Source: Neophaeotheca triangularis
Lineage: Eukaryota
Length of the DNA stretch: 64,000 bases
Assembly (NCBI GenBank): GCA_054600435.1
Contig: BAAIJX010000013.1
Location: 310,001-374,000, forward strand
Reading direction: 5' to 3'
Positions within the stretch are counted from its first letter, which is position 1. Each line of letters opens with the position of its first letter. The notes under the pieces are model-generated. The model was not told the origin of the DNA. It was given only the letters and a program-made list of their open reading frames with translations, and searched no databases. Positions 1-64,000 of the stretch are shown piece after piece. The position numbers and the translations under genes were made by a program.

Positions 1-1048
1 CCAATCCGACGCCATTGACTTCTGGGGTTACAACATCTACTCGTGGTGCGGCGACTCATCGTTTTCGGAATCTGGGTACGACGAGCGCACTGAAGAGTTT
101 GAGGGTTACTCGGTCCCCGTCTTCTTCGCTGAATACGGTTGCAACGAGGTCGAGCCGCGTGAATTCGGCGATGTCCCCGCCCTTTATGGCCCCCAGATGA
201 ATGACGTCTGGTCCGGTGGTATCGTCTACATGTACTTCCAAGAGGAGAACGACTACGGTAAGCTGAACGAGCGATTACGCATCTTCAGACACCATAGCTA
301 ATGCCTCTCAGGTCTCGTCTCTGTCTCTGGTGACAGCGTCAGCACTCTCGCCGACTACGACAACTACTCAAGCCAGATGCAGAAGGCTACCCCGACAGGC
401 GTCAACATGGACGACTATTCCCCATCGAACTCCCCCACCGCCTGCCCTTCCACCGACAGTGACTGGCGCGCCGTTGCCACCCCTCTCCCACCTACTCCTA
501 ACAAGGAGCTCTGCCAGTGCATGTACAACTCGCTCTCCTGCGTTGTTGCCAGCGACATCGACTCTGAGGACTACGGCGACCTCTTTGGCACTGTCTGCGG
601 TCTCGGTGACGATGTCTGCGCTGGTATCCAGGCCAACGGCTCCACTGGCGACTACGGCGCATACAGCATGTGCAACAGCACCGAGCAGCTCGCCTTCGTT
701 CTGAACGAGTACTACCAGGCTCAGGACGAGAACCAAAGCGCCTGCGACTTCTCCGGCTCCGCTACCACGAAGCCCACCCAATCCCTCGGGGGCAACTGCG
801 AGAGACTTGTCAGCCAAGCCCAAGGTGGTACTGGTACCGTCACCGCTCAGGTCACCCAGACTGGCGCCGGCGACGCCGGCTCCGGCTCCAGCGGCAGCTC
901 CGGCAGCGACAGCGACAACGACGACTCTGACGACTCCGACAGCGCTGGCAACATGCTCGGTGTTCCCATGTACAGCAACGGCCTTGTGCAATTCGGCGCT
1001 TACGCCTTCGTCGCCGTCGCCACCGGCATGGGCATGATTTTGTTGTAA
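1..1048 (+). CDS. 1,3-beta-glucanosyltransferase, GH72 Gas/Gel family with Cys-rich X8 domain and GPI signal (5'-truncated)
   Basis: Exons <1-257 and 312-1048, intron 258-311 (GTAAGC..GCTAAT..CAG). Spliced frame reads VFFAEYGCN...[19 protein letters not shown], then Cys-rich [13 protein letters not shown]...GAYSMC...ACDFSGSA, a Ser/Asp/Gly-rich linker and a hydrophobic C-terminus. Confidence 0.93.
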
Positions 1049-2749
1049 GAAAAGAACGTATCGACGAGATGAGCGAGATTGAAGAACAAGACGGGCGGCG
1101 TGCTTTGATAATTACAAGATTGGTGATTTGAGTGCCCCCCAAATTTTTTCCCTGCCAATGAGGGTTTTAGCGGGCGCGTGAGTGGTATTTACAGCCTTCG
1201 GGTTTGATTCTCCTGCGCAACTTGTTCCGAGAGGTTCGTCTGGCGTGCTTTGCTCGAGGCCTTGTCTTGATTGATGGATAAGTTTTTCCTTATTGGCCTT
1301 TTGGCCTCTGGCTGTATAGCTGCGAATGATATCAAGTAATCAAATCACTACCCGCTTTCATTCATGTGCCTGAAGATTATTTGCTTTTTTCCGAATAGAG
1401 CCTTTCTCTATCGTGTATGGGCGTTGTGGCCTCCCCCGACTCCCACGCTTATCGGCTGATTCTAACCCTCAGGGGCTCCGTGTGCAATTTGCTTGCCCAG
1501 CTTGTCTCGAACCGCTTCACTACTGTCCCGAGGATGCTCAAGAAAGACTCCCTGTGGTGCAGCTTGCCAACACACCACTTTCTTCCCCCTTGGGCCCCCC
1601 GTGTGAAGCTTCCGGTCCCACGCACAAGAGCCATTAAACGGCACAGTGTTCGAATTTTGCCAAGGGCTGCTCCTGCTTATGCGAGCCTACTACAAGTAGG
1701 AGAAAAGAAGGTGTCGGGGAAAGGGAGAAGGCGGGAGCCAAGCTGTGACTGGGCTTTGAAATGGGGGTTTGGCTGTCTGTGTTGGCGAGGACCACTTTTA
1801 GGCTTGTAAGAAGGACTGGTTTGGTATGTTGGAGCGTGGGGAGTGGGAGAGGGGAGCTCGTCGTGCGAAGAGGGTTTGGTGAGGTGCTTTGTTCAGGGCA
1901 AGGTTTGTCTGGTTTGGTTTGTCTGCCTGGCTATGGATGGAGGCTTGATTGTTTTGGGACTCAAGGGAGGGGGCTCGAGGGCGGTGGATGTTTGGTTTGC
2001 TTTTGGGGTGGGGAGGTGGAGGTTCGGGTCTTATTCTGGTGTGAGGCTTCTATTCCTCGAGGACTCCGGCGTGAGAGGTTTTCGGTAGTGGCTTTTCGGA
2101 CGGTGGAGTATCGATGACTTGGACGAATGGTTGCTTGGGGAGGCATGGGTGCTTTCGGAGTTTTAAGTGGTGGTGGTGTGCCGGGTGTTGGTCAAGTGGC
2201 TGGTGACCGCTTTTGCTACTGCCTTTGTGACTTTCATTCAGCTGGTCTGGTTTGGGTATGTGCGAGTGCGGCCCGAGTAAGGCGGTTGGCGGTGAATGGC
2301 CATGTCATGCTGTAACGGTGAACGTTCTGTGTGCGGTAAGGGGGAAGGTGCGAGTGTCGAGGAAGGCGCGATGGACAAGGCAGCCATCGCGGTACCCTCC
2401 GACTACTTCACGGACAACACTCGCCTCTCACCAGTCCTTTGTTTTCGTTTCTCGCAGTGTTGTGGTTCGAGTGACGCAGTGCATGTGAGACGTGAATGCT
2501 AGGTTCGATAGTGAACTCTGCTGCAGGTCGTACACTAGGCACATCTTCACCAAGACCTCCTAATAGTTACCCTACTTCTAACACCAAACAAGGCAGACGA
2601 CATCATCCTCGGCACCACAGCAGAGTCAAGAAACTCCCTACCACGCACCCACCGGCCCCAGGATCTCACTCAAAAGCCAACGAACAACCTCCCATCAACC
2701 AAGCACCTAGCAAGAACCCGTAGCATCTAACGCAAACAAAAGAAGAAAA

Positions 2750-3631
2750 ATGTCCCACCCTTGCCCCCATCCCACATGCCACGGCCGCTACTCCACAGCC
2801 GTAACCCTCCGCCAACACATCCAAAACCTGCACACCGCGCCGACGCGCCACCACTGCACGCACACCGACTGCACACACTCGTACAGTACCCATTGCGCTC
2901 TGAGACGACACGTCAAAGAGCGGCATGCCGGAGTGCTCGGGCCGGACGGCGGGGTCAGGAAGGAGGTGCTGCAGAATGGCAGGGTTGTGGCTAGGGGTGG
3001 GGGGTTTGAGGTTGAGGTTGTTAAGAAAAGAAGGAATGTTACGGATGGGGAGTCTGGAGCGGATGGGAGTGTTGGTGAAAGGGTGGAAAGGATGGTTGGT
3101 GAGAGGGAGGACGCGAAGGAGGAAGACGAGCGCTCCCTTTTCTCCGGCCCGATCACGATGCTTTTGCAACTGGAGCTTCATGCGGATCTGCTCAGGCGGA
3201 CGCCCGGGGTTGTGGACTGGGGTCGTCTGGTGTCTTTGGTGGACGAGGAGGTCTTCGCGGAGAGTGGCGAGACGGCGGTGACGAGGGAAGGGTTTTGGTC
3301 GTTTGTCGGGGTTAGGGGGGAGTGGTTGGTGCGGACTAAGGGTAGGGAGGAGGTGGGGAGGTTTTTGGGGTGGGTGGTTAGGCGGTGGGTGGGGCATGTT
3401 AGGGAGATGGAGGCGGTGGCGAGGCAGGTTAGGGAGGTTGGAGGGGGTTATGGGAAGGGCAAGGGCAAGGGCAAGGGCAAGGGCAAAGGGAAGGGCAAGG
3501 GAAAGGCGAAGAAGGGAGAGGATAGCGAGAAGAAGGGGGAGGTTTTGGGAACTTTGTTGGAGAGTGTGGTTTTCGCCTTTGGTAGGTATGAGGAGTTGCG
3601 GGTCGTGATGGAGGAAGAAGAAGAGTATTAG
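2750..3631 (+). CDS. Hypothetical protein with two N-terminal C2H2 zinc fingers and a Gly-Lys repeat
   Basis: 293-aa ORF containing CPHPTC-x12-HIQNLH and CTHTDC-x12-HVKERH, with a (GK)n run near the C-terminus. Confidence 0.65.
   Translation: MSHPCPHPTCHGRYSTAVTLRQHIQNLHTAPTRHHCTHTDCTHSYSTHCALRRHVKERHAGVLGPDGGVRKEVLQNGRVVARGGGFEVEVVKKRRNVTDGESGADGSVGERVERMVGEREDAKEEDERSLFSGPITMLLQLELHADLLRRTPGVVDWGRLVSLVDEEVFAESGETAVTREGFWSFVGVRGEWLVRTKGREEVGRFLGWVVRRWVGHVREMEAVARQVREVGGGYGKGKGKGKGKGKGKGKGKAKKGEDSEKKGEVLGTLLESVVFAFGRYEELRVVMEEEEEY
3452..3505 (+). repeat. Imperfect (GGCAAG)n hexamer repeat encoding GKGKGK...
   Basis: gggaagggcaagggcaagggcaagggcaagggcaaagggaagggcaagggaaag read directly. Confidence 0.85.
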
Positions 3632-4211
3632 GCGCAAGCAAAAACCTCCTTGTCGCTGAGGAGAGAAACTTGCAAAGGCAAGGAAATCCATTTGGCTGGG
3701 GTTTAACTACCTACCGTGAGCATAGCCCTATCATCTGGAGCCAGATAGCTGCGAAATGTACCACGGTAAATGCTGTAGCAATGATGTCCCATAAGATTAG
3801 CCAGGCCTGTGCTTACGTTGATGAGAAAGAGATAGACCTACCGACCACAAAACAACAGGTGCAAGGCCTCTGTAGCCTCTAGCCGATCTCAAAAACAATG
3901 AGAGTGATAGATCATCAGCTGCAACGTCCTAGGTCCTAGTGATAATAGTGTCTTTTCAGGGGAAAAAACTTCACCCAATGTGTAAATTTTTTAGACAGCT
4001 TGTTGAAACTTGTTGAAAGGACAGCCGATTGTTGGGTATCAAAACAGTATCCATAACCACCCCTCTCATCGACACGCAGAAATCTCGAGCTCGCCCAAAA
4101 CGCCTCGCTTCATTCGCTCCATTCTTTCCTCCCATCTCGAGCCTTATGGCCCTCTTTTGCATCTTCACCCGGAATATTCTCTTTCTTTCCCATTCTTCTC
4201 CCTCTCTTTGC

Positions 4212-5056
4212 TCAAGGCTTAGGCACATGCAGTGTCTTGCTGACCATGGCACAACCGTGAGCCAAGAACAATCCAACGACCGGGTGAAATTCCAAGGAGG
4301 TGCCTTCGAGCACAGTTCCCATGGGCACGTCGTCAACTACCCATCCCTTGTAGACCCAGAAACCCATCAGCGCTGCAATCGTCAACGACATCGGGATCGG
4401 GATGCCTTCGAAGTAAGCGGCTTTGCCAGAAGCGTCCTTGGGGACATTGCCGGTGGTAACGTTGAAGCGAGCCAGACGCGCGAGACCGGCGAGCACAAAC
4501 AAGGTCAGGAGGAGTTGATCGAGGGGAGTGCGCATGCCGAGGGCGAAAGCGCACATGGCGGGAGCTACGCCGAAAGAAATCTAGAGAAAAGTCAGCGGCG
4601 ATTGCAGAAAGACTCACGCGAGAGCGGCATATTCTTACAAGATCCGCGAGACTGTCGAGCTCCTGGCCCATCAGGCTGCTCTTCTGCCTCCACCTGGCGA
4701 CCTTGCCGTCGAAGAAGTCAAAGGCGAGTCCAAAGGGCATGAACCACAGCGACACGTAGAGGTTGAAGTGCTCGTCTGGTGGACTCAAGCAGTAGCGCAT
4801 GCTGGAGAGGATGGACATGACACCGCAGAAGCCGTTCATGAGAGTGATGAGATCTGCGAGGTGGTAGGCGCGCACGAGGGAGAAGTGACCGGGGTCGCGG
4901 GCATTGAGGAGGCGGGCTTGCTTGTCTTGCGCTGGCGGAGGAGTTAATTGGTTGTAGGAAGAGTGTGTGAAGCTACAAGGTATACTTACATGGCTCCGAG
5001 ACTGCTTCCTTTGCTTCCTTCTCAGCGCCGTTAGGCATGCCGGAGCGTTTGGACAT
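4212..5056 (-). CDS. CHO1: Phosphatidylserine synthase (CDP-diacylglycerol-serine O-phosphatidyltransferase)
   Basis: Exons 5056-4990, 4931-4639, 4580-4212. CDP-alcohol phosphotransferase motif [34 protein letters not shown]; also [15 protein letters not shown] and C-terminal SKTLHVPKP. Confidence 0.95.
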
Positions 5057-5485
5057 GGTATGTAAGGGGTTTGGAGATGGGATAGGTTTAGACGGTGAGG
5101 TTGTAAGAAGAGTACAAGCAGGTCGGCGAGGTGAGGTGGGAGATGGATTCGTAAGTGGGAGCGGTCCTGGATAGGTAAGTTGGGTCTCGAGGTGGTATTT
5201 GTGTCTCTGGATGTTGTCCAGATCCGGCTTCTGGCCCTGCAGGGAGGTGAATGTCGACCCACCCGCCCAGGTTCCCGTCCCTTCTGGCGCTGTGAAACGG
5301 CCGACGTCATACCTAGGTAGAACCCTGACCCTGAGGGCCGGTTACGTCGCGCGGCGCGTCTTCCGCTGCCCGTAGCTTTCAACCTTACCAAACACCAGTT
5401 AAAACGACAGTTCAGCTTGCCCAACAACGACATGGTATAAAGAAGCAAGAGCCTCGCTCTGAGTCTGCCATCCACGCTCACCAAT

Positions 5486-8011
5486 ATGGAATTCGCAATA
5501 GGCTCACCCTCGAAAAAGCGCAAGATTGCGCACGCAGTCTTCCCAAAGGTTGTACACACTCAGCCAACCCCAGAGGCAACCCCAAACATTGGCTCCATCA
5601 GCTTTCCCGGACAATCCTTCGGTGGCTTCAACGACCATGTCAGTCGCGAGGTGGAGTTAACGAGAGCCTGGAGTGCCGCCACCAGGACCTTGGTCAACGG
5701 TCAGGGCAAGAAATCTAGCCAGGTCACCAAGCTTAGCGAGTCTGATGCATCCGCCTTTGAGCTTATCCTACAGGACAAGTACAAAAGAAGAGAACTGGCT
5801 ATCTGGTGGGTGCATTTGATCCGGATGCACCCTTGGGGTACGATGCAAGATGACTGTCCCAACGTCTGGCTTGGCAATAATGCTAACCAAAAAAAAGACG
5901 AGAGCCAATCCTCTACTCCTAGATATCCCGTGGATCACATCGCTTACATCTATGAGGTGTTCATCAATCCAAAGCTCGAACAAATCCGCGCCGCTCTGGT
6001 TCGCAGAGACCGGCATCTCGAAGCCCTACTGCCACCCTTCAAAGCGGAGGTCGAGAAGCGCATGACCTCCATCCTCCATGATCTCTTCCCAAAGGCAGAG
6101 AGCGAATGTGGAATTCGCAAAAAGCTTTTGCAATCACTGAGACAGTCGCTACACAGTAACTCAAACAATCCGGAAGACTGCACGCGCCAGAAAACTTGCG
6201 AGTGCAGGATATCAATTGACTCTCAACTGCTCATCAGCTTACGCGATTTGGGCTTATCACAGACTGCTCAAAGTGCGCTATCCCACGCCTTGAGCGATTT
6301 CATGCTGAACGACGCGGTAGAGAGGCGATGCTTTGCAGTCGACTGGGAAGGTCAGGAGTCAGTGGTACCACGATTGCGTGCTTGGATGCGCGACCATTTC
6401 TGCACAGTAATCGACCGCTCGATGATGGAATTGCATGGCCGTAGGGTCCCTTTCGGTGAGGCGAACTCCCGCATCGAAGACTTGGTGGTGCGCAACGCAG
6501 TTGTGAGTTTGTGCTTCAAACGCGCTCACAACCTATTCGATTACGTCAAGACCTGGCCGCACAGCAAGGGCGCCATTTTAGACATCAAAGAGCTGCTTGC
6601 CGACCAGAAATCAGATCACAAATCCAATATTTGCTTCTTATTTACAGATGCGGTGGAGCACAGGCTCCTCCACGCTGGCGCAAGCACGACAGAATTGCTC
6701 AGCTTCTACATCAATGTCATCAACGTGTTCAGGACGCTCGACTCTCGAGGAGTGCTACTTACCAAGGTCGCGCAGCCCATTCGAGCTCACCTCAGAGCTC
6801 GCGAGGACACCGTTGCCATCATCGCTGCAAGTTTCTTGGCAGATGTCGAGGAAAATGGCGCGGTGAAACAGGACGACGAAGGCAAGGTTTGCTCGGACTT
6901 TGCGCGCGAGGTCAATGGGGCGTCGTTGGAGGATTTAGGCGACGACAGGATACACGACTGGGATGATATGAATTGGCAGCCCGATCCAATCGACGCAGGA
7001 CCTGATTATAGATCTTCGAAGAAAGAGGACGTCATAACGTGCATCCTCAACCTCTTCCCCCACGACGATTTCATCAAAGAAGTCACGTCCGTACTTGCAC
7101 GACATCTTTTGGACTCCACAAGCCCGGAATTCGCCAAAGAAACTCGACTCGTGGAGCTCTTCAAATCACGCTTCGATCCAGCCAAACTACAATCCGCCGA
7201 AGTCATGCTCAGGGACATTCGCACATCTGCCAACGTCTCGAAAAAGGTCGTCAGGCCCGAAACTGCAGTACCAGTAGATGCCCAGATCTTATCGAGCTAT
7301 TTCTGGCCGCAGATGCGAAACAACACATTCGGCTTCCCGACATGCTTCCACCCGTTACTCAACAACTTCTTCGACGCCTACAATGACCAGGGCTTTGGCA
7401 GCGCCCAGCAAAAACTACACGCCCGCCCGGCACTGACCAAGATTACCATCGAGCTCGAGCTCGAGGACCGCGTAATCGAAGAGAAGGACATCCCAGCTTG
7501 GCGCGCATCTGTCATCGGGGCCTTCTTATCCGATGCCGGCCAAGCAAACTTGAGCCAAAGCGACTCCGAAACCATCACCACGACCTCCGCCGAACTAGCC
7601 CATCGTCTGGCCATGGACGACGAGCTAGTCGCGGACAGTCTCAATTTCTGGCTCAGTCGGCGCGTCCTTTACAAACCCACGCCAGACACTTACGCCGTCC
7701 TCGAGAGGTTGGACATGGATACTGCCGCGCCCACGACCGCTGCCGCTGCCGCTCAACCCGAGATCGCGGCCGTCATGTCTCACGATGCTGTGTTGAAGGA
7801 AAAGGCGCCCATGTTCGAAATTTTCATCGGCAATATGCTGAAGAATGGGCCGCCCAAGGAGGTAGGTGGGATGATGGGGATTGCGAATATGCTGAGGATG
7901 GTCCTTCCGGATTTTACTTACGGGGATAAGGAGGTTTTGTTTTTGTTGGGGAATTTGGAAGCTAGAGGGGAGGTCGTTAAGGCTGGAGAGACATGGACTG
8001 TGGCCAAGTAG
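5486..8011 (+). CDS. APC2: Anaphase-promoting complex subunit 2 (cullin-like)
   Basis: 841-aa ORF with [40 protein letters not shown] and ILSSYFWP motifs typical of Apc2. Confidence 0.92.
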
Positions 8012-8438
8012 GGGATGATGAGAGCGTGTTTGTTTTCCGCAAATGGCACTATGAGACACCCTGGCTCGGTTGAGTGTTTGTTTTGTTCAGGCCCGAGGTC
8101 CGTGTGGCACAATGTTTTAATAGCGTGGCGTTTGTGGTCTTGCGCACGATACCAAAGCAGTCCTCATTGTAATTACAGTATACCTAACTGAGGTAGTACT
8201 GGGTTCGTTTAGAGTCGGTTGGCCCGTTCCCTCTTGTCTTGCTGAATCGTGCATCGTGCATCGTGCTTCAATTGGCCGTGCGTTCGATCTCCAGATGCGT
8301 GACGACATGCTTTACCTGCACTTTAGATCGCGTTTCACGTCACACCTCGACGCGAAAGCATCCGGATTGCTGCCATTCTACAATCACAGCGTTTCCCGGT
8401 GACATTTCGAACTTGCCCTCGTACAGAGGTATTCCACA

Positions 8439-11398
8439 ATGAGCACGCCAACGAAGCGTAGGAAGAAGAACGATCACCAAGCCTCAGCGCAGCCTGTCAA
8501 GAGCTTGGACTTCTTTTTTGGTAAACAACAAGCCGCGAAACAGGAGGCTAATGAGAAGGATGAGACTACTACAAATGACCGCGCTCAGGCTGAAAATGGG
8601 GGTGATGAGCTAGCCGGTCAGGTAGGAGAGGAAGAGACTCTCACCGACGAGCAATTGGCACGGAAACTGCAGCGAGAATGGGACGAAGCTGATCGGGCTG
8701 CCGCGCAGAACGGCAATGATACGGTGGGTGATGACAGTCAGCGTGATGTAGAAACACTACAAGCAGAGAAGGTTGGTGGCTCAGGTGATGCTGTCAATGG
8801 GAAAGCAAGCATTCCAGCAGGCGAAGCACAACCCGATCCACCCTCGCAACCACACGCCAACGCCTTCGCCGCCATGGGTAAAAAGAACACCCTCTCCCTT
8901 CAATCCGCCACAGCCGAAGAAGACACAACCTCCCACACCGTGCCCTTTGACCAATCCCCCCTGACCTTCGACCCTCAAGACTACCTGCCCGCCCTCAAAA
9001 AGCAATGGGCGTCCGAGAACGGCTCAGTAACCTACGCCCTCCTAACCCGCTGCTTCGTCCTCGTCAATAGCACGCAATCGCGCATCAAGATCGTCGACAC
9101 CCTCGTCAACCTGCTCCGAACAATCATAGAAGGTGACCCGGAATCGCTCCTCCCAGCCGTATGGCTCGCCACAAACTCCATCTCGCCGCCCTATATCGAT
9201 CTCGAGCTCGGCCTAGGCGGCTCGGCCATCTCCAAAGCACTGAAGAAAGTCTGCGGCCTCGATAACGCGGGTTTAAAGACGCTGTACAACAAATACGGCG
9301 ACGCGGGGGACGTGGCTTTCGAGGCCAAGAAGCGGCAGAGCTTGACGCTGCGCAAACCTAAGCCTTTGACTATCAAGGCGGTCTTTGAGAGTTTGGTCAA
9401 GATTGCCAATTCCAAGGGCCATGGGAGTCAGGAGGTCAAACAGCGCATTGTCGAGAGATTGGTGCAGGACGCTAGGGGCGCCGAGGAGTCGCGGTATATT
9501 GTCCGCACGCTGGTGCAACACGTATGTAGCCCCTCCATACCGTACCCAAACTGCCAAATCAACATCAACCTCAATACATTCTCCCTCTTTTCCACATTCT
9601 TCTAACACCCCCATGCCTCCCTTAGCTCCGTATCGGCGCCGTTAAAACAACCATGCTCATCGCCCTCTCCCGCGCCTTCCTACTCTCGGCGCCTCCAAAC
9701 GCTCCCTGGACCCCCACCCCTAGCGGCCCCCTGCGCAACCTCCCCAAACAATCCCTAGCCGAAACCCTCCTCCCGGGCGAAGAACTCGTCAAAGCCTCCT
9801 TCGCCCGCCGCCCCAACTACTCAGACCTAATCCCCACCCTGCTAAGCCACGGTCTGGCCCCGACCCTCCTCGCCCACTGCGGCCTAGCCCTGCACATCCC
9901 CTTGCGGCCAATGCTCGGCGGCATAACGCGGGATCTGGGGGAACTGCACGCGAGGCTCGGAGATCATAGGGCGTTTGCGTGCGAGTTCAAGTATGATGGC
10001 CAGCGGGCTCAAGTGCATTGCGATGACGACGGCAAGGTTTCCATTTTCAGCAGGCATTTGGAGCTCATGACGGATAAGTATCCGGATCTCGTGGCGCTGG
10101 TGCCGGAGATGCGGGGCGAGGGGGTTGGGAGTTTTATCTTGGAGGGCGAGGTTGTGGCTGTTGACAGGGGTACGGGGGAGCTCAGGCCGTTTCAGGTCTT
10201 GGCCAATCGGGCGAGGAAGGAGGTTGGAGGGGTTGAGGGGGTGAAGGTGGAGGTGTGTCTATTTGCTTTTGATTTGATGTTTTTGAATGGGGGGAGTTTG
10301 TTGGGGAGGAGTTTGAGGGAGCGCAGGGGCTTGTTGAGGACGAGGTTCAGGAGGGTTGAAGGGCGATTTGATTGGGTGCGCAGCTTGGATGCCGTTGCTG
10401 GGGAGGAGGAGAGGGTTAGGGAATTTTTTCAGCAGGCGACGGAGATTAAGTGTGAGGGTATCATGGTCAAGGTTTTGGATAATCCTGTGGTAGAGGGGGC
10501 GGGAGGGGTGGAGGCTGAGGCTGAGGGTGCAGGGGAAGGGTCGCCTGCGCCTGTTGCGGTGAAAATGCCCCCTACGCCTACTAAGGGGATGAAAAAGGGC
10601 AAGACGAAGAAAGGCGGTGGCGGCGGCGGTGGCGGCAAAGCCAACCAAGAGGCCACGGCAGCTGATGCGGAAAAGAAGCCTTTCAGCCGCCGCAAACCGC
10701 TCCTCGCAACCTACGAGCCGGACAAACGCCTCGACTCGTGGCTCAAAGTGAAAAAGGACTACAACACCAGCGCCGACACCATCGACCTCATCCCCGTCGG
10801 CGGCTGGCACGGCCAAGGCCGCAAAAATGCCTGGTGGTCGCCCATCCTGCTCGCCTGCCGCAACGAAGTCACGGGTAGTCTAGAAGTCGTGACAAAATGC
10901 ATTTCCGGCTTTACGGACGCTTTCTACAAAGCCAACCGCGCCCGCTACGACCCCGATTTCACACCCGCCGAAAACGACGAGGGACAAGGAGAAAAGGAAG
11001 AAGGCGACGACGACGACGATGGCAAATACGGCAAAAACTGCATCTCGCGGCCGAGCTACGTCGACTACGCCGGCGAGCCGGACGTGTGGTTCGAGCCGCA
11101 GGAGGTGTGGGAGATGGCTTTTGCCGATGTCACGCTCAGCCCGACTTATACGGCGGCCATGGGGTTGGTGTCGTTGGAGAGGGGGCTGAGTTTGCGGTTT
11201 CCGCGGTTTTTGAGGGTTCGGGAGGATAAGGGGTTGGAAGAGGCGAGTTCGAGTGAGTTTTTGGCGGGGCTTTGGAGGAAGCAGGAGGCCAGGGTGCCCG
11301 AGGGGGGAGGGGGGGAGGCGAAGGAGGAGGGGGACGGGGGTGGTGTGGATGATGATGGTGATGGTGGTGATGGTGAGGTGGATGAGTTGTATGAGTGA
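8439..11398 (+). CDS. ATP-dependent DNA ligase, ligase I family (probably the second fungal paralog, Lig3/Adl1-type)
   Basis: Exons 8439-9521 and 9626-11398, intron 9522-9625 (GTATGT..CTAAC..TAG), joining LVQH|LRIGA. Motifs EFKYDGQRAQ (adenylated Lys), LEGEVV, LFAFDLM, EGIMVK, WLKVKKDY and SLRFPRFLRVREDK. Confidence 0.92.
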
Positions 11399-11737
11399 CG
11401 GCCGTAAACAGGCACAGTATCTATCGTATAGTGCCTATGTGAGGTAATATAAAATATTCACCAAGTTGTGGTACTGTACCTAGGTACCTTAGTTACTGTA
11501 GCGGTAGGTATAGCTAAAACAAGACTAAGATGCAGTGACCAGTCGGACGTCGGGTAAGTTGCCCCGGCATGACCGTTTCGATCGCCGAGGCGTCGTTGGC
11601 GTTGCCCAGCGTTGCCCAGATGTGAGATCCGATTCTGCAGCCCATTCCTGCCCAATGAGGCGGGCCCGATGGTGAATCTCATCAGTCTCACAGATCGGCT
11701 TACCATCAGCTTTTTTCCTCCTCCCGCCAGTCCTCCG

Positions 11738-11800
11738 CCACCACCACCACCTCCACTACCACCACCACCAACCAACCAACCAACCAACCAACCAACCAAT
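11738..11800 (+). repeat. Compound (CCA)n/(ACCA)n microsatellite
   Basis: ccaccaccaccacctccactaccaccaccaccaaccaaccaaccaaccaaccaaccaacc in the intergenic region upstream of NOP9. Confidence 0.85.
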
Positions 11801-12376
11801 ACGACCACCTCTACCAACCTTGGCGTGTCTCGAGTACGTACTGTACAGTACTTGAATCAAGCCTAGCCGGCGGCCGGCCGAGAACACAAGCTACCACCGC
11901 CTACTATCCTCGGAGAATTTTTCTTCTTCGTACAAATTTACCAATTAACTCCCGGAACCACTCAGAGCGAACTGCAGTAGTGCAGGTATACACTTTGAAA
12001 CTACTGTCTGCACCTTCGCCCCTCTTAATTCCCGGCCTCCCCGCCATTTCTCTCCGGCTGCTATCGCCTTTTTCACTTCGCCTTGCCTTGTCTTGCACTG
12101 CTTTTACACTTTCTACGTGTTTTTGCACACCAGAGCATCATCGACCTCGTCAGCTGCCTGTCACACTGCTACTGCCCAAGTCACCTAGTGTCACTTTTCT
12201 AGTCCTTCCGTTTCGACATTTGCACCCGCGCCTTCAGTCACCCGCTGCTGGCTTGGCCTATCTATCTACTCAGATCTGCACACAGCCCTGCTCATTGCCC
12301 TACCGACGCTCGAGTCACACTGAGCTGTAATCCGTTATACCCGACATCCCAACCAACACTTTCTCAACCACCCACC

Positions 12377-14757
12377 ATGCCTCGCGAACACAAGAAACGC
12401 GGTCGTCGCGGCGAGGGCTCCAAAAAGCGTAAGCTTGAAGAACAAGACGGCTTCGAAGAGGCCGACCCTCAACTCCAAACCACCACCGATGGCACAAGTA
12501 AGCGCCGCAAGGCGTCGGATCCCGCCGTGAATGATGAGGATGGGCAAGAAGCTTCCTACCTCGCCCTCCCCGACGACTCGCTGGATGCAGCCTACCCTCA
12601 CCCACCCATGCCTGGTCCTGGAGAAACGCCCTTTTTCGGTCTGCTAGATGAAAGCGAACAGGAGTACTTCTCGCGGGCCAACGAGATGCTCGAGGCTAAT
12701 GCTTTTGCCGAGTCTGAGGAGAGGGAGCTTTTCGTCGAAAATGTGTGGAAGGAGGCCAAGGGCAAGGAGTTGAAGATTGCTTGTTCGCAGTCTTGTTCGA
12801 GGTTGATGGAGAGGTTAATCGCCTCGAGTGGGCCTGAGCAGATCAAGGGTCTGTGGAGGGGTTTGGAGGGCAAGTAAGTCATTACCATCTCACGGACACA
12901 CGTGAATGCAGTTGACGGAGCTGGCAGAGGCCGCTCTGCATTTTGGCGTTTCGGAGCGAGTTTGCTGACTGTACTGCCAGCTTCGTGCACCTCATGGGCC
13001 ATCGATTCGCCTCGCATTGTTGCGAATCTCTATTTCTAAAAGCTGCACCTCATGTCAGCGACGAAGTGGTCTCCGGACAGCAGAAAGCCTCAATGAAGGA
13101 CCAGGACCCCGACGAGATCTACGTGTCCATGGAAAATCTGTTCTTGCACACGCTTGCCGAGTTGGAGGGAAACGTTGGATATCTGATGATGGATCGATTC
13201 GCATCACACCCATTGAGAGTGCTGCTGTTGGTTTTTTCGGGCGCGCCTCTAGATTCGACCTCTACAAAGCGCGTTCTAGCGAGCAAGAGGAAGGAAGGCA
13301 TCACGGCCAACGGGACCAACAAAGCGAACGATGAAGAAGAGAAGTCCTCGAAACGACCAATCCCAGACTCCTTCTCGGAGGCGCTTGACAAACTCATCTC
13401 TGCTAGCGTGGCTGGTCTCGACACCGACAAGCTCCGCGCCCTTGCGACACATCCGATTGGCAACCCGACACTTCAGCTACTGCTCCAACTCGAGCTTTCG
13501 CATTTTGGCAAAGACCGGGCAAAGGATGAGAATTCCGTCATCAAAACTCTGCTTCCCGACGATCCGATTACCGCCGAAAGTAGCACGGCTGCCTTCATCA
13601 ACGGCCTCATCTACGACCCGATTGGCTCCCATCTCGTGGAGAAGATCATCGAGAACGCGCCGGGAAAGTTGTTCAAAAACCTCTACCGCACCTTTTTCAA
13701 GGAGCGTATTGCATCCTTTGCACGAAACGAGATTGCACAGTACGTGGTAATTGGCATCTTGGAGCGTTTGAGCAGGCCGGATCTGCTCGAGGCGCACGAA
13801 TTGCTCGCTCCCACCATCCCAGCGCTGCTCGAGAGGAACAGAACGGCTATTGTTAGAACCTTGATCGAACGCTGCGTGGTCAGGGATGTGGACACAAAGT
13901 CAATCGCTGCGGCAATAGACTCAACATATCATGGCCCGGAAGGGTTTGAGATTAGGAGGTTGTTGAAGGTGGAGGAGGCCCCCACCACTAACGGTGATGG
14001 CCCAAGTCACAACCCTACCACAAACGGCGTCCATGAAGCCGCCGATCCTTCTCACCACTTCCAACGCGAGAGCCAGCCTGTAAAGGTGCAGTTCAACCTT
14101 TTAGCGCAATCGATGCTCCTCGTCCCCGGCTCCCTGAGCGCTTTAATACTCGACTCCATCATCACAATCCCGACCTCCAGCCTTCTTTCCCTCGCAACCG
14201 ACCCGATAGCCACACGCACACTGCAAGCCGCTCTGACGACTCGCAACGCCTCCATCATCAACGTCCGTAAACTACTCAACCCTTTCCGTGGCCATTTCGC
14301 TGCTCTGGCAACTTCGACAGCCGGCAGCCACGTCGTCGACTGTGCCTGGGAGGGCACGCACGGGCTCGCGTTCTTGCGTGAGAGGATTGCAGAGGAGCTT
14401 GCAGAGGCCGAGGCCGAGCTAAGGGAAAGTTCATGTGGTAGAGCAGTTTGGCGGAACTGGAAAATGGACATGTACAAACGACGACGCGGCGACTGGGTCA
14501 AGCAGAGTCAGAACAAGGCTAGTAACGATGGCTTTCAGAGTTTTGAAGAGGTGGAGGGAGGCGCTGGCGGCAATGGCCGTGGCAATGCAGGAGAGGGTGT
14601 CAAGAAGACTCCTCTGCAGGCTGCACGGGAAAGACATGCTAGGAATAAAGCAGCCAAGGAGAAAGATAGTAAAGGACAGGCCAAGGCTCAGGCTAAGGAG
14701 GCTACGGGGAGTAACGGCACTGCTCTGGGGCCGAAGACGGGGACGGTGACTTCTTAG
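12377..14757 (+). CDS. NOP9: Nucleolar protein 9 (Pumilio-like repeat, 40S biogenesis)
   Basis: Exons 12377-12873 and 12981-14757, intron 12874-12980. [11 protein letters not shown] start; [50 protein letters not shown] and [17 protein letters not shown] motifs. Confidence 0.93.
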
Positions 14758-15314
14758 GGTTTGTCAAATGTTGAGAGATGGAAGCCCTCAGGAGAGTCAC
14801 TTGTCCTGGCAGAGCATGCGTCGAAAGCACAAACAACTTGAACAGAAGCGCAGCCAAAGTGCTTGCTTGCTCGTTCCCAGGCGTCTGGGAGCAAACAGCG
14901 ATGCCCCGGGGGCAGCAGTTTGCAGGATCGCGGCTATAGCATCGCATCGTCATGTCAAGTGAGATACAGCCTACGGACCTGAGCATCTCGACCGTGACTT
15001 TTTTGCAATAAGGATTCCGCTAAGAGTCGCCTGAAATTTAGGCGAGTTTGGCTCATCGCTTACACTCGGCCCAGTGACTCGACCAGACAACTTGTCTGAT
15101 GTCTCTTTTGTACGATATATAATAACAAAGCAGTGGAAGTTTTGTGTGGATACGGCATACTAGTGATGATGAATCTCGTAGACTCTTAGTTCACATTGTC
15201 CCCACTCGCGTTTGCCCCTCATCTTCAGAATTCATCTGGCGGGGTCCTTAATGATCAATAATAATAATTGATCTCTCCTACTCATTACATTCACACTTTC
15301 TAGATTGCTCAATT

Positions 15315-17076
15315 ATGTCTACCAACGGTACCTCTGCAGAAGGTCAATCGAAGCCTTTGAACCGGGCAGACGTTGTCGACGATGTAAGATGCACCGACTA
15401 AGTATCCATCAACTTACCGTCTCCGCCTCATATCGACCCGACCGCATACTAACCACGACCCTGTCCATATCCAGCTCGTCACCTCCGTCCAGCAACTGCT
15501 AATCCCTTTCATCCGCCGCGCAGACGAAGATGCCGCTGTCAAACACACCTCCCACGGCCTTCAGATCCCCGGCGCCGCGCCCCGCTCCGTCCTCGTCGAA
15601 CACCACCCGCCGCAGAAACTCGACTCGATCCTCGCAGCCGCCATTGCGCCCCTTGACGACCTCACGACCGTCGAACCCCAGGGCAAACCCGGCCTCCTCG
15701 CCGCCATAGAGCAGGTGCTCCACCACAGCGTCAACACCTGGGACCAGGGCTTCCTGGACAAACTCTACGCGGCGACGACACCCACGGGCGTCGTCGCCGA
15801 CCTCGTCCTCAGCGTCCTCAACACCAACCTCCACGTCTACCAGGTCTCGCCCGCGCTGACGGTGATTGAAAAACGCACTTCGAAAGCGCTGGCGCACATG
15901 TTTGGGTTGCGGGACAAGTGGTCCGGCGGCGTAAGTCAACCCGGTGGCAGCGCCGCGAACCAGATGGCCATGGTTGTAGCGAGGAACAACTTGTTCCCGG
16001 AGACCAAGAGCGAGGGACTAGGGGCCAGGAAGTTTGTGCTCTTCACTTCCGCGCACGGACATTACAGCTTGGAGAAGGCGGCGCAGATTATGGGTTTTGG
16101 AAGCGGGGCTGTCAAGACGGTCGCCGTGGACGACAAGGGGTGCATGAAGGTTTCTGCGCTGCGGGAGGGCATCCGCAAGAGCCGCGAGCAAGGGGAGACG
16201 CCCTTCTTCGTCAACGCAACCGCGGGCACGACGGTGCTGGGCTCCTACGACCCGCTCGAGGACATCGCTGCTATTTGCAAGGAGGAAAACGTCTGGATGC
16301 ACGTCGACGGCTCGTGGGGCGCTCCCGCCATCTTCTCCCGCCAACAAGCACACAAACTCCGCGGCTCCCACCTCGCCGACAGCATCGCGCTGTGTCCGCA
16401 CAAGATGATGGGCGTGCCTTGCACCTGCACTTTCCTGCTGGGCAAAGACATGCGCAAATTCCACGCCGGCATGACCTTGCCCGCCGGCTACCTCTTCCAC
16501 AACCCGGGCGACGAAGACGCAGATAACGATGCCGTAGCCTCCGAGCAAAGCGTCGACAACTCAGCCCTCGACGCCGCCAACCCTTCCGCCCACCCCAACA
16601 GCGAAGCCGACCACGGCCGCGAAGTCTGGGATCTCGCAGACCTAACCCCACAATGCGGCCGCCGCGGCGACAGTCTCAAACTCGCCCTCAGCTGGATCTA
16701 CCAGGGCACCGTCGGTTTCGAAAACTACATCAACAAAGGCTTCACCGCGGCTTCCCATCTCGCAAGCCTCGTCCAATCCCACCCTTCCATGACGCTAGTG
16801 TCGCAAAACCCGCCTCCTTGCTTGCAAGTCTGTTTCTACTACGGCGAGCAAATCGGGGAACAAGGGGGTGCGGGGAGGCGGAACAGGATTTCCAAAGTTA
16901 CCGAGGAAGTCAGTAAGGCGTTGATGGTTCGGGGGTTCATGATTGATTACGCGCCTGGTGAGGAGGGCAAGTTTTTCAGGGTCGTCGTTAATGGGCAGAC
17001 GGAGCTGGGGACTGTGGAGGGTTTGGTCAAGGCGGTGGCGGAGGTTGGCGAGGGGGTTGTGGGGAGGCTTAGATGA
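15315..17076 (+). CDS. Group II PLP-dependent decarboxylase (GAD/CSAD-like)
   Basis: Exons 15315-15383 and 15475-17076, intron 15384-15474. Motifs PGGSAAN, HGHYSLEKAA, NATAGTTVLGSYD, WMHVDGSWG, CPHKMM (PLP Lys) and QCGRRGDSLKL. Confidence 0.9.
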
Positions 17077-17696
17077 AGGCTTGAGCGGTTCGTGTACGCT
17101 GTGTCGGCTTGTACATAGATGATAGATGGGATCTGGAAGTGCGAATGCAATGGCATGACCTTTTCCCGCTGCTGTCTGTCGTCCCATCTGCCCAAGACTA
17201 CAGCGGACGTCTTTTTTGATAAGTGCGACAGCATACGCCGCCTTTTGCTAGTACATACGACATTACCGCCCGTTATGGTGGATATTCCCGCCTCTCCCAC
17301 TCTCTGCTATTCCCTCCCTCGCGCCCTGCCAGCGGCCGCTTTTGTCAGCTTGATCTCCAACACTGCTGCATGTTCGTCCCAACTAACTCTATCCGTCTAT
17401 TTCTACCCCTGAAGCCTCGTCCGCTAGCCTGTTCAGGCCCTCCCAAAGCTTTCAGCATTTGCTCTCACTCTATGAGCCTTTGTAATATAGACCTACTATA
17501 TATAAGTTAACTCCTACCTTACTCGATATCCATAAAAACAAAGATTCCCCCAAAGGTCCGTCACAAAACGATTAAAACGATTGCTCGAAAGCACCTCGTT
17601 TTAACACTCGAGAGCCGATTGCTTTCGTCGGCAAAAATGCAACGTGTTGTACGGTTGCTTCGCGGGAGTAAAAAATAGAACCAAAAAAAAAAAAGA

Positions 17697-17815
17697 ACAT
17701 ACAACAGGTGGGATTCCCACGTGGTCACCCACCGTAGTACTAGTCACCCGCTTCAGTGCTTGAATATGGCAGAGCGGACGGGATGCCTTAGATTCACTGA
17801 GCTGTGGTCGTATGT
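17697..17815 (-). rRNA. 5S rRNA gene, copy A
   Basis: 119 nt, ACATACGACC...CCCGTCCGCTC...GTTGTATGT, matching filamentous-ascomycete 5S termini. All helices can pair, a T-run Pol III terminator follows, and there is a TATA-like element about 25 nt upstream. Confidence 0.95.
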
Positions 17816-18349
17816 GAAGGACTTGATTGGCAATACGTATATAAATAGATACAAAATTTCTTAGGGAAGGGCGACGAATGTTTACTCCCATGTTTCGGCC
17901 GTAGTCCTCGCTCTTAAATATGTTAGACCTCATTAGGGTATTCTAGAGGAGGTCTCCCGCGCAGAGTGAAGAAGACGTCGTACGGGATAAGAACGGGGAA
18001 ATAAGAAGGCTGATCCTAGAGGCTTGCCCTCCTTCACATACTCTGCTCGACGATGCGAGTACTCCGCCGGATGCTAGAGACAGCTTCGCGGCTCCTCGTG
18101 CTGGCTGGCCTATGCGTGCCGTTCAGGGTGAAGACGAGACTGCGACGCTAGCACCTTATCCTGTTCAGGGTCAAGGGGAGACTGCTGCGCTGGCTGCAAC
18201 GAGGACGTGTGACGATCGAAACCGGGCAGTCTAGTACGGACTATGTTACACATTCTTAGCGCTTTAGTTGTCTGCGGACAGTGACATTTTCGATCTGAAT
18301 CCGCAGCAGTGTTGGACGAAACTCGGTGCATCGCTCGAAATGCGCCTTT

Positions 18350-18871
18350 TTACGCATCATTCTTGGGAACGTCCTCCCATCGCTCATAGAACTCTCCACC
18401 GAGCATCTCGATCGCCCTGCACCTCTCATCCATTGTCAGTGCATTCTTGATCCGTCCAACACCCAGTCTTGCCCCTCTTAATTCGTCATCGAGCCGCAAT
18501 GCCCACACCCCGCCACTGGACGGCCACCCGTACCATAGACTTGAGACCCAGGGAATTTCCAAGGTGCTTGTGAATACATTTTCGTCTTTCAAAAAGTGCG
18601 CACCTATACGCTCCAGGCGCCGACAGAACTCGTCTTCTTCTGGCGACCATCTTTGGGTGGGAGTCAGCTCGAACCGAGAGAGGTTCAAGAACTCGAGCTC
18701 GATTCCAGAGCATCTGTCGTGAATCCATACGCCACCAGTTGTGGGCCAGCCGCATACGAAGGTTCCAACATCGTTGAATTTCGTCCGCGTGGCCTCTAGA
18801 GGCTGGTCGAACACTCCTCCTGGGGGACACGATTCGCTTTCGTCGCTATCCAGGTCGATGACTTCGGACAT
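18350..18871 (-). CDS. Uncharacterised 173-aa protein with two GWPxxGGVW repeats
   Basis: ATG at 18871 (MSEVIDLDS). Repeats GWPTTGGVW...EEDEFCRRLERIGAHF and GWPSSGGVW...MDERCRAIEMLGGEFY. The internal duplication argues for a real protein. Confidence 0.7.
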   Translation of the reverse strand: MSEVIDLDSDESESCPPGGVFDQPLEATRTKFNDVGTFVCGWPTTGGVWIHDRCSGIELEFLNLSRFELTPTQRWSPEEDEFCRRLERIGAHFLKDENVFTSTLEIPWVSSLWYGWPSSGGVWALRLDDELRGARLGVGRIKNALTMDERCRAIEMLGGEFYERWEDVPKNDA

Positions 18872-19181
18872 GTTTGCGTTCCGAGTGTAGAATTGGTATA
18901 TGTGATTCAGTCCTGAGATTCTAGCGCCGTATAGAATACCGCCTAGCTTGTATAGCTCCGATTCGTAAGGTAGACGGTGGTAATGACAACCGCTAGGGCA
19001 ACGGTGCACTTTTTTATGGTAGGAAAGTACGAGTTGTTAGCCGGCTGCATACGGGAGATCGCGCGAGCTAAGGTTGATACTCATCAGAATCGAAGTATCT
19101 TGACCGAGAATATCGCTGGGTATGCTTAACGAGAAGTGAAACTTTTGTAGAATTATATTCGCATTGCCAATCAAGTCCTTC

Positions 19182-19300
19182 ACATACGACCACAGCTCAG
19201 TGAATCTAAGGCATCCCGTCCGCTCTGCCATATTCAAGCACTGAAGCGGGTGACTAGTACTACGGTGGGTGACCACGTGGGAATCCCACCTGTTGTATGT
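19182..19300 (+). rRNA. 5S rRNA gene, copy B (identical to copy A)
   Basis: Base-by-base identical to the reverse complement of 17697-17815. T-run follows; TTATATT about 25 nt upstream. Confidence 0.95.
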
Positions 19301-19862
19301 TTTTTTTTTCTTTTTGGTTTCAATTTTTCTCTCTTAACTCTTTCTTGATTTCGTCGCATTTGAAACACAGTCGCGTAAGTAGCATAGGCCTTTGCTATTT
19401 GGCGATTCAGAAGGAAAGGGGGGCTTGTTTTTGCCGTCATCGAGGCCGATGTGTAGACACAACGTGGCTGTGAGAGTTGATTAGGGTTGAAGTTCGGGGT
19501 GTTTTGATTTCAAGGTAATGGACCTCTTGAGTGATGGTTTGTTGTTCCGCAGTGTCAAGTAGAAGGTCTGAGCTGTTTAGATGTACACTGCAGGCGCCCC
19601 AGTCCTTGCTGATTAGACGACATAGCTTGAAAGGTTTGAGACGTTCAAAGAGTCCTAGCTCTAGTAGCAATTCCGGTAGAACTACTATCTATATTAGCTG
19701 GCAGGAGAGAGCGGCTTAAGAGACAAAGTAGAAGGCTCTCACGTTATCTCGCTGAATTCTCTGCTCTCTTATGCTGCTTACGTATTTCGCTGTGAGAACC
19801 GTGACTCTTGAAACAAAACCCCCAGGTCTAGCAACACTAAAGCTTAAAGCCGACCTCTCCTC

Positions 19863-22291
19863 CTACTCGCCCCCTTTAACCCGACCGCTACCGAAAACTT
19901 TACCCCCAAGCCCCCACCAAAACCTCCTCGTCTCCCAAAGCGGCAACACGACACTGATACCCGTCGACGCAAACACCCAAACGAAAGAAATGACGATCCA
20001 GGCGGTGAAGAAGCCCGGGCTGAAAATGTAATGGGAGAGGAAGAGAGGGATGGGGAGCTTAAAAAAAAAACGCAAGTCAGCATGAGGCTCGTCGTGTCTG
20101 TGCGGGAAATTTGGAATGGGCACTCACGAGAAAGTCCATGATGAAGGTTAGTACGAAGGCGGCGATGCAGGCGACGTAGAAGGCTCTGCGGAGTTTGGCC
20201 GGTTCTTCTTCCAATTTGGCGTCGGCTTGGGCTTCGCGGTCAGGTGAGGGGTCGGTGTGGTGGGGATTGGGTGTGGTGAGGGTTGGGTCGTGTTGCGGTG
20301 TCATGGTCACGTTGTGATTCTTTTCCTTCGCCTCGTCGCTGATTGCAACGGCTCCTGCTGCCTCTGCGGCTGTGGTTTTTGTGATGCTATCGCTAGAGCC
20401 CTGTCTCTCACCTTGGATTTCCGTGCTGGTTTCCAGCGGCTTCGCGTTGATGGCTCGAGTGATTTCCCAGTCGAAGTTTTGCGGTTTAAGCAGCGAGACG
20501 ATCATTGTGACGATGAAACCAGTCAGGACGGCTGCTAGATTGCCCGCTAGAGTCGCATACTCGTGCCCGGTACTGGCTATGGTGATCTCGCCAAAATGCA
20601 CCTTTGCGGTCACCAACCACGCTGTCAGGCCTGCTGCTAGACCGCAAAGAGCGCCGGAAATGGCTCCCGCTTTCGACTGCTTGTCCCAGAGAATTGCGAA
20701 TGCGCAGGGGAAGACTGCTCCCCCTATCAGCAGCCCCATGACCAGGAACAGCCAGCCCAGATCAATGCCGGCGACGTTCCAAATGCAGGCGAAGACGCTC
20801 ATTGCCACGCCGAAAATGCAGATGCAGACGTGGCTGACGAAGATGAGACGTTGGGGCGTTGCTGCCGGGTGGATGTAGGCTTTGTAGACGTCGAAGGTGA
20901 GGATTGAGCTGACGGCTATGAGCTCTGCTGAGGCGCATGATGTGACGGCCAGGAAGAGCGAGATGAGCAGAGCTACGGCACCGCTCGTGCCTAAGAGCGT
21001 AGTGGCTGCATAGGCGGATGCTAGACCGGCGGAGATGTCGCTGGCTGGTGGTTGATCGGGATAGGTAGGGAAACGAGGGTTGTTGGTCAAGGCTACAGCG
21101 GAAAGACCGAGGGTAGTGGCGAAGCCAAAGGGGATGGCGAACCAGGCTATGCCGCCGAGTATGTAGGCTTTCACGGCGGTCGTTGGACGAGAGGCAATGG
21201 CTCTCTGGTGGTACGCCTGGTCAAGGAATACGGTCCCCGAACCTGAGCAGAGCTGTATCACGCCGAATATAAGCGCGAAGTTGGATTTTAACGTCGTGTA
21301 GGAGCCGTCCTTGTTGCCGGCAACGGGGCGTTGGACCGCAGCTTCTTGCAGTAGCTCGTACATTGCCGAGGGGCTACCGATTAAGGGGCTCGTAGTGTAG
21401 GCGTTGAAGAGGAAGTACATGATGATGATCATGAGAGCGACTGTGTGAGTGTAGTCGCACAGGAACGTTGCCCGTAGACCGCCGAGCACGACGTAGGCAC
21501 AGACGCCAGTTGCTATGTCTTGTGTTAGCTTCCATGTGCCACCTAGGGATAGCGGTTTGAGACGTACGAATCAAGAAGATGGCAGCATAGACATTCATCC
21601 CAGTCAGGGACGTCACGACTGCGCTTCCACCGAGCAATAGCTGACTTCCCACTAGTATATTCGTGACCTGCCGAGACCAATTGTTAAGTCCAGCCCATAG
21701 TGATAAGGTCCGCTGCACTTACGAGCGCAAATCCCAGGAAGACTATGTGGGCTTGCCTGCCATATCGGGCGTAAATGATCTCTGGCGTCGCCTGTCAGCA
21801 TAATGTCTCGACCAAATTGACCAGCCATTACCAGCTCAAAGCAATCCATGCCACTCACCAAGATACGTATGACACCTCGGCGCATTCATCTTAATCTTAC
21901 AAGCCAAGATGCTGAACATTAGAATCTGCACCGTAGCACCCGCCGCGTACCAAAAAGGCCCCGCAACACCATAGAGGTAAGCAACAGTGGAAGACTGCAG
22001 CAGCGTAGCGGCCCAAGTCCAGGCGGAGACGATGCCGGCGGCGATCAGACCCGGTTTCACGCTACGGCTGGCGGTGTTGAACTCTTCGCTTTGCTTGGTG
22101 TCGAAGCGCGTATACTTGTTTTGTAGGTAGGAGAGGCCCATCATGAGGATGGCGAAGGCGAAGCCTATACCGACCTGGGTGGGTGGTTTAGCCTTTATTT
22201 GGAGGTGGAATGGGTCGTGGGATGTATGCGGACTTACTACTACGCCGTAGCCTACCCCTTGTGAGAGGACGGTTTCTGGGTTGCTAGACAT
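19863..22291 (-). CDS. DUR3: Urea active transporter (sodium:solute symporter family)
   Basis: Exons 22291-22238, 22174-21859, 21781-21723, 21667-21568, 21512-20128, 20057-19863 splice in frame. Motifs LSQGVGYGVVVG, EEFNTASRSVKPGLIA, SAWTWAATLLQSS, GGLRATFLCDYTHT and GTVFLDQAYHQRAIA. Confidence 0.93.
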
Positions 22292-23792
22292 ATTGAATTG
22301 TCCCAAATGCAGAGGAGGAGACAAGGCCGACAAACACAGAGTGAGAAAGAGGGCACCTCCTACCGGTATATACCTCAAGACAACTTCAACGGTTATCTTG
22401 AAGGTCACAACGGACCGCCAATCGCGACCCACGCTCTCCGAACTAGATCAACATGTGGAAAGCTGCTATCGTTGCCTGGAAGCTAATATCAACGGGGCCA
22501 TGAGAGGCGTGAGAGAGTCCCGATAGCAGAGTCGCAAAGGCCGGCGGCGAGTTGTAATAAGCAGGACGACATCAAACCCCGTGAGCCAGCTCTTTTACCC
22601 GAACAGGGAGGTCGAAGAGCCACCTACTCCCGTCAGAGTCAACAGCGATGTCGGTCTGCTGCGACGATCATTGCTGGCAGTACGACTGATGATAGTCTTG
22701 ATGCCTTTATCTCTGCTTATCATCTACCATGCATATCGCCAAGGAGATACGCGATGGAGGTGGATACAATACCTCCATTTTCGTGTCATAAAGGCCGTTA
22801 CCAGTACCTCCGGGCTATGCCGGGGTAGTTTCGCGGTTGGGGTTACCTCCTACATGGTATTCTTGGTTCCGCTGGTGCCGCCCTGATACGAGCATCCCAG
22901 GGGCTCCTCCCATGCAGGTGTGGGTGTTGCTGTGTCACTGGGAAGGCTACTCCTTGCGATACTAACGTCCCGCTCGAGGATCGGTAGCCGTAGAGATGTG
23001 CTGGTGGCTCTTTGCCCTGTCCAATACCGTCCTGATCCATTGCATTGAGGTGATAAAACTTGAAAGGCTTCAGTCGTCTCAGCGAGGTCTGCGTCGGTCG
23101 ATACTCTAGACAGCCGACAATCGGAAGCACGAGATCAACGGTGGCTGGAGGACGCGAGAAGAAGAAGTGTATCACTGCCATTTAGAACTCGAAGGGAACA
23201 ATGATAGTAGACCCGTCGGTGTCTTTACACTCTAAGAGCGGAAAGCCATCTCAAACCCCGACCCTAGAAGATCAGCCGGCGGTGCAACAATGCACAGACA
23301 CCATATAAAAGCTCGTCCCGTGAATGAGTACAGTAGCAAGTAAAACCCCGTTTGCATCCGCAAGAAAAGAAAGACTCAGTCAATTAGCCAAGATTTGAGG
23401 TTTAAAACCCGGCAGGTAAATGCTGCAAAGATCAAGGCAAACCAACGACAGCAGCAGCCTTATCAAAGCAAGCTAGGAGACAGATGTTCAGAGGCTGGGC
23501 CAGGCGTGGCCTGACATCTTCTTAAAAAAGAATTAATCAAGAATGGACTGTCCACATCTCATTCAGTACTATAAACAGCTGTACAATAAACACGGCCTTC
23601 TCTTCGCCATCGCATTTCAAGCAAAGCGAGTAGAAGTTAAGACCAAAACCCCCCTTGCCAAACCGGCCATGCCCTAACGGCGAAACCCTCGCACACACGC
23701 CAAACACCCGCACGCCACCCATGCACGCAAAATAAAAACACGCAATCTCTTCATCCAAATCACCCGCTCTCTTTTCCCCTCACTCCCGGCAG

Positions 23793-25547
23793 TCAACTCC
23801 CCGCCCCGGCCCCCGCGCCAGCACCAGCAGCCGCACCCGCCCCCGTCCCCGGTGCGGGCAAACTGCGCTGCCACTTCTTACCCCGCATAATCGTAGTAAC
23901 GGCGTGTCTGACGACCGTTCCGGCCTTCTCGGTTTCCTTGCGGCTCAGACCCGTGGTGACGCAGACTTTGATGGCAGGCTGGGGTTTGTATTCCTTTGCC
24001 AAATCGCGAGCGGGGACGTTGAGAGGGGCTGGCATGGCTTTGAGGCGGGTGATGAGAACGTTGTTCGCGAGAGCCTGAGAAGATTTAGTTAGAGGGGTTG
24101 GCATTAAATTGCATGGGGTTCGGGGCTTTTGTATTTTCTATTCGAGGGAGTTGTTCTTGCTTACCTCGTCGACGCAGTCTTGGAGCAGGGCTTCTTGCTC
24201 CGGGTGACTTAGCCCGCGCGCTTGGACGTGTTCGTCCTTGAGCACGAGCAGCACTACTGGGTTATCCGGGTGGGAGATGCAACGGACCCACTCGCTGCGC
24301 GGGTCGAGCTGGCCGCGCATCGCTTTGATGTTCTCGCGCAAAGATGCCATGATCTCCGGTTTCTCTTGCAGCAGGGCCACAGTCTCACTGGCCGTGACTG
24401 CCAACATGGCCGGCAGCGCTGCCGAGTATGTGTAAGCGGCGGCGGAGAGACGCTGGTGCTCGACAATCTCTTCGGTGCCGGCGCAGAAGCCGCCGCCAGC
24501 CGTGAGCCCGCCGGCTAGGGATCCGATAATCATGTCAATGTTCTGGGCATCGACGTTCGCATGCTCCGTAACGCCCCTGCCAGTCCTGCCCAGAATACCA
24601 TAACTCCACGTCTCGTCCAAGAACAGGCGGAATTTGTACTTCAGCTTCAAGTCGACCACGCGCGGCAAATCTACGCAGTCCCCGACATTCTCAAACAAGC
24701 CTTCAGTGACAATAAACCGCCTCGTCAATGGCTTACCCTCATTCTCCTCGACGACCTTCTTCAGCACACGCTCCAAATCCGCCATGTCATTATGCTCATA
24801 CCACCGAACCGTCGACCGCGAAATCTGCAACCCCTTGCGAATGGGGAAATTCACCGCCTTATCGGCGACAATGATATCGCCCCTCTTACTGAAAGCCGGA
24901 ATCACAGAACTGATAGTGGAAAAGCTCTGAGCGTAAATGATACAAGCCGCGACGCCCAAGTGCGCGGCAATGTCGGCCTCGCTCTTCATGTGCACATCCT
25001 GCGTGCCGTAGAAGCCCGGCGGCGAGCAGGGCCCGACGCCGTAGGTGCGGATGGTGTTGACGGCTTTGGTGAGGAGCTCGGAGTTGGTGGCGAAATTGAA
25101 GTGGTTGTAGCTGGCGAGGTTGGTGACGAGTTTGCCGCCGCCGGGGCCTGCGACGCGGCATTTGGCGCCGGCGGGCCCGAGGATCACGGGGCGCTTTTCG
25201 TTTTCTGTGCGTTCGAACTCGGTTTCTTCTGCGACGAGGGGTTCGGGAGTCCAGTCTTCGACTAGTTCGTCGATTTCGTCTTCGGTCAGGGGGACATTGC
25301 GAGCGCGCTGGGTTGAGTATGAGGGGGCAAGGAGGTAGCGGACGGCGAAGAGGACGAGGAAGAGCTCGATGATGCTGCGGAAAGGGTCATTTTGGTAGCT
25401 GCTGCGGATGTAACGGAGGAGGATGGCGGAGCCGGGAAGGCGTTGGAGGTTGGAGGAGAGCGTTTCGAGGTAGGGGAGCAGGGGTTCGGTCAGAGAAGGG
25501 GGAAGAGAGGGGAGGGCGGAAAGGGGAGTTGCTGAGGTTGTGTTCAT
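23793..25547 (-). CDS. LCB1: Serine palmitoyltransferase subunit 1
   Basis: Exons 25547-24165 and 24074-23793. RYIRSSYQNDPFRS, EIDELVEDWTPEPLV, YGVGPCSPPGFYGTQDVH and FIVTEGLFEN. IIGSLAG lacks the PLP lysine, as expected for Lcb1. Confidence 0.94.
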
Positions 25548-26485
25548 CGTAGCAGCGTTGATCGAAGGAGACCGCGATGCTTTGTGATCATCCTCTGGTA
25601 TTGGAAGAGAGAGATGCGATGTTCTTCGGAGCGGCTTACGGGATGCCTTCAGCAGAAACAACAGACGACGTTGTCATGCATCGACCCGCTAGCTCCCGCC
25701 GCCGTTTCTGCCCTGCATTAGCGCCGATTTCAGGCCGCACGGATGACATTCAAAACGCGGGTAAGGAATGAGACGGCGACGAAGAGACAGATCGTACAGT
25801 CGTAACAGTCAGTCAAGGATGCATTGCAAAAGCTGTCTACACCTCCCGTTCGCCTATGCAATTAGTCCGACGAGCGTTGAAAAACGCAAGCAACACTTGA
25901 ACAGGAGTTGCAAGGAGTTCGTGTTTCCCACGCGGTCATGACACGAAAAGTCGCGTCGCTGCGAAGATAGACAAAATCAACCCGTAAGCCATGAGCGCCG
26001 TGTGTTCCCCCGTTAAACCATACTTTTCGCGCTGTCAAAGCGTCGACTGGTCGGGTATCCATCATAAAAGCCCCCTCCCCCCAAACCCCTTTCCCCTCAA
26101 TTCGGAGGTAGTCTTGGAGAAAAGAAAAGTGTGCCAGCAGCGTAAAGCATAGAAGAAACCGTCCATCGTATGCGCAATCCGTTCCCTTCGCAGTCCATAT
26201 CCTCAATTCAGACAGGAGCAGATGCATTGCTGCACATCGCTCAAAGAAAAAAAAAATCACACTTAGTTCAAATGCCGACAGTCATCGGCATATCCTCTGT
26301 AAGAGCTGGTGTCGAGTTCGAGTCGGTCCTCTTCGTAGCTAGCGGGTATCATCAAAAACTCGTCGTTACAATCCATCCTCATCCTCGTGCCAGAGGCTGT
26401 TGCCACGCCGCTCCCGCGCAGTCTTGACGTTCTCCTTGTCGGGAGAGAAGTCAAAGGTGACATCGAGAAGTTTGCCGTGGTCATT

Positions 26486-27677
26486 CTACGACACCAGCTC
26501 CCCTCCCAATTCCATCCCTACCCCGTCCTGCTTGTTGGAATTGCCATTGCTGCGTGTCATATTTGGTGACGATGAGGTGGGTGGCGCTAGCGAGTCGAAG
26601 TTGAGCCGGCGTCGCGTCGCCGTGGCGGGTGTACGGTTCCAAGCGGCCTGCGCTGGTGACGGTGTGATGTTGACAAAGTCGGAGAAATCAAAGTTGTTTC
26701 CCGGGGTGGTTGGTGCAAATCCCCAGGCTGCTCCGTTTGTCGAGGGTGTCATATGCGACGATGGAAGTGGGGTTGATTTGCAAGGCGGCGTGGTAGGGGC
26801 TTGGACGATGGTCCTGGCGCCGCTCTTCTGTGCCGGAGATGGCGAGGCGGCGAGGTACATGAGTAGATCGGCGCCTTCTTCGCCATTCTTCGGCGTGCGT
26901 GACCACGAGACGTTCTGAGCCTTCCTATTACGTAGACGATTGCCTGGTGGTGGGGTGCGTGGTGGCGAGGATATGATTTGTGTGGGTGGTTGGAAGTTGA
27001 AGCTGTGTAGAGCCAAGTCGTTTGGGTCATCCTCGCTGGATTCCGGGGATGTGTCTCGATCTGGGATGGTTGAGCCTTCGGAGATGAAAGACAGTTGTGT
27101 AGGGTTGGTCGCCGGGAAGTGGGCGTGTTTCTCCTGTTTTATGGGCGACGATTGAGATAGGTTGTGTTGCTTTTTCCAGCTGCTCGGTATCTGGGCCCTC
27201 GTCGACTGCCTCGTACGTCTGCCCGTCATAGCACCAGATGAGGGGTATTTCGCAGTGTCCGCCGGTGCCGTGGGTCTCAACCTCTTGAAGCTGTAGTTGC
27301 TACCACCCGAGAACATGGGAGCGGTAAGCGGGGACGAGTCGAGGCCACTGCTAGAATGCAGACGGGTGGAGGTGGTGGAGGCAGTATCGGAGAGGTTGTC
27401 GTTGCTGGACGCTGGGCGCTTGCGTGGATATCGCTGTTCGATCTGCGGCTCGATAGCATCCAGACTCATGTTCTCCCACCCATTCTGTATCTTGACGCTA
27501 GCGAGGGCAAGACGATCCTGGAGGGCTCTGGTCATCTGTGGGGAAAAAACTCTGGGTCAGCATGCGGTGCACAGTGGTGCAGCAGTATCGCCTACCTACC
27601 TTTGAGACATGAGCTCTTCTCAGCACCCGTTCGGCGACCTCATCCTGTGAGTCGAATTGGTAAGGTGGTGCGGCCAT
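26486..27677 (-). CDS. Whi5-domain / Stb1-like G1/S transcriptional regulator
   Basis: Exons 27677-27600 and 27535-26486. LQDRLALASVKIQNGWENMSLDAIE resembles the Whi5/Nrm1 GTB motif, GADLLMYLAASP resembles yeast Stb1, and there are many S/T-P CDK sites. Confidence 0.75.
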
Positions 27678-28895
27678 GGCTAGGTAGTGATGCTTCACGG
27701 GAGGAGAGTTGGGGTGGGGTTGGTGGTGAGGGGGAGCGATGATATGGAGGAGGAGGAGATTTATGTTGCGAGGAGAGGGACTTCTAGCCGCCGGTGGACA
27801 TTGAGAGAAGATCTGGAGTTGATTGGAAAGATCTGCGCAGGCGTTGTGTGAGGTGGTCTGGGGGTAAAGTAGTCTGGTTATGGGACGTCGAGCGGGTGGA
27901 GAGAGGTCGAGGCAGAGTGGTTGCGGCAAAGAGGAGCAAGGCAGGCTATCTCGGGTCTCTGGTCCGGTTGCTAGGTTGGGTTAAGTTAGGGGAGAGTACA
28001 TAGTAGTACCTCGAGAAGCTTGGAACTTGGAAGCAGCCAGGAATGCCGCGAGCTTGGACGATCGATCGACACACGTCCACCTCGCTTCTTCTCATTATTT
28101 TTATTATTATATACTCCCTCTCTCTTCACTGCAAACAACAGACGATGATATGTTAAAAGTGACATATCAGTAATTTACCAGACACGTAAAAGCGAGCAAG
28201 AAATCACCAATTACGTTCAGACATTGCCGGCAAATTCCACACTCTGCAGACCACCGAACGATTCCGGGATTCGTCACATACCTCGTACGTATTCAACCGC
28301 AGACTTTCGAAGCCAGTCCACCCCATACGCCTTCTAGTCTCCAGGACGCAGTGCGCGGAGGCGATGGGCCAGATAACCCACTATCAATGGGACAAGTGTA
28401 ACATTGCAGTGCAAGACAATCTTTAATCGCTTCAAACCTTGCTAGCCGGGCTTCCTTCTGAGCTGTGAGACGGAATCTTTAAGATGGTCTGGTCCAGTAG
28501 TGAGCCAGTCCGACATGCCGGGGCTTTGCAGCAAAAGGCTCAATTGAAGCAACAGGGCCAAGACAGCATATGTACTACGATCCCAAAGCTCCACTCTCAT
28601 CGCTGCCGACCTCGGGTGGATCGAATAGAAACTGCCCGAGTCCTGTAGAAACATAGACTAGAGGTTGGCTCAACGACCGGCAGAGTGAAGAGTAGTAGTG
28701 GATCCTATCATGATCTACTATAGCACGGCAATGAGCTAGACAGTGAAGAAGCCCGTCGCAATCCCCACACCTCCATCCTATGCACACCTCCAGCAGTCCT
28801 TCATCCCCAACGCCCTATAGAAAGCACTCGACCCCCCAGACTCCAGCCTGCCCAAGCTGCGAAAGTAGAAACCACGGTCAGCTTCCAGACCAAGC

Positions 28896-29647
28896 TTAAC
28901 GGAAAAGGCCTCCGTCATCCCCGCAGCAGTGCTCGAGTCCGCAATCCACGGGCTCAGACTTGACGATGGTGGTCTCCTCTTCTCCCTGACCCCCATCAAC
29001 CCCATAATCCTCTCCATCCAACTGTCCATCCACCGCCTTCTGCTTCCCCTTTCCCCCCTTTCCCCCCTTAGCCTTCTTACGGCACGGACTCGCCACCTCG
29101 ACCTCCTCCTCATCCTCCTCCACCACAACCCCCGCATCTCCCTCACCAACCCCCTTACTCACACTTCCCTTCACCGAAACCCCCCCAACCCGTCCCCTCT
29201 TCCTCCCAGCCGTAACAGACGTACCACCACTCTTGCCCACAGCCCCTTTACCACTCCCACCCGGCGTGCCAACCCCAGCACCATTGCCATTCTTAACAGG
29301 CGTCGCAGTCGGCGTCTTCGAAGCCCGCACGCTGTTGCCCAGGGCGCCGTACTCAGTCTTCAGCTTGTTCTTAGTAACACGCATGAGTTCGCGAGCGCTA
29401 GCGGCGCTGGAAAGACCGGCGACTTCGCGAAATTTGTCGTAGTCGACCTGACGAGGGGGGAGGGGGATTAGTTGGGTGTCCATGTAAAGAGGATTTTGGT
29501 CAAAGGAGATGTGGGAGAGCGTGGGAGGTGGGTTTGGGCTGCGGTATGGATGTAAGTTTTTAGAGAAGTGACGCGTACCTTTGGTTCGGTCTCGAAGCAC
29601 TGCCAGGCGAGGGCTAGGTACTCCATTTGACGGCTGCTGAGAGGCAT
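28896..29647 (-). CDS. Hypothetical protein: short helical N-terminal domain plus basic/acidic low-complexity tail
   Basis: Exon 29647-29579 (MPLSSRQMEYLALAWQCFETEPK), intron 29578-29448 (GTACGC..CTAAT..CAG), exon 2 VDYDKFREVAGLSSAASAR... with RKRGR and RKKAK NLS-like patches. The 3' end is uncertain. Confidence 0.6.
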
Positions 29648-30549
29648 GGTGAAGGTCTGTTGTTGATGTTTTGGTAAGGGGTTTTGTGGATGCCTGCCGG
29701 TGGAGGGATGCTGCTTTGCTAGCGATGCCGGTTAGTGTGCAATGCGAGGAAGTTTTGGGTTTGGTGTTGGAATGCAACTCACCAAAGAAATTGTCGTGGT
29801 TGTTGATGGCTGACTTGGATGTGAGAAGTGAGAGTGGGTGAGGTCGAGGGTGAGAAAGGCTAGTGTTGTCCAAGTGTTAAGGCTGTGACGCTAGGAGTCA
29901 ATTTGGGCAGGAGCGAGGTAAGTGCAATTGGGAAGGTGCAGGGTTTTGCCTAGGAGAGGAAGGAACTACCAGAACAGTAATCGTTTCTAAGGTTGCAAGG
30001 TAGTTGGACAGAGGGTTGACGCCTTAGTAGCTGTCTTGGATGGTAAAAATTCGCTGGCGAAGACGAGTCTGGTGGAGTGCAATGCAGACTTGTTGACGCT
30101 CAAGAAAAGGAAAGAAACGCAAAGACGAACAGGGAGGGAAAGAAAATTCTACTTGTACGTTCCCAGACCACACTCTTGCCGTCTCCCATCCTGTTCACGA
30201 CTCTTGACAGCGCCGTAGACTCACCAACGTCAAGTTTGTACGGAACTCACCAGTTTCGACGACGTCGAAGTTCGCGCCCAGACGTCGCAGCTCCAATCCC
30301 TGCACGAACGCACGCAGTGCAACATCAACGCCTGCAAGCCCGACCAACCCAAAAGCGAGGATCACATCCAAAAGAAACAAAAAAGGGGGCTGGGAGAAAG
30401 CATTTTGCTATACATCCAATCTACACATTGCTCAAGACTCGACGCGCTCCACCTTCTCTCCACGAGACAACAGAGCCGCCTTCTTTGAAGTGCTGTACAT
30501 TAAAAGCGTGTCATACCAGTCCTTCGCTATCAGCTCAGAAAACGCTCCA

Positions 30550-33500
30550 TCACCCCTTTGACATTGCCAGATCGTGCAATTTACACAACAATCCTAGCGC
30601 GACTTTATCCGTAGTACCCAGCAGTGTTGCCCCGAGGATGGCATGGCCCTGCGGTATACCGTCAAATCGCAGCGGCGCGGGCGCATTTTTCTCTTTCTCA
30701 CTCGCGCCATCTTCACCCCCCTTCTTCGAGGCACCGTTTGTCTGCTTTTCGTGGGGCACAGACACCGCCTTCTCCGCCAGTCTCTTCATCATGGTCAATG
30801 CCCGATGTGTTATGAGTTTGAAGCTCTCCGTGTCCATGCCCAAGTCCCGCTGCTTAGGAGGCGGTGGCGGCTGCGGACGGTCGACAGAAAGCAGCGAGGC
30901 CAAATTCAACAAGCTGACCGCCCAACCATCCTCACTTTCAACCCAGGTTCGAGCAAGCTCGGCGTTGTTGCTCGGTGTGAGTGTCGAGAGGATGTCTGCT
31001 GCAAGCATGCCCTGCGTGAGATAAGCTTTGCGTGCTTCAACAATGCGAAGTTGGGCGTTGTTGCCAGACGAGCCTTTAGTGCGATCGGGAAGCACGGAAA
31101 TGGCAAGGGCAAAAGCACGAGTTAGCAGGTCGAGTGGCGATTCAGAGACAGCGAGGGATGAGCTGCTGGCGGTGAAAATGCTTCGGTAAAGGACGCGGTT
31201 GGGCTCTTGGCGGGCGAGTAGTTTCGCCAGGCAATCCACTGCCGGTGGAAGGTAGCGATGCACAGCGGGCACAAAGCTGGTAAATCGAATATTGCCATTA
31301 CCGTCTGCGTAACTCGGTGCTGGCTGCGGTGCAAAGGCCAAAAGGAAATGGAGAATGTGCAGGGCATCGTCTCTGCTAGGTAGCTCCAGGCTCTGTGTGA
31401 TGTTGGATAGCAGGGTAATGACATCCTTGTAGAAGTCCTGGGTATTGAGATGGGTCCTTAGCAGCATGTTGCGCGTTCCCAGCAACCGGATGGTGTTGCT
31501 GAGCCACTTGATCAACGGCGCCGCCGTGAGTAGGCGGTGATTGTGTTCGAAGAATGAAAAGTTTCGCAGGATCGTGGTAATGGCGATGAGCTTGTCTGCA
31601 GCTCGGTCGAGATCGTACTCCCGTGTGCCAAATTGGGGCACATCTTGCAAGGTATCGGCTTCCACACGCGACCCTCGCATAACATCCTCATAAGATGAAA
31701 GATCGAGCGCGTCACTAACTTCGGCTGCTTCATCTGACAGGAGCTCCATTTGATCCTCCGCACAATCCACCAATGTGTCCATCAAGTCTTCGCACTTGTC
31801 GAGCTCGAAAGAGATGCGCTGGTCCATTGATACTACTGCGAGCGCGTCTAGCGCATACCGCACTTCGCCGTGTATGCCTGATGCGAGACTCAACGTGATA
31901 GCTCTCGTATCAATGACACCCATTTCATCCACGGTGGGCATAACGGGTGTCGCCCTGCTAATCGACGAGCACAAATCGTATAACGCGGGGATGTCGTACC
32001 CACCATCGAACTCGATTGTCCTCATCTGCGGGATGTAATTGGTACTTTGGGGCTCTTCACTCTTCATCACCATACCACCGCTAGCTTCCTGCTTCACACT
32101 AGGCTGCCTCTGCGTCTTTACCTGCGGAGACGGCGCAGCCACTGGCTGACTACCAGGCTGCTGTGGGGTCTGCTCGGACTTCCTGACGCTGCCTACACTG
32201 CTCTCCCGTCGGTGCTGCAGTTGCGCCTGTGGCCCCATCATCTGTTGAGGGGTGACCATGCCATTCTGAGGTAGTTGAGCAGAGTTTGGGACTGGAGTCG
32301 TCTGGGTGTTCATCACGGGTGGTGGTGGTGGTGGTGCCGCTGCTTCTGGCTGTTGGCCCTGCTGGAACTGTTGTTGTTGGTACTGATTAGTCTGAGGCGG
32401 TTGCATCATCCGTGGTTGTGGAGAGCCTTGTGTAGGACCTGAGAAGCCGGCCATTTGATGCGCGTGCATGCGTGCCTGTTCCTGCTTCTGCTTTGTGCGC
32501 ATGTTCATATACATCGCTTCGTATGCACTGACGTTTGACGCGTATATATGCTTGATCTCTTGCGCCGCGGTTGGATGCTGGGAATACCCTAGCTTGTTTG
32601 CGACGGCCTGCCATTGTCCATTACGGTCCACATTCTGCGATCCACCCGCGCTACTTACGACAATCCAAAGCGCGTACAGGTCTAGGGGTCGACCTCCCAC
32701 TGCTGGATTGGGATTGAATTGTTTGCCCTGGCTTTGGAACTGTCGCATCACGTACTGCAAGAACTGCTGGCGCTTAGCATGCTGCTGTTGCTGTTGCTGC
32801 TGTTGTAATGTAGAGGGGTTCCCCGACATTTGACCACTTTGCTGACCATTAGGCATTTGTGCTCCGGATTGCTGGCCTTGCTGAGCGTACATTGCGTTCA
32901 TCTGGCCGGGTCGTTGGCCCATCATGCCATTCGTACGCATCTGTTGTTGCTGCTGGAGCAGGCGCATTTGGTAGGCTCTTTGCTGGTCATGCGGTCTTGT
33001 CATGCCTCCGCCCATGCCTCCGCTCATGTTGTTGCCTTGCGCCGACATTGAGCTCGGCATCCCAGGCATGGGTGTCATGTTTTGGTTCATGCCATAACCC
33101 TGCTGCAAACCACCGCCCATCTGCCCTGCTTGCGGCACATTCGGTGGCTGCGTTGGATTCGGAAAGGGCGAGGGTGACGCGTTCTGCATGCGTTGTTGAG
33201 GTGGCTGCTGCTGCTGTCGGAACTGCTGGTTTCCTATCGTCGGACTCGGCGTCGCGTTCCCAGAGCCAGCTTGGTTTTGGAGATGGGCGTAAGGCGTCGG
33301 CGCCTGTTGGAAGCCGCCATACTGCTGTGGTGTTTGTGATCGCGATGCCTGGAGGTTTCCCGGCGGTGCTCTCGGCGAGTTGATGGATCCGTCGTTGGGT
33401 CTCTTTTGGGGCACCACTGGCGTGGTGTTGAAGTTTTGCTGTGGGAAGCCAGGCTGGGGAGTAGGCGGTTGGAACTGGCTAGGGTTGAAGTGATTCGGGG

Positions 33501-33582
33501 TGTTGGAGAACATGTTGGGGTTGATCGATCCGGCACCGTTGAAGACGCCATTCTGCTGTCCGTTGTCCTGCCATTGGTTCAT
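30550..33582 (-). CDS. SWI1: ARID/BRIGHT-domain SWI/SNF subunit (Swi1/Sol1-like)
   Basis: Q/M/P-rich N-terminus, ARID motif GRPLDLYALWIVVSSAGGSQNV...WQAVANKLG, C-terminal EMGVIDTRAITLSLASG...EVRYALD...TTILRNFSF. First in-frame ATG at 33582; probable upstream intron 33903-33604. Confidence 0.85.
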   Translation of the reverse strand: MNQWQDNGQQNGVFNGAGSINPNMFSNTPNHFNPSQFQPPTPQPGFPQQNFNTTPVVPQKRPNDGSINSPRAPPGNLQASRSQTPQQYGGFQQAPTPYAHLQNQAGSGNATPSPTIGNQQFRQQQQPPQQRMQNASPSPFPNPTQPPNVPQAGQMGGGLQQGYGMNQNMTPMPGMPSSMSAQGNNMSGGMGGGMTRPHDQQRAYQMRLLQQQQQMRTNGMMGQRPGQMNAMYAQQGQQSGAQMPNGQQSGQMSGNPSTLQQQQQQQQHAKRQQFLQYVMRQFQSQGKQFNPNPAVGGRPLDLYALWIVVSSAGGSQNVDRNGQWQAVANKLGYSQHPTAAQEIKHIYASNVSAYEAMYMNMRTKQKQEQARMHAHQMAGFSGPTQGSPQPRMMQPPQTNQYQQQQFQQGQQPEAAAPPPPPPVMNTQTTPVPNSAQLPQNGMVTPQQMMGPQAQLQHRRESSVGSVRKSEQTPQQPGSQPVAAPSPQVKTQRQPSVKQEASGGMVMKSEEPQSTNYIPQMRTIEFDGGYDIPALYDLCSSISRATPVMPTVDEMGVIDTRAITLSLASGIHGEVRYALDALAVVSMDQRISFELDKCEDLMDTLVDCAEDQMELLSDEAAEVSDALDLSSYEDVMRGSRVEADTLQDVPQFGTREYDLDRAADKLIAITTILRNFSFFEHNHRLLTAAPLIKWLSNTIRLLGTRNMLLRTHLNTQDFYKDVITLLSNITQSLELPSRDDALHILHFLLAFAPQPAPSYADGNGNIRFTSFVPAVHRYLPPAVDCLAKLLARQEPNRVLYRSIFTASSSSLAVSESPLDLLTRAFALAISVLPDRTKGSSGNNAQLRIVEARKAYLTQGMLAADILSTLTPSNNAELARTWVESEDGWAVSLLNLASLLSVDRPQPPPPPKQRDLGMDTESFKLITHRALTMMKRLAEKAVSVPHEKQTNGASKKGGEDGASEKEKNAPAPLRFDGIPQGHAILGATLLGTTDKVALGLLCKLHDLAMSKG

Positions 33583-35737
33583 GGTCGCATGGAGGAAGGT
33601 CACCTGATGGCGACATTGTAGTCAGCGCACCCGGTCAGTGGCAGCAAAGGCGCGAGAGGCGCGCATGTGACGGGAGGATAGCAAAAGCAAGCAGAGGAGG
33701 GAGTGAGTGGTCGGGCAGACGCGTGTGTCGCGATAAACAAAGCCAGCGAGCTGCGCAGCAGGCAGAACTTAGGCGTCGAACGAGGGCGAGCGGGGCGCGC
33801 GCGCGGCAATAAGCATGCGCGTAGTCGCAAATGAGAGGCTCGCCGCGTGGTACAGAGTGAGTGGGCAAGAGAGGGGGTGAAAAGAAAAGGAGCTAAGACT
33901 TACCTGGGGTGTTATCGATGCCGGGCCGTAGGGGAGATGATGGGTTGGTGGTGGTGGTAAGGTCGGGTCCTGAAGCCTTCAGCCAGCTGCGACGCTGCCA
34001 GTGCCAGCGCTGCTGCGGTTTGACCCGCGCCCTCGCTTGCTTGGCACCTGCTCGCTCTGCGGCCACCTGGGCATGCTCGTTGGGAGACCGACACATGGTC
34101 GACTTGCACCCGCGATACAGAGCAACAGAGCAGTGGACTACTACATGGGTTACTGCCGCCTTGCAGAGGCACAGAGAGAGAGCGGCTCTTGCTTGGAGAG
34201 TAGACGAGGCGCATGCATTCGGTCGGTCACGCAAACGAGTAAAACAAGCTCCCGTCTCATTATTGGCCCCATTCCATCCTCGCCGATGGTGACGGGTCTG
34301 TGCACTGGGAAATCACGTACCTCGACAGGAGGACCGTGGAGGACCTAAAAGTCAACCGACATGCGTCCTGTCTCTTGTGTGTTTGTCCCGAGGAAGCCTC
34401 TTTCGCCTGTTGGGGACTTGGGACGGCCTGCTGCCAATCGCGGCCGCTGTTATTATTCCCACTATTGTCCTGCTTCCGCTCACCGTCTTCGCCGTCAGAA
34501 TTTTGCAAGTCAAAATACTGCTGCGAACCCTGTGTGTTGTTGCAAGGGATTCATGGGGTGGCGAATGTCGATGGGCTGCCGAGACGAAATCAACCCAACG
34601 GAGGTGCCCCACCTCCATCTGTGCCAGATCTCGAGGCTCGTGTTGCAGAATGCACCTCTTACTACTACATTTATCGCGAGGCGTTAAAGGCTATATGTAG
34701 TGTGTACCCACTGGAGGCGAGACTCCATGCTGGCGGCAACTCTTCGCTGACCCCCCCCCTGCCCCCCCCGTCGCAACCCCCCAAGAACCTGAACCCACCG
34801 TCCACAACTGGCAGCTGAATCAGGGCAAGTCGCCCATGACGTTGAGGCGGTCGTGCCATAATTGCACTCGGTCGATGGAGAAAGAAGAGACCGCTGTGGG
34901 GGTTGCTTTCGCTCCCTGCTTCTTCTGCTATACGAAGTAACTGCCAGTAGTGCTTCTGATGACAGCACAGCACTCGAGGGGCAGAAGGATCGGCGGACTA
35001 GTGACGGGCACATCTGCAATCAGCATGCCTCCACAAGCCTCGTCAATCATTCTTACTGGCCCTCTCCGTGAATTCTTCGCTGCTGACCAGACTCGGTCGA
35101 CTGGTGTCGCTGCCTTTCTTCCCTAACGACGCCTATAACATGTTTCCGACTTGTGAAGCTGGGCGATCGTAAGCTAGACGCCAATCAGGCTATCCTGATA
35201 ACCGGTGCCCATTCCGAAACGACCGCCACACTCCGGCCAAGATGGATGAACTGGAAGTCGCGCCATAAGAAGTCCAAGTACGAAGGATCCTCCCATTGTC
35301 TAGTAAGTCATTCGAGCATCCAGCTATGGACTTGGCAGTCGTCTCTATCCCTGTATTGGGCGAAAGCCCGGAGAGTTCTCTGGGAAGTCATATTGGCTAT
35401 AGATGAGTAGTATTGCAGTCCAAGGCATCCAGCGTGGAATTGTGGTGGTTTTGACTGGTAAGTACAAATGTAGTGTCTCATAGCTGGACGTCTGGCTTCT
35501 CCATGGATAGCACCTTCCATTTAACGCGCTTGTTGCCTTGAGGGCCTGACACACGCAGTGGCTGGTGCCTAGACAAGGAACACCGCCTGCCAAAGACCTG
35601 CCCATGGTACAGAGCAAACCTCAATCTCTCCAGCATAAAAGAAGCACCCCATTCCCCAACTTCCAACTTTCTCTTCCACTCAACAACATCAGCCCCAACT
35701 CACTCTTATCAAACAACTCCAACCGAAAAGCCCAAAT

Positions 35738-36405
35738 ATGTCTTCCACCAAGGACACAACCAACAACTCCAACCCCGCGAACTTCGCCAACCGCCCCACC
35801 GACGAGGTCAAAGCTATCGCTTCCATGGGTGGCAAGGCATCCCACGGCGGGCACGACGAAGCCGATAAGGTAAAGCGAATCCATCGCGGCCAGCTGACCA
35901 AGACCAGCCTACTGACACTTTTCCAAGCGTGCTGACTCCGCCGACCCAGGAGGCCGCAACGCCGATGGCACCTTCACCGCCGGCTCCGAGGCTGCTAAGG
36001 CTGCTGGACACAAGGGCGGCATGCACAGCCATGACCACGACAACGAGCACGACGACAAGATAGCTGAGGTGAGCCGCTCACGTGTATTGAATTTCAAATG
36101 CGACCCAGACAACTGACATGTGCCGAACAGACTGATGCCGGACGTCGCGATGACGGCACTTTCAAGCCTGGCGGCGAGGCTGCGAAGGAGGCTGGACACA
36201 AGGGCGGGATGCATAGCCACGGTCTCGATGCGGAGGATGGAAAAGTTGCGGGGGTGAGTCTACAGCTCTGATGCCCAGCGTTGGGGTGAGGTTGCTAACG
36301 TACAAGCGACAGGCTGACCCGGGACGTCGTGACGATGGAACTTTCAAGCCTGGCAGTGAGGCCGCGAAGGAGGCTGGACACAAGGGCGGGATGTCTCATG
36401 CTTAA
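35738..36405 (+). CDS. Con-10-like conidiation/stress hydrophilin with KGG-type repeats (162 aa)
   Basis: Exons 35738-35869, 35928-36068, 36131-36253, 36313-36405. NPANFANRPTDEVKAIASMGGKASH followed by three GR.DGTF..G.EAAK.AGHKGGM repeats. Confidence 0.88.
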
Positions 36406-37603
36406 CGAATCTTCTCATGAGGAAACTTCCATGTGGGTGCTAGCCGATCGGCGTTCAACTCGGAGTGCTTTGCGGGATGAGCTACGATACGATGTTTACG
36501 ACTTTTCGCGTGTTGTCGCCAGGTGCTTATCACATCCGTAGGCAGTGAATATGCAGAACAAGCGATTTGAAAACCTTCATCTCCAGCAAACTTGAAACAG
36601 ATCCAGTCTTTTCAGTGAGGCTTGATTGCAGTCGCGAAGTTCCGCTCGCATGCAAATGTAGGTCCAGCTCGGTCTCTGCCCTTGTCTTCGGACATGACAA
36701 GACCGACACCTTCTCCCCGTTCTCGCAAATTCGCACCTCTCTTCTGCTACGAACCCTCATACGCCTCAGGCGCCCCGACATAAGCCAGCCGACCTTCGCT
36801 CGCAGGTCCGAGCCGACATGACCAAAGCTCCCTGCTCTACCGTGCGGCGTATTCAAATGGCACAGCCGGATTCTGCCTGGTTGCTCCGGGGCTTTGCGCT
36901 CAGGACAGCGTAGCCCCTGATGCTACGCACACGGGCAAATGGGAACGATCCATTGGCGCCGCGAATGCTCTTTTCTCTTTCTGGCCGACGAGACTGGGGT
37001 CAGTGAGAGCTTTGAAGTCAGGGTTGAGGGATAGTTTGAGGGGTTGGAATTACAGAAGATAGCTTGGGCTTCTCGGTGGTCGATGGGAGCAGAGCTGATT
37101 GAGAGGAGAGCTCTCTCGAAGGGATGAGGGAAGGTCCAGAATGGGGGTTTGAGGACCACTGTTTCCAGCTTGCGGGTGGTGAGAAATACGCCAGGGGCAA
37201 TGAAATCGACTTGAGGTCGTGCCGTCAAAAGGAAAGTCAGTTTGTCTTTCGAGGTTTAGGAATTGCCATGCGTACACCAGGACATCCTCTGCTGCAACTA
37301 TGATAAATCCGCTTCTTACATGAAGATGTTCTTTCTGGACGCGACTCTTTGTTAGGTTCATGCGGGTTCAACCTCACCTATGTAGTTTGTTTCTGAACCT
37401 CACCCATGTAACCTTCTTCTGCACTCTACTAGTTTTTCAACTCTTTAACCTGTCTATATCAAGCGACTCTAACTATCTTGATAAACACAGTATATAGTCA
37501 TCCAGTTCGGACGTCTTCTTGACCAATGACCACGCCATTGCCCTTTCGAAGCCACTTACCGACATCCTCTCCGGCACACTCAAACCACCGCCATACATCC
37601 ACA

Positions 37604-37990
37604 ATGGGTATTCCAATCCACACCAACGCCACAGACATCGCGAACGTCGAAGCTATGGTGAAGCAGCTCTACGGCGCCTTTGCGGCCAAGATGCGTAGAA
37701 CCAGCTTCGACAACAGCCCTTTCGACGACGAGATCGTCGACCAGATCAACAACTCGCTAGAGACCGTCTTGCAACTGGCGGTCTTCATCCTCTCGCAACT
37801 CGTCGCGCGCCATCCCGACCTGGCGCCCAGGACGGACACCTACCGCCAGATCCTGCGTGTGATCGAGGAAAACGAAAAGACCTTTACCAGAGACGCGAGG
37901 ACCGATGGAGGGTTCGAGATGTTGCGAGAATTGTGTCCAGACATTCTGGCTGCCGTCGAAGTCGCTGGCGGAGATGCAGAGTCAGTATAA
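37604..37990 (+). CDS. Hypothetical protein (128 aa)
   Basis: ATG in a good ACAATGG context after a C/A-rich leader; TATATA at about 37491; coding-like C3 bias and amphipathic helical sequence. No family recognised. Confidence 0.55.
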   Translation: MGIPIHTNATDIANVEAMVKQLYGAFAAKMRRTSFDNSPFDDEIVDQINNSLETVLQLAVFILSQLVARHPDLAPRTDTYRQILRVIEENEKTFTRDARTDGGFEMLRELCPDILAAVEVAGGDAESV

Positions 37991-38612
37991 TTGCGTGTCG
38001 ACGGCTTGCACTGGCCGGATTGATGTCTCGTTTGCGAACGCGACTACTTTTGTCGATTGATGCTGACCGAGAGCCCTGGGGTTCGTAGAGTCCGAGGGTC
38101 AAGAGCCACCGATGACAGAGTAGACCTGCTCTCCGGACGACTCGCTATTCTCCTCGGCAGTTGAGCACGCTGCTAAAGGGCTACGAACGCAGCCAGATGC
38201 AGAAAGTCGACACGGCCATATCAGCTGTGAGTTCTATCCGGCTCTGGTGGCTCTTAGCCTTACATTTTGCCCGGTGGTGGTGTCACCAGGTACTTCCTTC
38301 TCAGAAAGTACGATCTCGGCGGGCGTCGACCCTTCTAATGTCTGCGCAACCACGGAGGGATATACGCCAACATCATGTCCAAAGGCGCTGCCTGGACCCT
38401 CATCAGCGTTCTCTAGTGCGAACATACCGCCGAGAGCACGGAGAAGCACCGTATGGAAAGAACTCATTGGGATCCGGAAAGGACCCAAAGATACAAGCGG
38501 GTTAATACATAGCTTGATACACTTTCTTACAAGACCGAGTTTCGTGAACCCTGGAAATCGCCCTTGAAGAACGCCGAAGTCTCATGCCCCTGTGCTTTCT
38601 CGATGTTACAGC

Positions 38613-39274
38613 TCAAAACCTTCTCTCCCTCAAAAAGTTCACAATCTCCTTCTTCAAGTGCCCCTTGACAATGATATGCCCATTTAGCCCATTAATAATA
38701 CAATTCTTATCCTCCAATCCCAGCGCCATCCTCAACTCATCCCTCAAGACCTCCCTCCTCCCGTCAATCTTCCTCACAATCGTCTGATGCAGGTTTCCTC
38801 CCCGCTTACGGTCGGTGTACACTGGCAACTCTCGGCCTCCCGTTCTTGTGACAAAGTAGGGTAGGTTCGGCGCGCTCATTGCTTCCGGCAGAGGTTCGAT
38901 GGGCTCGGGGATAATGCGCGCGGTTGTTGCGGGGGTATGCGAGGGCTGACGGGTGGGGTAAGGGCGCTGTTTCGGGGGGAGAGCTGCTCGGTGCGAGGCG
39001 CGCGATTCTTTTGGGCGGGGGAGGGACTTCATCGAGTGTGGTGGATAGGTTGCTGGAGCTGTTCTAGAGGCTGCGAGGTTGGGGTCTTGAGGGGGAGGAT
39101 TAGCTGTACTCTTTCAGTCATAATGTCTGGCTGCTCTCTACCTTCTGCTGCTGTCGCTACTGCTTCTGCGCGACATTTTGTGCTGGTGGAGAAGCGGAGG
39201 AAGTGTCGTACTGTTGCTGGTTTTGGAAGGGCTCTTGGACGGAGGAACGACATGACTGGGGTGGGAGCAGCCAT
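38613..39274 (-). CDS. IMG2: Mitochondrial ribosomal protein L49 (Img2)
   Basis: Arg/Ser/Thr-rich presequence in exon 39274-39142. Intron runs from 39141 to 39086 or 39071 (both in frame). C-terminal LPYFVTRTGGRELPVYTDRKRGGN..TIVRKIDG..GHIIVKGH..FLRERRF. Confidence 0.9.
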
Positions 39275-39371
39275 TGTGGTCGTGTGAACTGGTCTCTCGC
39301 GGCTATCTGTGATTTATCTTCAGGCGTGAACAGGAGATGAAGTTGGCCGGGAGAAGTCCGACGCCGATACC

Positions 39372-39386
39372 TTAGGGTAAGGGTTA
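39372..39386. promoter_or_regulatory. Telomere-repeat-like (Tbf1-type) motif in the MRPL49/eIF3e divergent promoter
   Basis: TTAGGGTAAGGGTTA sits mid-way in a 205-bp head-to-head intergenic gap. Factor identity is inferred. Confidence 0.4.
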
Positions 39387-39479
39387 CCGAACTTTTGCTC
39401 GCACAGTCGCAAATCGGGCACAGCCAAGCGCAACTTCACGTCGTCGACCTCCAGTACCAAAACACACCCACCACCCAAC

Positions 39480-40917
39480 ATGGCAACCTCCCAACCACCG
39501 AGTGCAGGCGATATGCTTGATGGCGCCAGGAAGAATGAGACCACCGTGTCGCAAGATGTGGCCCAGGAGCACTCTCTGCTCCCCAAAATGATCCCGCATC
39601 TTGACCGTCACCTAGTTTTTCCCTTGCTCAACTTCCTGGAGGAGGAGACCCCCGAGGATGAAGACACGACCGACATTACGCAGATGAAATATGCGCTACT
39701 GAAGGAGACCAACATGTCGGACTTTGTGGGAGATCTCTACGCACAGCTGAATAACCTCCAAGATCGGCCGCAAGAGTACACCAAAAAGCGCGAGGAGGTT
39801 TTGGAGAAGCGTGCAAAATACGAGGAGGACACGGAGAAGATCCAGAGCCTGCTTTCGACTGAGGATGTCATCAACAACCTGCGCTCGGACAAGGAGAGCA
39901 ACATGAAGTACTTGAAGGAAAACCACGGCGTCACAGAGGAGATGGTCGACCAGCTTTACTTTTTCGGCCAATTTCAGTACTCATGCGGCGATTACGGCGC
40001 TGCTTCCGAGCTCTTGTACCAATTCCGCATTCTCAGCACCGACAACGACAAGGTCAACGCTGCAACCTGGGGCAAGATGGCCGGCGACATCCTGACTACG
40101 AACTGGGAGAGCGCTATGGAGGAAGTCCAAAAGTTGCGGGAAAGCATCGACACGAGACTGTTCAACAACCCTCTGGCGCAGCTGCAGCACCGCACATGGC
40201 TGATCCACTGGTCGCTCTTCCCCTTCTTCAACCATGAGCCCGCACGTGAGACCCTCACCGAGCTCTTCTTCTCTCCCGCCTACATCAACACCATCCAAAC
40301 AGCCTGCCCGTGGATCCTCAGATATCTTGCAGCCGCTGTCATCACCAACCGCAACAGGCCCGGTGGAAAGGCGAACTTCTTGTACGGCAACTACCAGAAG
40401 CAGCTCAAAGACCTCGTGCGCATCGTCAGGCAGGAGGGATACGAGTACAACGACCCGGTCACACAATTCGTCAAGGCGCTGTACATCGATTTCGACTTTG
40501 AGGAGGCACAGAAGCGTCTCAGTGAGGCAGATCAGATTCTGCGCTCCGACTTTTTCCTCGTCGCTGCGAGCGAGAACTTCCTCGACGCTGCGAGACATCT
40601 CATCTCCGAGTCATACTGCAAGATTCACCAGAGGATTGACATCAAGTAAGCTCAACTTTTACTTCACACACTAGCAAGCAGTCGCTAACGACGATCTTCA
40701 CAGGGACCTTTCCACCCGTCTCGGTCTCTCCGAAGACGAGGGCGAGAAATGGATTGTCAACCTCATCCGCGACACCCGGGTTGATGCCAAGATCGACTAC
40801 AAGGCCGGCACCGTCATCATGAACCACCCTCCCGTTAACGTCTACCAGCAAGTGATTGAGAGGACGAAAGGCGGCTTCTTCAGGACCCAGGTGCTCAGCT
40901 CAGCTGTTGCCAAATAG
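39480..40917 (+). CDS. INT6: Translation initiation factor 3 subunit E (Int6)
   Basis: Exons 39480-40645 and 40704-40917. [58 protein letters not shown] and [18 protein letters not shown]. Confidence 0.96.
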
Positions 40918-43761
40918 AAAGAAGAAATCCATGAATCGAAACATTGAAAAGACGAATGGAGACGAGGGGCTTGTCAAGTGCAAAGAAGGTATGGATGGCA
41001 TCACGGCTGTTTTGACGGCAAATGGCTGAGGTCGACGGCATAGCAATGGCGCTTTGGCGTTGGGTGACTCTAGATAGCAGAGTCTGAAAGCCTTTTTCCA
41101 CGTGCCCGGGGTGGAGGCTCTGTTGAGGGCGTGTTTGTGCACGGAAAGGTGTCGAATTGCTTAGATCCTAGGATGAGATTACGATGAAGCAATCAACAAT
41201 CCCATCCACCTCGAGTCGTTGTTACATTGAAGGTTTACGGAGGGTCGTGCCGTGCTTACCACGGCGAACAGTTAAGAAGCTGGTCGCGACAAGACAACCA
41301 CGCGTTCCTCCAATTGCACCAACAGAAAAGGGGGATTTCTCAGCAATTTCCCATTGCTACTTAGGTAGTTTGGCTTCTCGTTCTGTCATCGGACCGTGAA
41401 ATATTGCTCGTCTACCACAAACCCTTTCCGCACAAATCCCATGGTTGAGATTGAACAACTATATTCCAGCCTTCCGATCTATTCAACAAGCCAGTCCCTT
41501 GTTCAACGCCCGCCTCACAGAACCCCAGCAAACATGTTCCCGGCAAATTTTCCCAGCATCCCTCGCATCGAGAAACGTGAGCCAGAGCGTTGCCAAAAAC
41601 ACCCCGCTAGCCAGGCGACTTCAAGCCGACCTGCACCCACATCAGAACTCTTTCATCAACCCTCAAAAAAGCCTTCACCCAGCAAAAGCAACGCCCACAA
41701 AACCACAAAACCACAAAATTAAGAACCCCCTAACCGGCCCAGCCCCCAATCCCACAGCCAAACAAATCAAAACCCTGAACACAGCAGCGGCTGACAAAAC
41801 GCAGAAAGGCAAAGTTTCCACCCCCTCGGGCCCAAACCACCCCGCCAACACCACTAGTAGGTAAAGCTGCAAACCGCCGGGCCCTCTCGATCACCCCCCT
41901 CCCTTGCCCCCGGGTCTCCCGCGCAATTCCAAAACTGCGATGCAGAAAAGCCCTCCGTCCCCGGCGACCGCGCCGTCGGTACCAGGACGGGATGCCCAGG
42001 ACGACCTAGCAGGCGCTCTATAAGGGAGGGCGGTGGGCGGGCGGGCGGGCACGGGTGAACAGAGAGAGCGCGTGCGAGCCTACCTATCTGGTTTGAAAAC
42101 TCACCCGTCACCACTTTTCCCACGCCCGTCACTACTGATAAACTGTGACGGGGACACGACGGGAGAAAGGCCCAAGCAGACCAGCGAGCGAGCGGAGACC
42201 GCGAGCCGCCGTCGCCGCCGTCGCCGCTGTCACTGTCACCAATCGTGAACCCACAAGTGCCTGCGCTTGCGGTCCGCCCGTCGTGCCATGTTTACAGTCT
42301 GCTCTCGGTGGTCGTGATCCAGCCTTGCCCCGGGCGTAATGCAAACCGTTTCCTGCCTCGCAAATGAACGAGACCGACAGGCTACGGCAACGCTTACGCG
42401 ACCTACAGCGCTGGTACACGACGGATGAAGACGGGCACGCACGCGCGCGGCGCAGAGGCACGAGCTGTCTCTCCATCCGAGGGGAGCGGGGGGGGAAAAA
42501 AAAGGCCAGGCACTGTCGGTTACAGGCGTCGCTTGGCCGAGGGTTTCCGACTTGCAAACGTCCCCCCGTCGCCACTCGCGAAACCCGGTTGCCCATCTGA
42601 TAACGAAGACGTGCAGGTCTAGTTTTATTAGGCTACGGAACTGGGTTGCAGGCGAGTTGTTGGGGCTGGTTCTAGAATCGAGATATCTGGGAAGGGAAGG
42701 GAAGGACGGAGCAGAAGAGGGACGTTTACGGGGCTGCGAGGGTCTTGGGGTGGGTGGCTTCTGTGATGTGATGTGATGTGTCGAAGTGTGTTTGCTAGTA
42801 CTAGGTAGGTAGTTACTACTGTACGTGTGGAGCGGAGCAGTGAGAGAGGTGGAAGCGCTGTTCCTTTGCTAGCGGGGGTTTCTTTTTGTGGAATCGGATT
42901 CTGGCTTTTTGGCTTCCTGCAGCAGCTCCGTGGTTGGGTTGGTAGGGGCGGGAACTCTGGAGGTGAGGGGATAGGTTCGGTTAGTTTGAAAAGAGTTTTG
43001 GAGATGTTGCCGGGATAAGTTTGGAATTGTTGACACTCTTTCTCATCGTCAATTCCAAACTCGAGAGAAGGCAGATTCGATCAAATCAGAGCGAAGATGA
43101 TGGATATATTGCTAATTCTCTCAAACGACTAAAATAGAGTCTGCGATTAAAAACAAGCGCGTGAAGCTTTTGCTCCAAATTTCCATGCCCAGAGAGTGAT
43201 GTTTTACTCTCAAAAGTCTCCTTGTTACATTCCCGAATTACGCCTCCCTGACTTTGATTCTCTCCCTTTCCCTTTGCTCCTGTAACTGAACAACAAAGAA
43301 AGAAAACAAAAGTCAGGGGTATCTAGCGACCGTACCACCAATCCGAACAGAACGCCAAAAACAGATATTCGTATGCTTGTGGTTCGTTAATGTCGTAGCC
43401 GACAGATCTAATGGTGACTGCCGGTCTTTTGCAAGATCGCTTTGCTCGGATCAAAAGGATCCAAGGCTAGCCTTGATTCGAGCAATTGCTCGTGGAGGAA
43501 AGAGAGCAATTTTGTAAAGTACAGTGCAAAAAAGCTGGCGTATACGTCGTCCTGGCCCCAAGGTGGCTGACGCCATGCTACTGTCGACGTCCAATGCAAA
43601 GCAAGGCAGTGAATCCCGCGGTGGGTTCAGCGGTGTAGCGTCTCGAGACTGAGTTGTCTGGAGCAAGTTTTTTGCTGCTACACTACCGCAAGACCGCAAG
43701 TAGGCTGCCAGATGGTCTCTGACGATGATCATGTAGTAGCCTGTCCGGCTGTCTAGCGCCC

Positions 43762-45203
43762 TTACGCAAGAGACTGCTCGGGGAAAAAGTTGATCATGTC
43801 TCCCCAGTCGCCATCTGTGCCGAGCGGAGTCAGCTCACCGCTGTTACCGCCGCTGGGCATCTTAAATGGATCCGTGGAAAAGGCAGGGTTGAACATGTCA
43901 GCATCGAAGTTGTTGCTGAACATGGACGGCGCAAATGATGCGGACGGGTCGTAATTAGACGCGTTGTTGCCCGAGTCGAGCGCTGAAGGTGCAAGAGTCT
44001 GGTTCATTCCCTTAAACTCCTGCGATGGCTCGTCGGTGGGCGAAGCATTGTTGCTGCTGTTGCTACCACTGCCCTTTCTGCGACCATTGGGATTGTAGCT
44101 GTAGAATGGCTGGGCTGGCTTAGTCGCAAACTGATTGGGCATCATCATCGCATCCCACGTGTTTGTGAAGCCTGAGCCGCCGAGGAGCTGCTGGGACTCC
44201 ATAGGCAACTGCATCGACAGAGGGTTGAATTGGTTGCTCATATCTTGGCTGTACTGGGAGGAGGTATTGGAAGGCGACGGGAAGGCAGGCGTGCGAGACA
44301 ACGGCGCAGACTGCTGTTGAGGCGATTGCCTTGACAGTCCGTTCTGGGCAGGGAGGTTGCTAGACGACGAATTGCGCGACAGGGCAGGCGACACGTGCTG
44401 TGGTGAAGTGGATTGTGCACGGCCGGTCTGCGGCTGAGGTGTCTGAGGGACGGCAGTGCTGACGGGCACTGACATGCGACGCTCGTCGATCTTCGACTCA
44501 ACGGGGCTTGTCTGCTGGGACTGCGAACCTTGCCTTTGGAAGTTGGGATCTTGTGGAGTTGCAATAGACATTGAACGGCCGTGCCAGTTGGACTTCGCGT
44601 TGCCTGGGGTGGGGTAAGGCGACTGCCTGTGGCTTGTCGAGTTCCGGTGCATCATCTGAGGTGGTAGCATCGAGTTGGAGCCATAATTCGCCATGCCTTG
44701 CTGCTGTTGCTGTTGTTGTTGCTGCTGTGGCTGCATGAATTGCGAAGGGTTCATGAACTGCTGCCCTTGCTGCCATTGATCAGTCACGGCGTTGCCGAGT
44801 GCTGTCCTCATGGCAACATGGTTGGTGAGGTACGCGGCCAGTCTCCGGTCAAAGTCGGCATTCTGGGTTTGAAGGTGGGCAGTCAACCTTCGGTACTGCA
44901 TGGGCAGGTCGTCGTCTTCTTCTTCGTACATCTCTTCGTTGACAACATCCTCTTCGCGTACGCGGAGCGATCGTCCGGTTCTACGCTTGTGAATCTCTGA
45001 TGCTCGTCGAGCAGACTCCACACGGGCTTCGAGCGATCTGTCACTGCGACGAGAGGCAGCAATGTATGCTCTGCAAGAGAGTCAGCAAGACTGCACCAAT
45101 AAGAGTGAGCAATTGCTCGAACGCCTTACCTCTCTTGGTTCTCTTCGTGAGTCCTCTCGGTCTTGACGGGCTTAGCAGCCGGCATGGTGCGAACAGGAGG
45201 CAT
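43762..45203 (-). CDS. Conserved uncharacterised fungal protein: basic N-terminal domain plus Q/S/P-rich tail
   Basis: Exons 45203-45130 and 45070-43762, intron 45129-45071 (GTAAGG..CTGAC..CAG). Reads RTHEENQERAYIAASRRSDRSLEARVESARRASEIHKRRTGRSLRV...EEMYEEEDDDLP. Confidence 0.85.
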
Positions 45204-46185
45204 GGTGTAGTGAATGCGGAAAAAGTAGATGTAGCTGACAACGAGGATTCAAGTGGTGGATATGCTAGCTGGTGCTGAGCAAACACGGGTGATAAGGACC
45301 TTTTGCGATTGGCTGGAGCAGTCTTCGGGCTGGAACGAGCACGGGTGTTGGAGCCGTGTCCGAGAAGTACCGGTAGATCAGGATGGTTCAGGACGGTTCA
45401 AACGTCGAGGTCGAAAGAGAGTCTCGATGTAACAAAAGGCTCAATCAAGGTGTCCAGACAGGCGATGCTGGGGTGTAAGCAAAGCGGTGCGGGGGAGCTT
45501 CGACGTGGGTGGCGAGAAACGGGAAAGTGGTTCGATGCAATGCGCGCGGGTCGGGTATCGAGGAGAGATGGAGATGGATATCAGGGCAAATTGGAGTTGT
45601 ACCTCGAATTTGTCTAATAACAAATTGAATGTTATGAGGGGTCTGCGACGTGGTGTTGGGTAGACAGATTGCGACGAAGGAGAAGAAGAAGAGAAGGAAG
45701 GAGAAACAATGAAGGCTGGGAGAGGGTTGTTAAGAGGTGCGAGCGAATGCGCCGATCGTCCAGAGTGGGCCTGCAATGGAATAACAATATCTCCTAATAA
45801 TGCGGGCGCTCGCTAGCATCGGGAATATTGCTAAGGCCCAGCGCAGCAAGACAGACGCAAAGCTACGTAGTAACGTAGGTACATCACGTAGGTCTAGGTA
45901 GATGGCATGGCGTGGTCCGCAGGGGGGGGAGAGGGGGGGTTGACGCCGGACGGGTCGTGGTCGTGGAACGGGAGAGCTTGTTCAGCCCGAAAGAGGAAGG
46001 TGATAAGAAAATGGCCAAAGTCTATTGGCGCCGCCGTGGCCCAGCGATCGACCCCAGCCGAGATGTATTCTTCCTAGCGCCCACTGAGTCCGATTTCACT
46101 CATGCCAATCAGATGAGACGGGTGGCGGCATGTGCTGCGGCATGCCAGCAGCGAGCAGCGAGCAGCGAGGAACCAGGGTGCGGTG

Positions 46186-46211
46186 CGAGAGAGAGAGAGA
46201 GAGAGAGAGAG
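46186..46211 (+). repeat. (GA)n microsatellite
   Basis: gagagagagagagagagagagagag read directly. Confidence 0.9.
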
Positions 46212-49200
46212 GAGGGCGCAGCACTCGGAATCGACACCTTCCGATCTCTGTTGTCTTCTCTGTCTCCCTGTCTCTCTGTCTCTCTGCCCTCTCACGACCG
46301 TGCCGCTTCCTTTACCTTTTCTTCCTCGCTGTGCTCACTCACTACTACTGTCTTGTGCAAGGGCGGGCTACTAGGTCTACAGCAGCCCCCGTGTCTGACC
46401 TACACTTCGGCATGTATCGCCATGTCTTATCAGTCTGCACTACTAACCAGTCAAAACTCCCATTGGCACCACCGTTGAAAATTGTCGTAAATGGCGCACC
46501 TCAGGCTGCAGCGGCGGTTTGTGGATGCCGCACGGGACTGCAGAAGAAATACAAATCGCGAGCTGCAAGCCTGGGAGCTAGCCGTCATGCCGTTCCACCC
46601 AATCTCGCCGCCGTTGAGATTTATCTTACCCACATGGTCCACACATTACCATCTCCCGCTTTTAGATTTGCTTGCACGACCCTTTTGGAGACTGTGCAAT
46701 CTTTGCTTAATTCCGTGCGGGAAACTCGGTCTCGTCTCCACCGCGGTTTCGTCGCTTCCACTGGGCAAAAGAGACCGGAGATAATAGCACTATCGCGCAA
46801 AAAAGGCAGCAATCCGGGCGCGTTTCCAACTGCCAACTCCGCTTGCAAGCGACCATTGTGTCCCGCGTTTTCGCGGGAGAGGCCAGTAGCGATTGGCTGA
46901 TCGCGCATCTAGTACCTAGGTACTTTCATCTGCCGCAAAACTCTGCAGTCGGAGCCACAAATAGCTAGCGCGATCGAGGGCCAAGCCTCGCGTATCTCAG
47001 ATGCGTCCCCTAGACGGGCGCCTCCTCCACACTTGGTCTGCACTGCATTCTCCGTCTCAGATTGAATGCCATCGGAACAAACGGTCGCCCCCTGCGGCTT
47101 TGAAGATCGAGGAGCCAGGCCCGGCGCCATGGCGTCTCTTGGTGACACACGTTAAGGTATTGGGGTCGGCATCGACACCAAGACAGAGAGCAAGGAGTCC
47201 CGATTCTCTCGCGAGCTCGGAAGCTCGCTTGGACTACCCTGGACGGTACCTAGTAGTACGAGGGGGTGAACTTGCAGCTCGCCAATCCTTTTCCCCTCTC
47301 TTCGACGCGCAGGCCCAGAAATTTGCCTTTTCACAGGCACTTCGCTTCTACTACTTCACCCTGCCATCTAGCCCTTTCTCTTGGAGAGGTGCGGAGCTCT
47401 TACGTGACAAGCAAGCTGATTGCTTTCCGAGAGCGTGAGCGTTGCGTAGGTAAGGCCGGCATAGGGCCCAGCGGGTACGAGGCAAAAATACTGCGAGCAA
47501 CTCCTAACCACCCTGCTGCCGCTTACTACCGCCGAGAGTGATCTGCTTTGCAAGCTTTGCGCAAAGGCGGCTCGTGTGTACGTCGCGGCTTCAGGTTGTG
47601 TTGATCGGACACGCGTCTGCGCCACGAGGAGGCTCGTGAATCTCGAGAACGAATTTGTTGCCAACACATGAGGATTGATCAAGATCTTGGTTCCGATTTT
47701 GCGAAGCTTCTAGGACAGCGTACGGGTCTTGACTTGGACGAGGTAGTAGTCGGGCAGTAGTAGCATCGATTCGTGCACCTGGGCTGTCGAAAATACTCAC
47801 TCAATGGATCCAACAATCATGTCCCTGTAAGCCGTAGGAGAAATGACACACTGTTCGGAAGAAACAGGCATTCCTGCTCTACCCAACGACTGGCTATCGG
47901 GAGATCGCGCCCAGGCTGAAAAAGCGAGATAGAGTGCGGGTCTCCAAAACTTACACCGGTGCGGAGTGAGATTGTGAGAAGCGATTGGCTTTTCACAAGC
48001 CGTTGCATCTCGTCCAGTTACTGATGGGAGCCACCGCGTCGCCTGCCATTATCGCACATCCTGAGCTGCCCTATGCGCTGCGCTGTACCTTGCCTCGTGG
48101 GCATGCGATGTCATTGCACTGGGTAAAATTTGAACCGAGGCGGCAGCTCGCTGTCGAGGTCTGGTACTCCCTCGTGAAAGAGTTTGCGTCCGATTTGAAA
48201 ATGTCCGAGCTGCAGAGCAGAGCCAGGGAAAAACGTCCGTCGGAGTTTTGAGCTTGCTTTTCATGCAGCTGCCCGATTTACTCAAGCCACTGGGCTCTAT
48301 CTAAAGGGGAGCCCTGGAGCTTATAGGCTGATGCTGAGTGAGATCAAAGCCGGCATGTACTACTTGTCCGTGACTTTCATTCATTACCCAGGTAGCTGAC
48401 AGGGTTGTGGGATTGCTTTTCGGCAGTGCCTGCGCTGCCCTGATGCTCGATGATAAAGTCGCAAGCAGCGGTGTACAGTAAGTAACCTAGGTATCACTCC
48501 GCCGTTAGCGTTGAGACGACACATTGCGACTAACGAGCGATAGACGAGCTGCGATCAGCCGATAGCGCCCAAAGCGATCCTCAAGCCAGGGCACTAATAT
48601 TTTCGCGGCCATCGAAATCGAGTGTGAATTCCAAAATCCCATTACCAAGTTGCGTCCGGAAATACGCACGTACAGCAACAAAACCGCGGTAAGTGGCGTC
48701 AAAGCCGTTGTAACTTGTGGTAGTCAACCGCAGTTGGCAGAATTGTCACTCGGTGCCTGGAGAATGGAGATGTAGGGTGGTCTGGCTGACGGGAGGCCCA
48801 TTTCGCTGTTCAACGTCAAGCGCCACCAACGTAAGAATTCGTACAGCGTGCCAAGGTTCGTTGATTAGGGTGGAGGCAGTGCTGAGGTAGTTACCGTGTG
48901 ATCGTTATCAATTTTCGCGACGATCTGATCTTGTCGACGGCTGATGGTGGTGTTGCAGATCGAAGAGTTCAGAAGTCGATGAGTACCAAGCATTACCTAG
49001 GTACTGCTTTACTGTTGATCGAGGTCTGCACCGCCCCGTCTTCGCGTACTCAGACACCTGGACGCGAGCATTATGGTTATTACTACCTAGGTATACGGTG
49101 GTGCCCCCCGCTCCAGGCCGCGCAGTTCGAACACGGACAGCAGAGATAAGACAAACCTCTCCTTCCCCTGGCCAACTCTTCTACTCTTCGCGTCCAACGC

Positions 49201-50160
49201 TGAGAACGACCAATAACCAAGGACGAGACTTTCTTGCTTATCGCATCTAAACGAGGGTTGGGGATCCGGAATATTGCATGTGTACGTACCCAGCTTTGCC
49301 GGCATGCATCTTGCAGGGCGTGGCAGCTTGCAGGGTACTGAGCTCGTGGTTGTTAAGCGTGCGCATGCAGGGTGCGGATGATAGGTCAGGTGGGGTAGGA
49401 GGAGCATGTATGAGCGGGTTGAGATTGTCGTGGTATATGCATTGAATTTGGACATGGGGGTTCTAATGTCGCGACGCTATTATTGTCCGCGACACTCTTT
49501 CGATCCAAAGGCATCCAAGAAGAATCCCTTGCAGACACGCCTCTTGTGCCACCATGCCAACCCTCAAGCCACCGTCTGTGCCACGCGATCTTAGACAATC
49601 TATCTCTACTTGCATACACCCTCGTGGCACGCTAGAGAGCCACGCCGTCTGCTCTGCACTTCCCTCTCGTGGCGGAATGCGAGATTGACATCGTTACACA
49701 AGATCCCTTGGTAGAGCTCCATGGCCTTGGGGACGAGATGAATGTATTACCAAATCCGAGACAGTGGCCGTTGGATTTGGGATTTGGCGCATCGCGTGAC
49801 GCGCTGTCTTCGATGCAATACAGCTGGAAGCAATTCTCAGCGCGATCCATGTCGTTTCAGACGTGGCGCGTACGCAGAGAGCACACTATCCTGGGGAGCA
49901 ATTTGCGTCGCTTAGAGCAAGACATAGACGTCGCGACCCTTTCTGGACCTGCGCGCGTCGGCGCGTCTCTCGATCTCAACAGTGCTTTGCAGATGTCGTT
50001 GCCTTTTGGATTCCTTGGTATATTACACCGTGCTGGTGATGCGTGCATTGCGCACTGTCGCCTTCCTCGAGCAGAGCAACCGTGCGTTGCGTGCTTACGC
50101 GAAGACACCTGCCAGTGCTCTTAGAACACGCTCGGATTGCTCTGCCCAAAGCCCCTATCA

Positions 50161-50565
50161 TCACCCTCGCCCTGCCTGCAACTCCCCCACAACCCTCGCC
50201 AACCCAGCCAAAACCTCCCTCTGCCTCCTCTCCCTCTCCTTCAGCGCCTCAATTTCCCCCTCCAAATCCTCAACCGAGCGGTCCATGTCCGGTAACTTCT
50301 CCAGCTCCCTCAGAGCCCTACGGATCTTGCTCTTGATAGCTAAGACCTCAGTTGGGAGGCTCTTTGGCTCGAGCGGAGGCGCGTCCTTGTAGGCTGCGCC
50401 TGTGGGAATGGAGGGATCGCTGTCAGGGTGGTGCTCGAGGCGGGCTAGGAATTCGTGGAGTGAGGGCAGGATGTCGAAGGTCTGAGGTGGGGGGAGGGGT
50501 GGATTTTCAGGAGTGGTGGTGATGTCGTTTGGTTGAGTAGAAGCCATTGTGGTTGATGTGGCCAT
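50161..50565 (-). CDS. MED9: Mediator subunit 9
   Basis: PQTFDILPSLHEFLARL...AIKSKIRRALRELEKLPDMDRSVEDLEGEIEALKER..RQREVL is the Med9/Cse2-type coiled-coil signature. Confidence 0.82.
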   Translation of the reverse strand: MATSTTMASTQPNDITTTPENPPLPPPQTFDILPSLHEFLARLEHHPDSDPSIPTGAAYKDAPPLEPKSLPTEVLAIKSKIRRALRELEKLPDMDRSVEDLEGEIEALKERERRQREVLAGLARVVGELQAGRG

Positions 50566-50902
50566 GGGACTGGTCGGCTGAATGGATATTCTCTGTGCCT
50601 TACTCTTCAGGTTGTCCAGGGTCTTGTATTCATAGTCAGTAGGTAAAAGTAGGTACCTGGGGCTGCTGCTAAGGTAGCTGTTTGTGAAGATGGCCTGATC
50701 CGTGCGCCCGACACAGGCCGCTCCTGTGTCATGAGCTTTCCCAGTTCGTTGGGTTTGGTGGGGCAGCGATAGTGGGATGTCAACATTTCTTTTACGGCTG
50801 GGTTTGAAAGTGAACGATTGTTAGGGGATCTACACTTCATCACTCTTCGTTACTGGACTACCTCATTGAACCAGACATTTGCCAATCCATCAAGGTGTCG
50901 AA

Positions 50903-52520
50903 ATGGTGCAAGTCAACCAAAAGACCGTCTTGATCTGCATTGACGGATGGGGCGTCCCCTCCGAGAAGAGCGCGCCTGACGGCAATGCAATCCTCAACGC
51001 CGAAACCCCCTGGATGGACGAGTTCGCCAAAGAGGGCAGCAAGATCACTCAAGGCTACACCGAGCTCGATGCCTCTTCCCTCGCTGTCGGTCTTCCCGAG
51101 GGTCTCATGGGCAACTCTGAGGTCGGCCACTTAAACATTGGCGCTGGCAGAGTGGTATGGCAAGACGTCGTTCGCATCGACCAGACCATCAAGAAGGGGG
51201 AGCTCAACCAGGTTGAGAATATCGTCAAGTCATTTGACCACGCGAAGAACGGCAATGGACGTCTCCACCTGCTCGGCCTCGTCTCTGACGGCGGTGTCCA
51301 CTCCCACATCAACCACCTCTTCAGGCTTCTCGATGTCGCTAAAGAGAAGGGCATCCCCGACGTCTACATCCACTTCTTCGGCGATGGTCGTGACACCGAC
51401 CCTCACAGCGGTCTTGGACACATGAAAGAGCTCCTCGCCTATTGCGACAAGATCGGCGTCGGCAAGATTGCAACTGTCGTCGGCCGCTACTACATCATGG
51501 ACCGTGACAAGCGTTGGGACCGTGTCGAGATCGGCATGTCCGGTGTGGTCAAGGGCGAGGGCGAAACTACTTCGGACCCCGTCAAGACGATGCAAGAGCG
51601 CTACGACGCCGGCCAGACCGACGAGTTCTTCAAACCCATGATCGTCAACGGCGACGAGGCCCGCGTCAAGGACAACGATACCCTCTTCTTCTTCAACTAC
51701 CGCTCCGATCGCGTACGTGAGATCACTCAACTGCTTGGTGATCAAGACCGCAGCCCCAGACCGGACTTCCCCTACCCCAGCGACATCCACGTCACAACCA
51801 TGACCCGCTACAAGACTGATTTCAACTTCCCCGTGGCTTTCGCGCCGCAAGTCATGGACAATGTCCTTGCCGACTGGTTGGCGCAAAAAGGCGTGACCCA
51901 GCTCCACGCAGCAGAAACCGAGAAGTACGCGCACGTTACCTTCTTCTTCAACGGTGGCCGTGAAGTTCAGTTCGACAACGAGCACAGGGACATGATTCCC
52001 AGCCCGAGGGTCGCGACTTACGACAAGGAGCCTAAAATGAGCGCCATGGGCGTTGCTGAGAAGCTGTGCGAGAGAATCAAGGAGGGCAAATTCGAGTTCT
52101 TGATGAACAATTTTGCACCCCCGGACATGGTCGGCCACACTGGTGTGTATGATGCCGCTGTGGAGGGTGTAGCAGAGACGGACAAGGCCATCGGCAAGGT
52201 GTACGAGTGCTGCAAGGAGCAGGGATATGTCCTGTTCATCACTTCTGACCATGGGTGAGCTGAACAATGTCATGTTCCGCAAAGGAACAACCTGCTAACA
52301 CATCACTAGCAACGCCGAGGAGATGCTTACGGCAGAGAAGACCCCCAAGACTTCCCACACAACCAACAAGGTGCCGTTCGTCATGGCCAATGCGCCAACG
52401 GGCTACAGTCTCAAGAAGCAAGAGGGCGTGCTTGGGGACGTTGCCCCCACGCTCTTGGAGATCATGGGCATTGAGCAGCCCAAGGAGATGAGCGGAAGCA
52501 GCTTGCTCGTCAAGTCTTAG
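50903..52520 (+). CDS. gpmI: 2,3-bisphosphoglycerate-independent phosphoglycerate mutase (iPGM)
   Basis: Exons 50903-52254 and 52310-52520. DGWG, MGNSEVGHLNIGAGR (catalytic Ser), SDGGVHSH, DGRDT, AETEKYAHVTFF, PDMVGHTG, SDHGNAE and SHTT. Confidence 0.97.
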
Positions 52521-53243
52521 GAGGCTTCGTTAGGCGAGCTGTGGGATCGGTGGGTGGGTGTTGGGAGTTGCTGATAGAGAGCGAGCGAAGTCCATAGAGT
52601 AAAAGTAGTGTATACGATGGTTATGACAAGCATGGAGCAGGACACTCTAGGCTTTCAAACTGCACAGTAATCTGGGGTTACAAATAGCTCGGTACTGTCG
52701 AGTCGAAAAGCATGAGAATCCAGACTGCTGTCGCTAGCTCTGATGGCTCGAAATATCAGAGTAAGGACGGTGTCCAAAGTGCCGAAGTACGAACCTGTTG
52801 ATGAGCGACTTGTCCGCGCGGAAAAGTCCGAGCTTCAGCGAGCAGGCAGCTGACACTCCCACACTACTGCGTCGGACGATTCCAGACATCCAAGCTCGCG
52901 GATTGCAGGCAATCGACGCAGTGTCGAGTTCCACGTCCGGTATTGCTTCAACAATAGATTTCGATATCTCCAGATCTAGGAGAATTGTAGGTCTCTGACC
53001 CGTTTGTTCCAGCATTTCCGACCTCGGCGTTCGTGCTTGAAAGATCAGACGCGTGAAAGCCAAACAGCTTGCGCCGGCAGGATCTGAACACCGACCGGTC
53101 ATCTACATAGGCAAAGCTCAACGTCGACTGGCCCTGGAAGACGACTACCGCAAGTGCAAGTTGTAATCATCCTACCAGGCCCAGCTCAAAATCCTCGGCC
53201 GTGACTACCCCATCCACTTCAGGCCACCCCGCCCACTACAACC

Positions 53244-53831
53244 ATGGCCTCCTTCCTCGAAGACCTCTGGAACTCAATCTTCACCCCGGGCCCCACTCCC
53301 ACGCTCCTGATCGCCACAAACGTCACTTTCGCGGCGCTCCAACTCCTCCTCTTCGCCCTCCTCGTTGCGACTTACAGTATCCACTTCGTTATCCTCTCAT
53401 TCCTCTGCAGCGGTCTCTGGTGGAGTATCAACTGGTTCGCGCGCGAGGTGGCTGCTGCTCAGCGCATGGAGGACGAGGCGGAGCGTTTGCGGAAACGGCG
53501 GGCGGCTATTGAGAAGGAGGGAGGGAAGGGCACGACGGGTTCGGGGGCTGATGATGAGGGCGGGGATACTGAAGTTGAGGGCGAGGTTGGTGCGATTGGG
53601 GAGAGCGGGGAGTTGGTTGGGAATCGGAGTAGTGGGCCTGCTGGGAGTGTCGGGTATGAGCCTGAGGGTAGAGATGCGGAGGTGCGAGGGGAGGTCTTGG
53701 ATGCTTTGAAGGCTAGTGGCAGAGCTACGGGGGGCGAAGGGGCGAGGAGGAGAGAGGCTGGTGGGAATGGCGATCAGAGTGGTGATTTGAGTACTGATAG
53801 TGAGTGGGAGAAGGTTGGAGATGTTCGATGA
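53244..53831 (+). CDS. PKR1: ER V-ATPase assembly factor Pkr1
   Basis: MASFLEDLWNSIFTPGPTPTLLIATNVTF..two TM helices..SIHF..GLWWSINWF, with an acidic tail ending STDSEWEKV. Confidence 0.88.
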   Translation: MASFLEDLWNSIFTPGPTPTLLIATNVTFAALQLLLFALLVATYSIHFVILSFLCSGLWWSINWFAREVAAAQRMEDEAERLRKRRAAIEKEGGKGTTGSGADDEGGDTEVEGEVGAIGESGELVGNRSSGPAGSVGYEPEGRDAEVRGEVLDALKASGRATGGEGARRREAGGNGDQSGDLSTDSEWEKVGDVR

Positions 53832-54235
53832 TAAGGTACCTAGCCTTGGGGTAGGTATGTTGGGAACTGCTTCAACACAGTACTGCTACCTCTCCTCCGC
53901 AGAGGTACTGCTTCTACATCGCGGAGCATTTATTCCCCCCTGCACCGGATACAGTATCTGTTGACGTGCAAGAACAACCCCCTATCGCCACGTGATAAGA
54001 TCAACACGATAAGATTGCCAAGACGCTAGTATCAATCCCGCGTTTTTGTATAGCAAGCAATGCTTCGAACTTCCAACTCCATTCGCGCGCAAGCAACCAA
54101 ACAACTTCACTTGACTCTTCCGCATTCCACCCACTCCGAGTTTTACCACCTACCTATCTACCAATATCTTCGGCGAAGCGCGCATAACATACTTCACAAT
54201 TGCAGCGCACGCGAGAGCGCGCAACCTCGGACACC

Positions 54236-54856
54236 ATGAAGCTCGTCAGGTATGACGCTCACCAGTCTTCACCCTTGAATCGGCGCGCTGAACGAAGCTT
54301 TTCGGCAGGCTGCTTCACTGCGAACAACCGGGCTGACCATGTTAATCCGCTCATCAGGTTTCTTATGAAGTGCAGCAATGAGAGTGTCACGATTGAGCTC
54401 AAGACTGGTATGTATCCTTTCTAGACCCAGGAGACCGCCTCGTGCTGCGCAAAGAGTCAAGGCACTTGGATGGCTCGCGAACTTTCGCGCAAAAGCTTCA
54501 ATGGAGCCCACCAACTTACTCCCATCAAAGGCGCCATCATCCAAGGCACCATCGCCTCCGTCAACCCGCAGATGAACACCAACCTCCGCAACGTCAAAAT
54601 GACCGTCAAGGGCGGCGAGCCCATCTCCCTCGAGCAGATGTCCGTCCGTGGTTCCGAAGTCCGCTACATCATCCTGCCGGATTCGCTGCCCATTGACTCG
54701 CTCCTCATCGACGACCAGCCGAAGCCGAAGAACAAGGCTCGCAAGGAGACGGCAGACCGTGGTGGGCGTGGTGGACCTCGTGGTGGTGGCAGGGGCAGGG
54801 GTGGAGGACGTGGAAGGGGCGGCGGCGGCTTCAGGGGCAGAGGCAGGGGTTTTTAG
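54236..54856 (+). CDS. SMD1: Small nuclear ribonucleoprotein Sm D1
   Basis: Exons 54236-54249, 54358-54407, 54531-54856. [29 protein letters not shown]...VRGSEVRYIILPDSLPID with an RG-repeat tail. Confidence 0.95.
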
Positions 54857-56675
54857 GCTGGCTGCGTCATGGAGGAACATTCCTACAGCAATGAACTGTG
54901 ATGGTGGACTCGCGGGGAACATTTGCCAATCTTGCGAGAAAAGCGGGTTGCGAGACTGATGGTTTCAACAAAGACAAGTCAGTTGCGCGGCGACGGAGCG
55001 AGAAATGCGCGTAGTGTGTCTCAAGCACTTTGGCGATCGGCGTCGGGCGAAAGAGTGGCAGCTCAAGTGTAAATCACATATGCAAGATCAATGATGGGCT
55101 CAGATTGCTGGCTCAACGATATCAAGATGAGAAGTGCCACCGCGTGAGAATTGCGATTGATCGTTTGGTTGTTACTATTGAGATGGTCGTGAGTATCTCG
55201 CCAAGTCTTGGTCACTAAACCTGAAGGCAATGTACTTCGTTCAACACGACCGCGCATTTAGATAGAGACTATCCGAGGCAGGAAGCGAAAGGAGCTACTA
55301 GAGTGAAGAGGAAGCCAAGGTAGCCAAGGGCCATCCCCAGGACCTAAAGTAAGTCCCCCCCTTGTCTCAACCTCACTAAACACCCACCATCAGCCCGCTA
55401 ACCCCCTTTCCACCCAGCAGCGCAACCAGCAATCCAAACAATACATTCAATCCCCCGCGCAAAGCCCCCAATACCTCGACGGTTAAGACGTCTCTGCAAT
55501 CAAGTCAAACTCCCTAGTGGTTCCGAGGCTAGTCTGGAGAAGGTAGTTGCAGTACGCGGATAAATCGGATGAAGGCTGGCGGTTCGGAAGCCACCTCTGT
55601 CGAATGGCCGTTCTTGAGTACACATCTGGAAAAAGGATCAGAACCCCCCTCCCCCCCTCCCCTTCCTCGGTCGACCGCACCGACCGCATACGATTCCCGA
55701 CACCGGCGGACCAAAAGTGCAAAACCCCAGCTTTCAGGGGTTTTCCTTCCCCACTGCCCTCGAGGGTAGTGGGTTCCTGTTTGCTTTCTTTTTCTCTTTT
55801 CTCTTGTCCGGTTCACGACAGGAAACATGCACGCTTTTCCACTTCAAACATTTCTCCCTCCTCTCTCCTCCGCACTCGCCAACTTCTCCCGCGAAAAAGA
55901 CCTCGCACGACCAGTCTAGCGATAGATCTCCGTCAACATCAGCAAAAGTCCCAAGGGCCACCACAAAAAGACGGAGGGAAACACCACAAAAAAACGGAGG
56001 GAAAAACAAAAAAGAGAGAGCGACGAACCCTCTCATTCGAATCTCCCACCCAATCGGCCAACCCTCTTTGCCGATGAAACCTGCCCTCTTCATACGTGGG
56101 CCGTGTGTGGAGGGGCGTTCAGTTGGATTGGATTATAAGGCCTGGCACGAACGGGGCAATTTCACGTGGTTGTTTTCGGTTGCGGAGTAGGGAAGGGTTT
56201 TTGGGGGAGGCGTGTGTATGTGCGAGATGGCATGGGAGTTGGGCGTAGCTGTGGATGCTGCTTTCGACGACGCTGCGTGGATTGCTCCTCTGGCTTCTGG
56301 CGTTGCAAAGTGCTTTTGGCTTGCGTTTGTGTGCCTATACATACACCAATGTATATAATCTCCGTACGCGTCGACTGTGAGGACGGCAAAGGCGGTTGCG
56401 GAAGAAATAAAAGCCCGTCGAGAGACACCTCGAGGTCGCAAGCTCTCCACCGTCGATCGCGCGGCGCTTGCAATCCCTCACACAGCGTCTCCCAAACGCC
56501 CCTCTCGATCCTCCAGCCCCTAACTCACGTACTGTGCATCTACCAAGTGTGCCCATACACCTTCTTAACTGTGCCCCAGAGAGCGCTCGCTCAAGCCCTC
56601 CATAACCACAACAGCAGCCACCCTAAAGGCTGAAGGAGGCACCGCGAACATTTCGGTCTTCCTTCCTCGTTCTTT

Positions 56676-58095
56676 CTAAAAGTCAGCAGCAACCGCACGC
56701 TCAGCATGCCACTGCCGGTGAAGGTGCTCATGCCGGGACCGTCTGAACTTGGCAGAATGCGAGGGGGCTTGTTGACGATCTAAGCCAGGGGTGAAGAGTT
56801 AGCATTGCCTTGACCGGGATCGAGAATCGTGAGAGCGACTGACCGCCATCCGTGCGACTCTCGTGCTCACGAGCGCGCGAAGCCTCAACCACCACCACCT
56901 CAGGCATCACATCCCTCCACCCGACAAACTCCTCACGAGCAAAAACCTTGAACTCCGCTCCCTCGTCCTGCCTCTTCTCCTTCCCATCCCCACTGGGACT
57001 CGTCTCAACCAGTCCAGGCGCTTCACCACTGCTCCAGATCCTCAGTCCGGCGATTTCCCAATACGCCTCGGCGAAAGCTTCAGGGTGCTCGGAAACCCAC
57101 TCTTCACAGCTGGCCGCGCCTGTTCTCTCCCTAGCGCCAGAACCTTCCCAAATAGCGTCTGCGCCCGCCCAATCGCCGCAGAAAGTCGTGTCGAGGATGA
57201 ACACCATATCGTTGAAGCGCTGTTCGAAATCGCAGCCGGAGCCCGTGTGACGGGCGAGGGGTTTGCGCTGCCAATTGCGTGGATCGGGGGAGGCGTTGGC
57301 GTCGAGTAGATCTTCGGGGACTTGGTCGTGGGGGAACATCCACGTCGTGAAGCCTTCATCAGTCCATTCGTGCACGTAGACGGCGCCGCCCTGGGCATTG
57401 AGACCGGCGCCTGCGGTTGCGAGTCCACTCTCGTCGCTCTCGGCCCAGATGCCGCAGCCTACGTAGCCGTCGAGGTGGTTGCAGTCGCTGTGCTCGAGTT
57501 TACCCATGAAGACCATGCCCTCGTCCCCGGTAGCGGAAGTTGAGACGCTGTTGTTGTCGACAGAGCAGCCGGGCGAGGTGTGCAGCGTCATGCCATTACC
57601 TGTAGGTTGGTGCACCCACTCGAGCCAATCGCTCTCGCCGACCTCAGGCCATTTTCCCCCGGTCCCGAGGAACCAAGCTGCAGGCCACGTGCCATCGCCT
57701 GCCGGAACATGGCGGAGATCCATTACGGCCAGCATGCCGGATTTGAAACTCTGGCGGGAAGAGATGCGGACTGAGTTCCTTCCGTCAGGGGCCTGATTTT
57801 GGTGGTCTACGCCCATGTAGGCGGTCGTTTCTCCTGTGGCTTCGTTGTAGAGTAGCGCGAGAGTTTCGATGGAGGAGGCGTAGGGCATTGTTGTGTAGTT
57901 TACGTGGCCGTTTGTGGGATCCGCGTCGCTAAAGGCTGTGAAGTGGTTGAAGAAGGTTGCTCCGGGATAATCAGCGACGAGCGTGTACGGGCTGGAGTTA
58001 CTGGCTGCGTTTCGAACGGTATTGGAGTGAGCCGTCGTCTTTGCCGGCAGAAGAGAAAAGGCGGCCAGCGCCATTGCAAAAGAGTTTTGAAGCAT
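56676..58095 (-). CDS. Secreted GH16 endo-1,3(4)-beta-glucanase-like protein
   Basis: Signal peptide, DPTNGHVNY, GRNSVRISS, GTWPAAW, catalytic ExDxxE (GESDWLE), MTLHT, DTTFCGDWAG and AYWEI. A probable terminal intron 56843-56780 (GTCAGT..GCTAAC..TAG) gives a His/Arg-rich C-terminus. Confidence 0.88.
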
Positions 58096-59078
58096 CTTTG
58101 GTTCGTTCAATCGTTCGTTCGTATCTTGATGTTGAGTGCCGGTATAGGTAATTCGTTCAACCCCAACCAGCCGACTTAGACTCTCTCTTCAAATCTTAAC
58201 AACCCAGTCCCTCGTCACCGTAAACGAGCGTAGTAGTGAAAAGAAAACTCCAGTCATCGGCCAGTCCTTGCAATTGTTATGAAGTGGTAAGAGAAAGGAA
58301 AGTCTCAAACATGTACCAGAGAAGTCTGTTAAGCGTCAACAATGACGAGAGACTGCCAGAAGAGGCTATTGTCGTCGAGGAGCCTTTGTTTCAGGCGAGA
58401 GCGAGTGAAGTGAAGTGGAGTGGCCAGCACTGTAGGAAGAAGGAGTGAAGGGTGAAAAGAGTGAGGGCAAGTGAATGAGGGCAAGTGAATGAGACGTTTG
58501 ACGCTGGCGTGCAAGACAAAGCTGCTGTTCTGTCGCAGACGGGGGTGGAGTGTGGGAAGGAAGACAGACGGGCAGACAGAGAGACAAGGGGCGGAGAGGA
58601 GGGTGGAGCAGATATAGATATGGATGAATGGATGCCTGGACACCTTAGCTCGGGTAGACAGCAGGCAGCAGGAGCAAGCAAGTCGTAAGGATGCTAGGAA
58701 TGGAAAGAACAAAGCACACCTGTAACCGTTCACGGGAGTGGTATAGACGAATCATCCATCCTACAAGCGAAGGGACGATAATCATGGCTTCCATGGCAAC
58801 AGCTTGAGCTGGTCAAGTCAAACAACCTTGAAGTCTTCCCTCATTGCCTCACTTTCCGCCTCGTCTGAAACACGCGCGCCTCTCGACACGCCAAGGCCAA
58901 GCTTCTCGCCCGGGGTCTTCGTCCAATCAACACCCTCGACCCTTTTCCATGAAACTTCAATTCACCCACCCTTGCCACTTTATTATTACAACAGACCTTG
59001 CCCAAATCCCGCACACATCCCTACCCTACCTCAGTAGTTCATGCCGCTGCTAGTCTAGTAGGTAGCGTAGTAGTTTCC

Positions 59079-61244
59079 TTACGCAGGCAGTTTGCCCTCC
59101 TGCTGCGCTTCCTTGACCTGATCGAAAACCTACAGAGAAAAAGAAGCACACATCGTTAGCAAACCCCATAATTTTTCACAAACAGTATCAATATCGTCGG
59201 AGAGACAAACCTTCAACAACTTCCGCCTCGCGCCGAGCGCATTCACCCCTTTGCTCTCCAACCCCGCATCGTCCAAAGCGACCAAATCCTGCCATCGCAT
59301 CTCCTTCAAATTGTCCGTGTACTTGTGCAGTCTCAGTGTGCGCAGCCAGTTCGGGATATCGCGCAACAGTGCCAAATCGGTAGGGTCCTCCGGCGGTTTG
59401 GAAGAGCCACGACGACCACGGGGCGAGCGGCCGCGATGCATCTCCGAAGCGTCCGAGAGGTAGCCTTCGCCGCCCATGCCCATGCCGCCGCCTTGCAGGT
59501 TCGACATGTTCATGGCGCCGAGGTTGGCGAAGTTGCCCATGCCGCCGTTCGGGGTGTTGCCAAATTGTCCCATGCCCCCGCCGTTGCCGCCGCCGCCATG
59601 CTGTTGCTGCAGGTTGAGGTTTGCGAGGTTGTTGTTCAATTGAGCCATGTTGCTGCCGTCGAAGGCGGAGAGGTAGCCGTTGTTGGCTTGCATGCCTGCC
59701 CCGCCGTGAATGCCGCCCATTTGACCTTGGGGGCCCGTGATGGCGATACCTGGAGAGTTGGGGCGGGAGCGATGGCCTTGCATGGCTGCGAATTGCTGTT
59801 GTTGTAGAGCGGCGGCTTGTTGCGGGCTGAGGAGCTGGCCGTGCTCGTTGGTCATGTAGATGTTTGAGGGAAGGCCTGGGGAGAGCGGGTTGTTTTGGTT
59901 TTGTCCTTGCTGCTGTTGTTGTGATTGCTGCTGGTTTTGGGCCTGCGACTGGTTCTGGCCCTCGGTAGAGCGAGGACGGCGGTATTTGCGTACGTCGTCG
60001 AGCTGAATGCGGTTGTTAACGGTGGACAAGGCGGCCAGTTTCATTGCCGTAGCATTTGCTACCATGTCTGCTTGGTTGTTGCCGGCTTGTTGAGCGTTGA
60101 AGTTGGGTACCATGGGCGTGTTGGTCATGGAAGCCCAGCTCGCACCTGGCGCGTACGGGGAAAGCATCGGCATGCCCCCCGCTTGATTGTTGTTAGTGTT
60201 GTTGTTCTCGACGCTCGCATTCTGACTCGAGATGTTGCTGTCGCTGGAAATGGGAAAAGGTCGAGCTGAGCGCGGTCCGCCGGCAGACTGTGGAGGGTTG
60301 CTCAAACCAAACTGACCCATGGGCGCAGCGTTACCCGACGAAGACTTGGGCCTCGAGATTGGCGGCTGGTTCTCATTATTACTCGTGGCAGAGCTCCTCC
60401 AAGGACCCTCGGGTATGCCATTCTTTTTCTGCTGCTGGCCACTCTCTTCACCCGAAGCCATGCCTGGCGCCATGAAGGCCGAAGATCTGTCCCCGACTGT
60501 GCTGTTGCGGTTCGACCTAGGCGCAGTGCCCGTCTGCTTCTGAAACTCGGCCTTTTGGTCTTCAATCGCATTGGCGGCGTCTGGGAACATGGACTTGATG
60601 GTGCTGGGGTCGAGGCCAGAGTTGCGCTTCGCACTAGGCGAGGGTGGAGGTTTGCTGCCAAATCCGAACGAGCTGCGAGAGCCCTCGACGTTGAGCTTGT
60701 TCATAGCGTCATTCATCCTCGAGCTCATGGGGTCCTTTTCATTGAAAGCTGCAGGTGATAGAACACCAGACATGGGGTGGCTCTTGGCCATTTGCTGCAA
60801 AACTTGAATGAAGAAGCGAATCTGCACTTGCGTCGTCTGTTGCAGAAGAGCGTATAGCGCCGCGGTCCTTTCAGGCTCGCTGAGGACGCGGAACCACTGC
60901 TCGATGGCGCTGAGCTCGTCCTTGAAATCCTGATCAAGTGTAGCCGCCGCCATCTCCTCTAGAGTGTTCTCGTATTGATCTATGTCCGCAATCCATTGTT
61001 GAGCAACCTTGTCGGCTGCTTCGTCGGGATTGCCCTGCTGAGCGCCATGCTGAAGTTGGCTGAGGTAGACTTCTGAAGCCGGGCGGATGCCACGGTTGGC
61101 GAGAGGGGAGGAGAAGGCGCCCATGTCGGCGGAGGCGCGGAGGTGATGTCCGGAGCCCATGGAGCGAGAGTTGGGCGGACGAAGAGTAGAGGAGCCTGCC
61201 TCGGGAGTACTGTTGCGATTGCCGATGATGTTGCTAGCAGACAT
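59079..61244 (-). CDS. VTS1: SAM-domain RNA-binding protein Vts1 (Smaug family)
   Basis: Exons 61244-59211 and 59129-59079. [21 protein letters not shown] and SAM domain [16 protein letters not shown]...[15 protein letters not shown]. Confidence 0.94.
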
Positions 61245-62382
61245 GTTGGGCAGAGCGGAGAAGAGGTGGTTTTTGCGCTTCTCGTGAGGTTCGGTATTAG
61301 GTGCCGTCTTTCGACAGACTGATTAGGTAGACGGAGTGATGGTACTAGATTGAGCTCGAGCTCGAGATTGGAAGCTATTGGGCCGATGGCTTGTTGCTCC
61401 CTGATGTACACGTCGACTTGAACCTGCAGCGCCTGCTGAACCTCAAAGGTAAGTCGGAAGCAACGACGACGAAGAGTTGGTGGTGGAGGTGGTGGCGGCG
61501 GCGGTGGTGGGTTGTCGTTGTCGTCGGAGAGCGAGAGAGGAGAGGAAGAGGCGGAGGAGGAGGAGGAGGAGGAGGAGAGGGGGGGTTGTTGGTCGTCGGG
61601 TGGGTATTAAGGGGGAGGTAGTATTGAAGTATTGACAGGAATGGGCCGTGTCTCCGCGCTGGACCTTGGACTAGAGGTACTACTGAGACTGGCGAACCAG
61701 GAAGGCTCCACAAGCTGCGCTGATTCAGGCTCGTCTATCTGTCTGGCTTGGTAGAAGAAGCTGGGTCACGGTAAGGAAGTAAGCTCGCGTAATCAATAAG
61801 GTAGCAGTCAATCAATTCTCTAAGGTACCTTATATCGCTCTGCTTACTCACCTTGAAAAGAGACGCCTGCTTAAGACGGGACTGGGCTCCAGCTGGCGGA
61901 GGTAGGAGGCACAAGCATGAATTATTGAAATGAACCCTGCCCTGTTTGATGCGCCGGGTGAACAAAAAGGGGTGTGCACTGCGGGACAAAAGATGCTCGT
62001 TCTTTCTTTTCAACCACCTGTGACCGGTTGGGCGGCCCTTCAGTCAGTCTTTCTTTACTTGCCGTTTCACGAGAGGCCGCCGTTATGTCCTCGGCCAATC
62101 ATCTCTCCACCAGGCCAGCTTCCGGCATCCCCGCCAAGTCTTCTCGCGTGCGTCGCTACAGCCAATCCAAGGTTTGCAAAACACTAGCGCTTTCCTTATA
62201 CACCACTCTAGTTACTCTACACGTGCATAAATGATGTACAAGGTTCTATTCCCTTACCTACCTACCTAGGTAGGTACCACATACAATTGCAATGCCACAC
62301 CGCGAACATGGACGGGTCGACCTAATTCTCCAACAAGAATCCCTACTTTTACCCTAACCCCACCAACAACAACCCCTCCTCT

Positions 62383-64000
62383 CTACCCCCTCAACTCAAC
62401 CCCCCTCACCAACTCCCCACCCAAAACCCCAATCTCACTCAAAACAGCCTCCCGATTAACCTCCGCCTCCGCCTCCACCTCAGTCCCCTCCGCCTCCTCC
62501 TTCCCCTTCAAAACAGGCCTAGTATTGAAAGCCAGATTAACCTTCCACCCCCTCCTCCTCTGAACCCCCGGCATCCACAACCCCGCCAGCACAGCCCTCT
62601 CCCCACCCCCAGAAAAGAAAAGCACAGACTGTCCATACAAAACCTCCAATTCGCTCAAAAAAGCAGCCGCCGGGTCGAATCCCAGCAGTTTCGAGTCCAC
62701 GGTGGCTTCCATATCTAGGTTCTTGAAGGCTTGCTTTTTCGCTGCGGTTTTCTTTCCCCCCGCGACGGCGGTGGGGTTGAGGTGGATTGTGAAGTCGAAA
62801 TCGCTGAGGGGCGAGTTGAAGAGCGCTTCCGGCTGCAAGTGCAGGGCTTGGGCTTCGATTTCGCTGCATGCGGCGCGAGCGAGTGCGCTCATCCGGCCTG
62901 CCACGACCGGCGCAGGCGTGCTGTTGTCTGTCCACGTGGCGCCGGAGGTGTCGACCGAGGACGCTGCGAAGATTGCTAGACGGTTTAGGGCTGGGTCGAC
63001 GGAGCGCCAGGCTTCGAAGTTGGTGCGGATTGTTTGTACCGTGCTAGGTGTGAGGTTGTCGCTGCCCGTCGGGCTTAAGTTTACGATTAGGGGTGCTGTG
63101 CGCCAATCCCAGCGGGCCAGAAAGGCGAGGGTACGGAGGAAAGCTATTTGAGGCGTGGCTGGGGCAGAGTAGGGCCAGGGTTGGGTGAATGTTTGAGCTG
63201 CGAGGAGCTCGATCAAGGCCGGGGCGAAGTGGTTTTGCAGGAGGTGAGAGGCGAACCATTTCTTGAGTAGGCGGATGCTGCCACTTAGGGCTTGGTGGTG
63301 GTTGCAAAGGCGTGCCAGCGCTTGGGTATGGGCGGGTGCCGCAATATAGCCGCGTTTGTAGGCTGCCAGACCCGTGGCTGCCAGTTCTTTGGAGCGCGGG
63401 TCGATGGTGGGGGATTTGACTTGGCGCTCGAGTAGAGTCTGCTCGCGTTCATGATGGATACGGAGACGGAAGGAAGCACTCTCTGAGTATGTGATGTCGA
63501 GGTAAGCCTGGTTGAGAATGTCGCGATCTTCGTTCTCAAGACCAATTCGCGATTCTATCTCATTATTAGCTTCATGGAGAAGCTCGCTGGTCTTAAGTAA
63601 GAAAGCAATCTTTGTGCGCTGAATAGCTTGAAGATCGTCTGGCCAGCGCCCCGAGCCTTCGAACTGAATCACGCAGTTTGCCGGCATGCGAGGCTGCTTT
63701 CCAGGGCTACCTGGTGGAGCAACCGAGGAATAGCATAGTTGCGAATCCGCCGGACTAATCTGCCGAACCGTCAGGGGCATCCCATCCAAACCACGAATGT
63801 CGCTTTCGAGTTTCTTGAACGCTTCCATGATTGGCTGGTATGGTGCCGTGCCGTGCGGCTGACGGAGAAGGTTTGCAAAATTGTTTCCAGAGAAAGTGGC
63901 CTTGGTAGCTGGCTCGGTGCCGAAATGGCGCCAAAGCACGTAGCGCACAACTTGCTCTAGCACTGTGTGCTCGCCTTCACCCGCCCAGATGAGGGATTCG
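62383..64000 (-). CDS. UTP22: U3 snoRNA-associated protein 22 (Nrap family), 3' part; gene continues past the window end
   Basis: Open frame to the window edge. QFEGSGRWPDDLQAIQRTKIAFLLK, FRLRIHHERE, IRLLKKWFASHLL and FLARWDWR. Confidence 0.92.
   Translation of the reverse strand, partial: ESLIWAGEGEHTVLEQVVRYVLWRHFGTEPATKATFSGNNFANLLRQPHGTAPYQPIMEAFKKLESDIRGLDGMPLTVRQISPADSQLCYSSVAPPGSPGKQPRMPANCVIQFEGSGRWPDDLQAIQRTKIAFLLKTSELLHEANNEIESRIGLENEDRDILNQAYLDITYSESASFRLRIHHEREQTLLERQVKSPTIDPRSKELAATGLAAYKRGYIAAPAHTQALARLCNHHQALSGSIRLLKKWFASHLLQNHFAPALIELLAAQTFTQPWPYSAPATPQIAFLRTLAFLARWDWRTAPLIVNLSPTGSDNLTPSTVQTIRTNFEAWRSVDPALNRLAIFAASSVDTSGATWTDNSTPAPVVAGRMSALARAACSEIEAQALHLQPEALFNSPLSDFDFTIHLNPTAVAGGKKTAAKKQAFKNLDMEATVDSKLLGFDPAAAFLSELEVLYGQSVLFFSGGGERAVLAGLWMPGVQRRRGWKVNLAFNTRPVLKGKEEAEGTEVEAEAEVNREAVLSEIGVLGGELVRGVELRG

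Follow-up and report, generated by a model that had tools for sequence, protein, structure and literature searches.

Dispersed 5S rRNA genes of filamentous ascomycetes are reportedly under birth-and-death turnover, as described by Rooney and Ward in 2005. The 5S genes of the genome considered here fit this picture in that there are dozens of scattered, near-identical copies, accompanied by pseudogenes and surrounded by mostly unrelated flanks. They differ from it in that many copies share 100-460 bp of flank and form close, mostly inverted pairs, which indicates DNA-level copying beside existing copies. Two other kinds of system have to be kept in mind when two identical genes face away from each other: segments that flip, such as yeast 2-micron Flp/FRT and the mating-type inversion in methylotrophic yeasts, and Pol III genes with barrier activity, which are known in yeasts.

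Close parallels exist in fission yeast. There, wtf genes have spread via dispersed 5S genes, many of them being flanked by direct repeats and the family as a whole being 5S-linked (PMC9562144), and an inversion in the centromeres is proposed to have arisen between 5S genes (10.1101/2022.12.06.519325). The wtf and FSAR/CenA repeats resemble our locus in that a small variable gene lies between two dispersed 5S genes and is present in some strains and absent from others, and 5S-mediated ectopic recombination is the feature of these systems to which we liken it (same sources). In contrast to the direct 5S repeats of the wtf type, the repeats described here are inverted and outward-facing; also in contrast to wtf, neither the paralog of our open reading frame (ORF) on contig C106 nor its homologs at 28 of 28 loci lie near a 5S gene, with the proviso that the homologs are distant and 14 of the loci short. 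Finally, Starships of the Arwing, Voyager and Enterprise families insert inside 5S genes (PMC11162782). In a search of titles and abstract openings, with most subscription papers outside it, none of those listed dealt with inverted pairs of 5S genes in filamentous fungi.

The window analysed here is a 64-kb stretch, C13:310001-374000 of a 25.4-Mb fungal assembly. Our reading of it, which we regard as likely, is that DNA-level templated copying brought two sister 5S genes together and that ectopic pairing then converted one to the other.

The 5S pair and its sister module

Rfam recognises only two RNA genes in the 64-kb window, both of them RF00001. The left one lies on the minus strand at 17697-17815 (RF00001 match 17696-17815) and the right one on the plus strand at 19182-19300 (match 19182-19301); each is intact, scores 85.8 bits against a gathering score of 38, covers positions 1-120 of the model in full and has a TATA-like box and a T-run, which in the left copy follows the gene. 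The two genes are identical over 119 nt, and the exact match adds 19 nt upstream and 1 nt downstream, so that exact identity between the arms amounts to 139 bp in total. The earlier note was thus right that two identical, outward-facing 5S genes are present. Its claim of a looser likeness of the flanks stands in part: without gaps an inverted repeat extends over 179 nt at 94% (17666-17844 / 19153-19331), and with gaps the likeness reaches upstream to about -45 (84% over 44 nt) and downstream to about 35-40 nt past the 3' end, but some of it is generic, a T-run being common to all 5S starts of this genome and a TATA-like box near -25 to -30 to most of them.

Between the genes lies a spacer of 1366 bp (17816-19181). 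The left neighbour is the 3' part of a PLP-dependent decarboxylase gene (15898-17076, plus strand; PF00282, E=1.8e-59), and the right neighbour is a gene for a sodium:solute symporter (SSF; 20077-22291, minus strand; PF00474), which we take to be DUR3-like. Within the spacer, 18121-18194 contains a direct repeat, its two 32-nt copies 42 nt apart and 81% alike; a small local duplication is the probable origin.

In the whole assembly RF00001 gives at least 34 matches, at least 27 of them over the cut-off and at least 25 uninterrupted. Eight other copies are identical to those of the window over 119 nt, hence the identity of the coding part is by itself uninformative. The upstream match of 19 nt is a different matter, since it is unique to the window pair; in none of the other 37 among the 39 distinct 5S starts does the match exceed 3 nt. 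This rules out that the pairing is a coincidence produced by flanks common throughout the genome. Close spacing is far from random: 11 of the 25 intact copies lie at most 1.5 kb from another (0.12 pairs are expected for 45 random loci), and the close pairs comprise four outward (C13, C1, C42 and C26), one inward (C15) and one direct (C1). Furthermore, the upstream flank is common to another locus at a score of at least 100 for 17 of the 39 starts, against a background of 741 pairs with a median of 18 and a 95th percentile of 27. Flank sharing being this common, 5S genes in this genome multiply as DNA blocks. Duplication can extend even to whole pairs, and between their members a third module can settle, as follows from the outward pair on C42 (L069), which is homologous to the outer two copies of a triple on C1 (L068), flanks within the spacer included (80% over 285 nt and 77% over 313 nt); the middle copy of the triple looks like a later arrival.

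Two further features of the 5S complement may be recorded here. The C67 start (L051) has a near upstream flank like that of one C15 copy and a far upstream flank like that of the other (L071). There is also a divergent, full-length type (L061, L062, L063, L023, L020 and L060), 80-87% identical to the window's genes, with equally good Rfam scores, which means that the genome has more than one 5S type.

The left 5S gene belongs to a module of 465 bp (17488-17952), consisting of the gene, about 210 bp of downstream and about 140 bp of upstream flank, and this module has a twin in a lone 5S locus at C1:1123425-1123892. The two are 85% identical over 479 columns, in the same orientation and with both flanks in the same order (upstream 88% over 129 nt, downstream 76% over 195 nt). 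The idea of DNA-level duplication, which the earlier note drew from the shared flanks, is therefore well founded, both in this 465-bp block and in the 17 of 39 starts mentioned above. Inspection of the module's ends revealed no target-site duplication, and since the likeness to C1 runs about 200 bp into the outer flank of the left arm, the end of the arm is not the end of an element. The right 5S unit (19137-19340, plus strand) is like the left/C1 type only between about -45 and a point about 40 nt beyond the gene, and its further flanks have no other match in the genome searches.

Upstream of the gene the left arm switches its nearest relative. Beyond -45 it follows C1 alone; at -1 to -19 and in the gene it equals the right arm, and here the C1 sister departs from both, at -1 to -10 and in a single base of the gene. 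Such a switch is typical of gene conversion between neighbours, and the 19 nt at 17816-17834 (minus strand; equal to 19163-19181) would be the upstream part of the converted tract. The right arm is also like C1 at -11 to -45, which makes it equally possible that one arm arose from the other by local inverted duplication. We also considered repeat-induced point mutation (RIP) behind the left/C1 divergence, which is not clear given the mixed spectrum: of 9 T/C differences with T in the window, 5 stand before A.

The interval in a second strain

Four read sets were compared, of which X1 is the probable source run of the assembly and X2 is a second strain with the same organism label; neither X3 (share 0.07, at low depth) nor X4 (share 0.00) yielded synteny. 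The X1 contigs covering 14500-17694, 17805-19192 and 19280-23000 have no differences from the window and even depths (128, 132 and 126), and the contig of the spacer reaches 11 nt into the 5' end of 5S at both ends. One joint in X1, 17818->19182, might be taken for a deletion of the spacer; we find it better explained by the spacer contig of the C42 pair, whose left copy has exactly 3 upstream nt in common with that of the window.

X2 is colinear with the window through the decarboxylase gene, with 32 differences over 14500-17067 (2568 nt). Its depth is about 110x in the conserved parts, and in the variable interval two forms stand at about 62-65x, a pattern which is that of a diploid, a heterokaryon or a mixed sample. 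Contig 11 is colinear over 17958-19216 with 50 differences in 1259 nt, preceded by 199 and followed by 172 unlike letters; it still contains the ORF, then enters the right 5S gene at its 5' end and leaves it at 19216, exactly at nt 35. Contig 10 passes from 208 unlike letters into 17958-18202, then through 3079 other letters into 19628-19748, and has neither the ORF nor the right 5S gene. Both contigs begin to match at 17958, and the likeness to C1 ends at 17952; given that these points are within 6 nt of each other, the inner flank of the left module is not beside the spacer in X2. These X2 results come from the contig pieces listed, another 246 pieces being left out, and the absence of the module is read from the linked contigs, the zero depth at 17672-17858 being a hole.

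The earlier note had suggested comparing the interval between decarboxylase and transporter in relatives, and the X2 contigs answer that it is variable between strains. An empty-site comparison of the wtf type, made with X2 only, gives one form in which the ORF and the right 5S gene are present but the left module is not, and another that has different DNA, hence three structural haplotypes across two samples. The left module, the ORF and the right 5S gene thus do not vary as one unit. Contig 10, by linking 17958-18202 to 19628-19748, also places the spacer of X2 in the same orientation as in the window.

Taken with the sister on C1, the following course of events would account for the pair. 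Modules of 5S plus flank, copied at the DNA level as is common in this genome, may have given rise to two sisters of one sub-lineage 1.37 kb apart. The left block was perhaps gained beside an older right-hand 5S gene by templated, repair-type copying, or else lost in X2. The neighbours would then have paired ectopically, and gene conversion would have removed all differences between them in the gene and in the 19 bases upstream of it. As for the ORF, this scheme makes it presumably a bystander: a paralog from a widespread family, frameshifted and present in some haplotypes but not in others. It is important to note that the divergence between the left module and C1 (85% identity, the gene included) is larger than that between X1 and X2, which amounts to 32 differences in 2568 nt and to 50 in 1259 nt. 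The block is therefore not simply explained as having come from C1 recently; one has to suppose that the polymorphism is old, that the donor has been lost or that X2 has lost the block.

If this reading is right, the pair as a cassette is unimportant, a by-product of 5S gene turnover. What makes the locus useful is that it is a worked example of how dispersed fungal 5S genes multiply with their flanks by DNA-level copying and are homogenised by local conversion, and that it marks the surroundings of such genes as hotspots of structural variation between strains.

Inserts at nucleotide 35 of 5S genes

In our opinion the inserts found inside other 5S genes merit more attention than the 5S pair does. 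At 14 of 45 distinct 5S starts, one of which is an internal deletion, the 5S sequence is left right after nt 35; another 13 starts flagged by the same break test break elsewhere or are merely divergent. The direct repeats listed for Starships, (T)CCCGTC(C), match 5S nt 33-40, that is, the break site of these 14 starts and of the right copy in X2 (PMC11162782). In one family of inserts, 156-206 bp long, 5 of 5 copies lie within a 5S gene right after nt 35 (C9, C66, C27, C5 and C60; L022, L026, L024, L025 and L046), with nt 36-40 of the gene missing and an opening hairpin of about -29 to -34 kcal/mol. Many inserts at nt 35 open with a strong hairpin and the larger ones carry gene-like DNA; further ones (L044:1284-4695, L045:1132-1392 and L047-L052) measure 43 bp to 3.4 kb where both ends are seen, and most start with GCA. 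The inserts on C35 and C45 have their left end in common, with 27 nt inverted, and the one on C35 carries a DUF6594 gene. A split 5S gene on C41 (L043:4346-6934) encloses 2.47 kb which open with an 80% copy of window positions 17033-17249 (plus strand), the end of the decarboxylase gene and its 3' flank; this insert also holds a small gene, to which there is paralogous DNA on C124, C31 and C3. Here, host DNA from near one 5S locus is found inside another.

It is tempting to go one step further and to regard dispersed 5S genes as landing pads, beside or into which modules and accessory DNA are preferentially copied, with a captain-less family of inserts using nt 35 and the window as a snapshot of one hotspot. 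We put this forward tentatively, as an idea somewhat less likely than not. In such a scheme the resulting inverted pairs might convert each other, sometimes be duplicated whole and occasionally cross over, and hairpin-led inserts of 43 bp-3.4 kb, some of them with captured host DNA such as the end of the decarboxylase gene, would interrupt about one third of the 5S starts via the Starship target at nt 35. If true, it would explain both the dispersal of 5S genes and the coming and going of small accessory genes, and would make the nt-35 inserts small, non-autonomous elements that exploit the Starship target. There are differences from Starships: the 5S genes of the window are whole and inverted, unlike the two halves of a single split target gene, directly oriented and marked by a short direct repeat, and the inserts are small in comparison with the tens of kb of the Starships listed (PMC11162782). 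The spacer encodes no tyrosine recombinase captain (DUF3435), its sole sizeable ORF being without a Pfam match, and a genome-wide search with PF11917 (DUF3435), run without a positive control, gave 0 matches.

In L047, L049 and L050, 5S nt 36-42 seem to resume after the first hairpin, followed by a second insert, hinting at a second insertion target near nt 42-43.

The enclosed gene and other explanations of the pair

The spacer holds an ORF of 173 aa (18350-18871, minus strand), which corresponds to the core domain of a large uncharacterised protein family and is a truncated, possibly decaying allele. A search of the organism's own genome with the single protein finds a paralog at C106:6243-6737, 72% identical and with a dN/dS of 0.17 over 171 codons; this paralog reads as a single frame of 238 aa whose N-terminal part includes a hydrophobic stretch. 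In the window that stretch is encoded by a separate frame of 35 codons (18943-19050, minus strand), which starts at an ATG homologous to the start of the paralog, is out of frame with the core ORF and ends in a stop; the window gene is thus frameshifted relative to the paralog. The allele of another strain differs at 4 of 173 residues and carries the residue of the paralog at 4 of 4, which suggests relaxed selection on the window's allele. By analogy with the anchor of the paralog, the product may be a small membrane-tethered protein of which the window allele lacks the anchor.

This gene is by no means the orphan it had been taken for. A first homolog search gave 11 matches, the named ones from Cercospora, Oleoguttula, Recurvomyces and Colletotrichum, and a profile search raised the number to 948 representatives at E<=1e-3, the named matches being Pezizomycotina. 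The question raised in the earlier note, whether homologs sit beside 5S genes, receives a negative answer: there is no 5S gene in 36,000 of the 36,074 bases of the contig with the C106 paralog, and none at 28 of 28 loci of homologs in metagenomes, these homologs being distant (29-54% identical) and the loci measuring 6.7-10.6 kb in 14 cases and 1.0-5.7 kb in the other 14.

How well do other explanations of the pair survive? That the spacer is an invertible segment, flipped by recombination between the 139-bp arms so that both orientations coexist, seems improbable to us. The arms are indeed inverted and perfectly identical, which likens the locus to flip-flop systems, the conversion-like tract shows that they pair, and an identity of 139 bp could host a rare crossover. 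Moreover, a copy at C1:605740 (L068:5541-6059) has the upstream flank of the left C26 copy (86% over 175 nt) and the downstream flank of the right one (86% over 166 nt; L070). This recombinant of the flanks of a pair shows that copies of this kind do cross over. Its arrangement is the one expected from a flip of the C26 spacer, but recombination between copies at other places would have the same result. Against a flip in the window stands, first of all, the left gene, which carries both flanks of its sister in cis; this is the parental arrangement, and a single flip would have broken it. Genome searches found no copy joining the left upstream flank to the right downstream flank. One orientation is supported in two strains, X2 keeping that of the window, and no strand-change joint at the locus is among those listed in the four runs, although contigs drop rare forms and cannot show them. 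Flip-flop systems differ further in having a recombinase and longer arms than the 139 bp identical here: no recombinase family was found in the 27 of 28 long window frames that were scanned, a trans-acting one being possible. Since the ORF and its upstream region lie wholly inside the spacer, a flip would also change no junction between promoter and gene. Nothing points to a programmed switch, and the evidence suggests a spacer in parental orientation.

Equally little credence can be given, in our opinion, to a mobile accessory cassette in which 5S genes carried the ORF in as a unit, be it wtf-like or a relic of a 5S-targeting Starship. It is true that the ORF and the right 5S gene are missing from one X2 haplotype, where 3079 other letters stand between 18202 and 19628, that many insertions at nt 35, some with gene-like cargo, occur in the genome and that the C42 pair and the outer C1 copies demonstrate duplication of whole pairs. 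However, both 5S genes of the window are full length and inverted, the outer flank of the left arm stays C1-like for about 200 bp with no element end, the ORF occurs in one X2 haplotype that lacks the left module, and the paralog as well as 28 of 28 homolog loci are without 5S. As regards a terminal-inverted-repeat transposon or MITE, the genome has no second copy of the spacer unit and there is no duplication at the ends of the module. The proposal of an invertible or mobile 5S cassette, made in the earlier note, is accordingly not borne out by the parental flanks on the left, the unchanged orientation in X2, the 5S-free homolog loci and the recombinase search.

Could selection maintain the pair because the two Pol III genes insulate a small gene or form barriers around it? 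Both 5S genes are intact, with a TATA-like box and a T-run, as such a role would have it, but the gene they enclose is frameshifted, the other strain's allele has the residue of the paralog at all 4 differing positions, the arrangement is not kept in X2 and no other pair has a spacer with an ORF longer than 71 aa, so we think this very unlikely. An assembly artefact, with the spacer joined to wrong flanks through the 5S repeat, is hardly credible: the identity of 139 bp does exceed the word length used in building contigs and no listed piece spans an arm, but the X1 spacer contig enters the 5' end of 5S by 11 nt on both sides at even depth, X2 joins the spacer to the right flank without passing 5S, and the sister on C1 supports the left join.

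The protein itself matched nothing familiar: 0 of 114 family members have a Pfam match at E<=1e-3, the 173-aa protein has no sequence match in the PDB, and fold searches gave 0 Foldseek matches at E<=1e-3, a best Z of 2.9 in a wide search and no usable Atlas hit; such blank searches show neither a new fold nor a function. The structure model has a pLDDT of 89, and the sequence contains two GWP-x-x-GG-V-W motifs. With 948 representatives, no Pfam model and this repeated motif, the family is a candidate for a new family description.
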